64,000 nucleotides of DNA, taken from contig CDPCPM010000387.1 of assembly GCA_976551045.1 (NCBI GenBank), positions 620,001-684,000 on the forward strand, read 5' to 3'. Below the pieces are notes generated by a model. The model was not told the DNA's origin and searched no databases. It worked only from the letters and a program-made list of their open reading frames with translations. The translations under genes were made by a program, and so were the position numbers. Source of the stretch: Glaucostegus cemiculus (taxonomy: Eukaryota). Positions 1-64,000 of this stretch are shown in pieces (the first letter of the stretch is position 1; each line of letters opens with the position of its first letter).

Positions 1-504
1 TTCTATAACTTTCAGTCATCCATCACCTGCGATGCCTGTTTCTATGCATCTTAAAAGGGACCTTCCTGAGCATGTTCCAGACCAACACAGGGAGACCAAC
101 TTGAGGTCTCAGTAGCCAACTTTCATTTTGATTTTCCCTGCCAACCCTCACCGAACTGCACCTCCCAACCTACTGATCACACTCCCCACCAGACTATCAC
201 TCCCTGCCTCTCACCCACGTCTCACTAACTTCCGCTGACTACTAACCACAAACCGTGCCCCAGACTCAACTAATCCATGCCACCCCTGACACCCCAACCC
301 ACTACCAGCCCTGGTGGACCATGCATAAGGAAGGTTTATGCATATACTCTCATTGAGTACTGCACGGTAACACCTTGATACATCTTTACTGGTGCTGATC
401 AAATTCTAGGCCTTGCAATCCAACTGTAGTTCTTTACCAAATTCTTTGTTGGACTATTGATTGAAGTACTCCAGCCAGCTTAAGAGCAAAACTGTTAATT
501 TTCA

Positions 505-700
505 GATGAGATGTTAGATCAAGGCCTTGCTGCTGTCGCTCAATCAACATCAATTTTAAAGAAAAATAATTACCTTCTTACTATTTGTGGCACAAATTGT
601 CTGTGTCCTATATTACTACACTTAAAGTATTTATTGACAATAAACTGTTTTAGGATGACTTAAGCTTGTGAACGATGCAATATAAGTGGAAATCTGTCTT
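505..700 (+). mobile_element. Decayed Deu-domain SINE (SacSINE1/AmnSINE-like) fragment
   Basis: gagatgttagatcaaggcc…ctcaatcaacatca…tttgtgg…caaatt…ttaggatg…tataagtggaaatctgtcttt; shares motifs with the copies at 36640 and 39950. Confidence 0.55.
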
Positions 701-2494
701 TATTGCTGCCAACTGTATTTACTCCTATCCAGTTAAATCTCAAAACATTTTAATGTGAATATTAAATTAAACCTAATTCACATTTCAATTTTGTGTACTT
801 AGAATTTTAATAGCTAATATTGAATATCTTACAATTTATCCTATTTAATGCCATAAGCTGAAAAAACAGTAGTTTAAGGCCAGTAACACATACCAATGAG
901 ATTAGCAATATTAGAATGATTTAATGGTAAAACTGAAATAAATAAATGTTTAATTTGGCAGGCAAATTGATTAATAATGTATTGCAATATTGTAAGGTTT
1001 TAAAGGTTATATTTTGCAGATTGTATGTCTAGAATGCAGACATAGCTATTTGAATTCATTCAGAAGCAAAGAATATCTTTTGGTAGTATTTATTCAATGT
1101 GTATCTATTTTATAACCTGATAAAATTCATTTTAACAATTATGCACATGGTTAGAACAGGTAGCGAGGAAGGAAGCTACTAGCTTTTCTAATGGAAGCAT
1201 TACAGGATGCATACACATGATCCTCTTTTAAGCAAAAGTGAAAGCATCAGTATTGAATTCTTTCAATCCCACTTCATTCTTTGAATGCAACAATACTATA
1301 AAGTATGCTAACTTTTTTCCATGTAAACAGGAAATGAAATTTTTTTGAAATGTTACCACACTGGGCAATGTTTTAGGACCATGCTTTTCTTGCCCAAGTC
1401 TGTAATCTGTTAGGATTTGAACAGGGTAATCAATACAAGGCAATATTTTAGGATTCTGTACCATAAACTAAAAGCTAAAATTTAACATGGTGATAGCAGG
1501 AGACATTTAGCATAAGTCTGGAATATACATGAAAATGTCTATTTTTTGAAAAGTGAATCAATTTGTAGTTTGCATTAAAACTTAAAGCATACCTGTGTGG
1601 CACTTGGCAAACAAATTATTTTTTGCATTTCTAGGCTTATAAAACCTTCATGAGGGAAACTGTGTTTCTGGATTTTAATAGTAATACATATTTAAGCTTT
1701 TTAATATATATTTTACATAATTTTATATGGTAATTATAATACTTGGCTGAATGATAAGGACAGGTGGTTTAAATAGCACTTACAATAGCCCAACATATAA
1801 CTATTAAAATTAATTTCTGCAGTATATATTGTAGAAATGTTATATTTACCTACAAAAATATATTGCAATTCGTAAATCATTCGATCTGGTTGATTATACA
1901 GATTGTAACTGTTACTCATAATCAATGTCTTGTTGATATAGATGTATTTTTGCAATAAAATATAGGAAGATCTTTACTCTTACAGTTAAAGATCCTACTA
2001 GCAAAATCACATATTTCAATGTCAGTCATTCCTACAATTTTGCTACCATTAATTAAACAGAAATAAACATTCTACTTTCTTTAAGATAGTAATTTTGCCC
2101 AAAAATCCAGAATAAATTCTTTTCTGCATTAAACTGAACTTAATCATATGATATAAATGTATTTATGTGACTGATGACATTTATTAATTCCAAGTACCTC
2201 TAGCCTACCTGTTTATTGGTAGACAGTTCTCACTGAACTGCTACAGACTGAGATATGAACAACTAGAAATGTGATTTATGAAAACATTACAAGCTAATTC
2301 CATATTGCATTATCTTAGTTCATAGTAAGCTATACGCTCTAGCTCATCATTCGAATACTCCTTTTCCTTGGTGACATTATATAAACAATACTGTGAACAT
2401 GAACATTTCTTCAGATAAGTCATTGCTGTGAGCTCAAAAAAATGACATTCAAACCCTGTATTTTGGCAGTAATTTACATCATGTACCATTTCAG

Positions 2495-3307
2495 CGGGAG
2501 CAAAGTGCAAGAAGGCTAGCCTAGGAAGACATTCCACTGAAAAATCCACTGGAAATCCAGGGACCTCCCGAAAACCAGGGCTTCTAAATAAGGATGATTT
2601 TGAAAGACTTGAAATTACTAATCCTAACAAGGGTGGAAAACGTGGCAACAAAGATGGAGACTGCAGCCCAAGCCCTAAAAAAAAGAAGCTGGAACAATTC
2701 TTCAAAAGCAGCCACGACTTGCCTGTTGACACTCCAAGAGAAAAGCTCTGTTGTCCAGTTTCTGGTCGGGGTCCATATGAGCATGTATGTTCTATGAAGC
2801 AAGCTAGCAATCTTCATATAACTACCTCATCTCCTGTACCTCAAAGGTCTCAGTTTGTAGGCCGCAGTGGACAGGAACATGAAATCAGTAAATTGAATAC
2901 AGCACAAACAAAATATTCATCACCAATGGACAATCGAATTCCTGCTCGACAAAGGCTCAAGCATCAAGAGGGAGACACTTTCAACAGGCCAGGAACTTCC
3001 TCACAACAAAGTACTCTGTCTCAATCAAGCACCAGAGGTGAGATAGACTTCAGGTCCCAACAAAAAGTTAATGAAAAGCATTTAAGTTCTGGTTTTCTCC
3101 AAACAATGGACTCTGGGTTCCTTCAAAATACTGAAGAAAACAGCAGCGCTTTGCCACCAGAAAATTCAGGTGGGCGGCATGGGGCTGTGGCTGAGGAAGA
3201 TCTTCCAAAAAGCCAGCCCACATCGTACTGTCCAAATTGTGTAATACTACAAGAGAAAATTCGACAGCTCCAGGAGGAACTAGATCGATTGAAGTCTAAC
3301 TTGCCAG
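2495..3307 (+). CDS. PRDM11: PRDM11 internal coding exon (penultimate exon of the long isoform): NLS, linker, CPNC motif and coiled coil
   Basis: Acceptor catttcAG|cg at 2493-2494 and donor ccaG|GTaagt after 3307; 813 nt, open, phase 1 to phase 1. Translation contains GDCSPSPKKKKLEQFFK and PTSYCPNCVILQEKIRQLQEELDRLKS, matching recalled human PRDM11 segments (…PQAKKKKIDLIFK… and …[27 protein letters not shown]…). The track ORF 2719-3405 is part of this exon plus intron read-through. Confidence 0.9.
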
Positions 3308-3720
3308 GTAAGTCTACACATATGATGTGCCCTATCAAATTAGTGGTTCATATGCTTGTTTTTGCACTTTATTGTTGGGTTTCAAAGCTGTGGCTGGCAG
3401 TTTAACCAACCTATCCACTGTGGTTTTCATATTGTTTGTGAGGTGATATAGCTCACCCATAGGAAAATTATGCTGCTTTTTGTGGACAATGCTGGCCTGC
3501 TGATTGATCCAAGGAATAGCATTAGTGTTGCATAGCCATAGTTCTTATAAAGGGGGATGTGACCTGTTTAGATGTGTTGAATGGGGAAGAGTTGGAATGG
3601 GAGAGAAGAAGAGGACAGTGGGGAATTCAATCTATATTAGAAAGAAAGAGACAGTATCCTGTTTGTTGGCCTGCATAGGCTGTATTTTAAACCAATGCTT
3701 CCTTCACAGATTATCTTAAG

Positions 3721-3726
3721 AATAAA
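3721..3726 (+). terminator. Candidate poly(A) signal for an intron read-through short isoform
   Basis: AATAAA about 315 nt after the in-frame TAA at 3403-3405, followed by GT-rich sequence (ggtttgacttcaggtttgtg). Confidence 0.35.
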
Positions 3727-5959
3727 GGTTTGACTTCAGGTTTGTGAATGGAGGCTGACAATTTACAGGCCAGGTTAAACATGCATATAAATTTTCTTTA
3801 AGCAGAACAAAGCCTTTATGAATACCATTACACATGTAGTTGTAATACTCAGTGGAAAGTAAAATAGTACTGCAAATACCATGTAACTTTGTCATGTGTA
3901 TGTACTGGTTACAGTTGTATTCATTGCACTTAAGTTCAGTAATTTAGTAGAAACTAAGGATTTGTGCCAGCTCTTCAATGAGTCCAGATCCTTCTTGCTG
4001 CTAGACCTTTGGAGCAACATTACTTATACATTTTTATAATGAATACTTCTTACTTCTGTAATTTTTAGTTGTCTGCGGGAATAATTGAGGAAAATAATCA
4101 CAGTTAATGTGAGTTGCAAAGCTAGGAGTCAGTGAGGGAAGCAATAATATCCTCACAAAGGGGTGACAGGAAAACGAGAGAAGTAGGATTGGAGATTTTT
4201 GGAAGAAATGTACCGTGATCACTGTCAAAACTACTAATAGATTTTCTTTTCCCAACCAGGTTAGTCTAATCCTTAATCAGCTTACCTTAATATAACTTAT
4301 AATGAAGGCTGCTGAACATGGGGAATGTAACAGAACTTCAACTGATTTTGAGGGTTGGAGGCAAACTTTCAGTTATTTTTATTCTTTTTGTATTGCTCTT
4401 TAGGATCCTTCACAGAGTTAGAGTTACTTTTAGGTGCAGTCAATAAACAGTCTGATCTTTTAGTTCTAACTTAGACAATCACTTTCCTGCTTCCAGTTCT
4501 AGCAGATTGAAAAGATCAGAAATGCAGGTGCACCTACATGGCTAATTTCTCTGGTAGGATGCTAACCATTTCGAATGTATAAACAAAAAAACAGTTAAGC
4601 ATGCCAATGATCAGTCCTAAAACTTACAAAATGATAAACTTACAATATTCATTTCTCAGATTTCAAAATCCTCAGTCCTCTTGTACATTTCTAACGCTCA
4701 CAGATGCAAATTAAGTTTTGTTTATTACATCCTTTGTTTTAGATAATAGGGTGTTATTTTCATTTGATGTCTAAAGAACAATTGTAGCTAGTCTCAGCCA
4801 ACTATGAAGGAAATGTGTTTATTCACAGTAGTTCCTAATTAAAATTGTTTTTGTAGTCATTGAGGAACTTAAATTTATATTTAACCAAATTATTCAAATC
4901 AAGAATTACTAATGTGCATAAATGTGATAGAAGGTGACAAACAAAACCTAGCTTTGTTACATGAACATAAACAAAATATAGTGTGGTGATTCAGAAGAAT
5001 AGTTTGTATCTAATGGCCATGGATTATGGTAGGTGTGGTAGTCATTTCCAAGTATTTTGATTCAAATGTTATATACACAATGTTTGTATCATGTTTTCAA
5101 TGGAAAAAAATATTTTGATACTTTTCTATTTGTTTCTTCCATCACGAAACTGATGAACTTTATGTGGCAGAATGTTTTATGTTCATATTTTAGGGAGCTC
5201 TATAGCAATTCTTTTGAAGACTGTTTTAAAACTACCTTTTCAGATTTGTTTCTTAATGACATCATTTGACAGCAAATCACTTTTTAAAGATTGAAATCAT
5301 TATATTGTAAAAATGAAATTTTGTTTATGACTGGATAATTTGTTTACTGAAATAAACATTTTTAGAACTGTAGCATACAGTTCCAGGGTGTAAGGTGCTT
5401 TTTTGTCAGCAGATGGAGCTGTGGCATTTAGTGAATATTTTGGGTCAACAGTTTATTTGGGGTGATGACTGATGGCTCTTGCTTAACCTACAGAAGGTGA
5501 AATTTTATTATCTGTCCAGTAATCTGAGATATTAGCAACAGACTTCACTTAGTTTTACAGATGTGACCCAACCTCTTATAAAATCCAGTTTTAAAGGATT
5601 GTATGCTTTTATGACTGAGTAAAATCTACTACTGTTCCACTCTGTGTTCATGAATCACCAACCAAGAGAGCAAAGAAAGTGGTATATTCTGAAGCTCATA
5701 CCTTGTGTGATGAGGTATTAAGAAGTACAATTGTGTCCCCTTCAGACAATTAGGCTTTTCTCTGTAAGCATATATAGTTAAAGATTTTTTTTCCTGACAA
5801 TGTTAGTTATTTAATCTGCTACCTAATATAAGTTTGAGCTTGTGGGGAGATGCCAAACTTAAACATTTTTTCTGCAAACTGTCTAAACTTAATTTTTCCT
5901 AATAAGTTCATCCTGTTTTAGTGTACAAAATCATTACAGATATTTTATATTCCATTGAG

Positions 5960-6395
5960 TTTCATACTTGGTAAGACCGCAATAAGAATGCAATGTACAT
6001 TTGGTTTTCATAAAATAGGAAATATATAGAAGCTTTTCTCACAAAGAGGTAGAGAGCTAACCTAATGGAAATGTTTGAAATCATGGAAGATTTTGACAGA
6101 ATAAGGGAAACACTTTCTGAGGTACAGCAATATTGAAGGCCATCATTATAAAACAAGAAATCAAATAGGAAATTCAGAAGAAAAATCTTTAGAGAGCGGT
6201 GAGAGTTTGGATGCATTTAAGAAAAGAATGTAGAACATGATATTCTTAACAAAAGGCTAAATAAACACATGAAGGAAAAGGGAATGGTTGAATGTGCTGA
6301 TAGAATTGAGTAAGGAAGGGCAGGAGGAAGCAAGTGAAGCATAAGTACTGACATGGACTAATTGGATCAAAATGTCCATTTCTGTTCTGTGTAAT
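5960..6395 (+). mobile_element. Decayed CR1 LINE 3' fragment
   Basis: ttcagaagaaaaatcttt…gagagcggtgagagtttgg… and a terminal …ggatcaaaatgtccatttctgttctgtgtaattcta typical of CR1 3' ends. Confidence 0.55.
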
Positions 6396-9267
6396 TCTAA
6401 ATTGCTTAGTATGTGTTATGCCATAAATTAGATTCAAGTGCATAATACTTTTTAGTTTAATGAAATTGAAAACAGTCTATGTCTGGGTATCCAACCAGTT
6501 CTGGATTATTCAATGTTGCTTTGAAAATTTGACCTGCCACTATCATAAGTCACCCTTGCCACTCCAACATGAAATCTGTGTCAGGGTTGCACAGGATGAT
6601 TTAATTTTCCATGCAATACATCTGTCAGTGGGCACATGGGGAAATATGACATTACCAGCACAGCATTGGCTAGTATCCCTCCAGGTGAGTGAAATACTCA
6701 CCTAACTTCTTGCCCTATTTCCCTCCCAATGTAGTGTATCCTGATATTCCCTGATCTGCACGTCCCCTGACCGCCTTCCCTCCCCTTCCCTCTTACACCA
6801 GTGCCAGTAAAATTTCACCACATTCCCATTCTCCAACATTTTTCTTTTGGAGAAGTTCCAATACTTCCTTCAGACTCCACTTAGTGTTCAAGCTGAATGC
6901 CTGATCTCTGTAGTACTCCTTCTTGCAACTGTCTATAAAAACTAAAGTCCTGTGGTCATCCTCCTGAGTCCAACCTTTAGCATGCACCAGGGGTTCCAGG
7001 CCTAAATGTCTTACCTGAGCAATATGGGCTATTATATTTTTTTTAAATGGTAAACTAGTGGCTCACATTTAACAGTTGATAGATCACTTATTGATTTTAA
7101 TTGTACAATTTTATTCATCTATTTTTAAAAAATACAGAATAATGAGTCATGAAATTATTATAGCACAAAAAGCAAATCACTGAACTGCAGTGTTAATTTA
7201 CACCTTGTATCACTCTTAATTGTGATATTGAAGTATGGAGCACAATGATGAATTGTAAATGTTTGTCATTTCTAATTTACTAAGAAATATCTTGTTAAAC
7301 CTATTGCACGTGGTAGTGGCAGGAAAGTTGGGGCCTGTCACCTTTCTTGGTTGGACTAGGTGAGTGAGGAAGTTATGGAAGTTGCCTGGAAAGGTTTAGG
7401 TTAGTTACAAAGTGTATGTGATGGTGGAATATACTCTCATGTTAGCATCACTTACACAGTGATTTCTTCAGATTGCCATATAATTCAATATGTGTATGCA
7501 AAACATAAGGAATACAGCATGCATGGCAACTTTATAAACTGTATAAATAACACATTAAATTTACTTGCTTTTGCTAAGTTAGCAAACTGACATATCACCT
7601 GGAAGCTGATCCATATTTGGAGGATCCCTGATATGTTGTGTGCATCACATGGATGACATCACTTTTATATAGTTTTTGAGGTGTATTAAATCTTCATTCC
7701 ATCTCTTGAACCTCCACTGTACAGTAACTTTGTTTCTTCTGGAACTCAAAACTTACCAACAAGAAAAAAAATAGTAATAAAGCTGTGAAGTGCTATGATT
7801 ATGAGCTGACAACCTATTAATCTACTTGTTTAAATATATTGCTTTGTCTACTATCATATGCTAGGTTATTGTTGTAAAATACCCAACAAAACAATTCTTT
7901 TTCCCTTTATCAAAAAATGTACAGGCTCATTAGTGTATACATTTCTGACACATTTTTATTGCAACAGAGTATTTTAGAAATCAACCAGGATGTCTAAACT
8001 AAATGTGAAGAACATTTTCTTCTTAATCCAGCCTTAGATATATGAATAAATGGCTTTCTAGAGCAACACATGTGACCATCAACAATTTTTGTGACTCCTT
8101 AAGTTAAATGAGTAAAATGGCATGCTGTAAGGAAATAAGATCTTGGTGCACTCATTTCTTCATGCTGTTTTATGGTGAAACTAATGAAGATTTCTTTGAT
8201 TCCTCTCCTAATTATGACTAACTATTAAGCCTTTTGGTAAGTGAGCAATACTTTTTTTCTTGTTTCTGTGGTTGCTAAATCAGTAAAGAATTTATGTGAG
8301 TGATATTGACACACTTCTGAAGAGGTTATTTGGGCTCTGATGTTGGTGAACCAGAAGGCAAATGATTGCTGATAATCTAGAATATTCGAGGAGCCTTTTC
8401 TGTATCTTTTGAAATTACTAATGCATTTTCGCAATGCTACTGCTGAATTTTGATCACATCAAAAAAAAATAATAATCTCCAAGTGCTGTTATACACCAGT
8501 GGAACAGAGACTCTGATAACCGCAGTTCAATATCTGAGATCCTATCGAAAAGATGACATGGCAATAACAACAGATAAAGGTAAGAAGTTTATATTTTTGT
8601 TTAATTTGCTTAGTTAAGTATTGCCTTAATTTTGGGAAGAAAAGACGCTGTTAACAATCACACAATTCCAATTGGCAATTTATCTGTAGAAACCGTAATG
8701 CTGTTACATAGAGAATACTGAGGGAGACTGATAATACATGTAACTTATATCTGTGGGACAGACTTCAAAACTCCTTCTGGTGTGTGGAGGCTGTATATCG
8801 TAAATGGGATAGTAGTCCACACCATGTAGTTCCTGATTGTCTACTCACATAAAAATCACATTATTGATTTTTGCATATGGTGGATGTAACTGCAAATTCT
8901 ACATGTCTTTTTGAGTTACTTTCTCTGTAGTAAAATGAGTCTCCCATGATTGTAAACCCATTGAATTCTATGGGTCTGGAAAACACAATTGGAATCTGTC
9001 TGGCTGAAACCAGGTTTTTTTAAAGAAAAAAATTACTTTATTCATTTCCTGTAACCCTTGCCAGTTTCCTAGCCTTGAAACTGTGTAGTTCTTTTCAATT
9101 TACCAGTACTACCTGTTTTCATTGTCAGCAACAATTTGTTCTACATGTTCATCACTCCCTGTGTGAAGTAATAAAATCTGAACTATCCATTCACTTCTGT
9201 GCTTGAATTTTAATCCCTAGTTAGTTTGTGGTCATGCTAAATAACAAAGTAGGGTTTATTTTGTCTA

Positions 9268-10020
9268 TATAAGAACATAGGAAAACAAATACAAGCAGGA
9301 GTAGGCTATATGCCCCTTCATATCTGCTCCACCATTCAGTAAGATCAGTGCTGATCCTTTACCTCAGCATCATTGACCAGCACAACCCCATAGCCCTTGA
9401 TTCCCTAAATATCTAACAGTCTATCAGATCTGTCTTAAAACCTCCTCAGCCTTACTGGGTGGAGAATTCCAAAAATTGTCACTCTGTGGTTAAAGAATTT
9501 TCTTGTCACTTCAGTCCAGAATGGCCTGTTCCTAATTTTAAGACTGTGATCCCTATTTCTTGACACCCTGACAGGCAAAATATTATCTCTGCATCTATTT
9601 TGTCAAACTCTGTAAGAACTCTGTATACTTTGAAGAGATGAGCTCTTCTAAACTCAAAAGAATAGATGCAGTCTGTTTTATCTCTACTCGTGGGACCAGT
9701 CCATCCACTCCAGAAATCAATTTGGTGAACCTTCACTGCATTCCCTCCATTGCAAGTATATTCTTCCTTATACAGGGAGACCATTGTTCACAATATTCTA
9801 GGTGCCATCTCATTGGAGACTTAAATAATTGCAGGAAAATGCCTTCACCTTGTCTTTTTTCAACAGTTAAAATATTATTTGCCTTTTTAACTACTTGCTG
9901 CGCTTGCATGTTGACTTTCTCAATGATTTGTGTAAAAGGGAGTCCTTTTTTTCTTGGGGATATTGGTGAGGATATTCAAACTCACCAATATCCCCAAGAC
10001 CCATGGCATTCTCCTGACTC
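9268..10020 (-). mobile_element. CR1 LINE 3' fragment
   Basis: taagaacatagg…gcaggagtaggc…tctgctccaccattcagtaagatca… is the reverse complement of the CR1 tail; the minus-strand ORF has decayed YSFEFRRAHLFKVYRVLTEFDKIDAE (CR1 ORF2 C-terminus). Confidence 0.8.
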
Positions 10021-12127
10021 TTCCTTACAGATCTGGTATTTGGTTTCTAAATAGCTGCTTATTTACTCTCTCCAAACCTAGAATATTAAGAATTGAACTA
10101 TGGGCTGGTGAGCTCCATGCAAGCTCACAATTATCCTCTTCATAAGTTCTTCTTTAAATAAAATTTAAACTATTCATTCAAACAAAATTAGCTGGCTGTT
10201 TCTCACTTGTAGGGCACCACAGAACATTGAACTCCCAAAGTATCATAGGCTTAATACTTTTGCTAGGTTCTGGATTTCTACCTGCAATTTCTCTAGCCCA
10301 ATGAGTTTATAGTCAAAATTGTTCCTTTGAGGGAAACACACAGACTGAGGAACAACCATCACCATCTCAAAGAGGAAAACTAAAGTCCATGCTCAGAAAT
10401 TACATAAAAGGTATTTCTGAGTCACTGTACCAATTTTCTTTCTGGTGCACTTCACTGGATTATCAAACGTTTTTTTTACTTTGCATTTTGTGACAGTACT
10501 AAGTAGTCTTTAGCCAAGGAGAAAACAAATCAGTAGCAGGACTCCTGAAAGGAGTTGAACTACTCATGTAAATAAATACAGATTTGTTATCTGATGCATC
10601 TTGAAGTCCTCTGTGTACTGGACAGTTTATGATCGCATGTCCTGTATGCTTGTGATGAAACTGAGATGTTATCGTGTCCAGAATTATAAACAAAATAAAT
10701 TAACTTTACAACCAGATAAGACAAAATAGTAGGTTACTGTGTTGTACATTTGTTTCCCTGTTGTGAATTACTGATTTCAACCATGTGGTGAGGCTAATTG
10801 CAAGAATGATTCTCCCAGCATTGCCATTACATGCCTCTATTCACCTCGCACAGAAAAAGTTCTGAGCAAGATTAGACCTGCTTTAATTTTAGAAAAGTCC
10901 AGACCTCAAAACGTATGGTTTAATATGCTATATCTATAATTAACATTCTTCTTTATAATGAAAATTGAGAGTTCTTATAAGGGTTGGACTTTTCTACTGG
11001 ATTTTTTCTTTACTTGCATTTTGGTTAGATTTGATTAATTGCACAAAAGTGTGTAATTCTACAACATTCTAAAATATTTTTTGAATCACTGTAAAGAAAT
11101 GTGTACTTTATCAAAATATCATTAATTCCACCTCCCATCCTTGATCCTGCAAAGTTCTACTTCTTTTCAGATGCGGCTTCCAGAAGAACTTAAGACTTTA
11201 CATAACAGACAATTATCCTGCTGCACAAAGTAGTCTTGTGTGCTCAATGTGATGGTATATCTTAATAACCTATTAAGAAGTGATGGGAGCCAATCAAATA
11301 ATAGGTGGCATAGTGAATGTAATCCAGAATATTTCTGTATTCACCCACCTTAGCTATCTGATCAATCAAAACTTTAGCGGCTAGTGTACTCTTGCAGTGA
11401 TCCAGACAAATATTGCAACCATTGTTTTATTTGGTTTAATATTCACTCCCCTCTAACAAGTGAGAACTTGAAAAATATAAAGTAATTCCATTAGATGAAT
11501 CCTTCTGTATTGCTTTTTTCTGATTCTTGATGTAAGTGTTCTGGATTTTGTTATGAAGTAAACTATTTTCACCTGTAATAATAACACTCATTTTGTATTT
11601 AAAGGGAAACTTTGTCCTTCACAGCCAATATGGGAATAAAATCAAACATTTCCTAGTGCTTTAATTACAAATTCTTAACAGCTATTATCTTGTTCCATAA
11701 TTGAAAAAGTTGATGTATGAACAGTAACAGCAAATTATTGAACAAGAAGTGAATATCACCACTGGCTACCAAGATACAGCAAACCCCGAGGCTGACACCA
11801 AAATGTTTGGAGGATTTGCTTTCTTTCAAAAAGAAAAATGCTTCACAGCATTCTTTTCCCATCCAAATCACAAGAATAACAAACTGTCATATTCATTTGA
11901 TTAACCTGTGGAGAATAATGGAATGTTTTTTATTTCACAGGCTCATTTGTATTTTTTTTATAAGTAGAACTACTAACTAGAGTTTTAATATTAATTTACA
12001 AGTAGGTAAGCTATGTTATTTTAAGATTATTTGAGACTTTCTTGTTGCCATTTAAAATGATAAAAATGCTTTATTGTAAGGTTTCCTATCCTCAAATCAT
12101 TAAAACAAAATTATTCATTTAAATTAG

Positions 12128-12300
12128 AATAAAAATGGAAAATTCTGGAAATTTACAGCAAGACAGGCAGCATCTGTGATTCAGCATGTTTCAAGGTAAT
12201 CGACGATGTATTAACTCAATTTCTCTCTCCACAGATGCTGCCTGACCTGTTGTGTATTTCAAGCATTTTTTGTTTTTATTTCAGGTATCTGCATTTTTGT
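12128..12300. repeat. Fold-back element made of inverted Penelope-associated terminal repeat halves
   Basis: aaaaatggaaaattctggaaatttacagcaagacaggcagcatctgtg is complementary to cacagatgctgcctgacctgttgtgtatttcaagcattttttgttttt. Confidence 0.75.
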
Positions 12301-12904
12301 CTTTTGAGTAAGTGATTATAAGATTGAAATAAGTTCTATGCAATGTAAGTGTTCTGCTTAGTTATAGGAAATGGCAGATTTGATGTGCAAATCCAGTTTC
12401 TTCACTTGGAAGTTAGTCAAGCAACTTTTCTTCTTTTTGTGTGTTATAAAACACTAACAGCAATGGCAGCTCTGCATATATTTTAGTATTGAAATGGTCT
12501 TCAATATTCATGATCCAAAGACCTGCTAAGTTTACAATTTAAAATAGTATGCATTTTTTTATATTCCATTACTTAATAATAACATCATGCATTGTCGGGA
12601 ATATTCGAAGTGCATTGCAAGTCAAAGAAATATACAATGTATCCGAAGGTCATTGAGCCATTTGTACCTGAAATGATCAAAAACAGCAATCCACGTAAAA
12701 GGCACATTCGACTTTCCAGCTGAATATGTAGACTCTCAGGCAGTGGCATTTCAAGTACACATGCAAGTATTTTTGAAATGTGGTGAGAGTTTGTTCCTCT
12801 ACATTCCTTTCAGGTAGTAAGTTTCAGACACACCATTGGAGTGAAAATATTTTCTCTTGACTCCTCTATAATCCTTTTACCAATTACTTTACACTTATGC
12901 CAAT

Positions 12905-15320
12905 AAAAACAAAGAGGCAGTGCAAGTAGACTGAACATCAGGCATAATCATTGGAGAGAAAGATAGTTAATATTTCAGGACAGCTTTAATCATCCCTGAA
13001 AACAGATTTTGAGATGCAGAGAAATGGAGGAGGACAGAACAACGAAAGGTCTCAGAGTGGAATGACAGCAATTGTGTTAGTGCTAGATAACAGAGTACTG
13101 AGGAAGTGAAAGAGCAGAATGATGATCTGAAATTACATAAGGAATTTCAATTGAATGCCATAAATCTGAAAAGAAAATGCAGCAATAACACATCTCCAAA
13201 ATTGTCAGCTCAGTGTTGAGTTTAGACATCTCTTGCACGACTGGACAAAAGGTAAGTTACTTTTTGTGAACTTAGATTGAATTATATTGAAACAATTCAG
13301 GAGGTTCAATAAAGACAGAGCAATCAGAATGAGGTGGGGCAGTGAAGTAAGCGGTGACAAGAAGCCTGGAGTCATGCTTGCACACTAATTGGAGGTGTTC
13401 TGCAAAGTGGCCACTCAACCTGCATTTGGCCTCCTCAGTATAGAACCACATGCTAGTATAACTCCAAATAAACTAGTGCTGTGTATTTGAAAAATTCACA
13501 TAACAGAGTTGAATAATTTTGCCCCAAAATTCTATGTATCCTCACCCTTATTGAGAAATTTGACTCCTGGCTTTTCAGTAGGATTTTCTTTTGCTCTAGA
13601 AGCCTTTTCTCAAGCATACCAAAGTACCCTCAAATCATAACAACAGTAGTGAAAAATGCAACCTTCATCTACCCAATGAAATGTACAGCTTCAGTAGTTT
13701 GAAAAGTAACTTTATTTAGTCTCAGGACAACTGTTTCCTCTGAAACTGTGCCATGTAAAGGTTCAGCATTCAAACTGCATTCTTTGTTCTTACTGAGATT
13801 TGTGGTCGCAATTAAATTATGAAGACTTCATTTGCTTTTCCTTCAGCGCACAGGAGCAGACACGCCAGGCAACTGCTCTCACCTACACCACAGGCATCCA
13901 ATAGTTACAAGCATCCATAGACTGCAATTGTGCCCTTTTTGGCAACCATCTGCCAGCAGCATCAAACTGCAGCTCTGGATGGTATATGTTGTGCTCTTGG
14001 ATAAAGAACATGGTTACTTTTCTTCATCAGCCTGCTGTTGGGTTCGACTGTTTTTAACATATATTAGTGTTTAATACCCCTCTACTGGCTGCACAAGGAA
14101 TGGCCACTTACTAGCTTATTGGTTCGTCTATCAGGTGAATATGTGGTTTTTTCATTGGTTGGTTTGGCCACAAGTATCTAATAGCTTTCCTGATTGGACT
14201 ATTGTTAGCTAAAGAGCATCTCTTATCTCAGGTATAAAAGGTGTTGCTTTATGTTAATCTCTCTCTTTCTCTTGCTAGTCTCCCCTGGCCTGAGTTTCAT
14301 CTTTTGTTCCCTTTGTCTCGGCTCATCAAAGCTAGTGCCATGTGCTCTGTGACTGTTTCTTTGTTTTAAACTTTTCCAATAAAACTTTGAAGCACAAATT
14401 GTTTTTATCTCACTCCTGGACTCCTAAAAGAACCTGTGGATTCGAAAATAACCAGATCCGACACTACTCAAGTCTCTCCAACTTCCTGGAAACACCCTCA
14501 CATTATGCCTTCACCATTACCCATACCCCCCTTCCTTCCTTCAATTCTTCACGACATCCATCCATTCATAACCAAGAATGTTTTCATTCAATTTTCAGGA
14601 TCTATGCATCTCTGACAAGGCCTACATTTATTGCCCATTGCTAATTGCTCTTGAAAAGGTGGTGGAGATCTGCCTTCTTGAACCACTGCAATCAATCTGC
14701 TGACGGTGCTTCCACGGTGCTTAATGTCAGGGAGTTCCAGGATTTAGACCACAGTAGCTGTAACAGCGTTGCATATATTCTGTCCATTTAAGAGTCAGCT
14801 GCAGAGATCACGCGTGAGGCCAAATGCTGGCAGTTCCAAAAACATCTGATAGATCGCCAGAGAATGCCACTGTCAGTTTCAGCATGGTATTATAAAGAGG
14901 AACCAAACATTGCTGTTCTGTGAATTTTAGAATTAAAGATATGAATCTTTGTGCAACTTTCACAAATAGCATTGTTGTGACACATTTAAAAAAAAGAATT
15001 TCTGGCAGCATGTCCAGAGCAGCAAATACAGTACACTAACTTGAAAGAAGTGCAGGTAAATCACTGCTTCACAGGGAAAGTGTGTTTGGGGCTCTGAATG
15101 GGAAGAAGACAAGAAGACTCAACTAGTGGTGGTGGAGGTTGAGGCAAATGATCCTCTGGGTGTGAAGGCTAGTAATGAGGACATATACATTCTGTTCTGG
15201 TCCTGAGAGTGGGAGAATAGGTGGGAACAGAAAATAGAGCAATCATAACAAAAGGACTGTCAACAGTGGTGGTTCCCTCTCAAAGACCAAAGCAAATTGT
15301 ACTCCAAAATGTCATGGCCT
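12905..15320 (-). mobile_element. Decayed Penelope-like element (12905-13450 and 15020-15320) interrupted by nested insertions
   Basis: Both segments resemble the Penelope remnant at 51400-52580. Segment 1 ends …ctcaacctgcatttggcctcctcagtatag and segment 2 resumes …aagtgcaggtaaatcactgcttcac…; the LTR-like element and a LINE fragment (14600-14780) lie between them. Confidence 0.5.
13987..14465 (+). mobile_element. Solo-LTR-like element with promoter architecture
   Basis: ATTGG at 14118, 14154 and 14193; TATAAAA at 14233-14239; pyrimidine tract; AATAAA at 14378-14383. This is the U3-R order of an LTR. Ends are approximate and no clear target-site duplication (TSD) was seen. Confidence 0.5.
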
Positions 15321-17689
15321 TGATATATTTGTTAAGAAATGGGTTTGTACTTGCAGTTTCCCTGCTTGATGAGTTCATGATAAAAGTTGTCCCATTGGGG
15401 AACACACAGTAGAGAGTAAACACCTCAGTCTCTAAGGTTAAGTTAAATACCATGCTCTGAGTTTCCTAGAAACCTAGTAATTTCATAGCTACTACTGATA
15501 CTAACTATTTGATTCCAGATTATTTAATTTACTGAAATTTAATTCCCCATTTTTTGTGGTGAGACTTGAATTTGTGTCTCTAAGGCATTTATCCAAGCCT
15601 CTGGTTTACAACTCCATTAATTTAAATGCTGTGGTCGATGCTGTTTCACATCCATAGGTTCCTAGAATTGGAAATTTCACTTTTGTTTTGTGGAACGTTC
15701 TTGTTCTGAACCTTCATTATCTCCTCCACTGGCAGTAATGCCAACTATTTATTAATTTGTTAATTTAGAGAAAAAAATCCAATTCCAGCTTGATTACTTA
15801 AATATTCACACTCTGATTCATGATCATTGCAAATTTTTCTGGATGGACAAATCACTGTGGTTCCAAGTCCCTGAAGATTCTATCACCCAGCACCTTGCGA
15901 TGTAGGGTTAGAAAACTGGAAGACAGCTTTTATATCAAATCCAAATGAGGTCCAGAAAAATTATAGGCTAGTACTTCCAAAAGTGCGCAGGATTCTGATT
16001 TTGTGCTGTAAAGAAAACCTTGTTTTTCTTTGCTGCATTTGGTTCTCTTGTCTTTTCTATCATTTATGGTAGTTTCACGCCAACATGAAGTTCATACTTA
16101 ATAATTCTTCTTTGGCTTGTTTAAGCAAGTTCTTGTATAGTTTACTGTTGCTGCTTTTTTTTGTCACTATTGTGATCTTCATTTTCATTCTTAGTCTCTT
16201 CCAGTCCTTAAGTCGTTAGATCGTTCACATCATAATTCATTACATTCCAACAGTTTCTGATTTTAAAAAAGTTACCATGGCACTTGATTCAAAACACTCA
16301 CCAAGACATTAGCAAAGTGTTTCACTGCCACTCAATCAAGACGACTGCCAAGAAACTCTTGACCATTAAATCAGAAAGAAACCCTTGAAACTTCTTAGTA
16401 AATGGAAGGTCAAACGCTAGGTCATTTGCAGCTTGAATTTATTTAAATATCTTTGAGATTTTACAGAGGTGCTTTCAGAAGTTGTTTGTAAATGAGATTG
16501 GCAGATGTGGGCAAATGGAGAAAGTTTTTTCTGCAATACTGATGAATTCAGATCAGTTGAGAAAACATTGCAGGTATAATTGTGTCTTTGCTGAAGGGAT
16601 AATAACTTCATGCTAAAGAAAACAATCTTTGAAATATCGATAACCAGATATAATGTTTAGAAGTAGAAACAAATTGCGTAGAGTTCATAATAGAGTGAAT
16701 TAATCACAGTGTGGAAGAAATTAATTTGATAGGTCAAATTGTCTTATACCACAACTTATCATGTTCTTCACAGTAATGCAGACTTATAGGGGATGACTTT
16801 TCTTGAAATTACTCCTTCCCCAGTAGTAAACTCAGCAGATGTTTCCACGTGTAAATGAGGTTTCCACTTAACTGTTGGAGTGGCAGATTAAGAAATACTC
16901 TGACTTGTTTGTATTTTATTCTTAAAGTTCACTCTTATTGAAATAATTTGATGTTGGTAGCTTGAAGATGAGGGTATTTTCTGCTGTGCATTCATTAACC
17001 AGTCATTATGTATATCCCTTTTGAACTTCAGTAAATCATTATAAAAGTAAGGACTTCTTTAAAAGGAAAAATTGAGGTGATGTGGGTTGACATAGAAACA
17101 TTTAATGAAGCCCCTCCATGATAAAAGAAGGCAGGTTCTCTTTCAATATTTGTGAATATCATAACAGTTAGTTCAGGGAACCCAATTAGAACATTAGCAA
17201 GCAGTAAGAAAAAGCCCCTTGCAGTTGTTACTTTTATTGCCTTAAATGAGAAGATTCTCTGGTATGGAGCATGTGGATGGGCGGTGGGCGAAATGAGGGT
17301 GAAAGGAGGACAGGTAAATTCTTACAGATAGCTATATCTTTGCTTCAAAATTGTTATAAAACTTTCCTATTCTGTTTTGTGATGTGCTGTTTCTCAATTA
17401 CACCAGAATTATAATTGAAACAAAATTAGTGTGGGTGACTATTGGGTTACAAGGATGCTTGCTTGAAATCGGCTCCCTAAATGTGAAAGTGGAGAACCTT
17501 TAAAACTCAGACAGAAATACTCAGAACTTTGACATACGTATTGCACTGAGTTGGACTAAGTTAATGAAGAACACACAAAATATTATAGTAAATTCACAGC
17601 ATTTTTGTGGATCCTGTGAGTTCCATAAAAAAAACTGCAATATATAAGCCCTAGATTGATTTTTGTCCCCAACTTCTCCCCTTCATCTC

Positions 17690-18200
17690 CCAATGCACCA
17701 TTAGACACATCCTGCAGACCAACTCACTGAGGGTTCAAATTATCACACATGATACCCCTAGCAGTTATTCTGCTAAACTCTGGGTGCATGTCACGAAAGT
17801 GAGAAGGTGCTTTTATTATGGTGGTTTTGCAATTATGAACATATTTTCTCCATTTCTTATAACTAATGGAATAAGGATCTTGAACATACTTCCAAATATT
17901 GTATGTAGACAAATAATGTAGCTCTTCCACATTGATAGATCATTTAAAATCCAGCTGCCATTTTCTCAAGGATACCTACATTTTCTGAAAGGAGGTCATT
18001 TTGATTCAAGTGTTTGAACATTGCAGAATTAATAAACTTATTCTTTTTTAATTTGATCTGAGTAGTGGCAGGCTTAAGTAATGTAATACTTTCAGGTATT
18101 GAGGGAATTTGAATACATTTTGCAAAGGTCACAGTTTGAATAGATTGCAGTTCTTCAGAAAGCAAATATGATTCTTTGGTTGTGAGAAAGCCCTACCAGA
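17690..18200 (-). mobile_element. Highly decayed CR1-type reverse transcriptase fragment
   Basis: cactgagggttcaaa…atacccctag…, catacttccaaa…tagctcttcca…, aaatccagctgcc: reverse complements of the VPQGSVLG, LELFE and YLDF regions. Confidence 0.45.
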
Positions 18201-19178
18201 TGTTATGCAGGATTTCTCTTTATTAGCTTCTGATTCTGTGTATATCCGGGCATCGTGGGGTTTGATTGAATGCTTTGTCTTTACAATAGAATGAAGATTA
18301 CAGGAATAATATTATTTAAAGATTATAGGGATTATAGAGAGATGTGAATGATTTTATTTTTATTAAGCGTCTAAGATAAAATCAGTTTATCATGATACAT
18401 TCAGTAACTTTAAGACTTTAACCAGCAATAAAGTTTAATGTTTTTTTTTGTGCTGACTTTTTTTTGCTACAGTTTTTAACACCTCTTTTGACCACTGTGT
18501 GCTATTCTTGATGAAGCCTGAATGGTACCGTGCTTAAGAATATGTAAATAATACCCAGGTTTTGAGAATGAGATACTTCATTTTATAATTAGCTAATTGG
18601 TTTGTGTTAATTTAGATGGTCATGATAGGTAATACATACACACGGCCACTTTTTGCATTTTATTCCCTGTTAAAATGTTGATCTATTTAGTAAGGTGATT
18701 AGTATTTTTTTATTTGGAAATTGAAAAAGCCAGATAGAAGTACTTAGTACTGTCAGTAGATTCAAAGTAGAAACGTAATATTAGACTGGGCTACTCCCAT
18801 GTGATTAGAAAGAATTGTGCACAAGAAAGATGACCTTGAAATGAACATTGAATAAAGATGTATTGCCATACTTCAGATGTTACTTTGGGAAGGGTAGATG
18901 ATGTACTTGCTCCCTTAAGAAAAAGAATAATAATTTTACATGTTTTCTTTCTTTACAAAAAAAATGTTTTTCTTCTCAAATACAGCCTATGTGTTCCAAC
19001 AAAAGATACTGTCTTCCCTGTGCAATTGACTAAGAAATACTCTTTGTAATAAGTAATAAGTAATCTTTACAAAAGTTAGCAGTGTAATTTTAAAATCTTG
19101 TTTCTCATAGTTTGACAGCAATTTTTAAACAAGTATTTGTTAAGTTTGATGCAGTTAACCTATGTTTTATTTTTTAAG

Positions 19179-20272
19179 TTCCTTCTATGGCTACATTTGC
19201 CTTTCTGGAAAATCTTGTCCAGTACTACAGATTCCATCTCTTGCAATCAGAAGCCGAAGAAAGAAGCACCTTGATACCTGTGCGACCTGACCAACAACAG
19301 CAACCTATGAAGGATAAGGTTCAACACAATTACCCTCAACATCCACCAAAACTGCTACACCTTCCACAACAGTATGAAAGTCAACATCCAGATGAACAAA
19401 TGACAGTGATTGAGCAGGTTTCAGAACCTAAACTGACGCAACAGAAGTCTTCAGAGCAAGAACTTAAAGTTGAGCAATGTGATGAAATTCTCGAACAACA
19501 ATATTATCCAGAGCGATCAAAACACCATTACCAGCAGAAAAACCTCAAAGAACAACTCAGTGAGGTGCCACAAAATAACAGCCAATGCCAACAGCATTTA
19601 ATGGTGGAGCACCATCCACTAGATGCCAATCAGTTGTCACATCTCCAGCAACAGTCACCACAACCGTTATCACATCTCCAGCAAAAGTCTCCACATCAAT
19701 TGTCACATCTCCAGCAACAGTCGCCACAGCAGTTATCACATCTCCAGCAAAAGTCTCCACACCAGTTGCCACATCTCCAACAACAACCGCCACAGCAGTT
19801 ATCACATCTCCAGCAACAGTCGCCACAACAGTTGCCACATCTCCAGCAACAGTCGCCACAACAGTTGCCACACCTCCAGCAACAGTCGCCACAACAGTTG
19901 CCACATCTCCAGCAACAGTCGCCACAACAGTTGCCACATCTCCAGCAACAGTCGCCACAACAGTTGCCACATCTCCAGCAACAATCACCTCACCAATTAT
20001 CACAGACGCAGCAGTCATCCCCACATCCACTGCCACAATCCCAGCAGCAACAACCTGACCAAAAGGCATTTTTATGGCAGCAAGAAAATCTACAGCCATT
20101 GCCACCACCACCAACGTCACAACCACAGCATCAGCTTCCTCATTATCAATGCCCTTCACTGCAGGAACCTCCACATCTCCAACATAAGTTGCAGCCTTCA
20201 ACTTTCAAAGATATTTGTCGTAATCTGAAAGCAGTAGCTGCTCGTAAACGTATGCGGCAGAATCAGCCATCG
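19179..20272 (+). CDS. Putative alternative exon A of the PRDM11 locus: Q/P/H-rich low-complexity region with 11-aa repeats
   Basis: Acceptor tatgttttattttttaAG|tt at 19177-19178; phase 1 matches the 3307 donor (…[17 protein letters not shown]…). 1094 nt open; donor ccatcg|GTaaga after 20272, phase 0. Corresponds to track ORF 19187-20290. Confidence 0.8.
19631..20059 (+). repeat. Coding 33-bp minisatellite: 11 good and 2 degenerate copies of ([11 protein letters not shown])
   Basis: Unit cagttgccacatctccagcaacagtcgccacaa read directly; copies 7-10 are almost identical. Confidence 0.97.
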
Positions 20273-20661
20273 GTAAGAACTATCACTTGATACAATGATT
20301 CTTTATATTGATTGGCTAGTTTTATTCGGATGAGGATGAATCAAATGAAAAGTGCTGTTTACCAACTTGAAATTGTTATATGTATAATTACTATGAATGA
20401 GAATCCAAATGATAAAATTGTTTTCTCAGAAAAGATATAAGGCTGTGACAATTAATTATCATCTGTGCATGCATGGATATGAATAAGTGAAAGATGTTGA
20501 GACCACCTGACCAACTTTAGTTATGTAAAGAGGTGTCAGAAGCTATAATTGCTCTCCTTAGAACAGAGAAGGGTAAGGGGGTATTCAATGGAGATGTTGA
20601 AAGTTGAGGTGCTTTCAGAGCACAGTTGAAAAAAACTTTCTATTAATAGTTGGGATGGTAA

Positions 20662-20979
20662 CTAGAACATAGAACATAGAAAAAACGCAGCACAATTCAG
20701 GCCCTTCTGCCCACAAAGCTGTGCCGAACATGTCCCTACACTAGAAATTACTGGGCATTCCATAGCCTTCTATTTTACTTCACTCCATGTACCTGTCTAA
20801 CAGTCTTTTGAAAGACCCTATTGTATCCGCCTCCACCACTGCTTCTGGCAGCCTATTCCACGCACTCACCACTCTCTGAGTAAAAAACTTTCCCCTGACA
20901 TCTCCTCTATATCTACTCCCCAGCACCTTAAACCTATGTCCTCTTATGGCCACCATTTCAGCCCTGGGGAAAAGCTAGA
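20662..20979 (-). mobile_element. Young 5'-truncated CR1 3' end with CTAGA TSD, nested in an older + strand CR1 fragment (about 20540-21245)
   Basis: (AGAACAT)n tail at 20664-20680; CTAGA at 20662-20666 and 20975-20979; removing the insert restores ggtaactagagggtataaatttaatgtgattggc. Confidence 0.85.
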
Positions 20980-21685
20980 GGGTATAAATTTAATGTGATT
21001 GGCAAATGGACCTCTGCAAGTGTAGCATGGTGAAGGGGGGTAGGGATGGTGATGAGAAATATTTTGCTCTGTCAGTTATAAAGATTGTGAATTTTTTGCA
21101 AGAGAAAGGCAGATCTAGATTCAATTATAACTTTCAAAATGAAATTGCCTATATATTTGTGAAAGAGATTTTCATGTTTATGGGAAAAGAGCTGGTAGCT
21201 TCACGATAAATTGGGTGCTTTCTGTGCTCTTTGATTCTATGATTTAAATACAATAGATCGAATAGACCTGGGACTTAAACGGTGTCAGGAAAGTATTCTA
21301 AAAGTTATCACTATGAAATGTCAAGCCATATTAAATTCAAATTAATGGATTAAATTAATTAAAAGAAATAAATTCTACAAAAGGCTTAACATGCATTTTA
21401 ATATCAACTTGGTCTTGAGCACTCACTACTGCTCAATGATTGTGCCAATAATATTGAAGCAAGGCACATTGACCAAAAAATATCAGGTTTGAGACTTCAG
21501 TGGCTAATCTGGGGTACTGGATGTGCTGCTTAAATTACCACGTGGACTGCCATGGTTCCATGAAAGTGATTCAGCTACACTATATACCAAGGATAATTAA
21601 GGAAAGTAATGGCCCATGCTTCTGAAGAATCAAAAAAATAAGCCACAAACTCTCTAATAGAGAATGGGTATACCCAGTACAACTA

Positions 21686-21699
21686 CCACTAGAGGGCAG
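21686..21699 (+). promoter_or_regulatory. CTCF consensus motif
   Basis: CCACTAGAGGGCAG matches the core consensus CCASYAGRKGGCRS at every position. Confidence 0.55.
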
Positions 21700-23202
21700 T
21701 CAGTGATTTTGTTGGACTTGTATTGCCTATAGTTGAAGCCCAGTGTAGGAGCAGAGTAAGGTCCTGTTACTTGAAGAAACTTGTAATGACATAGTCTCTA
21801 AGGCCATATTGTTAATAATGCTCTTTTAAGTAAGATACCAAGGAAGAGATGGGTGCATCAGTGTTTATGGAACCATATTTTTTGTATGATACGCTTTTCA
21901 GGAAGTGTGGCTGAAAGAAGAAAATAGGGAATTGACTAGAAACTTGTGCACAGCAGGTCACAAAGGATTAGATTTAAATAGTGATCAAAATAATTATTAG
22001 GGAATACAGATGGAAGTAAAAATAATCAAGGCTTTTAATTGTTTTTAGCCTCCCTGAAACAGTTTTCTTTGGCATGTTGATGTTAAGAACTATCTGGTCT
22101 TGAACTTAACTCTTTGAGGGATGCAATAATATCTTAACATTTTAGAAAATGAGACTGAAAGATGAGAGAGGAGAATACCAGGTGTACAAGAATGTGGAAA
22201 GAAGAATAGCTTTGAATAAAGAGCAATTTAGAGATCATAAGGATCAGACATGGGATAATACAAGGCAGATGAGTTTAGAGTCTGAGGCCTAGGAAATATA
22301 AGTACACTATGTGCATGGTGTGCCAATCACCATTTGTTCTTGGACCCACTGTTGCAAACCAGGTCTAAGGTGCAACTGGTCTGGTGTTGTGCTTTTCCTT
22401 TTAGTACTGTGGAACCTGTGAAGGAAAAATAAGAGAGTTCAGGAAAGGAAGTTTTAAAGGAAATTCATAATTTAAACAGTGCAGATAAGTAAAATAAGCC
22501 CATTACTTCAAAGCAATCCAAAAAAGTTAACATAAGGGGCGTAACAGATCTTAATAAATAGTTAATGCAAAACAGATATCTAGAGGAACATGTTTGCTCA
22601 AATCATAAATGCTTGTAATTGTCTGAGAAGATAGAATGTCTAAAAAATGTTTAAGTTAATACAGTAGTGGAATTGAGTTTTGTTTTGTTCCATTAACACA
22701 AAATTCTAGCAATTGATTTGTTCTTCAAAGGGATGAATATTGATTGACCATTCGGCCGTATTTCATCTCTGACTTTTTTGGGGATTGTTTCTTAATCATG
22801 AGTTCAGATTTCTGACTTTTCATTTTTAATTTCATTTTCTTCTTCACTCTTTTTAACAGCTGCACTGCCATCAGTCCATGTCATTATCAGGAAAACAAAG
22901 CTTTCAGAACAGGGAGCAAGGGAGTTAAAATTTTTAGATTTCAAGACTTAAAATCTGGGAGGAGTTGATGAGAATGTGGGAACATAAATGGAATTATTAC
23001 AGGATTGGTGTAAGTGGGTGGTTGATGGTGGGTGCAGACTTTGTTGGATGATATCTCTGTATGACTCTATGACAAAAGTTATTGCCAATGCATGTATCAA
23101 GTCACCCCTTGATGGAGATTTTATATATTCCTTTTAATCACTGCATGTTATTGGTAATAAATACAAGCTTCTGGCTGGGTCTGTTGCTTTACATTTGGGT
23201 AT

Positions 23203-23285
23203 TGTTAGTTACCTATACCAGTCTTTGTTTAGTTACCTGGTAACTGGTTAGTTACCTATACCAGTTACCTATACCTATACCTAGT
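23203..23285. repeat. Short irregular tandem repeat (agttacctatacc)
   Basis: ttagttacctataccagt recurs, with partial copies, four times. Confidence 0.75.
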
Positions 23286-23479
23286 GGTTTGTTAATCTCA
23301 CACGAAAACAGATCCGAAGTGTGGACAAAAGGAAAGCAGCTAATGAGGTAATCATCATTCATCTGAGGTGATTGTGCAGGTGGGAGAAGTGCTGGCCACA
23401 TTTAATAGGGCACAGAAGTAGAATTAAATAGAGGTGTACAGTGGGAAAACATCCAGGAATTCTGCATCTGTCCCAATCT

Positions 23480-24125
23480 GCCCATGGTCATTCTGGTGTG
23501 AGTGTGCACTCAGGTTGTGATGCATCAGATTAAGGTAATTAGTTTCTGAGGAAACACAGAAAGCCAGCACACAAGTGTAGCAGATAATAGGGAAGACTAA
23601 TGGCTAATGTTAGTCCTTATTTCAAGGGGGTTGGAGTATAAAGATGGAGAAGTCTTACTGCAACTGCCAAAGGTGCTAGTAAGACCATATCTAGAATACT
23701 GTGAACAATTTTTGTCCCCAAACTTAAAGAAAGATATTTCATTGGAGGTGGTGTAAAGAAGATTCACTGGCATGATCCCGAGTGTAAAGGGGTTGTCCTA
23801 AAAGGAAAGGTTAAGTGCTTGGGACTTTACTCATTGGAATTGAGAAGTATGAGAGGTGATCTTATTGAAACATCTTAGGGGGCTAGATGGGATAAAAGTT
23901 GAGAAGATGTTTCTCTCTAGAGTGCCGTGAGTCTTTGGAACAGAGAGCTGTGGGGCAAAGTCCTTTTGTATACTTAAGGCTGAGATATATTTCTAATCAG
24001 TAAAGTAATCAAAGGTTATAGGTAAAAGGCAAGAAAGCGGATGAGAATTCTTTTGAATGGCAGAGCAGATATGAGAGGCTGAATGGCTACTTCTCTTCCT
24101 ACTTCTTAGTCTCTTGTGGTCTTAA
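23480..24125 (+). mobile_element. CR1 LINE ORF2 3' fragment
   Basis: Decayed GLEYKDGEVLLQL..VLVRPYLEYCEQF..P and LYSLELRSMRGDLIET motifs; CR1 tail …ggctgaatggctacttctcttcctacttctt. Confidence 0.85.
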
Positions 24126-24578
24126 AGATTTCAATATACATTTTAATAAAGTGCTTCCTTATGTCATGGTTTTGGATCTACCGGAGGCATTACCATGTCC
24201 CTCAAGTCAGCGTGCATTTTTATTTCAGGGTCACAGAAGCTATAATGTCTCTGGCAGAATGTAGTAGACTGTTTTTGTAAGTCCCTCTGACAATGGCAGT
24301 AGTGAGGAGGGAGCAATAGACTCTGCAGTGGAATCGGAAATCCAACACTGGGGATTTATTCTCCAAATTGTAGCTGCAGGGTTATGTTAGCACAGCAAAA
24401 ATTTGTGCCATTGGCTCATTTGTCTCATACTCCAACATGCACACTATTTAGTTTGCATGTCCTTAAGAAATAATTGAAATTTGTTAAGGTACAGCCTGGT
24501 TGGACTTATGTAATTAAGTGCACATTTTTGTTTCTATATACTGTGTTCTATAATGTTTCTTGTTGTTTGTATTAAAAG

Positions 24579-24801
24579 GAAGGTGTACAGCCTGGCTCTG
24601 GGATTTCGGTCAGCTGCCTTAATTTAAATTTCATAAGTCCTGCTGAGAGGAGTGACCCAAGCAAACTTACAAGAGCTCTGCTGGAATACTTTTACACTGA
24701 ACAACATCTGGCTTCACATTGTGCTCGAGGCAAAGGCAAAAACAGTGGGTTCAACATGTCCAGACCAGCTCTTGATCCAGATGTTGTGGATGCAATCAAA
24801 G
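24579..24801 (+). CDS. Putative alternative exon B: N-terminal two-thirds of a BEN domain (not in the ORF track)
   Basis: Acceptor tttcttgttgtttgtattaaaAG|gaa at 24577-24578, phase 0; 223 nt open; donor aaaG|GTacac after 24801, phase 1. Manual translation: EGVQPGSGISVSCLNLNFISPAERSDPSKLTRALLEYFYTEQHLASHCARGKGKNSGFNMSRPALDPDVVDAIK, carrying the BEN hallmarks (helix LL..F..E.LA, G.GK loop, PALDP..V..IK). Confidence 0.85.
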
Positions 24802-25799
24802 GTACACTACACCTCATTTATCTAAAATGTCAGTCATGGTCATTTGTATAATGAAGCCACAAGGATTACTGAAGTAGCTAAGGGACAGTTTCAGTTTATT
24901 TAGTTAGTTACTTGCCTGCTTGATCTGTAGGTACTTCAAACTAATGTTTGTTCCCAAATATAAAAAAGATATTTCTAGAAAGTTCATTTGCTGACTTTGC
25001 CTATATATTTAAAATAGAATTAAAAATGTTAAAATGGAATAAGATTGAGAATACATCTCCAAAAAAAACAGCATATGCCGCTACTACCATTTTCATAACA
25101 GTGGGTGGGATGACAGTTCATTTGGGAGCTATTTATATTTAAGAACTGAACTCAGGAAATCTGATGCTGAATTAGAGACAGGCTGAAGTGCTTTTAGAAC
25201 TTGAAAGAATAGGAATCCTCCATTTGGCCCCTCTTTGGCCTCGCTCCTGCCACAATTCTTCAACCAAGCTTTTTCACAGTCACCTTTCACTGCTGGACTC
25301 TCTTGCCTTTCTCCACCAAACCTTGAACCTAAACCTGACCTTGCCTTTCTGATTGATGAGTTTGACTCCACCCATTAGGCTGTGATCTCTCCAAGTCGCC
25401 GCCTGTGGCCTCCTGTAGCTAGTTTTAAGGCAGATAGTGGCAAGTAATGGCACAAGAAAATTATGAAGTTCCATAAAATTTTAGAGCAGGGCTTCTGTGT
25501 CCCTGGGATTTCCACTTTCTTACCTGCCTCAAGAACAGTGTTCCACTACTCCCTCCTTGCCTTAAATAATGCCATAGTGTGGATAACTATAAATATAATA
25601 TCCCAAAGCCACAGGAATTGTAAAATTGTATTTACCCTCAGGAGAGTGAAAAAAGTACCAATGCAAGTGAACTACAACAGTGGCATTTCAGTATTTTCAT
25701 AAACCCGTAATCGATTTTAATTTAGTGGAAGGATTTGGATTGTAGGATTCTATGACTTGGAACTAACCAATAGAGAGCTACTTAATTGAAGCAGATGAT

Positions 25800-26310
25800 T
25801 TTAGAACATAACAAATAAAAGCAGAAGAGGGCCATGTGTCCTCTGAAGACTTTGCTGTTCAATATCAGTTCCATATTCCCTTCTGATTTCCTTGAATCAC
25901 TTCGTGACCAAAAAGATATTGATCCTATCACAAATAGACATTATAACTATGTATTCACAGACCTGTGATGTGGAGAATTTTAATGATTTACAAGCCGCTG
26001 AGAAATTTCTCCATGTCTCGGTGCTTTATCCCGAGACATCTAAACTCTCCAGGTTGAGGAAGCAATCTTTCAGCATATATCGTGAATCCCATCAGCATCT
26101 TGTAGGTTTGAATGAGGTCACCTTTCATTCACAGTTCATGATTATAAACTACAGGGAGTAAAGGTCTAAATTACTTAGTCTCTCCTCAGAACAACCTGCT
26201 CATCGTAGGAATACTATAATGTACAGTGAAAAGCAAGTATATATTCCTCTGGTACAGAGACACAAACTACATATGGTACTCCGTGAGCAGTCTCATCAAA
26301 ACCCTGTAAT
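25800..26310 (-). mobile_element. CR1 LINE 3' fragment
   Basis: Same family pattern as 9268-10020 (tagaacataac…aaagcagaagagggcc…, gtggagaatt…, gagaaatttctcc…). Confidence 0.65.
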
Positions 26311-28374
26311 TACCCCGGGTTGCACAACCTCTTGAGGCCCCCAATTTTTTTCTTTCTTACAGCAATATATTCAAATTATTTTAAGGACTTTTGTAGAAAG
26401 TTCACAATAGGGAGGTCACATAGAAGCACAAGGATAGGAGGTGCATGGAAATGACATTGCCTTAACCTTGCAGTCTGCATAATCATATTGGTAAATGGAA
26501 AGAAATGACAGACTGGTGCATAGTAGGTTGTTCTTCCTTGATTGAACTTGATCAACACTGTTAATGTGTAATAAAGAAAATTTATTCTGAATTTGGCCTT
26601 GCTGTCCTCTGAGAAAGGAATGCCTAATAGTTACATTTCTCTTTGAAATAGATATCTTCCCATTCTGAGCATAACATTCTTTCACCTTGAAACAAAGAGA
26701 AAAACTGTTAATGTTGGAAATCTGGAATAAAATCAATAAATAATAAAAATACACAGAAGTTTAGAATCTAAGGAGCTAATGCTTTTGCGCATGAGTCATT
26801 AGAAAATGAAATGTGCAGCAGCTATTTTTCAGTGCTACAGGATCTGAAATCAACTTTACCTTGTACTTGTTATCATTTCCAGATGACAGTTGTCCCTCTA
26901 ACCTATTTTGGTCATTCCTTGCTATACCACTCTCTGATTTAGTGCTGTGGGATGTCAAACACAATAACATAAGTAGTCATCATTATCTTCCTTCTCTACT
27001 TCCTCCATTGTTCCCTTGAATTCCTCCATCTGCTGCATTTCCTCCTGCTCTGTATTCTGCTGTTGGGGTGAGGGAAAAACAGAAGATGGGAGAAGGAGGC
27101 GGTTCTTCTCATACACTGCAAAGACAAAACAGAAGCTGTGCCCAAAACAATTTTCTGGTTATCCAGCAGCACACGTTCTAATGATGATGTATACTATTGA
27201 TCAATACAAACGGAATACAGTAATCACAATCAAATATTGTTAGTGATATGTGCTGAATTTCATAAAGCCCCCCATTCAAGCAGTGGTGTGCAGCCTGGTG
27301 AGGCACTGCACTTGAGGGCACCTCTTCCTTCCTTCCTGTCCATCACTGCTTTAGCCCAAGTGCAGATGAGGGACCTTTAATTGCTTAAACCCTGTGTGTA
27401 TGTGGGGGTGGGGGGGGATGGAGAGGAGGGTAGTGGGGGAAGATCGAGAGAGAAGATTGCCATTGCTGCTGTGAGGGTGGAAGATGGTGTAGGAGAGGGT
27501 GGATATGTGGATTCAGTGAGAGTTTTTACATTTGTGTGTCCATGTGTGTATTTCTTTTAATGGTATTATGCTCCCCTTGATGTATATTGTAAGGTCATGA
27601 AATTTCTTCCCACACTGCTCCTTTGAGCAGGAATCGTCACACCTGGAGGTGACAATGCAGACCACCTCCTGCAAGACTAATGGTGGTCCTGGGGGCAGGT
27701 CTCCTGGCCTCCTAAATGCATAAGACTTCATGACTGACATGTATTTCAGTTATGATTACTGCCTCTCCCCTGCTGCCTCTCTCTTCTCTGGAAGCTTTTT
27801 AGCCTATGTTATTGCTTCCCTGCTGCCATGGAGATTGTGCTCTTCTTCATTTGCTGTACAGCAGTGTGTCAGGAGCTCTGCTGAACTTAACCTTGTCTCT
27901 GTCAAGTGCAAGCCGTATCTTTGTGTGTATAGTGTAATCACACACTCGTTTATAATTAATTTCAAGTTTTTTTGAGGCAGACCCAATTTGGCACCAGTAT
28001 TCAATGCAGTGATGTTTAATATGGCAAAAATAGGTGCAAACCAATTTCTGAACAATTTCTAAGTATGAAATTTCAGAATTTTTGGTTTGCTTTCCTGAAA
28101 TTTTCTTTTTTAGCTTCACAAAACAATAAGTTACTGGGGGGTTACCGTGGTGAGATACGGTGGAAACTTTGATCATATTTTAATCCCATTTAATTCTGTA
28201 AGGCGCCTCCATACTCGAATGTGGAGTTATTGAATAAATGTTTTCGTTCATACTTAGTGCAGTTCTTGGGATATCTGGACTCAAGATACAATATTAAGAC
28301 TGAAGTATCATGGTCAAGTAATCCTACTGAAGATTATCCATCAAATTTATATTTCTCCATTTTGTATTTTACAG

Positions 28375-28511
28375 CATATGTGCAGCTGAAGTTTGCATAC
28401 GTGATGGACAAGGCATTTTATGCCATGGTAAACAGCAAGTGCAGTGACAGCAGAAAAAAGATTCGTTACATTTTGGGAGTCCGGGACAAACCTGAAGATG
28501 CTCCTAAGTAG
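28375..28511 (+). CDS. Putative alternative terminal exon C: C-terminal helices of the BEN domain and stop codon
   Basis: Acceptor tttctccattttgtattttacAG|ca at 28373-28374; phase 1 matches the 24801 donor. Gives AYVQLKFAYVMDKAFYAMVNSKCSDSRKKIRYILGVRDKPEDAPK* with TAG at 28509-28511. (V/I)NSKC..SR is the typical BEN terminal helix (compare BANP IDSKCRTAWR). Confidence 0.85.
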
Positions 28512-28864
28512 CAGGAGTTTTGTGTGGGTTTCACAGTGGAAATCGTGGGGCTAACATTGAAGAAGGAGAGAAGATGGGAGCTGGGGTTAATGGGTGTTGG
28601 CATTTACCAATGAAGGAGGAAATTTTTGTTTTGTCTACATCAATAATGTCAAACAACCCCAAATCAATTGATCCTACCAAGAAAGGACAACCTGAAGATT
28701 CAATCCATTTCAGTTTTTTTCCATCATAATAGAATTGGCTTTAAATTAATTTGCTAATCCCTTTGTCCTGATACCCATCACCATTGCAAAGCAGTGTATA
28801 TTTATTTAATTTATTCTTTCAGTACACGTACTACAAAAAACAGCTGACAGCATTGCTACTACAA

Positions 28865-28870
28865 AATAAA
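28865..28870 (+). terminator. Candidate poly(A) signal of the BEN isoform
   Basis: First AATAAA after the TAG at 28511; a TGTA element lies upstream (~28795) and a T/GT-rich tract (tttgttctttatttgtg) about 12-30 nt downstream. Confidence 0.55.
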
Positions 28871-30239
28871 GTGTACAGAAATTTGTTCTTTATTTGTGCA
28901 ATTTGACTCATATTGGGTGATAAAATTACTTCTGAGGAAGAAAGCCTCATTCAAAGAGATGTTACACAAATGGCTAGTAACTAGAAATGACAATGACATT
29001 ACTGGCAGCAAGTTTGTGATTCCAACCAGAATTATTTTTTTCCCATTTCAGTTGTAGCTGTTCTGGCCAAATACTGACTTAGTAACTGATTACTTGAGAG
29101 TTAGGTATGTGGTAAATTAGAAGCTTATTTTATCCTTCAGAGCATTCAGATTGTCTCGGCCTTTGCGTCCATCCCCAGCAATTGTTAGGTGTGGCATATT
29201 AGCAGTAAATGAAAAAGCACAATAGGGACACATTTGATTTTTATAGCTTGCTGCTGGATATACTTCTTATTGATTGCACTTAAGCAAAAGCCGAGAAACG
29301 TGGTCACTGAAGTGAGCAGGATTTGTTCATTGTGCATCATTAATGCATTTAAATTTGCTGGCTTTTGGCAGAGCATTTGATTTCTGCTGGCAGAAAGTGT
29401 TGCTGCTGCAAACCAAGTGGTAATTCAACACACTAACCTCCTAAATATTGAATGTATCTTAAGATAAAATGGAAATTTTACTGATGACACTAATTTTTTG
29501 TAGTGTGTTTATACATTTGTTCATTTTGTAGCAGCTTAGTTTGCATTTCTAAGTCTCCATGTGTTGGAACGGACATGTGAATTTGAACAACACATACCTG
29601 GTTGTGGATGGTTAAAATTGTAGAATTCAACTTTCCATTGTGAGTGGCCATTCTTCCTCTAGTTAGTCATCTATAAAAAAATAGAAACTCACTAATGTAA
29701 GGAAGGTCAAAAAGTTCATTAGAAACGTGAAGAGGAACTGATACGTAACAAAAATAAAGTCGGTTTCTTTCTGTATTTGAGGATGGCAACCAGTTTTTAT
29801 TTGTTGTGGTAATTAGATTAAAGGTTGATGTACAGAGGATTAATTTTATTTGTATTTGCTCAAATAGGTGAATCAAAATATACGAGGTGTACAGTTTTAG
29901 ATCTACATTCTATTGAGGTAAAATAACAACTTTTGGTTAAAGAAGTAATCTAATTTCAACTCCATACATAACCATGGTTAGAGTAGAAATAAAGATCTTT
30001 AAATACATATCAGGGCACTGCTTTGAAGAGAAAATAAAAAAGTTAATGTTTCTGAGAGGAAACATATATTCTGAGTGGGAAATTCTCCATAAAATTGTTG
30101 TTGTCTTCTACAGGATATGGAATTATGTTATTTTATACGTTCAAAATAATATGAATAATTACAAAGGTGGTCATTATCTATGACTTGATTTACTTTCATG
30201 CACACTGCTAGGTAAATGTGATTTATTCTGAACTTGTTT

Positions 30240-31185
30240 GCATAGGAACAGAAGAAAAACTATTTAGGCCCTTAAAGCTGTTGAACCATTCAAGCAGTTA
30301 TGGGTGATCTGTGATCTTGTAATAACTATGGATTTTTATCCTACACTATGAATAGCAAAATTCTGTCACTCTTATATTTCAGGTTAGTACATGACTAGGC
30401 ATCATGTATAATTTTGAGAAGCAAGTTCCAAATTTCTGGTGTGTTTAGGATGTATTTTTGAACTTCAGAACAATCTGTTTTTTTATATTTTACACCATAA
30501 TTCAGAGTACTAGATAGCTTAACTCCCAGAAACCATTTCTCTCAATGTTCCATATTGGTTCCCGTTAAAGTCGATAAGAAGGGAAATCAGATCCCTCTTG
30601 AAGTCTAAATTCCAAGATTTTCAACTATGTCTATGACTTCAAATTTTAGCATTAGAATCCAGCCATCTTTCTGGGAAGTCTGCATTGTACTCCGTCCAAG
30701 CCAGTGTGCTTTTGTAATGTCCAGATTTGAATACATTACTCTAACCAGGGCTGTGTATAGGTATAATGGGGTTTCTACTCTGTTGCATTTTGATTCTCAG
30801 TCAGTTCTACAAAATTTAGTCAGCTTTTCCAGTTATTTTCTGAACGTGTTCATGATATTGCACTGATTTCAGTATAAAGATCCCCAAATCTCTTTGGACG
30901 ACCACTGTCTTGAGTTTTTCACTATTTATTAAGTATATTGGTTATCCTATGTAGGATCTAACTGTTTGTTGCCTCTTGAATCAGCAAGGTTGGATGTGTG
31001 GATTCCTATGCCTTCATCTAGGCCTTTAATGAATATGGCAAATAGTTGAGGCCCCAACATGTATCCCTGTGGACATAATCATATCCTGCCAATTTAAGCA
31101 TTTGTCCACTATCCATCCACTCTGTCTCATGCTGCTTGGCCAATTAGCAAACCAAATCAATAATCTGCCTTCAGTTCATGGGCTT
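30240..31185 (-). mobile_element. CR1 LINE 3' fragment
   Basis: cataggaacagaag…tttaggccc…gaaccattcaa…tgggtgatctg; internal gaggccccaacatgtatccctgtggaca is the reverse complement of the VPQG..LGP motif. Confidence 0.65.
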
Positions 31186-31893
31186 ATCAAAGAAAATAAA
31201 ACCATGTTCATGATCATTTCTGTTTGATCCTTAATTAGAATAATTGAATCTGAAATACAACAATCCATAATGTTCAGCAAGTATAACCAGTAACCTAACT
31301 CCGTGTTTAGTGCCCTACTTCTGTTGCTTTAAGTAATCTGAATCAGCAATGTGCTGAAGTGAATTCAATTGGTTTAATTTCTCTAGGTTAAAGAGGGAAA
31401 AATTGTCTAGGGATTCTTCACTTTATTGTCATCCAGTAGCTCATCCTAGAAGAATGTATGTAGAAAATGCCTCAAATTTGAATAATGGCCTTTAATAAAA
31501 TATGAGTACGAATGATGGAATATCCCCTGCAAGTTATTGGTGTCTACAGGTAAGTACAGGAGAAAATGGTGACAAAAGATCAGCTCAACAAAAATCATAG
31601 CTGTAAAAGAGATGCCTTTCACAGTGACACCGGAAAGGTAGAGCAGATTGAGAAAAATGATAAAAGAGATTAAAATATTGCTGTTAGTCAGAACGAGAAT
31701 CAAAACTAGAATGTATTTCTTTTCTGTTATCCAATGGCGTGTTGCAAATAATATTTTTTTAAAGCCAGGTGTGGCTTAAGAATGTCAAAAATACTGTGCT
31801 TTGAATGTTACATTTTAATTTTTGAGAAAATATAGATGATACATTCTGTTTTAATGCTTGAAATTGTTGTGAATTCATTCACTTTTGTTAAAT

Positions 31894-31950
31894 ATGTGCG
31901 TGTGTGTGATATATTTATGTGTGTGTATGTATATATTTATACACACACAC
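31894..31950. repeat. Mixed (TG)/(TA)/(CA) microsatellite
   Basis: Read directly: tgtgcgtgtgtgtgatatatttatgtgtgtgtatgtatatatttatacacacacac. Confidence 0.8.
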
Positions 31951-34900
31951 TGAGATAGTAAGGGTCTAAATTTAGCTTAGTTTAATCAGACATCTCAAAT
32001 GAGCTTGTGTTCCAGTTCCATTTAATGGGACAGGACCACAGGAATAATAATTTCATTAAGATTAATTTTCTGGACAAAAGTTTGTAAATGATAGGGATTC
32101 TCTTTTACATTTTTCCCACTCTGTACAATGGTAGTTTGCATGGAATACCTCCACTCTTGGTTTCCAAGTCCTCCTAAAGATTCAGTAAAGCTCTTTTTAA
32201 AATTTCTACCTAATATCCCTCCAGATGTTAATGAATTTTCTTTCTGGTTCTTGGAATTACTTTTGTCTCAAGAGTGACCATTATGGCTCCAGGTTCCAAA
32301 GAAGTGTTAAAAGCATTTGCTAGATGTTTCTATGAAGTGGAATCTAGTTTAATTGCAGGACTGGAAAAAAGTGGACTATTTTCAGCATAGTCAGGAAGAA
32401 ATTAGCTTTTGTTGTGTACCTTTATGGCTGTTTGTATGTCTTTCAGTTATTAACATACTGACAGGCAAACCGTCTATATGTGACAACTCCAATATTATTA
32501 ACTGTCAAAGACCTTTTGATTTTTCAGAAGATATTATGTTATGTTCACATTTTAGAGAAAGTCAAAAATTGTTTTTCTATCATTGCTCATGGAGGGGAGC
32601 AATGTCCGTGTTAGAAAGAAGGAATTCATTTGCATGCAGTGTCACCAGAGGTCATGTAAGAAAAGAATAGAACAAACCAGATATAGGGTAAAGCACACTA
32701 TATTAGACAAGAAATTTGTCCTATAAACAGTACTACATGTTTTGAAACTCAAATCAATAAATTCTGCTCTAGGAGTATGATAACACAGTTTCCTGAACTA
32801 CAAGTTTACTTCATGGCTCAAAGTAACTTTGTATGCAAAAAATAATTGGATTTTTCAGGTAATCTGGATTAAACTACTATAAAAATGTTTCATTGAGATT
32901 GTTGGCTGATGGCAAATTATGGGCCTCATATTCTCAGTCATTAGATTCTGATTGATGCTGGCTTTACTTGTTTTATTTAGTGCACTTGTGCCCAACACAG
33001 ATTTTTATCTCATTGGCCTGGACTAAATTCAGTCCTGTGTATGACGTGAAATAGTAGTACTATAACCAACTGCAATAAAAAGTGCTACATTTGAACTAAA
33101 TTGCATTTATTGCTCTATATTCAAATGCCACTACCTGTTGAATACTTCATCTGTGACTATAGAATACATTTTTATGTTGCTATATTTCAATATGGGAGGG
33201 CTGCTTCTGTATGAATTATAGTCTATATTGAGGAAAATTTATAACAGTTAAAAGGCCTATGCAAGTTGAAGTTCTGAAATAAGAACAGAAAGTGCTAGAG
33301 ATTATAGTAGCTCAATCAGCATCTGAGAAGTGAAAAACATATCTTCCGAGGAATATGTTAGAACCCTTTTGATGAAGTTCTCCGTCTGAAACATTGATTG
33401 ATATTTCTCTTATGTATTGATTGATTTTTATTTTTTTAAATCTTCAGTTTTTATGATAAATGTAAAGTACTTTTCCTGGTTTCCTGCAAAGTGATTCAGT
33501 CACACAAGTGTAGAGTTTAATCTGCCTTATTCTTAGAAATTGTCATTTGTCAATACGAGAATTAACCAGGACAATAACTTACTCTCACTCTATAGAATTT
33601 CTGGTAGTGAGATATTCAAGCCACGGTAACTTAAGAAAAGTTCCTGAAGAAATCATTAGTTAAGTAGTTTACATGTTGCAACTGATAATGATTTTAGCCA
33701 CAGTAACACCGAACTCGTAACAAATTCAGTGAACAATATCAAATTGTTGGTACATTAGTTCAGTATAAGAATTTCAGCTTTTATTTTAAAATCTGCCATT
33801 TACTTTTAGATTTACACAAAATGGAGAACATTGTGACATTTTGATATGATCTGCAGTGTTTTATATGTAAAATTATTGTGATAAATCCATTAAAGGGAAT
33901 TATTTATATTATGACATCAAGCACCCCGATACAGCCCATAATATCTCCATTGAATCATCTGTTTTTCTCTTAAATGATAGTCAGTGAGTTTTCAGCATTT
34001 TGTCTGGCAGTACATTCTTGATGCCCCCCCCCCCAGTAAACTTTATTCCCCAGCCACTAACTCCATAGTCTCTCCCTGACCAGGACTGAATCAGTTTTTG
34101 TTGCCTCTGGACACACCTAATTCAAACCAGTCTTGGCTGGCATCTCACCTAGTCCTTTATCTTTTGTAAGTGAACTCATTCAAGCCAAGTTAGGGAGAGG
34201 CCTGCTCCCATTTCTGCATCAATAATACTCTTTGGCAGGAGATAATGGAGAACAGTTGTTTGGGTTATCCTTCCTGCAAATTTCCTCCCCCACCTGACAT
34301 CTGGATTCCATTTGAAAGTCAAGGATAAAATTTGAGTCACATGGAGAATCAAATAAGTATCCTGCACTGCATTATTTTAACCCCATAATATTACTATAAA
34401 TTTGGAATACTTCCTTAAGAGTTCCCTGCTGAAATGTGTTGCTGCTACTTTGAAAATGTTGTAAATTATTTGTTAAAGTTGCTGGAGAATTGAGTTTTTT
34501 AGTTTACATTTTGGGAAAACACTGAAGCAATAATGAAGCTAGAGTACAAATGAGCTGGAAATGGCTTATTTTGAATTCTGAAAGAATGGTATCATTAAGC
34601 CATATCCCAGTTTACAAAGCTAAATCCAGTGCCGTTATCCTACAATCTGAACAGGATAAAATCAGCTTCGGATTATGGTGACTGCATACCTCCTATTTAA
34701 AGCAGAAGTCAGTGAAGAATTGTTAGATATAAAGCTAGTCTGACTTCATTATTTGTCTTCCTAAAAATCTTTGCGAATCTAACTGAAGTGTCCCTTTTGT
34801 AGTGTACTGTAAACTTTTAACTTTCACTATTCCATTGAAGGACATAGACCTGAAACGATAATTCTGCTTCCCCCTCCAATGCACTTTGACCTGCTGAGTA

Positions 34901-36654
34901 CTTACAGCATTTTACTTTTTATTTCTTGATCTTATGCTTGTTCTGCCCTCACCTCTTTGTTTGGGTCAGTCCAATAAAAAGTCCATTTTTTTGCCTTACC
35001 TTACCAGTCCTAATAAACTATTTTTTTGGTTTTTTAGCAATGATTGATTTGTGTATTTTGGTGTTTTTTTTATTGATCTCATTTATAGGTTCGTTGGAAT
35101 ATATTGATGTACCTCTGAACTAGTATTTAATGAATCAACTTATGTGTGTAGCAGTTGTTGTCTACAGCATGACAGTTAAGCAAAGTCCTTTGAGGACTTT
35201 ACAAAAATAGAGATGGAGTGCAAGCTAATGAAATTTTAGAAGGTGGAGAGAGTTGAAGAGAGAAAGACCAATAGTATTATAAAAGAGATAGATTTTGGGC
35301 ATTTTTTTAAAAGCTGAGTGGTATTATTCAGCGATTGTACTGTCTCTAAGGGAGTACTCTACTATGTTGTCCATTAATAGTTAATGGAACTTTATCACCA
35401 GAAAAGATGCTACCACATTCTCCTTATCAGTAAAGTATATATGAGACCTGTGACTCTTGTTAAATATGAAAATCATTCCGTTTTGTAAATCAGTAATTTA
35501 TTGGGATGTAGACATCAATGAGATGAAATGATGAAGATTGACTCTTGAAAACTGGATAACCTGTGGAATTTGTACTTTGTTAACTACAAGAAATTATTTT
35601 TCTGATATTTCAGTTACAGTCAAATTCCTGTAAAAGATTAGATTAAGTCTTTGAGAGAATTTTCTAAATTAATAATGTTCTGGAACTATTCTACAAAATA
35701 ATACTGTTATTACTGTATCTTTGCTTAACTGTCATGACTTAGCTCTACTGAGGCTATCCTAACCACCTTCCTTATCCTTTCTAAAATAGGTGACAATTTG
35801 CTTCCATTTCTTTTACCAGAATCTAATGTGTTTTCATTAAAGTGTTAAGATGAGGATTGGAAATGTTAGGTGAGTACAGGAAAAGCGAAATACAAATTGA
35901 ATGAATAGCATTTGTAAAATTTTCCTCAGCTTGTTGAGAACTCTCAATGTCTGGTCTAGAAAATGGCTTAACCAATAGCTTAAGACTCACTGCACTGATG
36001 TTTTACATTTGTGATCAGCGATTTCCAAAGCAAAACCAATTCTCTAGATTATATCCTTGACATGTCACATATAAAAGACAAATCAAACATTCAAGATCAT
36101 TATCATTTCCATGGAGATAAATAAACATATCTCCATTTGTTTTCATTGCTGTTTACTGTGCTTTGTACATATGTCGTAGGTTTATGATTTTATTCTTTCT
36201 CAGCATATTTGCGTTTTATTGTTACACTGGTGATAAATTAAAATGAATATTTAAAAATGAAGATGTACTTGTTTTTAATTCTTTCACTTCTTACTTTAGA
36301 ATTTTTTCCCCACAGTGTATCCTCCCATTACTCATACATGAGTCTTGGAATTGTGATCCAGTTGTGGGGTAGGGGGGAATGTAATGGAAGTTCTGAATAG
36401 TTTTGCTTTATTGTATGTTTTTGGAAGAATAGAAAACTGTGAAGATTACAATTGCTAATAAGAAAATGAAGAATTAAAGGAAAAGGTAAGCAAATTTTAA
36501 AATTCGCTGCAATGAGTGAATGGTTGTGAATGTGTATAGGAAATACTGTTGACTCTGCTTCAGATTCTGTCATATACTTAAGTAGTTTATAAATATCATT
36601 TGAATCATGTAAATTATTGCTGAACCTTGAGTGTCATTTGTGAAAATTGTGCAT

Positions 36655-37010
36655 TCAATTTCCATTCCATCGATTTGAGCACAAAAATGTAAGATGACAA
36701 TCCAATGCAGTGTTATGGAAGTACTGTACTACCCTGGTACTCTTGAACAAGATGCTGAATTGGGGCCCTATCTGCACTCTCATTTGCATGTAAATGATCC
36801 CAGATGTTACTTGATCAATATTTATCCCTCAATCAACATTACTACAGAAAACCAGAATAATTTGTCATCATAAAATTTCTGTTGATCAAAGCATGCTGCG
36901 TGCAATTTGACTTCCTTTTTTACATTACAGAAGTGGCTTTGCTTTATAAAGCGTATCATTGGCCATGAAGTGCTTTGGAAGTTCTGGTGCTAATCAAGTC
37001 TTTCTTCAAG
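36655..37010 (+). mobile_element. Deu-domain SINE (SacSINE1-like)
   Basis: tttgagcacaaaa…gacaatccaatgcagtg…gtaaatgatccca…caatatttatccctcaatcaacat…tgctgcgtgcaatttg…cattggccatgaagtgctttgga. Confidence 0.7.
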
Positions 37011-39949
37011 TTTTAGCCCAGTTCGCCGATATTTGAACATTTCAGCAAAAAAGGGCATTAAAGGCAAAGTAATGTTCCATTGTTTGGAAGGCTGAGAAAT
37101 TGACCATAATATCACACATTTCGCTAGGGTTGTCAATATAGTTTTTTTTTGTAGTTTCAACATTTTAGTTAAAGTTGTTACAAATCAAAATTCGTGTTCT
37201 AAATAATTGCTTAGTATGTACATAATTTCACACACCAATATGGCAATAACACTGACAAACAAAATCTAAATGTTGGGTGACTGAAATTTTCAATTCATGG
37301 CGATGCAGATTGCAGTTCTTTGTTCTTTAAAGGACATTTGATTGTGGGTAACTAATTTTATGCAGCACCTGAATTTGCCTATTCTGGTTTTATTTCCTGG
37401 TGATTATGTAATGGAGGATGTAAGTGCTTCCCTCTAATATGAACCCCTGTAGTTTTTGGTAACACATGTTGTGGAAGTGATTGGAATGCTGATGTTTATG
37501 CCTAAATTTGAGGTGTGATATTTCAAAATTGTATCTGAAAGCTAAAGTTAACTTTCTGAATGGCCTTTTATTGCACAAATAGTGACAAGACATGTGACAT
37601 GACCCTATTGTAGTTGTGGTATTTTAATGCCACTGAATGTTTGAATTAGAGAATGTAAGTTGATGATGTGGTACTATCATAATTGGTTTACTTGGTTTAA
37701 CTTGTAATACCAACTGTACCATTGCAACATTGTTAATAAGCAGCCTAGGATCATGAGATAACATATTATACAAATCTGGGCTGTCACTTTGTCACCTGTT
37801 TTAAAATCTGTTTTGTCCTTACCACTAAAATATTAATGACTATCTCATTTCAGATAAACTTCTTAATCACACCAGAAGTCGAATGAAAATCTGTAGCTAC
37901 AAAATGAGAGGAAACCCAGCATTGGGACAGCAATCAAACTAGCTCCACATCTTATTAATTAAAAAAACCTATTATTTTATACATGTACTATCTTTGTGCT
38001 AAATCTTCTTTGCCATGTATCCACAATGATCCTCTGTGCATAACAAGTTTGCATTTATAAAGAGCTTTTAACATAATAAAACACCTTAAGGCACTTTATA
38101 GGAATGTAAGTTCGTCAAGAATTGACACAGAGCCAGTCCTGTTCACAGATATGCATTGAAATTTTAAATTGCTGGCTTTTGGAGTACTACACGTGCACAT
38201 GTTAAATGTTATGATGAAAATGTGTGCACCCATGCAAAATTAAACTTTTTTTAAGATGACTTTTGGGGCAGACTGTACTCCTACTTGCTCTACCTTGTGC
38301 ACATCCCTGTTCCAGTCAGTAGAAGCTGGATTTCCTGAAGGAATCATTGATGATTTGTGTAATTTCATTTAGAGTCATGTTCCCCTCAAAGAGCTTACTC
38401 TGAGAAAGTAATCCAGATCTTTCAAGTTTACAATGTTTTGTGCCAATAGTTACTCAGCTCATCTACTCTATGCAGTAGGAGCACATGGCATTCAATTTCT
38501 TTACTCTTTTCAGCAATCCTGATATATCCAGATTATTTGTACATATCTTACCAAAAATTAAAAGATTGTGTTTTGCTGTTATGTTCTTGTATTACTGATA
38601 CATGAGGGAATTATCTACATTTATAAAGCAAAATTAATAAAGTGTTAGAATTGGTGCCTTTCAAAGCTTTCAGAAATATATTGGGATGCAATTTTCATTT
38701 AAAAAATAGGGAAATTAACAGCTATTTTAATTTCATTGCCAGTTATGTGAAATTCGACAGCCACATTTGGCAATCACACATGTATGGTTATCTATAAAAA
38801 TCTTATGTGTTGTCTGAGGTGCATTGCTCTTCCAAAATGCCATACTGCCTTTAGACTTATCATTTAACTATATTTAATGGAATAAAGTTACTGTATTTTA
38901 CTCATGGGTATAGATTAGACTCACCATAAAATTGTTATGGCTTGTGTTTTCCAGCTTAAAATAGTGCTGTAAATTTTAAGTACTGCTAAGCAACCTCTAA
39001 TTTTAGCATTAAGATTGACGTTCACAAGTGGGAACAAATGCTGGAAATGTTCAATGGGTCATGCAACATTTGTGGAGAGAGAAACATTTAATAATTCAAG
39101 TTGATGAGTTTTCATCAGGACTATGAAGTAATATTCCTTCAATTTATAATTATTGTAGTTTTAGTTCTTAAAAAAAGTAATTTTACTTTCTCAGTCTTTT
39201 GTTTTTCTCTCTGAATAAGATCTTTTTTTTTCACTTTCTGTACCTGATATTTGAATTCAGTGGCTGAATCATGTTCACCTGTGGCTAGCAATTCCATAGG
39301 GTCTTCCTTGTTCTGATTTCTATGCTTGTGCATTGAAGTGCAGAACTCCTGGATGAACTGAAGATTAGATGTGCATTTGATCTGCTTTTCCTTTCAGTCC
39401 AGAGGTAAAGCACTTTGAATCAGGCCTGTCAGCTATGGTCCAGTTATGGCTTTTGTAGATAGTGCGAATGGGGTCACCAACCATGTGTAAAAAGTGCCAA
39501 CAAGTGGTTTGTTACTGTTTATCTTATTTTTTAATTAATTTATGAGCCTTTTAAGTGCTTTTTAATTTTATTTTAATTTTATTATCTTGTGCTTTAATTA
39601 TATTTTTATTATAATTTGTATTTTAATTAGTGAAGCCTATATAATCTATTCAAATATCTCTCTAATTACCAAGTGGTATTTTGAAAAATAGTTCAGAGGC
39701 CTTTGACAGCCATGAGCTGGATTTTCCAGAGTTGGGGCTTCAGAATGAGTTGCTTGAAGCTGAGTTGCTGCACAATCACCCTATCTTGATCAGGTTAATG
39801 CAGCAGGTAGATGGCACTGACACCAACATTATGGAATGACCTAGATGCAGTACGATTTGGCCTATTATTTCATTTCACTCTTCCTTCAAATTCTGCATTG
39901 TTCATTAATCATTCTTCAATTTTTTAAAATGTTAAAACACCCCTGTCTG

Positions 39950-40200
39950 TAGTTCTGGGTTAGAGGTTTGTGGATTCAGGTCCCTCTTCCAATACTAAAA
40001 GCACTAAAATCAAGCCTGATGCCACATTGGACATAATCAATCCCCATACTTTGATAATGAGCTGAGGAATTATCTCTGGTGTCATGGTTAATATTTATCC
40101 CTCAATCAACTTCAGTAGAACAGATTATTACATTGTTGTTTGTGGGAGATTATGATTTTCAAAAATGGGTAAAAAAGTACTTGGGATGGCCTGAGATTGT
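39950..40200 (+). mobile_element. Deu-domain SINE fragment
   Basis: ggtttgtggattcaggtccc (B-box remnant), then aatatttatccctcaatcaac, identical to the 36817 copy. Confidence 0.65.
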
Positions 40201-42722
40201 TTACAACTTTTTCTCAGTCTGATCGATTAAGGTTACTTGTCTGTTCACACAAGTCTTGTCTGTTCAGGGCGCCATGCTTTTCTTTGGATTGTTGATTGCT
40301 GGGCACTTACTGCGCAGAATGAAAGGCCATGGGCAAATAGAAATCCAATGGTTTATGATGTTCATTTCCCACTCTGCAAAATCTAACCCAGTACCTTGCA
40401 TAGTTTGGTTTGTTTTGCATCAGAATTAGAGTTCAGTGTTCTTTTGCATATGTTTTTAATTCTTATCGATAAAATAAAAGTCTTGTACAATGACTTGTGA
40501 TACTTTTTCTGTCTGAAGAAAAGTGTAATCTTTACTTGTTTCATTGCTTGACGCTATTTTTCTTATACTACTGACAATGAAACTGTTGCAGTCATTCACA
40601 TAAATAAATTTTTAAAACCCTAGATTTGCAATTATGCTTTGTTTCCTTAGTTGGCTCCCTGACAACAGCTGTCTCTAGGTTCCCTTAATATTTTTGCTGG
40701 TGTTTTGTTTTGAATTGGTATGTTCCTCCCTACAGATCATTAGATGGAGGTTGCTCGACTTTTGTATTTCTTCCACTTACTGTTTCCATTCACACTCATG
40801 ACGAGAAAATAATCTTTGCATACAAATGAATCAAGATCATAATCAATACATTTGCTAAATTATTAGATGAAGTGAATCCTGGTGTAATACCAGTTCATTC
40901 AATGGGGATACCAGAGGATTTTTCAGTATCACTTGTAGAATTGATATGTATATGGCAAAACAGAAGATGTAATGAGCTGTTCACTGATTAAGAAATATTT
41001 GTAACACTTCAGCAGGTCAACAAATGTTATCTCCCTCTCATAAAATCCTCATGTATGTATGTTTTCCCTTGTATGTGTGAATAATGTGTTAGTGTTACCT
41101 ATTACACTGTTCATTTTGTTTGTACGTTTGTGCCTTAAACACTGAGTGAGGTTTTAAGGTATACAGCATAATATTGACTGTACTATGACACAAAATAAAA
41201 GGATTTTGTAATAGAAGGGTTTTAACAGATGGATGTTATTTATTTTCTCTGCATGTACTCTTTGTATTTTATCTGGCTGTGTAGTGATTATGTTACACAA
41301 ATGGTGTACAAAAGAGATAAGTGACAAATCATATTCTAGGATTTGAATGTTCAGTTGCAATAAAACAAAATACATTATATTTTGTATTTGTTATAGATGA
41401 TGGTAATCTAATATTTTAATTTTAGGTTTTTAAATCTCAGAGCATTAGTTGAATCTGCTTGTGTTGGTATAAATTGTTAATGTACATGTGTATTAAGAAT
41501 TTATAATAATTTGGGGACCTGCAGCAAAAAGCATTATATGTAGTTGCATTGAGATGTGTTTTCTGTAGATTATATTTGTATAAAGTTGTTTTACTTTGGT
41601 GAAGCAGTTTTAAAATAGATTTAGTCTCATAGCATATGTCACCATAGCAAAAGGAGTGGTTGTCTTCCTTGAAGGATTGCTTTGAAGGAATAATGGTCTT
41701 CATAGAATTAATGAGGTTGTTTCACCATCTGAAAAGTTTTAACACTTTCCACACTATTTAATAATGTTAAACTGTTATTTTCAATTGGTTAGATAATTTA
41801 ACTTCTTTAAACCTTCTCTAAACTGTAAAGTTGTGCAATGTCAAACAAACTTTGGCTTTCAGAATGGCTAAGAACTTCAAGATATGTTTCTGGGTTGGAA
41901 TGGTTTCAGAGTTTCAACAGTAAATACATTATTATCGAAAAAAAGAAAATAACAATTTGTTCTGCCAATACAGGCTTATGTTTACCTATCAGAAATGCAG
42001 TAATCAATGGCACCCAGTGGTATTTATGCAAAGTGTGAGGGTAACTTAAGGTGTCTTAGAAGATACATAGTTAAACTCAAATATCCATAAGTTGCCCGAG
42101 TTGCTTTGTGGAAATGGCATCTTGCTTTCTGACTTATCATTGGCATGCATCGAATGGCATGAAGTTGATGTAATTTCCCAGTAGGTATTCACTAAACTCA
42201 TACAGCAAGTTAATTATGGTCCCTTCTAGGCTAAGTACTCTTTTAGTGACATAATTAATGTTAATTACTGCTAACCAACTTCACTGGCACTAAATATTAA
42301 TGATTCCCAGTTCAGAGTCTAAATTTGTAGATTTAAAAAATATGATTTTAATGTTTTATAAATCCTTTCCATTTCTCACCCTTAATCCATTCTCTCTCTT
42401 TCTCTTCATTTCTTTTAAATCCAATTTGAAATTGAATTAATTCACTATGTTATAACTTCTTCTTAGTCCTTACACGGTTCTTTGCATAATCTTTCAGCTT
42501 GATTGATCCTAAATGCTGTTTCCCTCGCTGCAACATTGTCAGCTTATGTTTTCAGTAAGAGAAATTTAAAACCAAATCAGCAAGACTTAGTTTAATTAAT
42601 AGTAGACTGGATTGATTCCCTCCTACAGCAAAATATGATCCAGTATGATTGTGATTAGATATAAGAAAAAAGAAGTTAAACTTTCAGGTTCTGAACATTT
42701 TTTTTCTTTTTCCTCATCCTAG

Positions 42723-44905
42723 CTCAAGAAGGACAGACTCCTGTCCCAGTTGTCATGGATGACACAAGTGAGCAGGAGATGGATTCAGCTGATGAGTCGA
42801 TGTCCAATGAGATGCTGGCTACAACAGATGAAATATCGAAAATATCGACTGGTACAGGCCGGAGGATCAGACGCTTCAAGCATGAGTGGCTGAAAAAGTT
42901 CTGGTTCCTGCGCTATTCACCCACCCTAAATGAAATGTGGTGCCATGTTTGTAGGCAGTACACTGTTCAGTCCTCCAGGACATCAGCCTTCATCTTAGGT
43001 TCTAAGCAGTTCAAAATCCACACTATCAAACTTCATGCCCAGAGTAATCTTCATAAGAAGTGTTTGCAGCTTTATAAGCTGAGGATGCATCCAGAAAAAA
43101 CAGAAGAGATGTGCCGGAACATGACACTGTTGTTTAACGTAGCTTATCACATAGCTTTTGAAGGAAGGCATTTTTCAGATTTCAGACCATTGGCTGAACT
43201 GCTGAAAAAATGTGACTTAAAGATTGTTGACCAATACTTGAACGAGGGAGACTGTCAAACATTAATTCATCACATTGCAATGTCTCTTCGTGAGGACCTC
43301 TTTGAGAGGCTCAGGGTGTCCCCATTTATGAGTGTGATTTTGGATGGGCAAACGGATGACTTGGTTGCTGATAATGTTGCTATCTACATTCAGTACATAA
43401 CTAATGAAGGGCCAGCTGCTACAGAGTTATTGTGCCTACAGGAATTGAGCTCTGCAACAGTGGATGGTTATACTCAGGCACTGGACAGAGCCCTTGGGGG
43501 CATAGGGATCAAATGGAAAGAGGAAAAGTTAATTGTCGGGCTGGGGGTGGATGGAGCCAATATGACAACAGGACTAAGGGCAGGTTTAGCCATGAAGATC
43601 AAAAAAGCTTTGCCTTGGCTACTCTCTGTCCCATGTGTGATACATAGGCCTCACCTGGAAGTATTGGATGCTATTAGTAATAAGGAACTAACCTGTTTGG
43701 AAGAACTAGAGAATAACTTAAAACAATTGCTGAGTTTTTATCGTTATTCCCCCAAACTTATGTGTGAACTAAGAGCCACTGCAGCAACACTCTGCGAGGA
43801 GACAGAATTCCTTGGTGACATTCGAGCTGTCAGGTGGATCATTGGAGAACAGAATGTCTTGAATGCATTGATCAAGGATTACTTGGAAGTGATAGCTCAT
43901 CTTAAAGATGTTAGTGGTCAGGCCCACAAAGCAGATTCTGCTGCCATTGCTTTGGCTCTGCTGCAATTCCTGATGGACTATCAGTCAGTTAAACTTATCT
44001 ATTTTCTGTTAGATGTCATTGCTGTACTCACGCGGCTGGCATTCATTTTCCAGGGTGATCACCTTCTGATTACCCATGCGGATGACAAGATTGAAGAAGC
44101 CATTGAAGAAATAAGTAGATTGGTGGAATCGCCAGGAGAGTATTTACAAGAGTTTGAGGAGACCTTTCATGAAAACTTTCATGGTGTTCCTCTGAAAAAC
44201 TTAAGAGTAGCAGAAGCCAAGTTTAATTCAATAAGAGAGAAAATTTGCCAAAAAACTCAACTCATTCTAGCTCAAAGGCTGGATTGCAATAGCCGCACAA
44301 TTATTAGAGCATGTCAAGTGTTTGATGTTGCTACATGGCCCCAAAATGAGGAAAACCTGATGAGTCATGGGGAAGAAGAAATTATGCACATATATAAGCA
44401 CTTTGAAATAATTCCATCTTTTACAAAGGAAATCGGACTGGATGGCAGAGACATTCGGGGTAGTTTATTGCAGGAATGGAGAGAGCTCAAGTCTGAGTGT
44501 TACAACAAGAATGGTTTCAAGGAGTTGAGCCGTCACATTTTTAAGTATAAACAAAGATTCCCTATACTAAATAGGATCATTCAAATATTGCTTGTTCTGC
44601 CAACTTCAACAGCAGCCTGTGAGAAGAGTCGTGGTGCCTTTTACCGGATTCGTAACAATAACAGGTCTCGACTTAGTCTTGACCAACTCAATGATCTTCT
44701 GACTATTGCTGTTAATGGACCATCCATTGCAAATTTTGAGGCAAAGAGGGCACTGGACTGTTGGTTTGAGGAGAAGTCAGGAAACAGATATTCTTTGTCG
44801 CCAGAGATGTTAAGCAGAGTTACTTCACTGGATCAGAAACCAACATTACATGGCCTAGACGTGGGAACTGATTGTCTAACGGATATTCATGAAACCATAA
44901 TGTAA
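42723..44905 (+). CDS. PRDM11: PRDM11 terminal exon of the long isoform: TTF-type zinc finger plus domesticated hAT transposase-like (ZNF862-like) domain
   Basis: Strong acceptor tttttttctttttcctcatcctAG|ct at 42721-42722; phase 1 matches the 3307 donor (A-QEGQTPVPVV-MDD…). The 716-aa uninterrupted ORF is near-identical in long stretches to recalled vertebrate PRDM11 (EWLKKFWFLRYSPTLNEMWCHVCRQYTVQSSRTSAF; LEELENNLKQLLSFYRYSP; WFEEKSGN). Stop TAA at 44903-44905. Confidence 0.96.
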
Positions 44906-47560
44906 ATGATTGGTGCTTTTAAATAGCTTATATATTACATTCTCAATTTAATGGGAATAACCCAAAATACTTGGTACTTTATGAAAATGACAATTTGTGA
45001 CATGCAGGTACAGATACCAGACCAGCAAAGTCAATGGAATTTTGGTAATATTTCACCAGTAAGCCATTGCTGCACCAACCTATAGGATCCAACTTCTAGA
45101 TTTATTGTCACCTTTCGAAAATCAAATATTGAAAGTTCAAATAATCTGAGTGAAATGGTCTGCTAAAATTTTGGTACTGTTTTGTCACCAAAAATATTGA
45201 CTGCAGTTTGCTTTTAGTAATGCAAACATTAGATAATAAGCAAAGTCCTTCTAATTTTTCTTTGAAAACTGTGGTTATTTATGCTGCCTAAGATTGATAC
45301 AGGGGTTGCCTTGTTCAGTCTTTAACTAACCTCTTATTTACATAAACAATAAATAAGCATTAACAATTAGTGACTCATGGGACAGGGGAGGGGAAGGGAA
45401 GGAAACTAGTTATTTGTGGGGTTATAAGAGATATAAAATGCATAGCCGAAGGGATTCAAAAGTATATGTATTTACATTATTTTTATAGATGATGATTATT
45501 GATAATAGATGGTCACGCTTTTTGTCAAGTGAGCATGTCTTAAGAAAACACCAGGAAATGAACAAGTATATCAAGGGGATATATTTTCCTGTCTCATTTC
45601 TTTATTACTGTGGGAGGACACACACATTATCAGGCACTGTATTAGCTGACCATGCTCAACTCTGTTCAGTAAACTAAGCTAGACTATAAAACTATTGATA
45701 GGTGTGCTTATATTGGACTGGTGATAGAAATTATTTTCATGTTCGAGATAACTGACAGACTTAACCCAGTTGTAACTGGATGAAGGTCTGTGCTTGAAAC
45801 TGTCCTGAAATTAGATGATAGTGAGATTATTTTGATAATTTCAATTGGAAAGGAAAGTCATTTTAAGAGTGGTAAAGTCACATAGCAATATGATGTATTG
45901 CGAGATTAGTATTTAAACATTATCTTTCATAGCATTTGTTGAAAAGCATAACTTACTTATAATGCCAGATGCTGTCACTGGCTGTAAAGCACTTTTATTA
46001 CATACTTTGACATGTATAAATGCCACAAAAATCACACTGCATTTTGTTTGACAGTTTTTAGTCATGCCTTATGCCTGTGGTTTTTACTCAGAATACAGTT
46101 CTGCACAAAACTTTATTATTGTTGTTAAATCAACAAGTTCACATGTTTAAGCTAATTTTTCTTCAGAAATCTCCAAATGTGAGAATGAAATTTTAGTTGT
46201 ACAGCAGGTATGAATTTTGAGAGTTTAAAATAGAAATCTTAGAAGAACAAGATAAGAGATACTTTATTAATGTAATAATTCTGCATTAAATTAACTTTAC
46301 CAGTAGAAGTATGATTCCTGTCTCCAGGTGCCATTGGCAATGGCCAGTACCCTTTACCAATTAAATATGAAAGCCTGCTATTTCCAGGTGCCCTCAATGT
46401 AATAGTTACCAAATGAAATGAGGCTCATGTTTTTGCATAACCACAACAAGCCTTTGCCAATTTAAATGCTGAACAGGCATTGCTAGTACCTTTAACTAAG
46501 GTAGGATGTTCATTTTTTTTGGAATATCGTGTGAATCTTGATATTATGGTGAGCACTGTTATTGTACAACCATAGATTCAAATTATCCTATCTTATTTTA
46601 AGAAGGCAACTTAATTCTCTCAGTCTTTGCAACTCAAGTGACAAAGATGTATGAAAATCATGCAGTTGACTGTTCTGTCACTTTACTGAGTAATTTGCTG
46701 AATACATATGAATTTAATCCTTTATATATCCATTGCATGGAGCAAATTTAGAATGCAGGAAAGCTTTCCCTGAGAATGGATACAAAATGATAGGGCCTTT
46801 AATGTATTAGAATGTGACAGGCAGTTTGAATATGGCTTAAACATCAAAGAGTGGATGAGTGATTAAATTTGTATTGTATAGCCTTGCTAAGTACTAATTT
46901 TTGGCAGTCTATAGTGCAGATATCCTAGATAAGAATTAAGAAACTGCATTTTTTAAAAACTGATTGCATTATAGTGAATTCATAACTCTGACTATATACA
47001 TAAAGTTTAGAATATTGTGAAAATGTTAGTACATTCTTATAGAGTTGAGCATGTTACTATTGGTTCTAAATATTAAGATTGAAGCTGATTTTGCTAGCAG
47101 ATCCATTTCTGTAATATACCCCACTCATAAACTATATTTTCAAAATGACTTGTTTAGTTACTAACATTAGGTAATATGCTTACTTATGACCTAAGCTGCT
47201 GATTGTCTTAAATGTAATAAGTTACAAGGGATAGAAATTTACAAAAGCCAGGAATCCTCCAGCAATTAAAATGTTTTTGGTTTCTAAACTTAAACTATTT
47301 GTGCAGTTTGTGGTTTAATCAGAATCAGAGTTATTAGTGGACATATTTCTAATATCTGCAAATGTGGAACAAAAAAGATGTGTTTAGTCAGCATAATTAA
47401 TCCCCAGTTTTAATATGGTTTGTATATTTTTAAATGCATATATATTTTTGTAACTAAGTGTAAAGCTGTTATATTTTAAGTTACTAAATATACTTGTTCA
47501 AAATTGCTTGCTGCAATTTTAGGTTAACAAATGCAATGAACTAACTGATTAATAAATTAG
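44906..47560 (+). other. PRDM11: Probable long 3' UTR of the PRDM11 long isoform, with AATAAA at 45348-45353 and 47551-47556
   Basis: AT-rich and nearly free of recognisable LINE fragments, unlike the flanking intronic and intergenic DNA; contains AATAAA hexamers. The true end is not determinable. Confidence 0.45.
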
Positions 47561-50500
47561 TTAAATAATTTTTATGCAGAACTGTTGAACTGAGAGTATA
47601 GCTATTACAGTTTAAAAGAATCAAAATGGTCACCATGGCCACGTTAGGATTTAAGTGATACACTAGGGGCCAGAGATTAATTGGAGAGGAGGACAATGAT
47701 GTAAGTACATAAATAGGGCTAAATTAAGGCTACCATGAATGCAATAATCTGATCAGACACAATTATATGGGTGCCTGGAGTTAGCTATCTTTCCAGATTT
47801 GCCTTTTTATTGTTCATATGATATGTGTGAATCATTTTGCATACAAAAATTGAACTATGTGGAGACAGTAGGAAAAAATATCAAGTATTGAAGGGTCTCT
47901 TGGCAAGTTCAAATCACATTTCAGTTACCGTTCATATAGTTTGTATCATTGACCTCTGTTGTCCAAAGCAACATAAGGAGAGAATGGCCTTACCAAACAG
48001 AACTTTGTATTAAAATTTCATTTGGATGTTGCCATTCACCTGGAGACAAAAGCCACATGAATGACATACATTGTATTATGCAATATGATTGGTGATGGTG
48101 TCACTCAAGGTGCTGAAGACAAATTACTGTATATTTACTACTGGGCTACATATATGATTTCTCCTTTTTGTTTGGTTAATAATGTAGATTTTTTAAGCAC
48201 GATGTAGCATATATTCATATTGTGTTTCCTTCAACAGAACCCATTTCATTGTACTTGCAAGTGAATTTTTAATCACAAATTATGTACCTTTTTTGCAAAC
48301 GTATTTCTTTCTATCTCTTTGTTGATTAATTTTAATTTTACATTTCTTCCCCAATACCATTAACTTTCTTGTTAACTACCAAACCTCTAGGATCACTATC
48401 AGCAAGCTGTCAAGGACAACATTTGCTGACTTTCTTTAAAGATATTGTCCATTTGATGAAGCTCTTTTTGCTTCATCCTGATCTCCTCCTTGATAAGAAT
48501 ATGTATGGAAGAACTGTGGATTCAAATCCTTCCTCTCAGTTCATATTTGGTTTGGTAGACAGATGCATTGCAAATCTGTGTCCTATGGAATTATTTTTGC
48601 CAATACATCGTAACAGTCAAAAGAAGAAAGTAATCATACAACATAAAGTAAATCTGAGTCATTGTTTGAAGGTTCCTTAGTAACAGTCAAATTCAGATTT
48701 TCTGTTAAAGCACTTACCAATTAGCCCCTATACTTTAATATGATTTGAAGTAGTTTGTTTGAAAAACAAGAAACTTTTGAACAGTTCATGCACCATTTGG
48801 CTTCATTTGAAAGGTAAATATGTTTAGTTTGATTTTTTTTAATGATAGAGTAAGAAGGATTCTGTTTGTAGTTTTGTTCCCAGCTGGTCCTTGTTTACCT
48901 TTGTCATCTATTTCTGAGTAATCTATTTGTCACTTACCTTTGTCATATATTTCCTACAGAGTGTTAGAGGGTTTCCATATAAAGGAAGTGCAGCCGGGGC
49001 TTCAGCATTGTGGGTCCTTCAGGTCCAAAGGATTTATTTTCTTAAGGTTGTATCAATACTCACGTATAGTGTTCATAAAAAGCAATTTCCATTTCGCACA
49101 GAAATGAAATTCATTATTGATCTGGAATCAATATTCAACCAGATGCCAGAGCAAGAAAGAGATAGGAGTTTTGCACTGTTTGCATATGACTATAGATTCA
49201 GTGAATTGTATGCAAATGTTGGAGTTATTGCCCCAGCCGTAGATTTCAACCCTAGCTAGTCTTAAGATAAATGTTTAACGAGCAGAGATTCTCCCTTCTC
49301 CATTCTGAACGTATGCATTTTTAACATAGAAATTAATGTCCATCCATTAATTCAGGCAGATCCCTTTGCTGGTGGGAGAATTCTAGACTTACATATAGCT
49401 ACATAATGGCAGCTGCTGGTTTCAGACTGGTAAATTCACTTTAAGACGCAACTTGCTCCTTGGTTTTTGTAAACACACTTCTACTGGTTGCAAGCTCAGT
49501 TGGTGATTATCCCAGACAGTTTCATTTTACTTGGCTTCACCTTGAATTGTCTGTTCAGCTTGGCTCACTTTAAGATGCCATTCATTGACATCACCATGTT
49601 ATGACTTAAGTGTAATAGTAGGATATGAGGGTGGAAAGAGTTAGTTTGGGAGATGTTTGTAGGATGGCACAGCTTGATGGGCCGAAGGGCCTGTTCTGTG
49701 CTGTATTGTTCTATGTTCTATGTACATGCTGGATCTGTTCATCTAAAGTCTGTGCTTATCCAAAGTAAGTTGTGAATTACTTTTGGAGTACTCTAGTTCT
49801 GAAGTAACAGCTTTTGCTGTGAATTACCTTTATGGTATTCCTGATTATATTCACCAAAGATCTTGTGACTACTCACAATGACTTCAGCAAATTTACTCTG
49901 ATGGTGATGCTGCATGCAGAATAATTGAATTGTACAGGAGAGAAGATGGTCATTTGATTCAAGATGGCTCTGCCAGCTCCTTGAACAAAATTATCAAACT
50001 AGTCCCAAACTAGTCTGCTCCCAAAACTTGGTAAATATTTCCATTTAAAATATGCAATCGATCTGTTTTGAAAATTTCTGTTGCTTCCTTTATTCTTTCA
50101 GAACTTGTGTGTAAACAAATAGGTACACAATTTCTTTATGCCATTGTCCTTTCACCTCTTCCAGTGATCCTTTTACCAATTATCTTAGATTTGTGCTCAT
50201 TGACCAACTTGTAGTTTTGCCATCACTCACTAAGAATTCTCCATAATTATTAACACCTTTATTACATTTTCCCTTAACTGTCTGCATGAAGGAAAACGTA
50301 TAACTGGTCTCTTATCTCTGGTACCATTGCTATAAATCTCCACTGCATTCTTACCAAGGACTTGACATATTTGCTCATATTTGCTGCTTAGAATTGGACA
50401 CATTATCACCCACCAAAGTGCAACATATAATTTATAATGGCTTAAGATACCTTTCTTTGTTTTTCTATCCTGTAGAATATAGGGCAGTGGCATTAATATG

Positions 50501-51404
50501 CTATTTAGCCCATTATCAAAGTGGGTCAGAAGGCATTGATAGTGCAGCAAAATTAAAATAGCCTGAGTCTAGTTTCATGAAGGTGCCTAATTACAAAAAA
50601 GTACTGATGAATCATTTTCAAAATGTACAAGCTGGTTTTATAATGTTCAAAAGTAGATTAGCTACTCAAGAGCAGTTCCTCCGAGGCATCAAGAACTTGC
50701 ATTTCTTGTTAAAATCCTTGGAAGATCTTGTTCAATTTGCACTCTTTTGTCTTACCTGATCTCTGAGAGCACAGCAACAGAGAACTTACAGTTCCATTAG
50801 TCTGAGGAATCTAGAGAGAGGAAACAGCCAAGGTTCATTTCGAATGATTTACAAGCCATGAGTGAGGGAAGAAGGAAAAAAGTAAGAGTGCATCATCAAA
50901 AATTAGACAGAAATATTCTCACCATGGATAAATTCGGAATATAAAGATTATACTCAAATGTAGATCAAATTTTTATTGATGCCATCACGTAATATATTAA
51001 GATTTTAAAATCATTTATGGTTGAAATAAGCAATGCTAATGTTCTGCAGAAAAAAAATAGAAGTGCTTAAAAATTTGATGAGTTGTTTTTCTCAGTTTGC
51101 AGTTTATTGAACTTGTACTCTTCTCCAAAGGTAGCAGACTATATTTAACAGTCCCGTTTCTTAAGTATGCTCTTCCTCCTTCCTCCACTGCACTAAGCCA
51201 TAATATTTTAGAGGTTAATTTTACTTTTCATGTTATTATAGGTTCTGTTCAAGGAAGTACAGTGTGTAGTTTTTTTTCTGAATATTCAGACTATATTTCC
51301 TGTCTAATTAAAATTGCCTGTGTAATCCATATGTTTAATAAAAACAATAACATGTCTAATGCTGATGATTTCAAATAAGTTGAAATGACTTTTCTCTAAC
51401 ATAA

Positions 51405-52580
51405 TGTGAAAACAGAAAATGTTGGAAATACCCAGTGCCTATGGAGAGAGAAACAGTCAATGTTTCACTTTGATGATCTTTCATCAGAACTAGGTAAAAT
51501 TAAAAATCAAACATGCTGTGAGCTATAGAGAAGGGGGAATGTGGAAGGAACAAAGGTGATCTTATTGATAGGGTGGAGACCAAGAAGGACTGAATGACAA
51601 AGTGGCAATGCTGCTGGCTGAGAAAGGATAATGAAGACTTATTAACTGCAGCTGATCAGTTTGGAAGATATGCAAAGAGAGGATGAATGGAAAAATGTGG
51701 AGTGAAAAAAAACTTGAACAGTATGATACAAAACACTGCAATTGTTGGAAATCTGAAATAAAAGGGAATACTGGAAATCCTCAGCAGGCAAGGTAGCAGC
51801 TGTGGAGAGACAAAAGTAGTTAACATTACACATTTATCACTTTTCATAACTAGCCAGCTCTAAAACTGGAAAGACTATTATCTGAAATTCTTAAATTCAT
51901 ATTCTGAAGATGAAATGCACTGGGTTTGATTAGAATGGTGTAAGAGGCAAAAATCGGAGAGCTCAAAGTGAGAGTAGGTTAGAGAAATAAAGTGACAAGA
52001 CAACTGGAAGCTCAGCTCATGCATATGGATTGAATAGAGGTATTCCACAAATTGGGGGTGATGTGTATGATGGTGGAATTGCATTGAAGGTTGTGGAAAT
52101 TACAGAGAATAATCCAATGAACATGGTGGTTGGTGGGGAAAGTAATGACAAGGGGAAAACTAGCCTTCCTCTGGGTAAACAGAGGGCCAGAAAATGGGAC
52201 AAATGCAACTGAGAGCCTAATCAACTATGGTAAAGAGGATATCATGTTTAAGGGTAAAGGAATACATTTCAGAGGAACTGGTGTGGAAGAAGTCATCAGA
52301 AGAGATATGGCAACTGGTGAAATTGGGACAATGAAGTGGAGTCTTTGTAGAAAGCAGGGTGAGTGCTGTTGGTGTGTAATGGATCTTGGACACTGGCCTA
52401 TCCCCTGTAAAACACCAAAAGGGAAGGGAAGAGTCAGCTGAAAGTGAGAGCCAGGTGGAAACTGGAAGTAACGGCGACAGAACTTTCTTTCCTCTAATGA
52501 TTATAATTCTAGTTTCCTGGGTGGGAAGCAGACTGGATCCAGAACTGGCAATTCTGAGAACTGAGCTATCACATTTAGGA
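51405..52580 (-). mobile_element. Decayed Penelope-like retroelement with tandem terminal repeats (51405-51495, 51750-51850)
   Basis: Minus-strand translation FPLVITFPTNHHVHWIILCNFHNLQCNSTIIHI resembles the Penelope RT-to-GIY-YIG linker (PLVLTFHP…IILRHFRHLQ). Related short terminal-repeat copies lie at 33275-33430, 34835-34925, 39030-39125 and 55780-55890. Confidence 0.65.
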
Positions 52581-52594
52581 AACAGGAGTTTCCA

Positions 52595-53190
52595 AGAAAT
52601 AGAAACAGGAATGGGTTACTTAGCCCATTAGATCTACCCTGGAAGGAATGAGATGATCCAAAGTGCAACTATGGCCATGAAATGTATTGTCTATTAGGAA
52701 TAATTGCAAGAGGCATCTCATTTCTCTACTTAGCATTAATGAACTTTTCTACTCAGCATACTTAGGAGATGATTGACTAGATTGATAGAATGAACATTTG
52801 CATGTGAGGTTTTTCATGTCATGTGAAAGGTCTTTCCTGCCATTTTATTACCTATTAGCAGTTTTTTTAAAAAAATGCATAATTCCTTAATGTTCATCAA
52901 TATTTTTACTTTCCAAGTAAGCTTTCATTGTTCTTATAAAATACCTTTTTTTCCTTCTTCAAGAGTCAATTGGACAAATGCATTACCCATTTTTAACAAT
53001 CCTTTGTGTGATGTATAAAACACCCTAAATTTGGATTGTTTTCTCTTAATTGTGGATTCCAAGTGAGGTCTGTCCAGTGCTTTGTACAACAGTATAAAAT
53101 GTCCTTAATTATTCTCCCCTTCGTGATGAGCTCTAACACCCTTTAAGATACCTTATGCCCTCATGACTATCTTTTGACGTTACTTGTATA
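52595..53190 (-). mobile_element. Decayed CR1 fragment
   Basis: aagaaatagaaacaggaatggg…agccc; ccctaaatttgg…attccaagtgaggtctgtccagtgctttgtaca is the reverse complement of LYKALDRPHLE. Confidence 0.55.
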
Positions 53191-54659
53191 CATTACTAAG
53201 TTCCTTTGTTATTTTCTAACAAGTTAATTCAGCTCAAGTGAACTAGTTTATGACACATGCAGTTAATGATTGGTTAACATGGAAAACACACCTTCTGCTT
53301 CTCCATCCCTGTTTATTAGGCAAAATTAGGCAGTTGGTTTACAAGCTGTGAAGATATCTGCCATTAACTCTTTCAAAGAACCCAAGTTCACATCTCAGCC
53401 AGAAGACTGTCCGCCTTCCTCTGGCTGATTTGAAACCAGGACTTCTGGCTTATGTAACAGAATGATAAAGCATTCATTGTGCTACTGCCAGCTGTTTGAA
53501 AGTGCTCTCTATTAGTCCTGCTTATTTCTATCCTTTCTAAATAGAAATGAAATGTTCATTTGAAAGTTACACGACTTTAGTTCCACCACTCAAGACAGTG
53601 AATTACAGATTAAAGATGTTACTTTTTCTCAGTGATATTGCTAGTATGTATAATTTATCTATTTAACTTGGCACCTGCACAAAAATGCAAATTTTAGCTT
53701 CATTTCAACATGTTAAAATCACAATATGGCAAAACTCCTTTGGTTAGAGATGCCCTTGTCAACCTGACCAGTGGTTTGCTTATGAAACTATATACCTTAA
53801 ATTGTCGAGTGCCACTCATTCTAGGCCCTGGTATGCTACAACTACATAAAACTATGAAGGGAAAGGCATCGCTGCAATGCATTAATCCATGTTGTATTAT
53901 GGGATAGGGTCTGCCGGTGCCAGCTAGCTTGTGTCAAATTCCCTGTTCGGCCCTTTATTGAAGGAGGAGTGCACCATTTACCGCTGTCCTAAAATTATAA
54001 CTGTGCTCGTGGGGTTTTGGGGTTTACCATGGTGGTACTCCCATCACTTTTGCCCAGTGGGTAGTGGATCACAGCTTCCTTGAGGATCAGATATAAACTA
54101 TCTCCAGTGTGTAACTGTTTGCAGGTGGAAGTGCTCTCCTTGGATAAAACAAACCTTTCAGTTCTATCATTGAAGTGTGATGCTGTTTCCCAAGTTTTAG
54201 GAATAGATGTTTAAATCCCTCTCTGCATTAATATCTGGTCAGAGTCAATTGACAGGAACTAAATCACTAGCATCGTGCCGTTGGCTCAGTTCAGGTAAGA
54301 GGACTGGATTTCTGCCAACCTTGATTGCGACAATATGCAACTAAGATCACAAGTACAAAAGCCTGCTCTTCAAATCTTCTTAAAGGATTAAATCCTAAAA
54401 ATCCAAGGTGGGAAAATTCACCACCATTAGCATTTTGCAGAACAGCCATTGCTGCCCTGATGAATTTTCTGGTGTTGGTTGAAATTTTGTGATTTGAATG
54501 CCAATGATAGTGACATCACTGGGAAACATTTAGAATGCTACCAGATTGGAACACGTTCTGGTAAACCAGGAATTGTGGAGGAAAATGTAATTTAGGTTTC
54601 CACTTCACAAATTCCACATTATCTGCATCACGGCAGGTATCCAGGCCTAAAAGGCTGAT

Positions 54660-56935
54660 TGCTGTCTAGCCCATCTCCATCAATTTGGCCTCTAAGCATC
54701 CGTGTCAACTGAAGCATTGCCATAAGAAGAGCAATGCCAAAGCTCTCAAGGACACCCACCAATATAGCTGTTCTCAGCAGCTTGTCGATAACCTGTCAAC
54801 TCCAATCTGGAGCCACAAAGCATCCAGAGCTCTTGGGCTATCCTGATTGGCATCTGTGAAAGTACTTTTAGCTTCTCTGTCAAGAAGAAACAGGACTGGT
54901 TTGATGAGAATGACCAGGATGTTAAGGAGCTAATTAGTCACTAATTAAGGTGTTCCGGATTGGAAGCTCCACTATTCCTCAAGGGTATAGAAACAGTTCT
55001 GAAGACAGAGGTCCAGCTGAAAACCTGTGATCTATAGAACTGATGGTGAATAGAAAGAACAAGGATGAACTCATCAAGGACAGTGGCATTCAGTGCCCAC
55101 TGGAAGGCATACTTTAAATATGTGTCTTTGACACAACTCTGGCAAGCCTTACTGCCACTCCAGACCAACAGGAAGTCAAAAAGGCACTAAAAAATAACAA
55201 GACCTTGGGAGAAGAGTGTATGCCTACCAAAATCCTAAAGCTCAGCTGTGTAGAGCTTCAGTTTGATGAGGCGGGATATACCAGGTGACTTCACAGATGC
55301 TGGAATCATGACCATCTTCAAGGAAGAAGTCAAGTCTGATTGTGGTAGGTACAGGTGAGTCTACTTGTCTACAATAGAGAAAGTCATTGCTATTAGCTGA
55401 AGAGCTGCTCCCAAATAGCAGTGTAAATTCCATCTATCTAGAGGCACAGTGAGCATGATCTTCACCGCACGACAAGTGCAGGAAAAATTCAGGGAGCAGC
55501 AGTAGCCACTATACATGGCCTTTTCCGACTTCACTAAAGCTTTTGACTCCACCAATTGGAAGGGATAATGGAACACCCTCTTCAAATTCAGCTGCCCACA
55601 GAAATTCAGCTCCATCTTACATATGCTCCACATGACATGCAAACCATAATACTAGCACATGGCTCTGTAACAGCCAGTCTCAATGAAGAATAGTGGCAAA
55701 AATGACTGTGCCATTGTCCCAACACTTCTTTTTTATCATAACATTACATCTCTTCAACAAACTTTCTGTAGCACCTTTGTTGGTTTTGATCAAGGATCTT
55801 CAACCTTAATTCTGTTTCTCTTTGCACAGATCCTGCTTGACCTGCTGAGTGCTTTCAGCATTTCTGTTTTAGTTTCAGATTTCAAATATCTGCAGGTTTT
55901 CTTGGCTTTCAAACTTTACACAGAAGTGGAATTCATCTTCAGGACTCAGGGAAAACTGCTTAACCTATGGTGATTACATTTTGGAACCAAGGTTACCTGA
56001 ACCTCATTGTTTGTGCTGCTGTGTTTGGATGTGACTTGTGTTTGTGCATGCTTGGAGGCTGAGCTCCAGCCATAATGAACTTGGTCACTCTACCATACTA
56101 GAGGATAGGCTTAATAATCAATATCCACAAGGCAAAGATCCTTATCAATCTGCCCACATTGCACCATGCTGCTTTCAGACAATAGAAGTTCATGGTAAGA
56201 CCTGCATATCTCAAGAACCACTTCTTAGCAAAGGCTGGAATCCATAATGAAATTAACTAATGCTTTCAATGTGCCAGCACAGCTTTTGGATAATTGAAGA
56301 ATAGAATGTTGGAAGATCAAGACCTAACTTGCTACAAAACTCATGGTCTACCGAGTAGCAGTGATCCCTGCCCTTCTATATTCTGAGAAGTGGACTACCT
56401 ACGATAGGCACCTCAAGACATCGACTCCTCAAGATCCTCAATTCACTGGAAGGATAAGCGAGCCAATGTCAGGGACTCCTCTCAGGCCAATACGCTGAAC
56501 ATTGAGGTCCCATTTACAATTTCTGTTTTGTTGGGCAGCCTTGTCATTCAGATGCACAGCAGCAGACTCCTGAAACAGATGCCATTCTGAGCTCTGTCAT
56601 GGAAAGAGATTATTGCGCAGCTAGAGGAAAAACCTCAAGGATGTGCAGAAAGGCTCCATCTGGCTTCTGACTGCTCAACGTGGAGAAGGTGCACTTGGGA
56701 TGATATTGAAAAGTTTGACGACATACATTGGGAGTACACAGAAAGCCTGCATATGTGGGTGAAGGAGCCCATCAACTCACAAAGTACTCACCAGTCTGCC
56801 ATTTCGGGCACCTCCTGCCCCATTTGTGGAAGAGTCTGCAGTTCCCACATTGGTTTGATCAGCAACCTCAGAACCCACAAAACTGGAGTAAAAGCGTCAA
56901 TCACCCTCAAACTTGAGGGACTGCGTAAGAAGAAG
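54660..56935 (+). mobile_element. Decayed RTE-clade LINE, with a short Penelope-type insert at about 55750-55900
   Basis: DWFDENDQ at ~54895; MIFTARQVQEKFREQQ*PLYMAFSDFTKAFDS from 55455; C-terminal zinc finger CPICGRVCSSHIGLISNLRTH; (AAG)3 tail ending at 56935; many stops and frameshifts. Confidence 0.88.
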
Positions 56936-57367
56936 TTATTGAGAGCAGTTCAAAAATGGGGAGATTATGCTTTAAATATTGGTGAAGTTCCAACAGCAGA
57001 CTGATCAATAAAGTAAAAGTCCATGAAATCCTAGGCAAAGCGCAAAGTTTGAACCAAAGTTGGTTCAGTCTCTCTAAGTGAGGAAAATGTTTGATGGGAG
57101 TTTTATTAACTTGAAGGCTGCATACAGCAGAATTGTTTGAGTTACATTGCAAGGTTGCCTTTTTGCAGTTTTATATAAATGCATAATCTGGCAAAGAGGT
57201 TGACAGTGAGGAAGAAGATGCTAGACTGCAGAATTTAATGCACTTCAGCTGGAAAGAAAAGGGGCAAGTATTATTTAACGTGGTGAAGTGTGAAGTAATA
57301 TATTTAAGGACAACAAACAATTTAAGAGAATACACAGTATGTTGTAGGATATGGAGAAGTATTGATA

Positions 57368-57620
57368 GGGCAGCACGATAGCGTAGCGGTTAGCGCAACG
57401 CTGTTACAGCGCCAGCGATCGGGGTTCGATTCCCGTCGCTGACTGTAAGGAGTTTGTACGTTCTCCCGTGTCTGTGTGAGCTTCCTCCAAATGCTCCGGA
57501 TTCCTCCCACAGGGTAAAAGACGTACGGGTAGGTTAATTTGGGGGTTTAAAATGGGCAGCGCGGACTCGTTGGGCCGAAAGGGCCTGTTACCACGCTGTA
57601 AATAAAATTTGAATTTAAAT
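57368..57620 (+). mobile_element. tRNA-derived V-SINE (HE1-like), relatively young
   Basis: A box tagcgtagcgg (~57380), B box ggttcgattcc (57423-57433), V-domain gtaaggagtttgtacgttctcccgtg…ctccggattcctcccaca, CR1-like tail gggccgaaagggcctgtt; CpGs retained. Confidence 0.9.
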
Positions 57621-57739
57621 AAAAGCAGAGAAGGATCTTGGAGTATGTGTCACAGATCCCTGAGGCTAGTATGTCTGGTAGATAAGAAATATTAAAGCTG
57701 GCCTTTTATATTGTAGATTCATACCACATAAGAGCAGGT

Positions 57740-60700
57740 GGGTCTGGAGCAATAGTCAAACTGTAACCTGCGTGGTGCTAGGGTTAATGACATCTCTTCT
57801 GGACTGGAATATTTGGAGTGGGAGGGAGAGGAGCCAGTTGTCATGGTTCATGTAGGCATTAATGACATAGGGAGGACTAGGAGGAAGGTTCTGCAAAGAG
57901 ATTATGAGGAACTTGCAGCAAAATTGAAAAGCAGAACCACGAGGGCGATAATCTCCAAATTACAACCTGAGGCACGTTCAAATCGATGAAGGGTAAATAG
58001 GATTAAATGTGTGGCTCAAAGTGCAGTGTGGTAGAAATGGGTTCCAATCCATGGGACAATGGCATCAGTACTAGGGAAAGAGAGAGCTGTCCTGTTGGGA
58101 TGTGCTCCACCTGAATCATGCTGAGACCAGTGTCCAGGCAGATCACATAAATAGGGTTGTAGACAGGGCTTTAAAGTAATAGAAGAGGGCTCTAAGAACA
58201 GATATTTAATAAATCAAGAGGAAATGAGAGAGCAATGGCACAGGATAGTTAAGGAGGAAATTCACAAGTAAATTGTAACACATTGGGACAGAAAATGGAA
58301 ACAATAGTGTACACGGATATAACAATAGTGCAGACAGCACAGATAGCAATATATGAGTATGATCTAATAACTAATGGAGACTTGATTGCAGGATGATCAG
58401 GACTCAATAATGCAGGTTACAGATTGTTCCAAAAGAACAGGCCAGAAGTTAAAGGAGGCAGGTTAGCATGGTTAATTAAGGAGGGTGTCAGAGTGGTGCT
58501 GGGTTGTGATATAGAGTCAGTAGACAGTAATGTAGAATCAGTTTGGGTTAAAATCATAAATAGCAGGGGAAAGACGATGTGGGAAGTAGTCTGCAGGTCC
58601 CCTAAATATGACCACTCAATAGGGCGGAGCATAAATGGGGAAATATCCAGGGCATGTTTGAAGGGAACTGCAATTATCATGGAAGGCTTTAATCTACATA
58701 TTGATCAGACAAACCAAAATGGCAAGTGTATCATATAAGAATTTGTGGAGTGCTTCAGGGATTGCTTCTTAGAACATCATATTACAGAGCATACCTAGGA
58801 GCAGGCTGTTTTAGGTTTGGTCATGAGTAATGAGGAAGGATTGATAAGAGATCCTGTGCTTTAAGATCTTCCAGGAGGTCGTGACTACAATATTATGGAG
58901 CTCCAGACGCAGTTTGAAGGTGAACACCACAGGACCAAAACCACTGTTTTCAATTTAAATAATAATGATTAAAATGATGTGAAGGTTGAGGTTTTGAAGG
59001 TGGATTGGGAAAATAAGCTAAGAGACAGTCAGTAGATGAACAGTGGCGGAGATTCAAACAGCTGGTCCCTAATGCTCAGCAGGAATTTATCCCAATTAGA
59101 AAAAGGGATTCCATGATAAGAGGCATAGATCGAGTGGACAGTCAGAGACCATTTCCTAGGGTGACAATGGCTAGCACAAGGAGGCATAATTTTAAGGTGA
59201 TTGGGAAGATATAAGGGGTATGGCAGGGGTAAGTTTTTTACACAGAAAGTGGTGGATGCATGGAACGCACTGCCGACAGAGGTTGTGAGGGTAGATATAT
59301 TAAGGACATTTAAGAGGCTATTTGATAGCCACATGAATGATAGAGAAATTGAGGGCTATGTGGGAGGGGAGCGTTAGCTAGATCTTAGAGCAGGATAAAA
59401 TGTCGGGACAACATTGATCACTGTAGTATTCTATGAGAAAGAGGCATAATCTGTAGTGAAAACTGAATTTGAGAGAAAACTTGTGCGTCATATCAAAACA
59501 AATAGTAAATGTTTCTATGGATATATAAATAGGAGAATGTGGCTTAAGGTAGTTGTGAGACCTCTCGAGAACAAGGTAGGTGAATTAATAACAGGAAACA
59601 AAGAAATGGCAGATATGCTGATAGTCATTTTTTTGCTTCAGTCTTCACCATGGAAGATATTGCAAGTATCGCTAATATAACAAATGGGCTCATTTCAAAT
59701 AACATGGAGGAACTTATAAAAATCCCAGTCACAAGGGATAAGATATTAGGGAAAATGACGGAACTAAAAGAGGACAAATTTTGGCACCTGATGGCTTGTA
59801 CCCAACAGTTTTAAAGGAAGTGGGTACAGAATTATTGGACCCATTGGTTGAAAATTTTCAAAGCTTCCCAAGTTCTGGGAAGGTACCAAAGGATTGGAAA
59901 ACAACCAATGTGACTCCTTCGTTCAAAAAGAGAGGAAGTCAGAGCAGGTGAACTATAGGCCAGTTAGTCTAACATCTATTGTTGGCAAGATGCTGGAGTC
60001 AATAGTCAATGATGATATAAGGTGAATATAATCAAACCCAGTAAACATGGTTTTATTATGGGTAAATCATATTTGACAAAATTTCTTGAATTCTTTGAGG
60101 ATGTGACAGGGAGAGTTGATAGAGGGGAATCTGTAGATGTAGTGTATTTGGATTTCCAAAGGGAATTTGACAAGGAGACACATAAGAAATTAGCAAATAA
60201 ATTAAGATCCCAAGGTATTGGAGGAAATGTGTAAGCTAGCTTAAAAACTATCTATCACATAGGAAACAGAGAATTAGTATAAATGGGTCCTTTTCAGGTT
60301 GGAAGGATGTAGCTAGTGGAATACTATTTATATTAAAGTCCTGGACAAGGGAACAAAATGTAAGGTTTCCAAGTTTGCCAGTGATATGAAGATAGATGGA
60401 AGGGGATGTTGTAATAGGGACATTGTGACTCTGCAATGGGATGTAGATAGATTGAGTGATTGGGTGAAAACCTGGCAGATGGAGTTTAATGTAGGGAAGT
60501 GTAAGGTCATGCACTTCGGTAAGAGGAATCAAAAGGTGAATTATAATCTAAATGGAGAGAGACTGCAAGTGAGTGAAGTTTAGAGGATCTAGGTGTTCTA
60601 GTATATGGATCACAAAAAGTTAGCAGGCAGGCCCAACAGTTAGTTAAACAAATGGCATTTTGACATTTATTGCAAAGAGGTTCGAGTTTAAAAATAAGGA

Positions 60701-61155
60701 GGTTTTGTTACAATTGTACAAGGTTTTGGTGAGGCCGCACCTGGGATACTGCATGGTTTTGGTCCCCTTACCTAAAATAGGATATAGTAGAATGGGAGGC
60801 AGTCCAGAGGAGATTTACCTTATTCAAACATCTAAGGTCCAAAGGGATCTTGATACGTTAGATGTTGAGATGTGAGATGTTTTCACTTGTGGGAGAGTCA
60901 CAATCAAGGGGTCATAGCTACAAAATAATGGGCCAGTCATTCAAAACTGATATGCGTAGAAATTTCTTCTCTCAGAGGGTAGTGAGTCTGTGGAATTCTC
61001 TGTCCTGAGGGTGTTGAAGTCCAGATCGTTAGGTATATTTAAGGTGGAAATAGATAAGTATTTGCAAGATCAAGGAACTGATGTTTATGGGGAATTGACA
61101 CAGAAGAGGAGTTGAGGCCAGCATAAATCAGCCTCCTGCCCCTACTTCTCTGTGT
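57740..61155 (+). mobile_element. Near-full-length decayed CR1 LINE (ORF1 SGNH esterase, APE endonuclease, RT)
   Basis: EPVVMVHVGINDIG at 57831 (ORF1 esterase); NVESVWVKI…IIMEGFNL (APE); NYRPVSLTSIVGKMLES; VDVVYLDFQREFDK; KFASDMK (decayed FADD); WQMEFNVGKCKVMHFG; multiple stops. Confidence 0.9.
59113..59436 (+). mobile_element. Younger CR1 3' fragment nested in the long CR1
   Basis: gaggcatagatcgagtggacagtcagagac…tttacacagaaagtggtggatgcatggaacgcactgcc…attctatg, flanked by similar sequences attccatga and attctatga. Confidence 0.8.
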
Positions 61156-61689
61156 ATGTAAAGCATTAGTTAGACTATAGCAAGAGGACTGTGCACAGTT
61201 CTGTCACTGGAAGAATGGGATAGCACCAAGCGTTGGGCTTTCAAGGAAATTGCCAGGCTGGAGATTGTTAGTTATAGAAAGAGAATGACTCAGCTGAGGT
61301 TAGTCCACTTTAGGGAAGATATATTAGGTTGTAGGAAGTACAGTTTAGATAAGCTTTTCCCTTGCAAATACCACGTTGTGCTCAAATATTTTGAATACAA
61401 TTAGATAAATGTTCCTGTGCTGTTAGACTGCTGATTAAATCTGGCTGATAACACAACACTAAATCCAATATGAAATTGTGTTTCTAATTTCTATGTCCTA
61501 AAAACTGCAGAGAAATCTAGTGATAAAGGTAATGTGAGCAGCAACTAAGGGGGAATGGTTGCACGTCAGTACTTCTCTTGAGGACTTGAATGAGGACTAG
61601 GATAGAGGAACATGTAGATACGTATCAAAATGCTTGGTGCATTATCCAGCCTGCCTGACAGAATGCAACTCACGTCAAGGAGCATGGAA

Positions 61690-62447
61690 GAGTCTGCAGT
61701 GGAAACAGTGAGCTGCTTCAAGTTCCTGGGTGTCAACATCTTAGAGGATCTATCCTGGACGCAGCACATAGATGCAACCACGAAGAAGGTGCGCCAGCAT
61801 CTCTACTTTCTTGAAAGTTTAAGGTGATTCGTTATGTCATCGCCGACTCTGACAAACATGATGTACAGTGGAAAGCATTCTGACTGGTTGCATCGCAGCC
61901 TGGTATGGAAGGTCCAATGCATTGGACTGCAAGAAGCTACAGAGAGTGATGGCCTCAACCACTTCCATCATGGGTACAGCTCTCCCCACCATCAAGAGAC
62001 AATGTCTCAGGAAGGCGACATCCATCATCGGAGATCCACCATCCGGGCTGTGCCCTCTTCTGTATGCTGCCATCAGGCAGGACGTATTTGAGCCTGCAGA
62101 TACACACCTCCAGGTTTGGCAACAGCTTCTTCCCCACTGTACTGTCATCAGGTGAATCAGTCCATCACTGAACTGATCTGATAAACCTTAACACTACCTC
62201 AGACTATATATTTTTCTCTCCCTCAATCTTGCACTAGTGTTGTTATTTTATTTTGGTGTTTATTTTATGTATATAAGTTATGTATAATTTATGTTACTGT
62301 GCGTTTAAATTTAACTAACCGAACCAACCAGTGATAACTTATGCTTGTCCTTGCAATATACTGTGCCACTGCTGCTGCAAAAAGCTAACTTTCATAGCAT
62401 TTATACTCTGTATGTATGCCCATGACAACAATAAACTTGAACTTGAG
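61690..62447 (+). mobile_element. Rex1/Babar LINE 3' fragment
   Basis: VETVSCFKFLGVNILEDLSWTQHIDATTKKVRQHLYFL and ESILTGCIAAWYG are Rex1 RT C-terminal motifs; tail gacaacaataaacttgaacttga. Confidence 0.88.
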
Positions 62448-63099
62448 TCTACTTCCAGTCCAGAAGTAGGTTGCACCTTCATGTCAGCCAGCAAGAGACT
62501 GTCATGGGGTGATGGCTATTGGAGCAGGTTTCTTTTTCCATTGAAGCAATATTGGAATCCATCCAAAGTCTTAGCACCTTAATGGAGTCTCAGACCAGTC
62601 TAAGCTCTGAATGATATAACCCAGCAGCAGATTGCTATTCTTGGAAAGCTTACAACCAGGAGTACGTTGTTGCCATCAGGGAGCAGATTGTTATCATTGT
62701 AGAGTTTGATTGCCCGTGTATTTGAAAGCTTTGACGGCAGCTGTACAATCTGCTTTTACTCTAGCTTTGATCTGAATTAAAATCTTTGATTAAATTAGTT
62801 CTAAAATCAGCACATCAATAAAAGTGTAGCTCGAGTAACATTCCTAAAAGATGGAGGACTGTGTTCTTGAAAAATCTTAAGTCTATGGAACTACTAATAT
62901 TAATCATGAATGCGTCTGGAAGCAGATACGTTATATAGTGTCTGCAAATGCCTGAGATACTCTGGTATTGTCCTTCAATGAGGAGATGGAGCTCCAACAG
63001 GTATAAAGTGAACTATCAGACACATATATACAAAGTTATCAGTGCCAAGGAGATAGACAATAGGTAGTTACTCAGGTTGTGTAGTTTTCTGATCCATTG

Positions 63100-63432
63100 T
63101 ATATAAACTTATAGGGGCACAGATCGGTTAGATAGTAAGAAACATTTTCCCCATCCGGGAGATGTATAATGTAAGGGTTCAGAGATTTAGAATGAATCTG
63201 AAGAAAATACTTTTCCACCCAGAGGGCAGTTGGAATCTGGAACGCTCTGCCTGAGGGGCTGGTGGAGGCAGAGACTTATATTTAAGAAGTATCTGAACAA
63301 GCACGTATTGCCAAGGCATAGCAGGCTATGGGCCAAGTGCTGGAAAATGGGATTGGTATAGAAAGGTGCTCAATGGTTAGCATTGACATGGTGGACCGAA
63401 GGGCTGGTTACTTTGCTGTATGACTCTATGAC
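63100..63432 (+). mobile_element. CR1 LINE 3' fragment
   Basis: ttttccacccagagggcagttggaatctggaacgctctgcctgagggg… with tail ggaccgaagggc…gctgtatgactctatgac. Confidence 0.85.
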
Positions 63433-64000
63433 ATTGTAATTTTTATATGTTCTTTACTGTATCATTGGCAGATTCCCACATGCAGCTTGGAGAAAGTACG
63501 TGCTGTGTGGTCTTCCCTTGAAGAAGCTTTTCTGGTGAATCATACACAGACAATTATTTCATCGAAATCCAGGGATAAAGGTAATGTGAGCATACAAGCA
63601 ATTGGAAGGATAGGTTAGGTATTTGGCTGCATTATGCTATCTATAGTCTATATACTATATCTATAGTCTACAAATCTATAGCCTTTCTTCACAGTGAAAT
63701 TCAACTCTTTCTCATCTGCTTATATGTAAACACATTTCTCATTAGGGTTGTAAGATATTTCAATCGAATGAGCAACCTTTATTGTTTTCAGGGTTTTACC
63801 ATATAATAATGTGATTACATCAATTTGTGATCGGTGTCCTGTATTTGGAAACATGCTTGGGATGATGTTCAGCAGCTTGCTGTCTTACTCCATTACTCAC
63901 ACAACTGAACGTCAAGGTTTTGGCCATCACCTCTGTTTAGCATTTAAGATTTTGCTCTAATGCTGAATGAAGTGGCAAGGTCACTGATAAGCACATAAGA

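What the first reader, a model, noticed from the sequence alone, without database searches (positions are those of the whole stretch)
19179..28511. Hidden three-exon BEN-domain cassette in the last PRDM11 intron: a predicted PR/SET-coiled-coil-Q-rich-BEN isoform
Seen: exons 19179-20272, 24579-24801 and 28375-28511 all have AG/GT boundaries with pyrimidine-rich acceptors. Their phases chain exactly (1, 0, 1) from the PRDM11 donor at 3307, adding 484 codons with no stop until TAG 28509. The B+C junction assembles SDPSKLTRALLEYFYTEQHLASHCARGKGKNSGFNMSRPALDPDVVDAIK|AYVQLKFAYVMDKAFYAMVNSKCSDSRKKIR. Established: this has the motif layout of BEN domains (BANP, NACC1, BEND family, Drosophila Insensitive), which bind DNA sequence-specifically through the terminal helix. 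PRDM11 is the PRDM member lacking the C2H2 zinc-finger array. Inference: in this lineage PRDM11 can acquire a DNA-targeting BEN module, a PR/SET+BEN architecture I do not know from mammalian PRDM11. The domain is invisible in the ORF track because it is split over two small exons.
Basis: partly seen in the sequence, partly recalled or inferred. Interest (0 to 1): 0.92.

Follow-up and report, generated by a model that had tools for sequence, protein, structure and literature searches.

The report
Shark-ray PRDM11 alternative BEN-domain ending
The three exons are real and give the chromatin regulator PRDM11 an alternative tail ending in a BEN domain that is almost unchanged between sharks and rays, but public gene models already contain this isoform, so it is unstudied rather than undiscovered.

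Summary
Exons 19179-20272, 24579-24801 and 28375-28511 have AG/GT borders, and their phases chain from the PRDM11 donor at 3307 to TAG 28509-28511. Exon B alone passes Pfam's BEN cut-off (25.5 bits against 23.2; profile 1-45 of 76).

RefSeq models in at least 15 shark and ray species carry PR/SET + Q-rich + BEN. The closest, P0014 (971 aa), is 100% identical to exons B and C. In Mobula birostris the BEN model and the hAT-ending model share 518 identical N-terminal residues, then split exactly as the window predicts (3307>19179 or 3307>42723).

Stranded RNA reads cover exons A and B, not the unique intron, and show joint 20272>24579. Joints 3307>19179 and 24801>28375 were not seen directly.

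The BEN core is 97.9% identical between rays and sharks, above the PR domain (92.8%). The folded BEN region matched five solved BEN domains first (Z 10.0-7.4, then 5.1).

No bony-vertebrate or chimaera protein matched exon B. Six paper searches involving PRDM11, PRDM or BEN found no description. DNA binding is inferred, not tested.

The parts
2495..3307 (+). PRDM11 middle coding exon, phase 1 in and phase 1 out (813 nt). It ends ...YCPNCVILQEKIRQLQEELDRLKSNLP + g. The donor GT is at 3308-3309.
   Evidence: Sequence, translation. It is 98.1% identical over 269 aa to P0014 residues 252-520. Some RefSeq isoforms skip it, for example P0002 and the 976-aa hAT forms.
19179..20272 (+). Cassette exon A. 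The split codon g|tt gives V, followed by 364 codons: a helical N-terminal part, a Q/P/H-rich repeat region, and a basic tail ...[15 protein letters not shown].
   Evidence: It is 82.7-84.9% identical to ray models and 54-73% to shark models. RNA reads on one strand reach depth up to 4.3. For the 21 listed differences between reads and window, pN/pS is about 0.28.
19631..19983 (+). A 33-bp tandem repeat of 10.7 copies inside exon A, encoding an 11-residue Q/P-rich unit.
   Evidence: The exon A equivalent varies from 311 to 478 aa among 15 models.
24579..24801 (+). Cassette exon B: a linker plus the first part of the BEN domain (Pfam profile 1-45 of 76). It ends in phase 1.
   Evidence: 25.5 bits, cut-off 23.2. 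It is 100% identical to five ray models and 94.6-98.6% to the other ten models. Joint 20272>24579 is seen in 4 reads of X7 and one X1 contig.
28375..28511 (+). Cassette exon C: the split codon g|ca gives A, followed by 44 codons and TAG (28509-28511). It holds the last BEN helices, including the invariant ...NSKCSDSRKK... segment.
   Evidence: It is 100% identical to P0014 residues 928-971. In P0001 the BEN match runs to profile position 72. An X1 contig runs 327 nt past the exon B donor without lying on intron 24802-24950. This is indirect, because exon C itself was outside the stretch laid.
28865..28870 (+). First AATAAA after the stop, about 355 nt downstream. It is a candidate polyadenylation signal for the cassette's own 3' end.
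   Evidence: Read in the sequence. Use of the site was not tested.
42723..44905 (+). Alternative, pan-vertebrate last coding exon of PRDM11. The acceptor AG is at 42721-42722, phase 1; g|ct gives A, then QEGQTPVPVVMDD... It is a domesticated hAT transposase part (zf-C17orf113 + Dimer_Tnp_hAT).
   Evidence: One search gives 94-97% identity to elasmobranch, 83% to Callorhinchus and 74-75% to turtle, bird and marsupial PRDM11. The junction text matches P0027 '...LKSNLPAQEGQTPVPV'.

Best explanation
The three exons are an alternative 3'-terminal cassette of elasmobranch PRDM11.

How the two isoforms arise:
- The phase-1 donor at 3307 (or the phase-1 donor of the exon before, when the symmetric middle exon 2495-3307 is skipped) can splice to 19179. 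The transcript then runs A>B>C to its own stop and a nearby AATAAA.
- This gives a protein with PR/SET, a middle region, a Q-rich repeat and a BEN domain.
- Alternatively the donor splices to 42723, giving the usual PR/SET + hAT-derived isoform.
- The two ends exclude each other because exon C ends in a stop codon.

What is shown: the exon structure, the BEN family and fold membership, transcription and the A>B splice in a close relative's RNA, very strong purifying selection on the BEN exons, and public models with a shared N-terminus.

What is inferred:
- The BEN domain tethers the PR/SET module to specific DNA sequences. The invariant basic C-terminal segment in exon C would read the major groove, as in BEND3-BD4 and Insv.
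- The Q-rich repeat acts as a flexible or activation-type linker.
- RKRMR acts as a nuclear signal.
For: Structure in the window:
- Borders, phases and the stop codon are as described.
- Exon B alone hits BEN at 25.5 bits against a cut-off of 23.2.
- P0014's last 119 residues equal the window's exon-wise translations plus the split-codon A. It hits BEN at 32.0 bits, E 1.4e-7, profile 1-72 of 76.

Public models:
- One search found 4 proteins at E<=0.001 among 1,835,955,588. The top two are PR/SET proteins of 1009 and 679 aa with exon B at 100% and 97% identity.
- In one search all 12 of 12 hits (167 candidates) carry PR, SET and BEN, and all are sharks or rays.
- adds two Mobula species and Hemitrygon.
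- In one search the Mobula birostris BEN and hAT models share 518 identical residues, then read VPSMATF... and AQEGQTPVPV... These are the two junctions predicted from 3307. Seven of the eight other pairs share a 249-428-aa prefix. The ninth pair (P0012/P0020) has different N-termini and shares only 1 residue.

RNA:
- Exon A and B reads all lie on one mate orientation, which fits + strand RNA.
- Depth is zero in the unique intron bins.
- Joint 20271>24578 is GT..AG (cut +1), with 4 reads from 4 starts in X7 and one 822-nt X1 contig.

Selection and fold:
- Ray-versus-shark mean identity is 0.979 for the BEN core, 0.928 for PR and 0.52-0.75 for exon A. In the B+C region 100 of 119 columns are invariant in 14 species.
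- The top five of 48,161 chains are all BEN domains: 4x0g Z 10.0, 7yul 9.6, 8yzs 9.0, 7yuk 8.8 and 5jno 7.4. The next chain scores 5.1.
- In BEND3-BD4 the base-reading residues cluster at the BEN C-terminus (passages of PMC8887127).
Against: - No read across 3307>19179 was seen. It could not be seen in a stretch of 6,000 letters or fewer. No loose-end row for 19179 appeared among those shown (107 rows were not shown).
- Bin 19000-19198 has mean depth 1.37 (X5) and 0.66 (X7). That is more than reads clipped at 19179 could give, so a few reads run upstream of the acceptor. They could be unspliced RNA or a start inside the intron.
- Joint A>B was seen in X7 and X1 only, with 0 reads in X5 and X6. 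Depth is low everywhere (4.3 or less).
- The reads differ from the window by about 2-3% in exon A, so they come from a divergent individual or close relative, not necessarily the window's own organism.
- RefSeq models are automatic, and I could not see their supporting evidence.
- The AlphaFold model is poor overall: mean pLDDT 35.5, the PR domain did not fold, and the BEN region scored 64-82.
- Some BEN domains bind proteins rather than DNA, for example BEND3-BD1 (5jno; PMC8887127 passages). No DNA-binding test was possible.
Confidence: 0.8

Rival explanations
1. The cassette is mainly a separate nested transcript. It would start in the PRDM11 intron just upstream of 19179 and be translated from ATG 19187, giving a stand-alone Q-rich + BEN protein of about 480 aa. 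On this reading the PR/SET-BEN models are over-joined by the annotation pipeline.
For: - An ATG lies 8 nt into exon A.
- Read depth in bin 19000-19198 (1.37 in X5, 0.66 in X7) implies some reads upstream of the acceptor, while other unique intron bins are at 0.
- No junction read to 3307 was seen.
Against: - That Met is present in only 8 of 15 models. It is V or L in 7 sharks, and the next Met is not conserved, lying at offsets 35-272.
- The residues before it (V from the split codon, then P and S) are kept in all 15 models.
- The acceptor phase fits both upstream donors.
- admitted candidates of 373-1188 aa, so a protein of about 480 aa would have been eligible. All 12 hits carry PR/SET.
- Two different upstream exons are joined to exon A in the models, '...SNLP|V' and '...NLLT|V'.
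Confidence: 0.1
2. The isoform is real, but its BEN domain is a protein-protein interaction module or a co-repressor adaptor, not a sequence-specific DNA reader.
For: - BEND3-BD1 (5jno) binds the PICH TPR domain, and it is one of the five top structural matches at Z 7.4 (PMC8887127 passages).
- No DNA-binding assay exists for this protein.
Against: - The four best structural matches are all DNA complexes: 4x0g, 7yul, 8yzs and 7yuk, Z 10.0-8.8.
- The C-terminal segment is basic, invariant in 14 species and shared with the Mytilus relative. This is where BEND3-BD4 reads bases.
Confidence: 0.15
3. The cassette is low-level splicing noise or a decaying remnant without function.
For: RNA depth is low, at 4.3 or less.
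Against: - The BEN core is 97.9% identical between rays and sharks, higher than the PR domain.
- The frame is open in 15 species.
- pN/pS is about 0.28 even in the fast-evolving exon A.
Confidence: 0.02

Closest known systems
RefSeq PR/SET-BEN models of elasmobranch PRDM11: P0014 = Pristis pectinata LOC127577722, P0001 = XP_059831429.1 Hypanus sabinus, P0005/P0006 = Mobula prdm11 isoform X2, P0002 = XP_043562185.1 Chiloscyllium plagiosum isoform X8
   Same: They have the same exons in the same order and with the same junction residues. Exons B and C are 100% identical to P0014, and the middle exon is 98.1% identical. Domain content is PRDM2_PR/SET + BEN.
   Different: Exon A differs in repeat number and is about 83% identical. 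The models are automatic and named 'uncharacterized'. The papers I searched do not discuss them.
Canonical long PRDM11 (PR/SET + hAT-derived C-terminus) of jawed vertebrates
   Same: It is the same gene with the same N-terminal exons. The same phase-1 donor feeds its last exon, at 42723-44905 in the window.
   Different: Its C-terminal module is a domesticated hAT part (zf-C17orf113 + Dimer_Tnp_hAT), not Q-rich + BEN. It is found from chimaera to marsupials. The BEN form was found only in sharks and rays.
BEN-domain DNA-binding factors with solved structures: Bsg25A/Elba1 4x0g, BEND6 7yul, NACC1 8yzs, BANP 7yuk, BEND3
   Same: They share the all-helical BEN fold (Z 10.0-8.8, 89-97 residues aligned), a Pfam BEN match above cut-off, and a basic C-terminal segment.
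   Different: Sequence identity to the solved chains is only 16-22%. Their partner domains are none (the fly BEN-solo factor Bsg25A) or BTB in NACC1, never PR/SET. None of them reached E<=0.001 with exon B as query.
Mytilus HTH_psq + BEN proteins: P0004 = VDI43391.1, and P0138
   Same: These are the closest BEN sequences outside elasmobranchs. P0004 is 42% identical to exon B and shares the ...NSKCSDSRK... segment.
   Different: They are invertebrate proteins with a Psq helix-turn-helix (P0004) or zinc fingers (P0138) in front, and no PR/SET. Whether they share a recent origin with the cassette is unknown.

Membership tests
BEN domain (Pfam PF10523) | A match to the family profile above the curated gathering score. 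| tested here: met
   Exon B alone scores 25.5 bits against 23.2. P0014, whose last 119 residues equal the window's exon-wise translations, scores 32.0 bits over profile 1-72 of 76. P0001 scores 35.5 bits.
BEN domain (Pfam PF10523) | An all-alpha fold like solved BEN domains. | tested here: met
   The model of P0002 has BEN-region pLDDT of 64-82. The top five of 48,161 chains are BEN domains, Z 10.0-7.4, and the next scores 5.1. Caveat: the whole model has a mean pLDDT of 35.5.
BEN domain (Pfam PF10523) | Sequence-specific DNA binding through the C-terminal helix or loop. | not testable with these tools
   Only indirect support exists: an invariant basic C-terminal segment in the position where BEND3-BD4 reads bases (PMC8887127 passages).
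PRDM11 (PR/SET domain 11) | A PR/SET domain of the PRDM type in the same gene. | tested here: met
   The PR exons lie upstream of the window. The window's middle exon is 98.1% identical to P0014 residues 252-520. P0014 has PRDM2_PR at E 4.2e-39.
PRDM11 (PR/SET domain 11) | The hAT-derived long C-terminal exon shared by vertebrate PRDM11. | tested here: met
   The ORF 42755-44905 carries zf-C17orf113 and Dimer_Tnp_hAT. It is 74-97% identical to proteins named PR domain-containing protein 11.
PRDM11 (PR/SET domain 11) | No C2H2 zinc-finger array. | tested here: met
   There were no zf-C2H2 hits in P0001, P0002, P0014, P0029, P0038 or P0095, nor in the precomputed lists.
Alternative last exons (mutually exclusive 3' ends) | One donor, two acceptors of the same phase, and each end with its own stop codon. 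| tested here: met
   The donor at 3307 is phase 1, and acceptors 19179 and 42723 are both phase 1. The stops are at 28509 and 44903-44905. An AATAAA lies at 28865.
Alternative last exons (mutually exclusive 3' ends) | Both spliced forms seen as RNA from one gene. | tested here: inconclusive
   Model pairs share N-termini in 8 of 9 pairs compared. Reads show only the A>B joint.

The most novel reading that the evidence does not exclude
Elasmobranch PRDM11 may be a single PR/SET scaffold that chooses, by alternative last exons, between two different DNA-targeting tails. One is the domesticated hAT transposase part shared by all jawed vertebrates. The other is a BEN module found only in sharks and rays. 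The nearest sequence relatives of that BEN module are bivalve Psq-BEN proteins. This would mean a BEN gene, possibly of mobile-element origin, was captured into the last intron in the elasmobranch stem and then frozen at about 98% identity. It would give PRDM11 a sequence-specific reader that other vertebrates lack.
Probability: 0.3. Interest if true: 0.6.

Novelty: already known. Interest (0 to 1): 0.4.

Why it matters
PRDM11 is the family member without a zinc-finger array, and how it finds its targets is unclear. In mouse lymphoma models it represses Fos and Jun (passages of the review PMC7177584).

Sharks and rays keep an isoform that ends in a BEN domain, and this domain is better conserved than the PR domain itself. 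That offers a natural experiment for asking what a PR/SET module does when tethered by a different DNA reader. The BEN region can be expressed and its motif determined directly.

It also shows that automatic annotation already holds an unstudied domain architecture (PR/SET + BEN). Six paper searches involving PRDM11, PRDM or BEN found no description of it, so the gap is in study, not in discovery.

Tried and rejected
Steps that led nowhere:
- Exon C alone gave no BEN hit. It is too short on its own.
- A PDB sequence search with exon B gave only a weak BEND6 match (7yul, E 0.061).
- The search for relatives of the Mytilus BEN found 2 proteins among 17 candidates, both from Mytilus, so the origin of the BEN stays open.
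- The full-length AlphaFold model of P0002, built with a 17-row alignment, was poor (mean pLDDT 35.5). Only the BEN region was usable.
- Paper search was badly framed (min_terms 2) and returned irrelevant fish papers.
- Pfam on six other window ORFs found nothing above cut-off.
- The search of earlier findings was not open, so no earlier findings were used.

Steps I could not do:
- I could not test chimaera, gar, coelacanth or tetrapod genomes for unannotated BEN exons, because no vertebrate genome collection is on hand.
- dN/dS across species was not possible because I had no orthologous DNA. I used protein identity by segment and the differences between reads and window instead.
- The 'coiled coil' was not tested.
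- Supplements of the PRDM evolution papers (for example PMC5519329) were closed. They may list shark PRDM11 domain content.

Database protein P0014, whose C-terminus equals the exon-wise translations, stands in for it.

Full report
**1. What is in the sequence**

- Exon A is 19179-20272, with AG at 19177-19178 and GT at 20273-20274.
- Exon B is 24579-24801.
- Exon C is 28375-28511, ending in TAG at 28509-28511.
- The upstream donor is CCAG|GTAAGT after 3307.

The frames chain, taking each exon on its own.
- The g at 3307 plus tt gives V.
- Then come 364 codons, 74 codons plus one base, g+ca giving A, and 44 codons with a stop.
- The total is 484 residues.
- The in-frame codon just before the exon A acceptor is TAA.

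The exon ending at 3307 begins at 2495, with AG at 2493-2494. It is phase 1 at both ends.

A second acceptor of the same phase lies at 42723, with AG at 42721-42722. It opens a 716-residue ORF running to 44905.

**2. What the parts are**

Pfam results:
- Exon B alone matches BEN at 25.5 bits against a curated cut-off of 23.2. The match covers profile positions 1-45 of 76 and ends at the exon border.
- Exon C alone is too short to score.
- Exon A has no family. It holds a 33-bp tandem repeat of 10.7 copies.
- The 716-aa ORF carries zf-C17orf113 (E 4.8e-9) and the hAT dimerisation region (E 1.5e-6).

**3. The isoform already exists in public protein sets**

An exhaustive HMMER search with exon B over 1,835,955,588 representative proteins gave only 4 hits at E<=0.001.
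- P0001: 1009 aa, 100% identical.
- P0002: 679 aa, 97% identical.
- P0003: a 54-aa fragment without a name.
- P0004: a 274-aa Mytilus protein, 42% identical.

- P0001 is XP_059831429.1 of Hypanus sabinus.
- Its cluster also holds 'prdm11 isoform X2' of Mobula hypostoma and Mobula birostris, and a Hemitrygon akajei protein.
- P0002 is 'prdm11 isoform X8' of Chiloscyllium plagiosum.

Pfam finds PRDM2_PR (E 4e-40) and BEN (35.5 bits, profile 1-72) in P0001, and the same pair in P0002.

A second search used the C-terminal 140 residues of P0002 and admitted proteins of 373-1188 aa. It gave 12 hits among 167 candidates.
- All 12 carry PR, SET and BEN.
- All are sharks or rays, and they are 93-100% identical to the query.
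- With, that makes at least 15 species.

The window is closest to P0014 (Pristis pectinata LOC127577722, 971 aa).
- The middle exon is 98.1% identical.
- Exon A is 82.7% identical, with a different repeat number.
- Exons B and C are 100% identical.

P0014 therefore stands in for the joined peptide I did not build. It scores BEN at 32.0 bits, E 1.4e-7, over residues 881-949.

**4. One gene, two endings**

The 716-aa ORF finds PRDM11 long isoforms throughout jawed vertebrates. There were 726 hits at E<=1e-10 among 8000 scored candidates, and 120 were listed.
- Elasmobranchs are 94-97% identical. They are often named 'zinc finger protein 862 isoform' there.
- Callorhinchus is 83% identical.
- Turtles, crocodilians, birds and marsupials are 74-75% identical.

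I compared BEN and hAT models of the same species in nine pairs.
- In Mobula birostris the two models share 518 identical residues up to '...LKSNLP'. They then read 'VPSMATF...' and 'AQEGQTPVPV...'. These are exactly the two products predicted from donor 3307 with acceptors 19179 and 42723.
- Seven further pairs share 249-428 residues.
- One pair (P0012/P0020) has different N-termini.
- In Chiloscyllium plagiosum both endings follow '...NLLT', which means the middle exon is skipped.

**5. RNA**

No run on record as RNA holds the stretch. Three 2026 RNA runs of the same species label, plus contig runs, were offered. I laid X5, X6, X7 and X1 on 19000-24950.
- Reads on exons A and B lie in one mate orientation only (first mate on the minus strand). 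By the tool's note this fits RNA of the + strand.
- Depth is 0.2-4.3 on exon A and 0.5-4.2 on exon B.
- Unique intron bins are at 0.
- A high-copy repeat at 20592-20989 and a weak patch at 22781-23178 are covered on both orientations.
- Joint 20271>24578 is GT..AG, and with the cut one place to the right it is 20272>24579. It is seen in 4 reads from 4 starts in X7 and 0 reads in X5 and X6.
- The same joint is in one 822-nt contig of X1. That contig also runs 327 nt beyond 24801 without lying on 24802-24950, so the exon B donor is used.

Not seen: 24801>28375 directly, because exon C was outside the stretch, and 3307>19179, which is too far apart to lay together.

One unexplained point remains. 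Bin 19000-19198 has mean depth 1.37 (X5) and 0.66 (X7). Reads clipped at 19179 could not produce that much, so a few reads cross the acceptor.

The reads differ from the window.
- The 21 listed differences in exon A are 10 synonymous and 11 non-synonymous.
- With 222 synonymous and 870 non-synonymous sites, pN/pS is about 0.28.
- All 11 non-synonymous differences give the residue that P0014 has.
- Exon B shows 0 differences in the X1 contig.

**6. Selection**

I aligned 14 BEN-isoform models. P0002 was left out because it lacks the middle exon. Mean identity between 7 rays and 7 sharks is:

| Segment | Mean identity |
|---|---|
| N-terminus | 0.816 |
| PR domain | 0.928 |
| Middle exon | 0.763 |
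| Exon A, N-terminal part | 0.623 |
| Exon A, Q repeats | 0.519 |
| Exon A, C-terminal part | 0.746 |
| Exon B | 0.961 |
| Exon C | 0.891 |
| BEN core | 0.979 |

In the B+C region 100 of 119 columns are invariant. From memory, not from any call, sharks and rays split roughly 250-300 million years ago.

The Met at the start of exon A is present in 8 of 15 models and is V or L in 7 sharks. It is therefore not a conserved start codon, which argues against a stand-alone protein.

**7. Fold**

I ran AlphaFold2 on P0002 with a 17-row alignment.
- The model is poor overall, with mean pLDDT 35.5. Even the PR domain did not fold.
- The BEN region scores 64-82, with helices at 587-598, 601-607, 627-640 and 646-667.

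Aligned to 48,161 solved chains, the top five are all BEN domains:
- 4x0g, Bsg25A with DNA: Z 10.0, rmsd 4.0, 97 residues aligned.
- 7yul, BEND6 with DNA: Z 9.6.
- 8yzs, NACC1 with DNA: Z 9.0.
- 7yuk, BANP with DNA: Z 8.8.
- 5jno, BEND3-BD1 with PICH: Z 7.4.
- The sixth chain scores Z 5.1.

**8. How it most likely works**

- Shown: an alternative last-exon cassette produces a PR/SET + Q-rich + BEN protein.
- Inferred: the BEN domain binds specific DNA. Passages of PMC8887127 say that the base-reading residues of BEND3-BD4 cluster in the C-terminal segment, with helix alpha5 and the following loop lying in the major groove. They also say that Insv uses C-terminal and middle residues, and that BEND3-BD1 binds a protein instead.
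- Here the matching C-terminal segment, encoded by exon C, is basic and invariant in 14 species. It is shared with the Mytilus relative.
- The roles of the Q-rich repeat and of RKRMR are guesses.

**9. What is in print**

- Six searches found no paper that links PRDM11 or any PRDM protein with a BEN domain in one protein. I judged the hits by the search listings only. A seventh search looked only for BEN structure papers.
- One passage of PMC9392472 lists human PRDM11 as a putative Harbinger Myb-derived gene.
- Two passages of PMC5519329 place the origin of PRDM11 from PRDM9 before the split of cartilaginous and bony vertebrates.
- Six passages of the review PMC7177584 describe PRDM11 as a repressor of Fos and Jun and a lymphoma suppressor.
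- Supplements were closed.

**10. Verdict**

The thing itself is already in RefSeq for at least 15 species, including a relative with identical BEN exons. The novelty claim therefore falls, although the biology is unstudied.

Within annotated proteins the cassette is limited to sharks and rays. None of the four Callorhinchus entries listed has BEN, but they are hAT forms. Unannotated exons in other genomes could not be checked.

Noticed in passing
window 20592-20989: A high-copy repeat sits in the intron between exons A and B. RNA reads of both orientations pile up there, to depths of up to about 260 in X7 and thousands in X1 contigs. There are many variant letters and loose ends at 20688 and 20975, so this is probably a transcribed interspersed element family.
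   Followed up: no
window 19000-19198: Mean read depth is 1.37 (X5) and 0.66 (X7) in the bin that holds only 20 nt of exon A. A few reads must therefore extend upstream of the acceptor at 19179. They could be unspliced RNA or an intronic start, and this is unexplained.
   Followed up: partly
window 19631-19983: A 33-bp coding tandem repeat of 10.7 copies at 89% match lies in exon A. The exon A equivalent ranges from 311 to 478 aa among 15 species, so the repeat number changes quickly while the flanks are kept.
   Followed up: partly
window 2495-3307: The middle PRDM11 exon is symmetric (phase 1 in and out). Some public models of both the BEN and the hAT endings skip it, so at least four exon combinations are annotated.
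   Followed up: partly
window 42723-44905: The usual last exon of PRDM11 is a domesticated hAT transposase part (zf-C17orf113 + Dimer_Tnp_hAT). It is 74-97% identical from sharks to marsupials. RefSeq names these shark isoforms 'zinc finger protein 862'.
   Followed up: yes
P0128 (Hirundo rustica PRDM11 isoform X4), residues 181-224: One bird model has a Myb_DNA-bind_5 match (E 4.2e-9) inserted so that the PR domain is split. This may be a model artefact. It may also relate to the remark in PMC9392472 that human PRDM11 could hold a Harbinger-derived Myb-like part.
   Followed up: no
window 19179-20272 against 24579-24801: The RNA reads and the X1 contig differ from the window at about 2-3% of exon A positions but at 0 of 224 positions in exon B. 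All 11 non-synonymous differences give the residue of P0014.
   Followed up: partly
window 22781-23178: There is weak RNA coverage on both orientations in the intron (depth up to about 1.6), along with X1 contig words. It looks like another repeat or a minor transcript.
   Followed up: no
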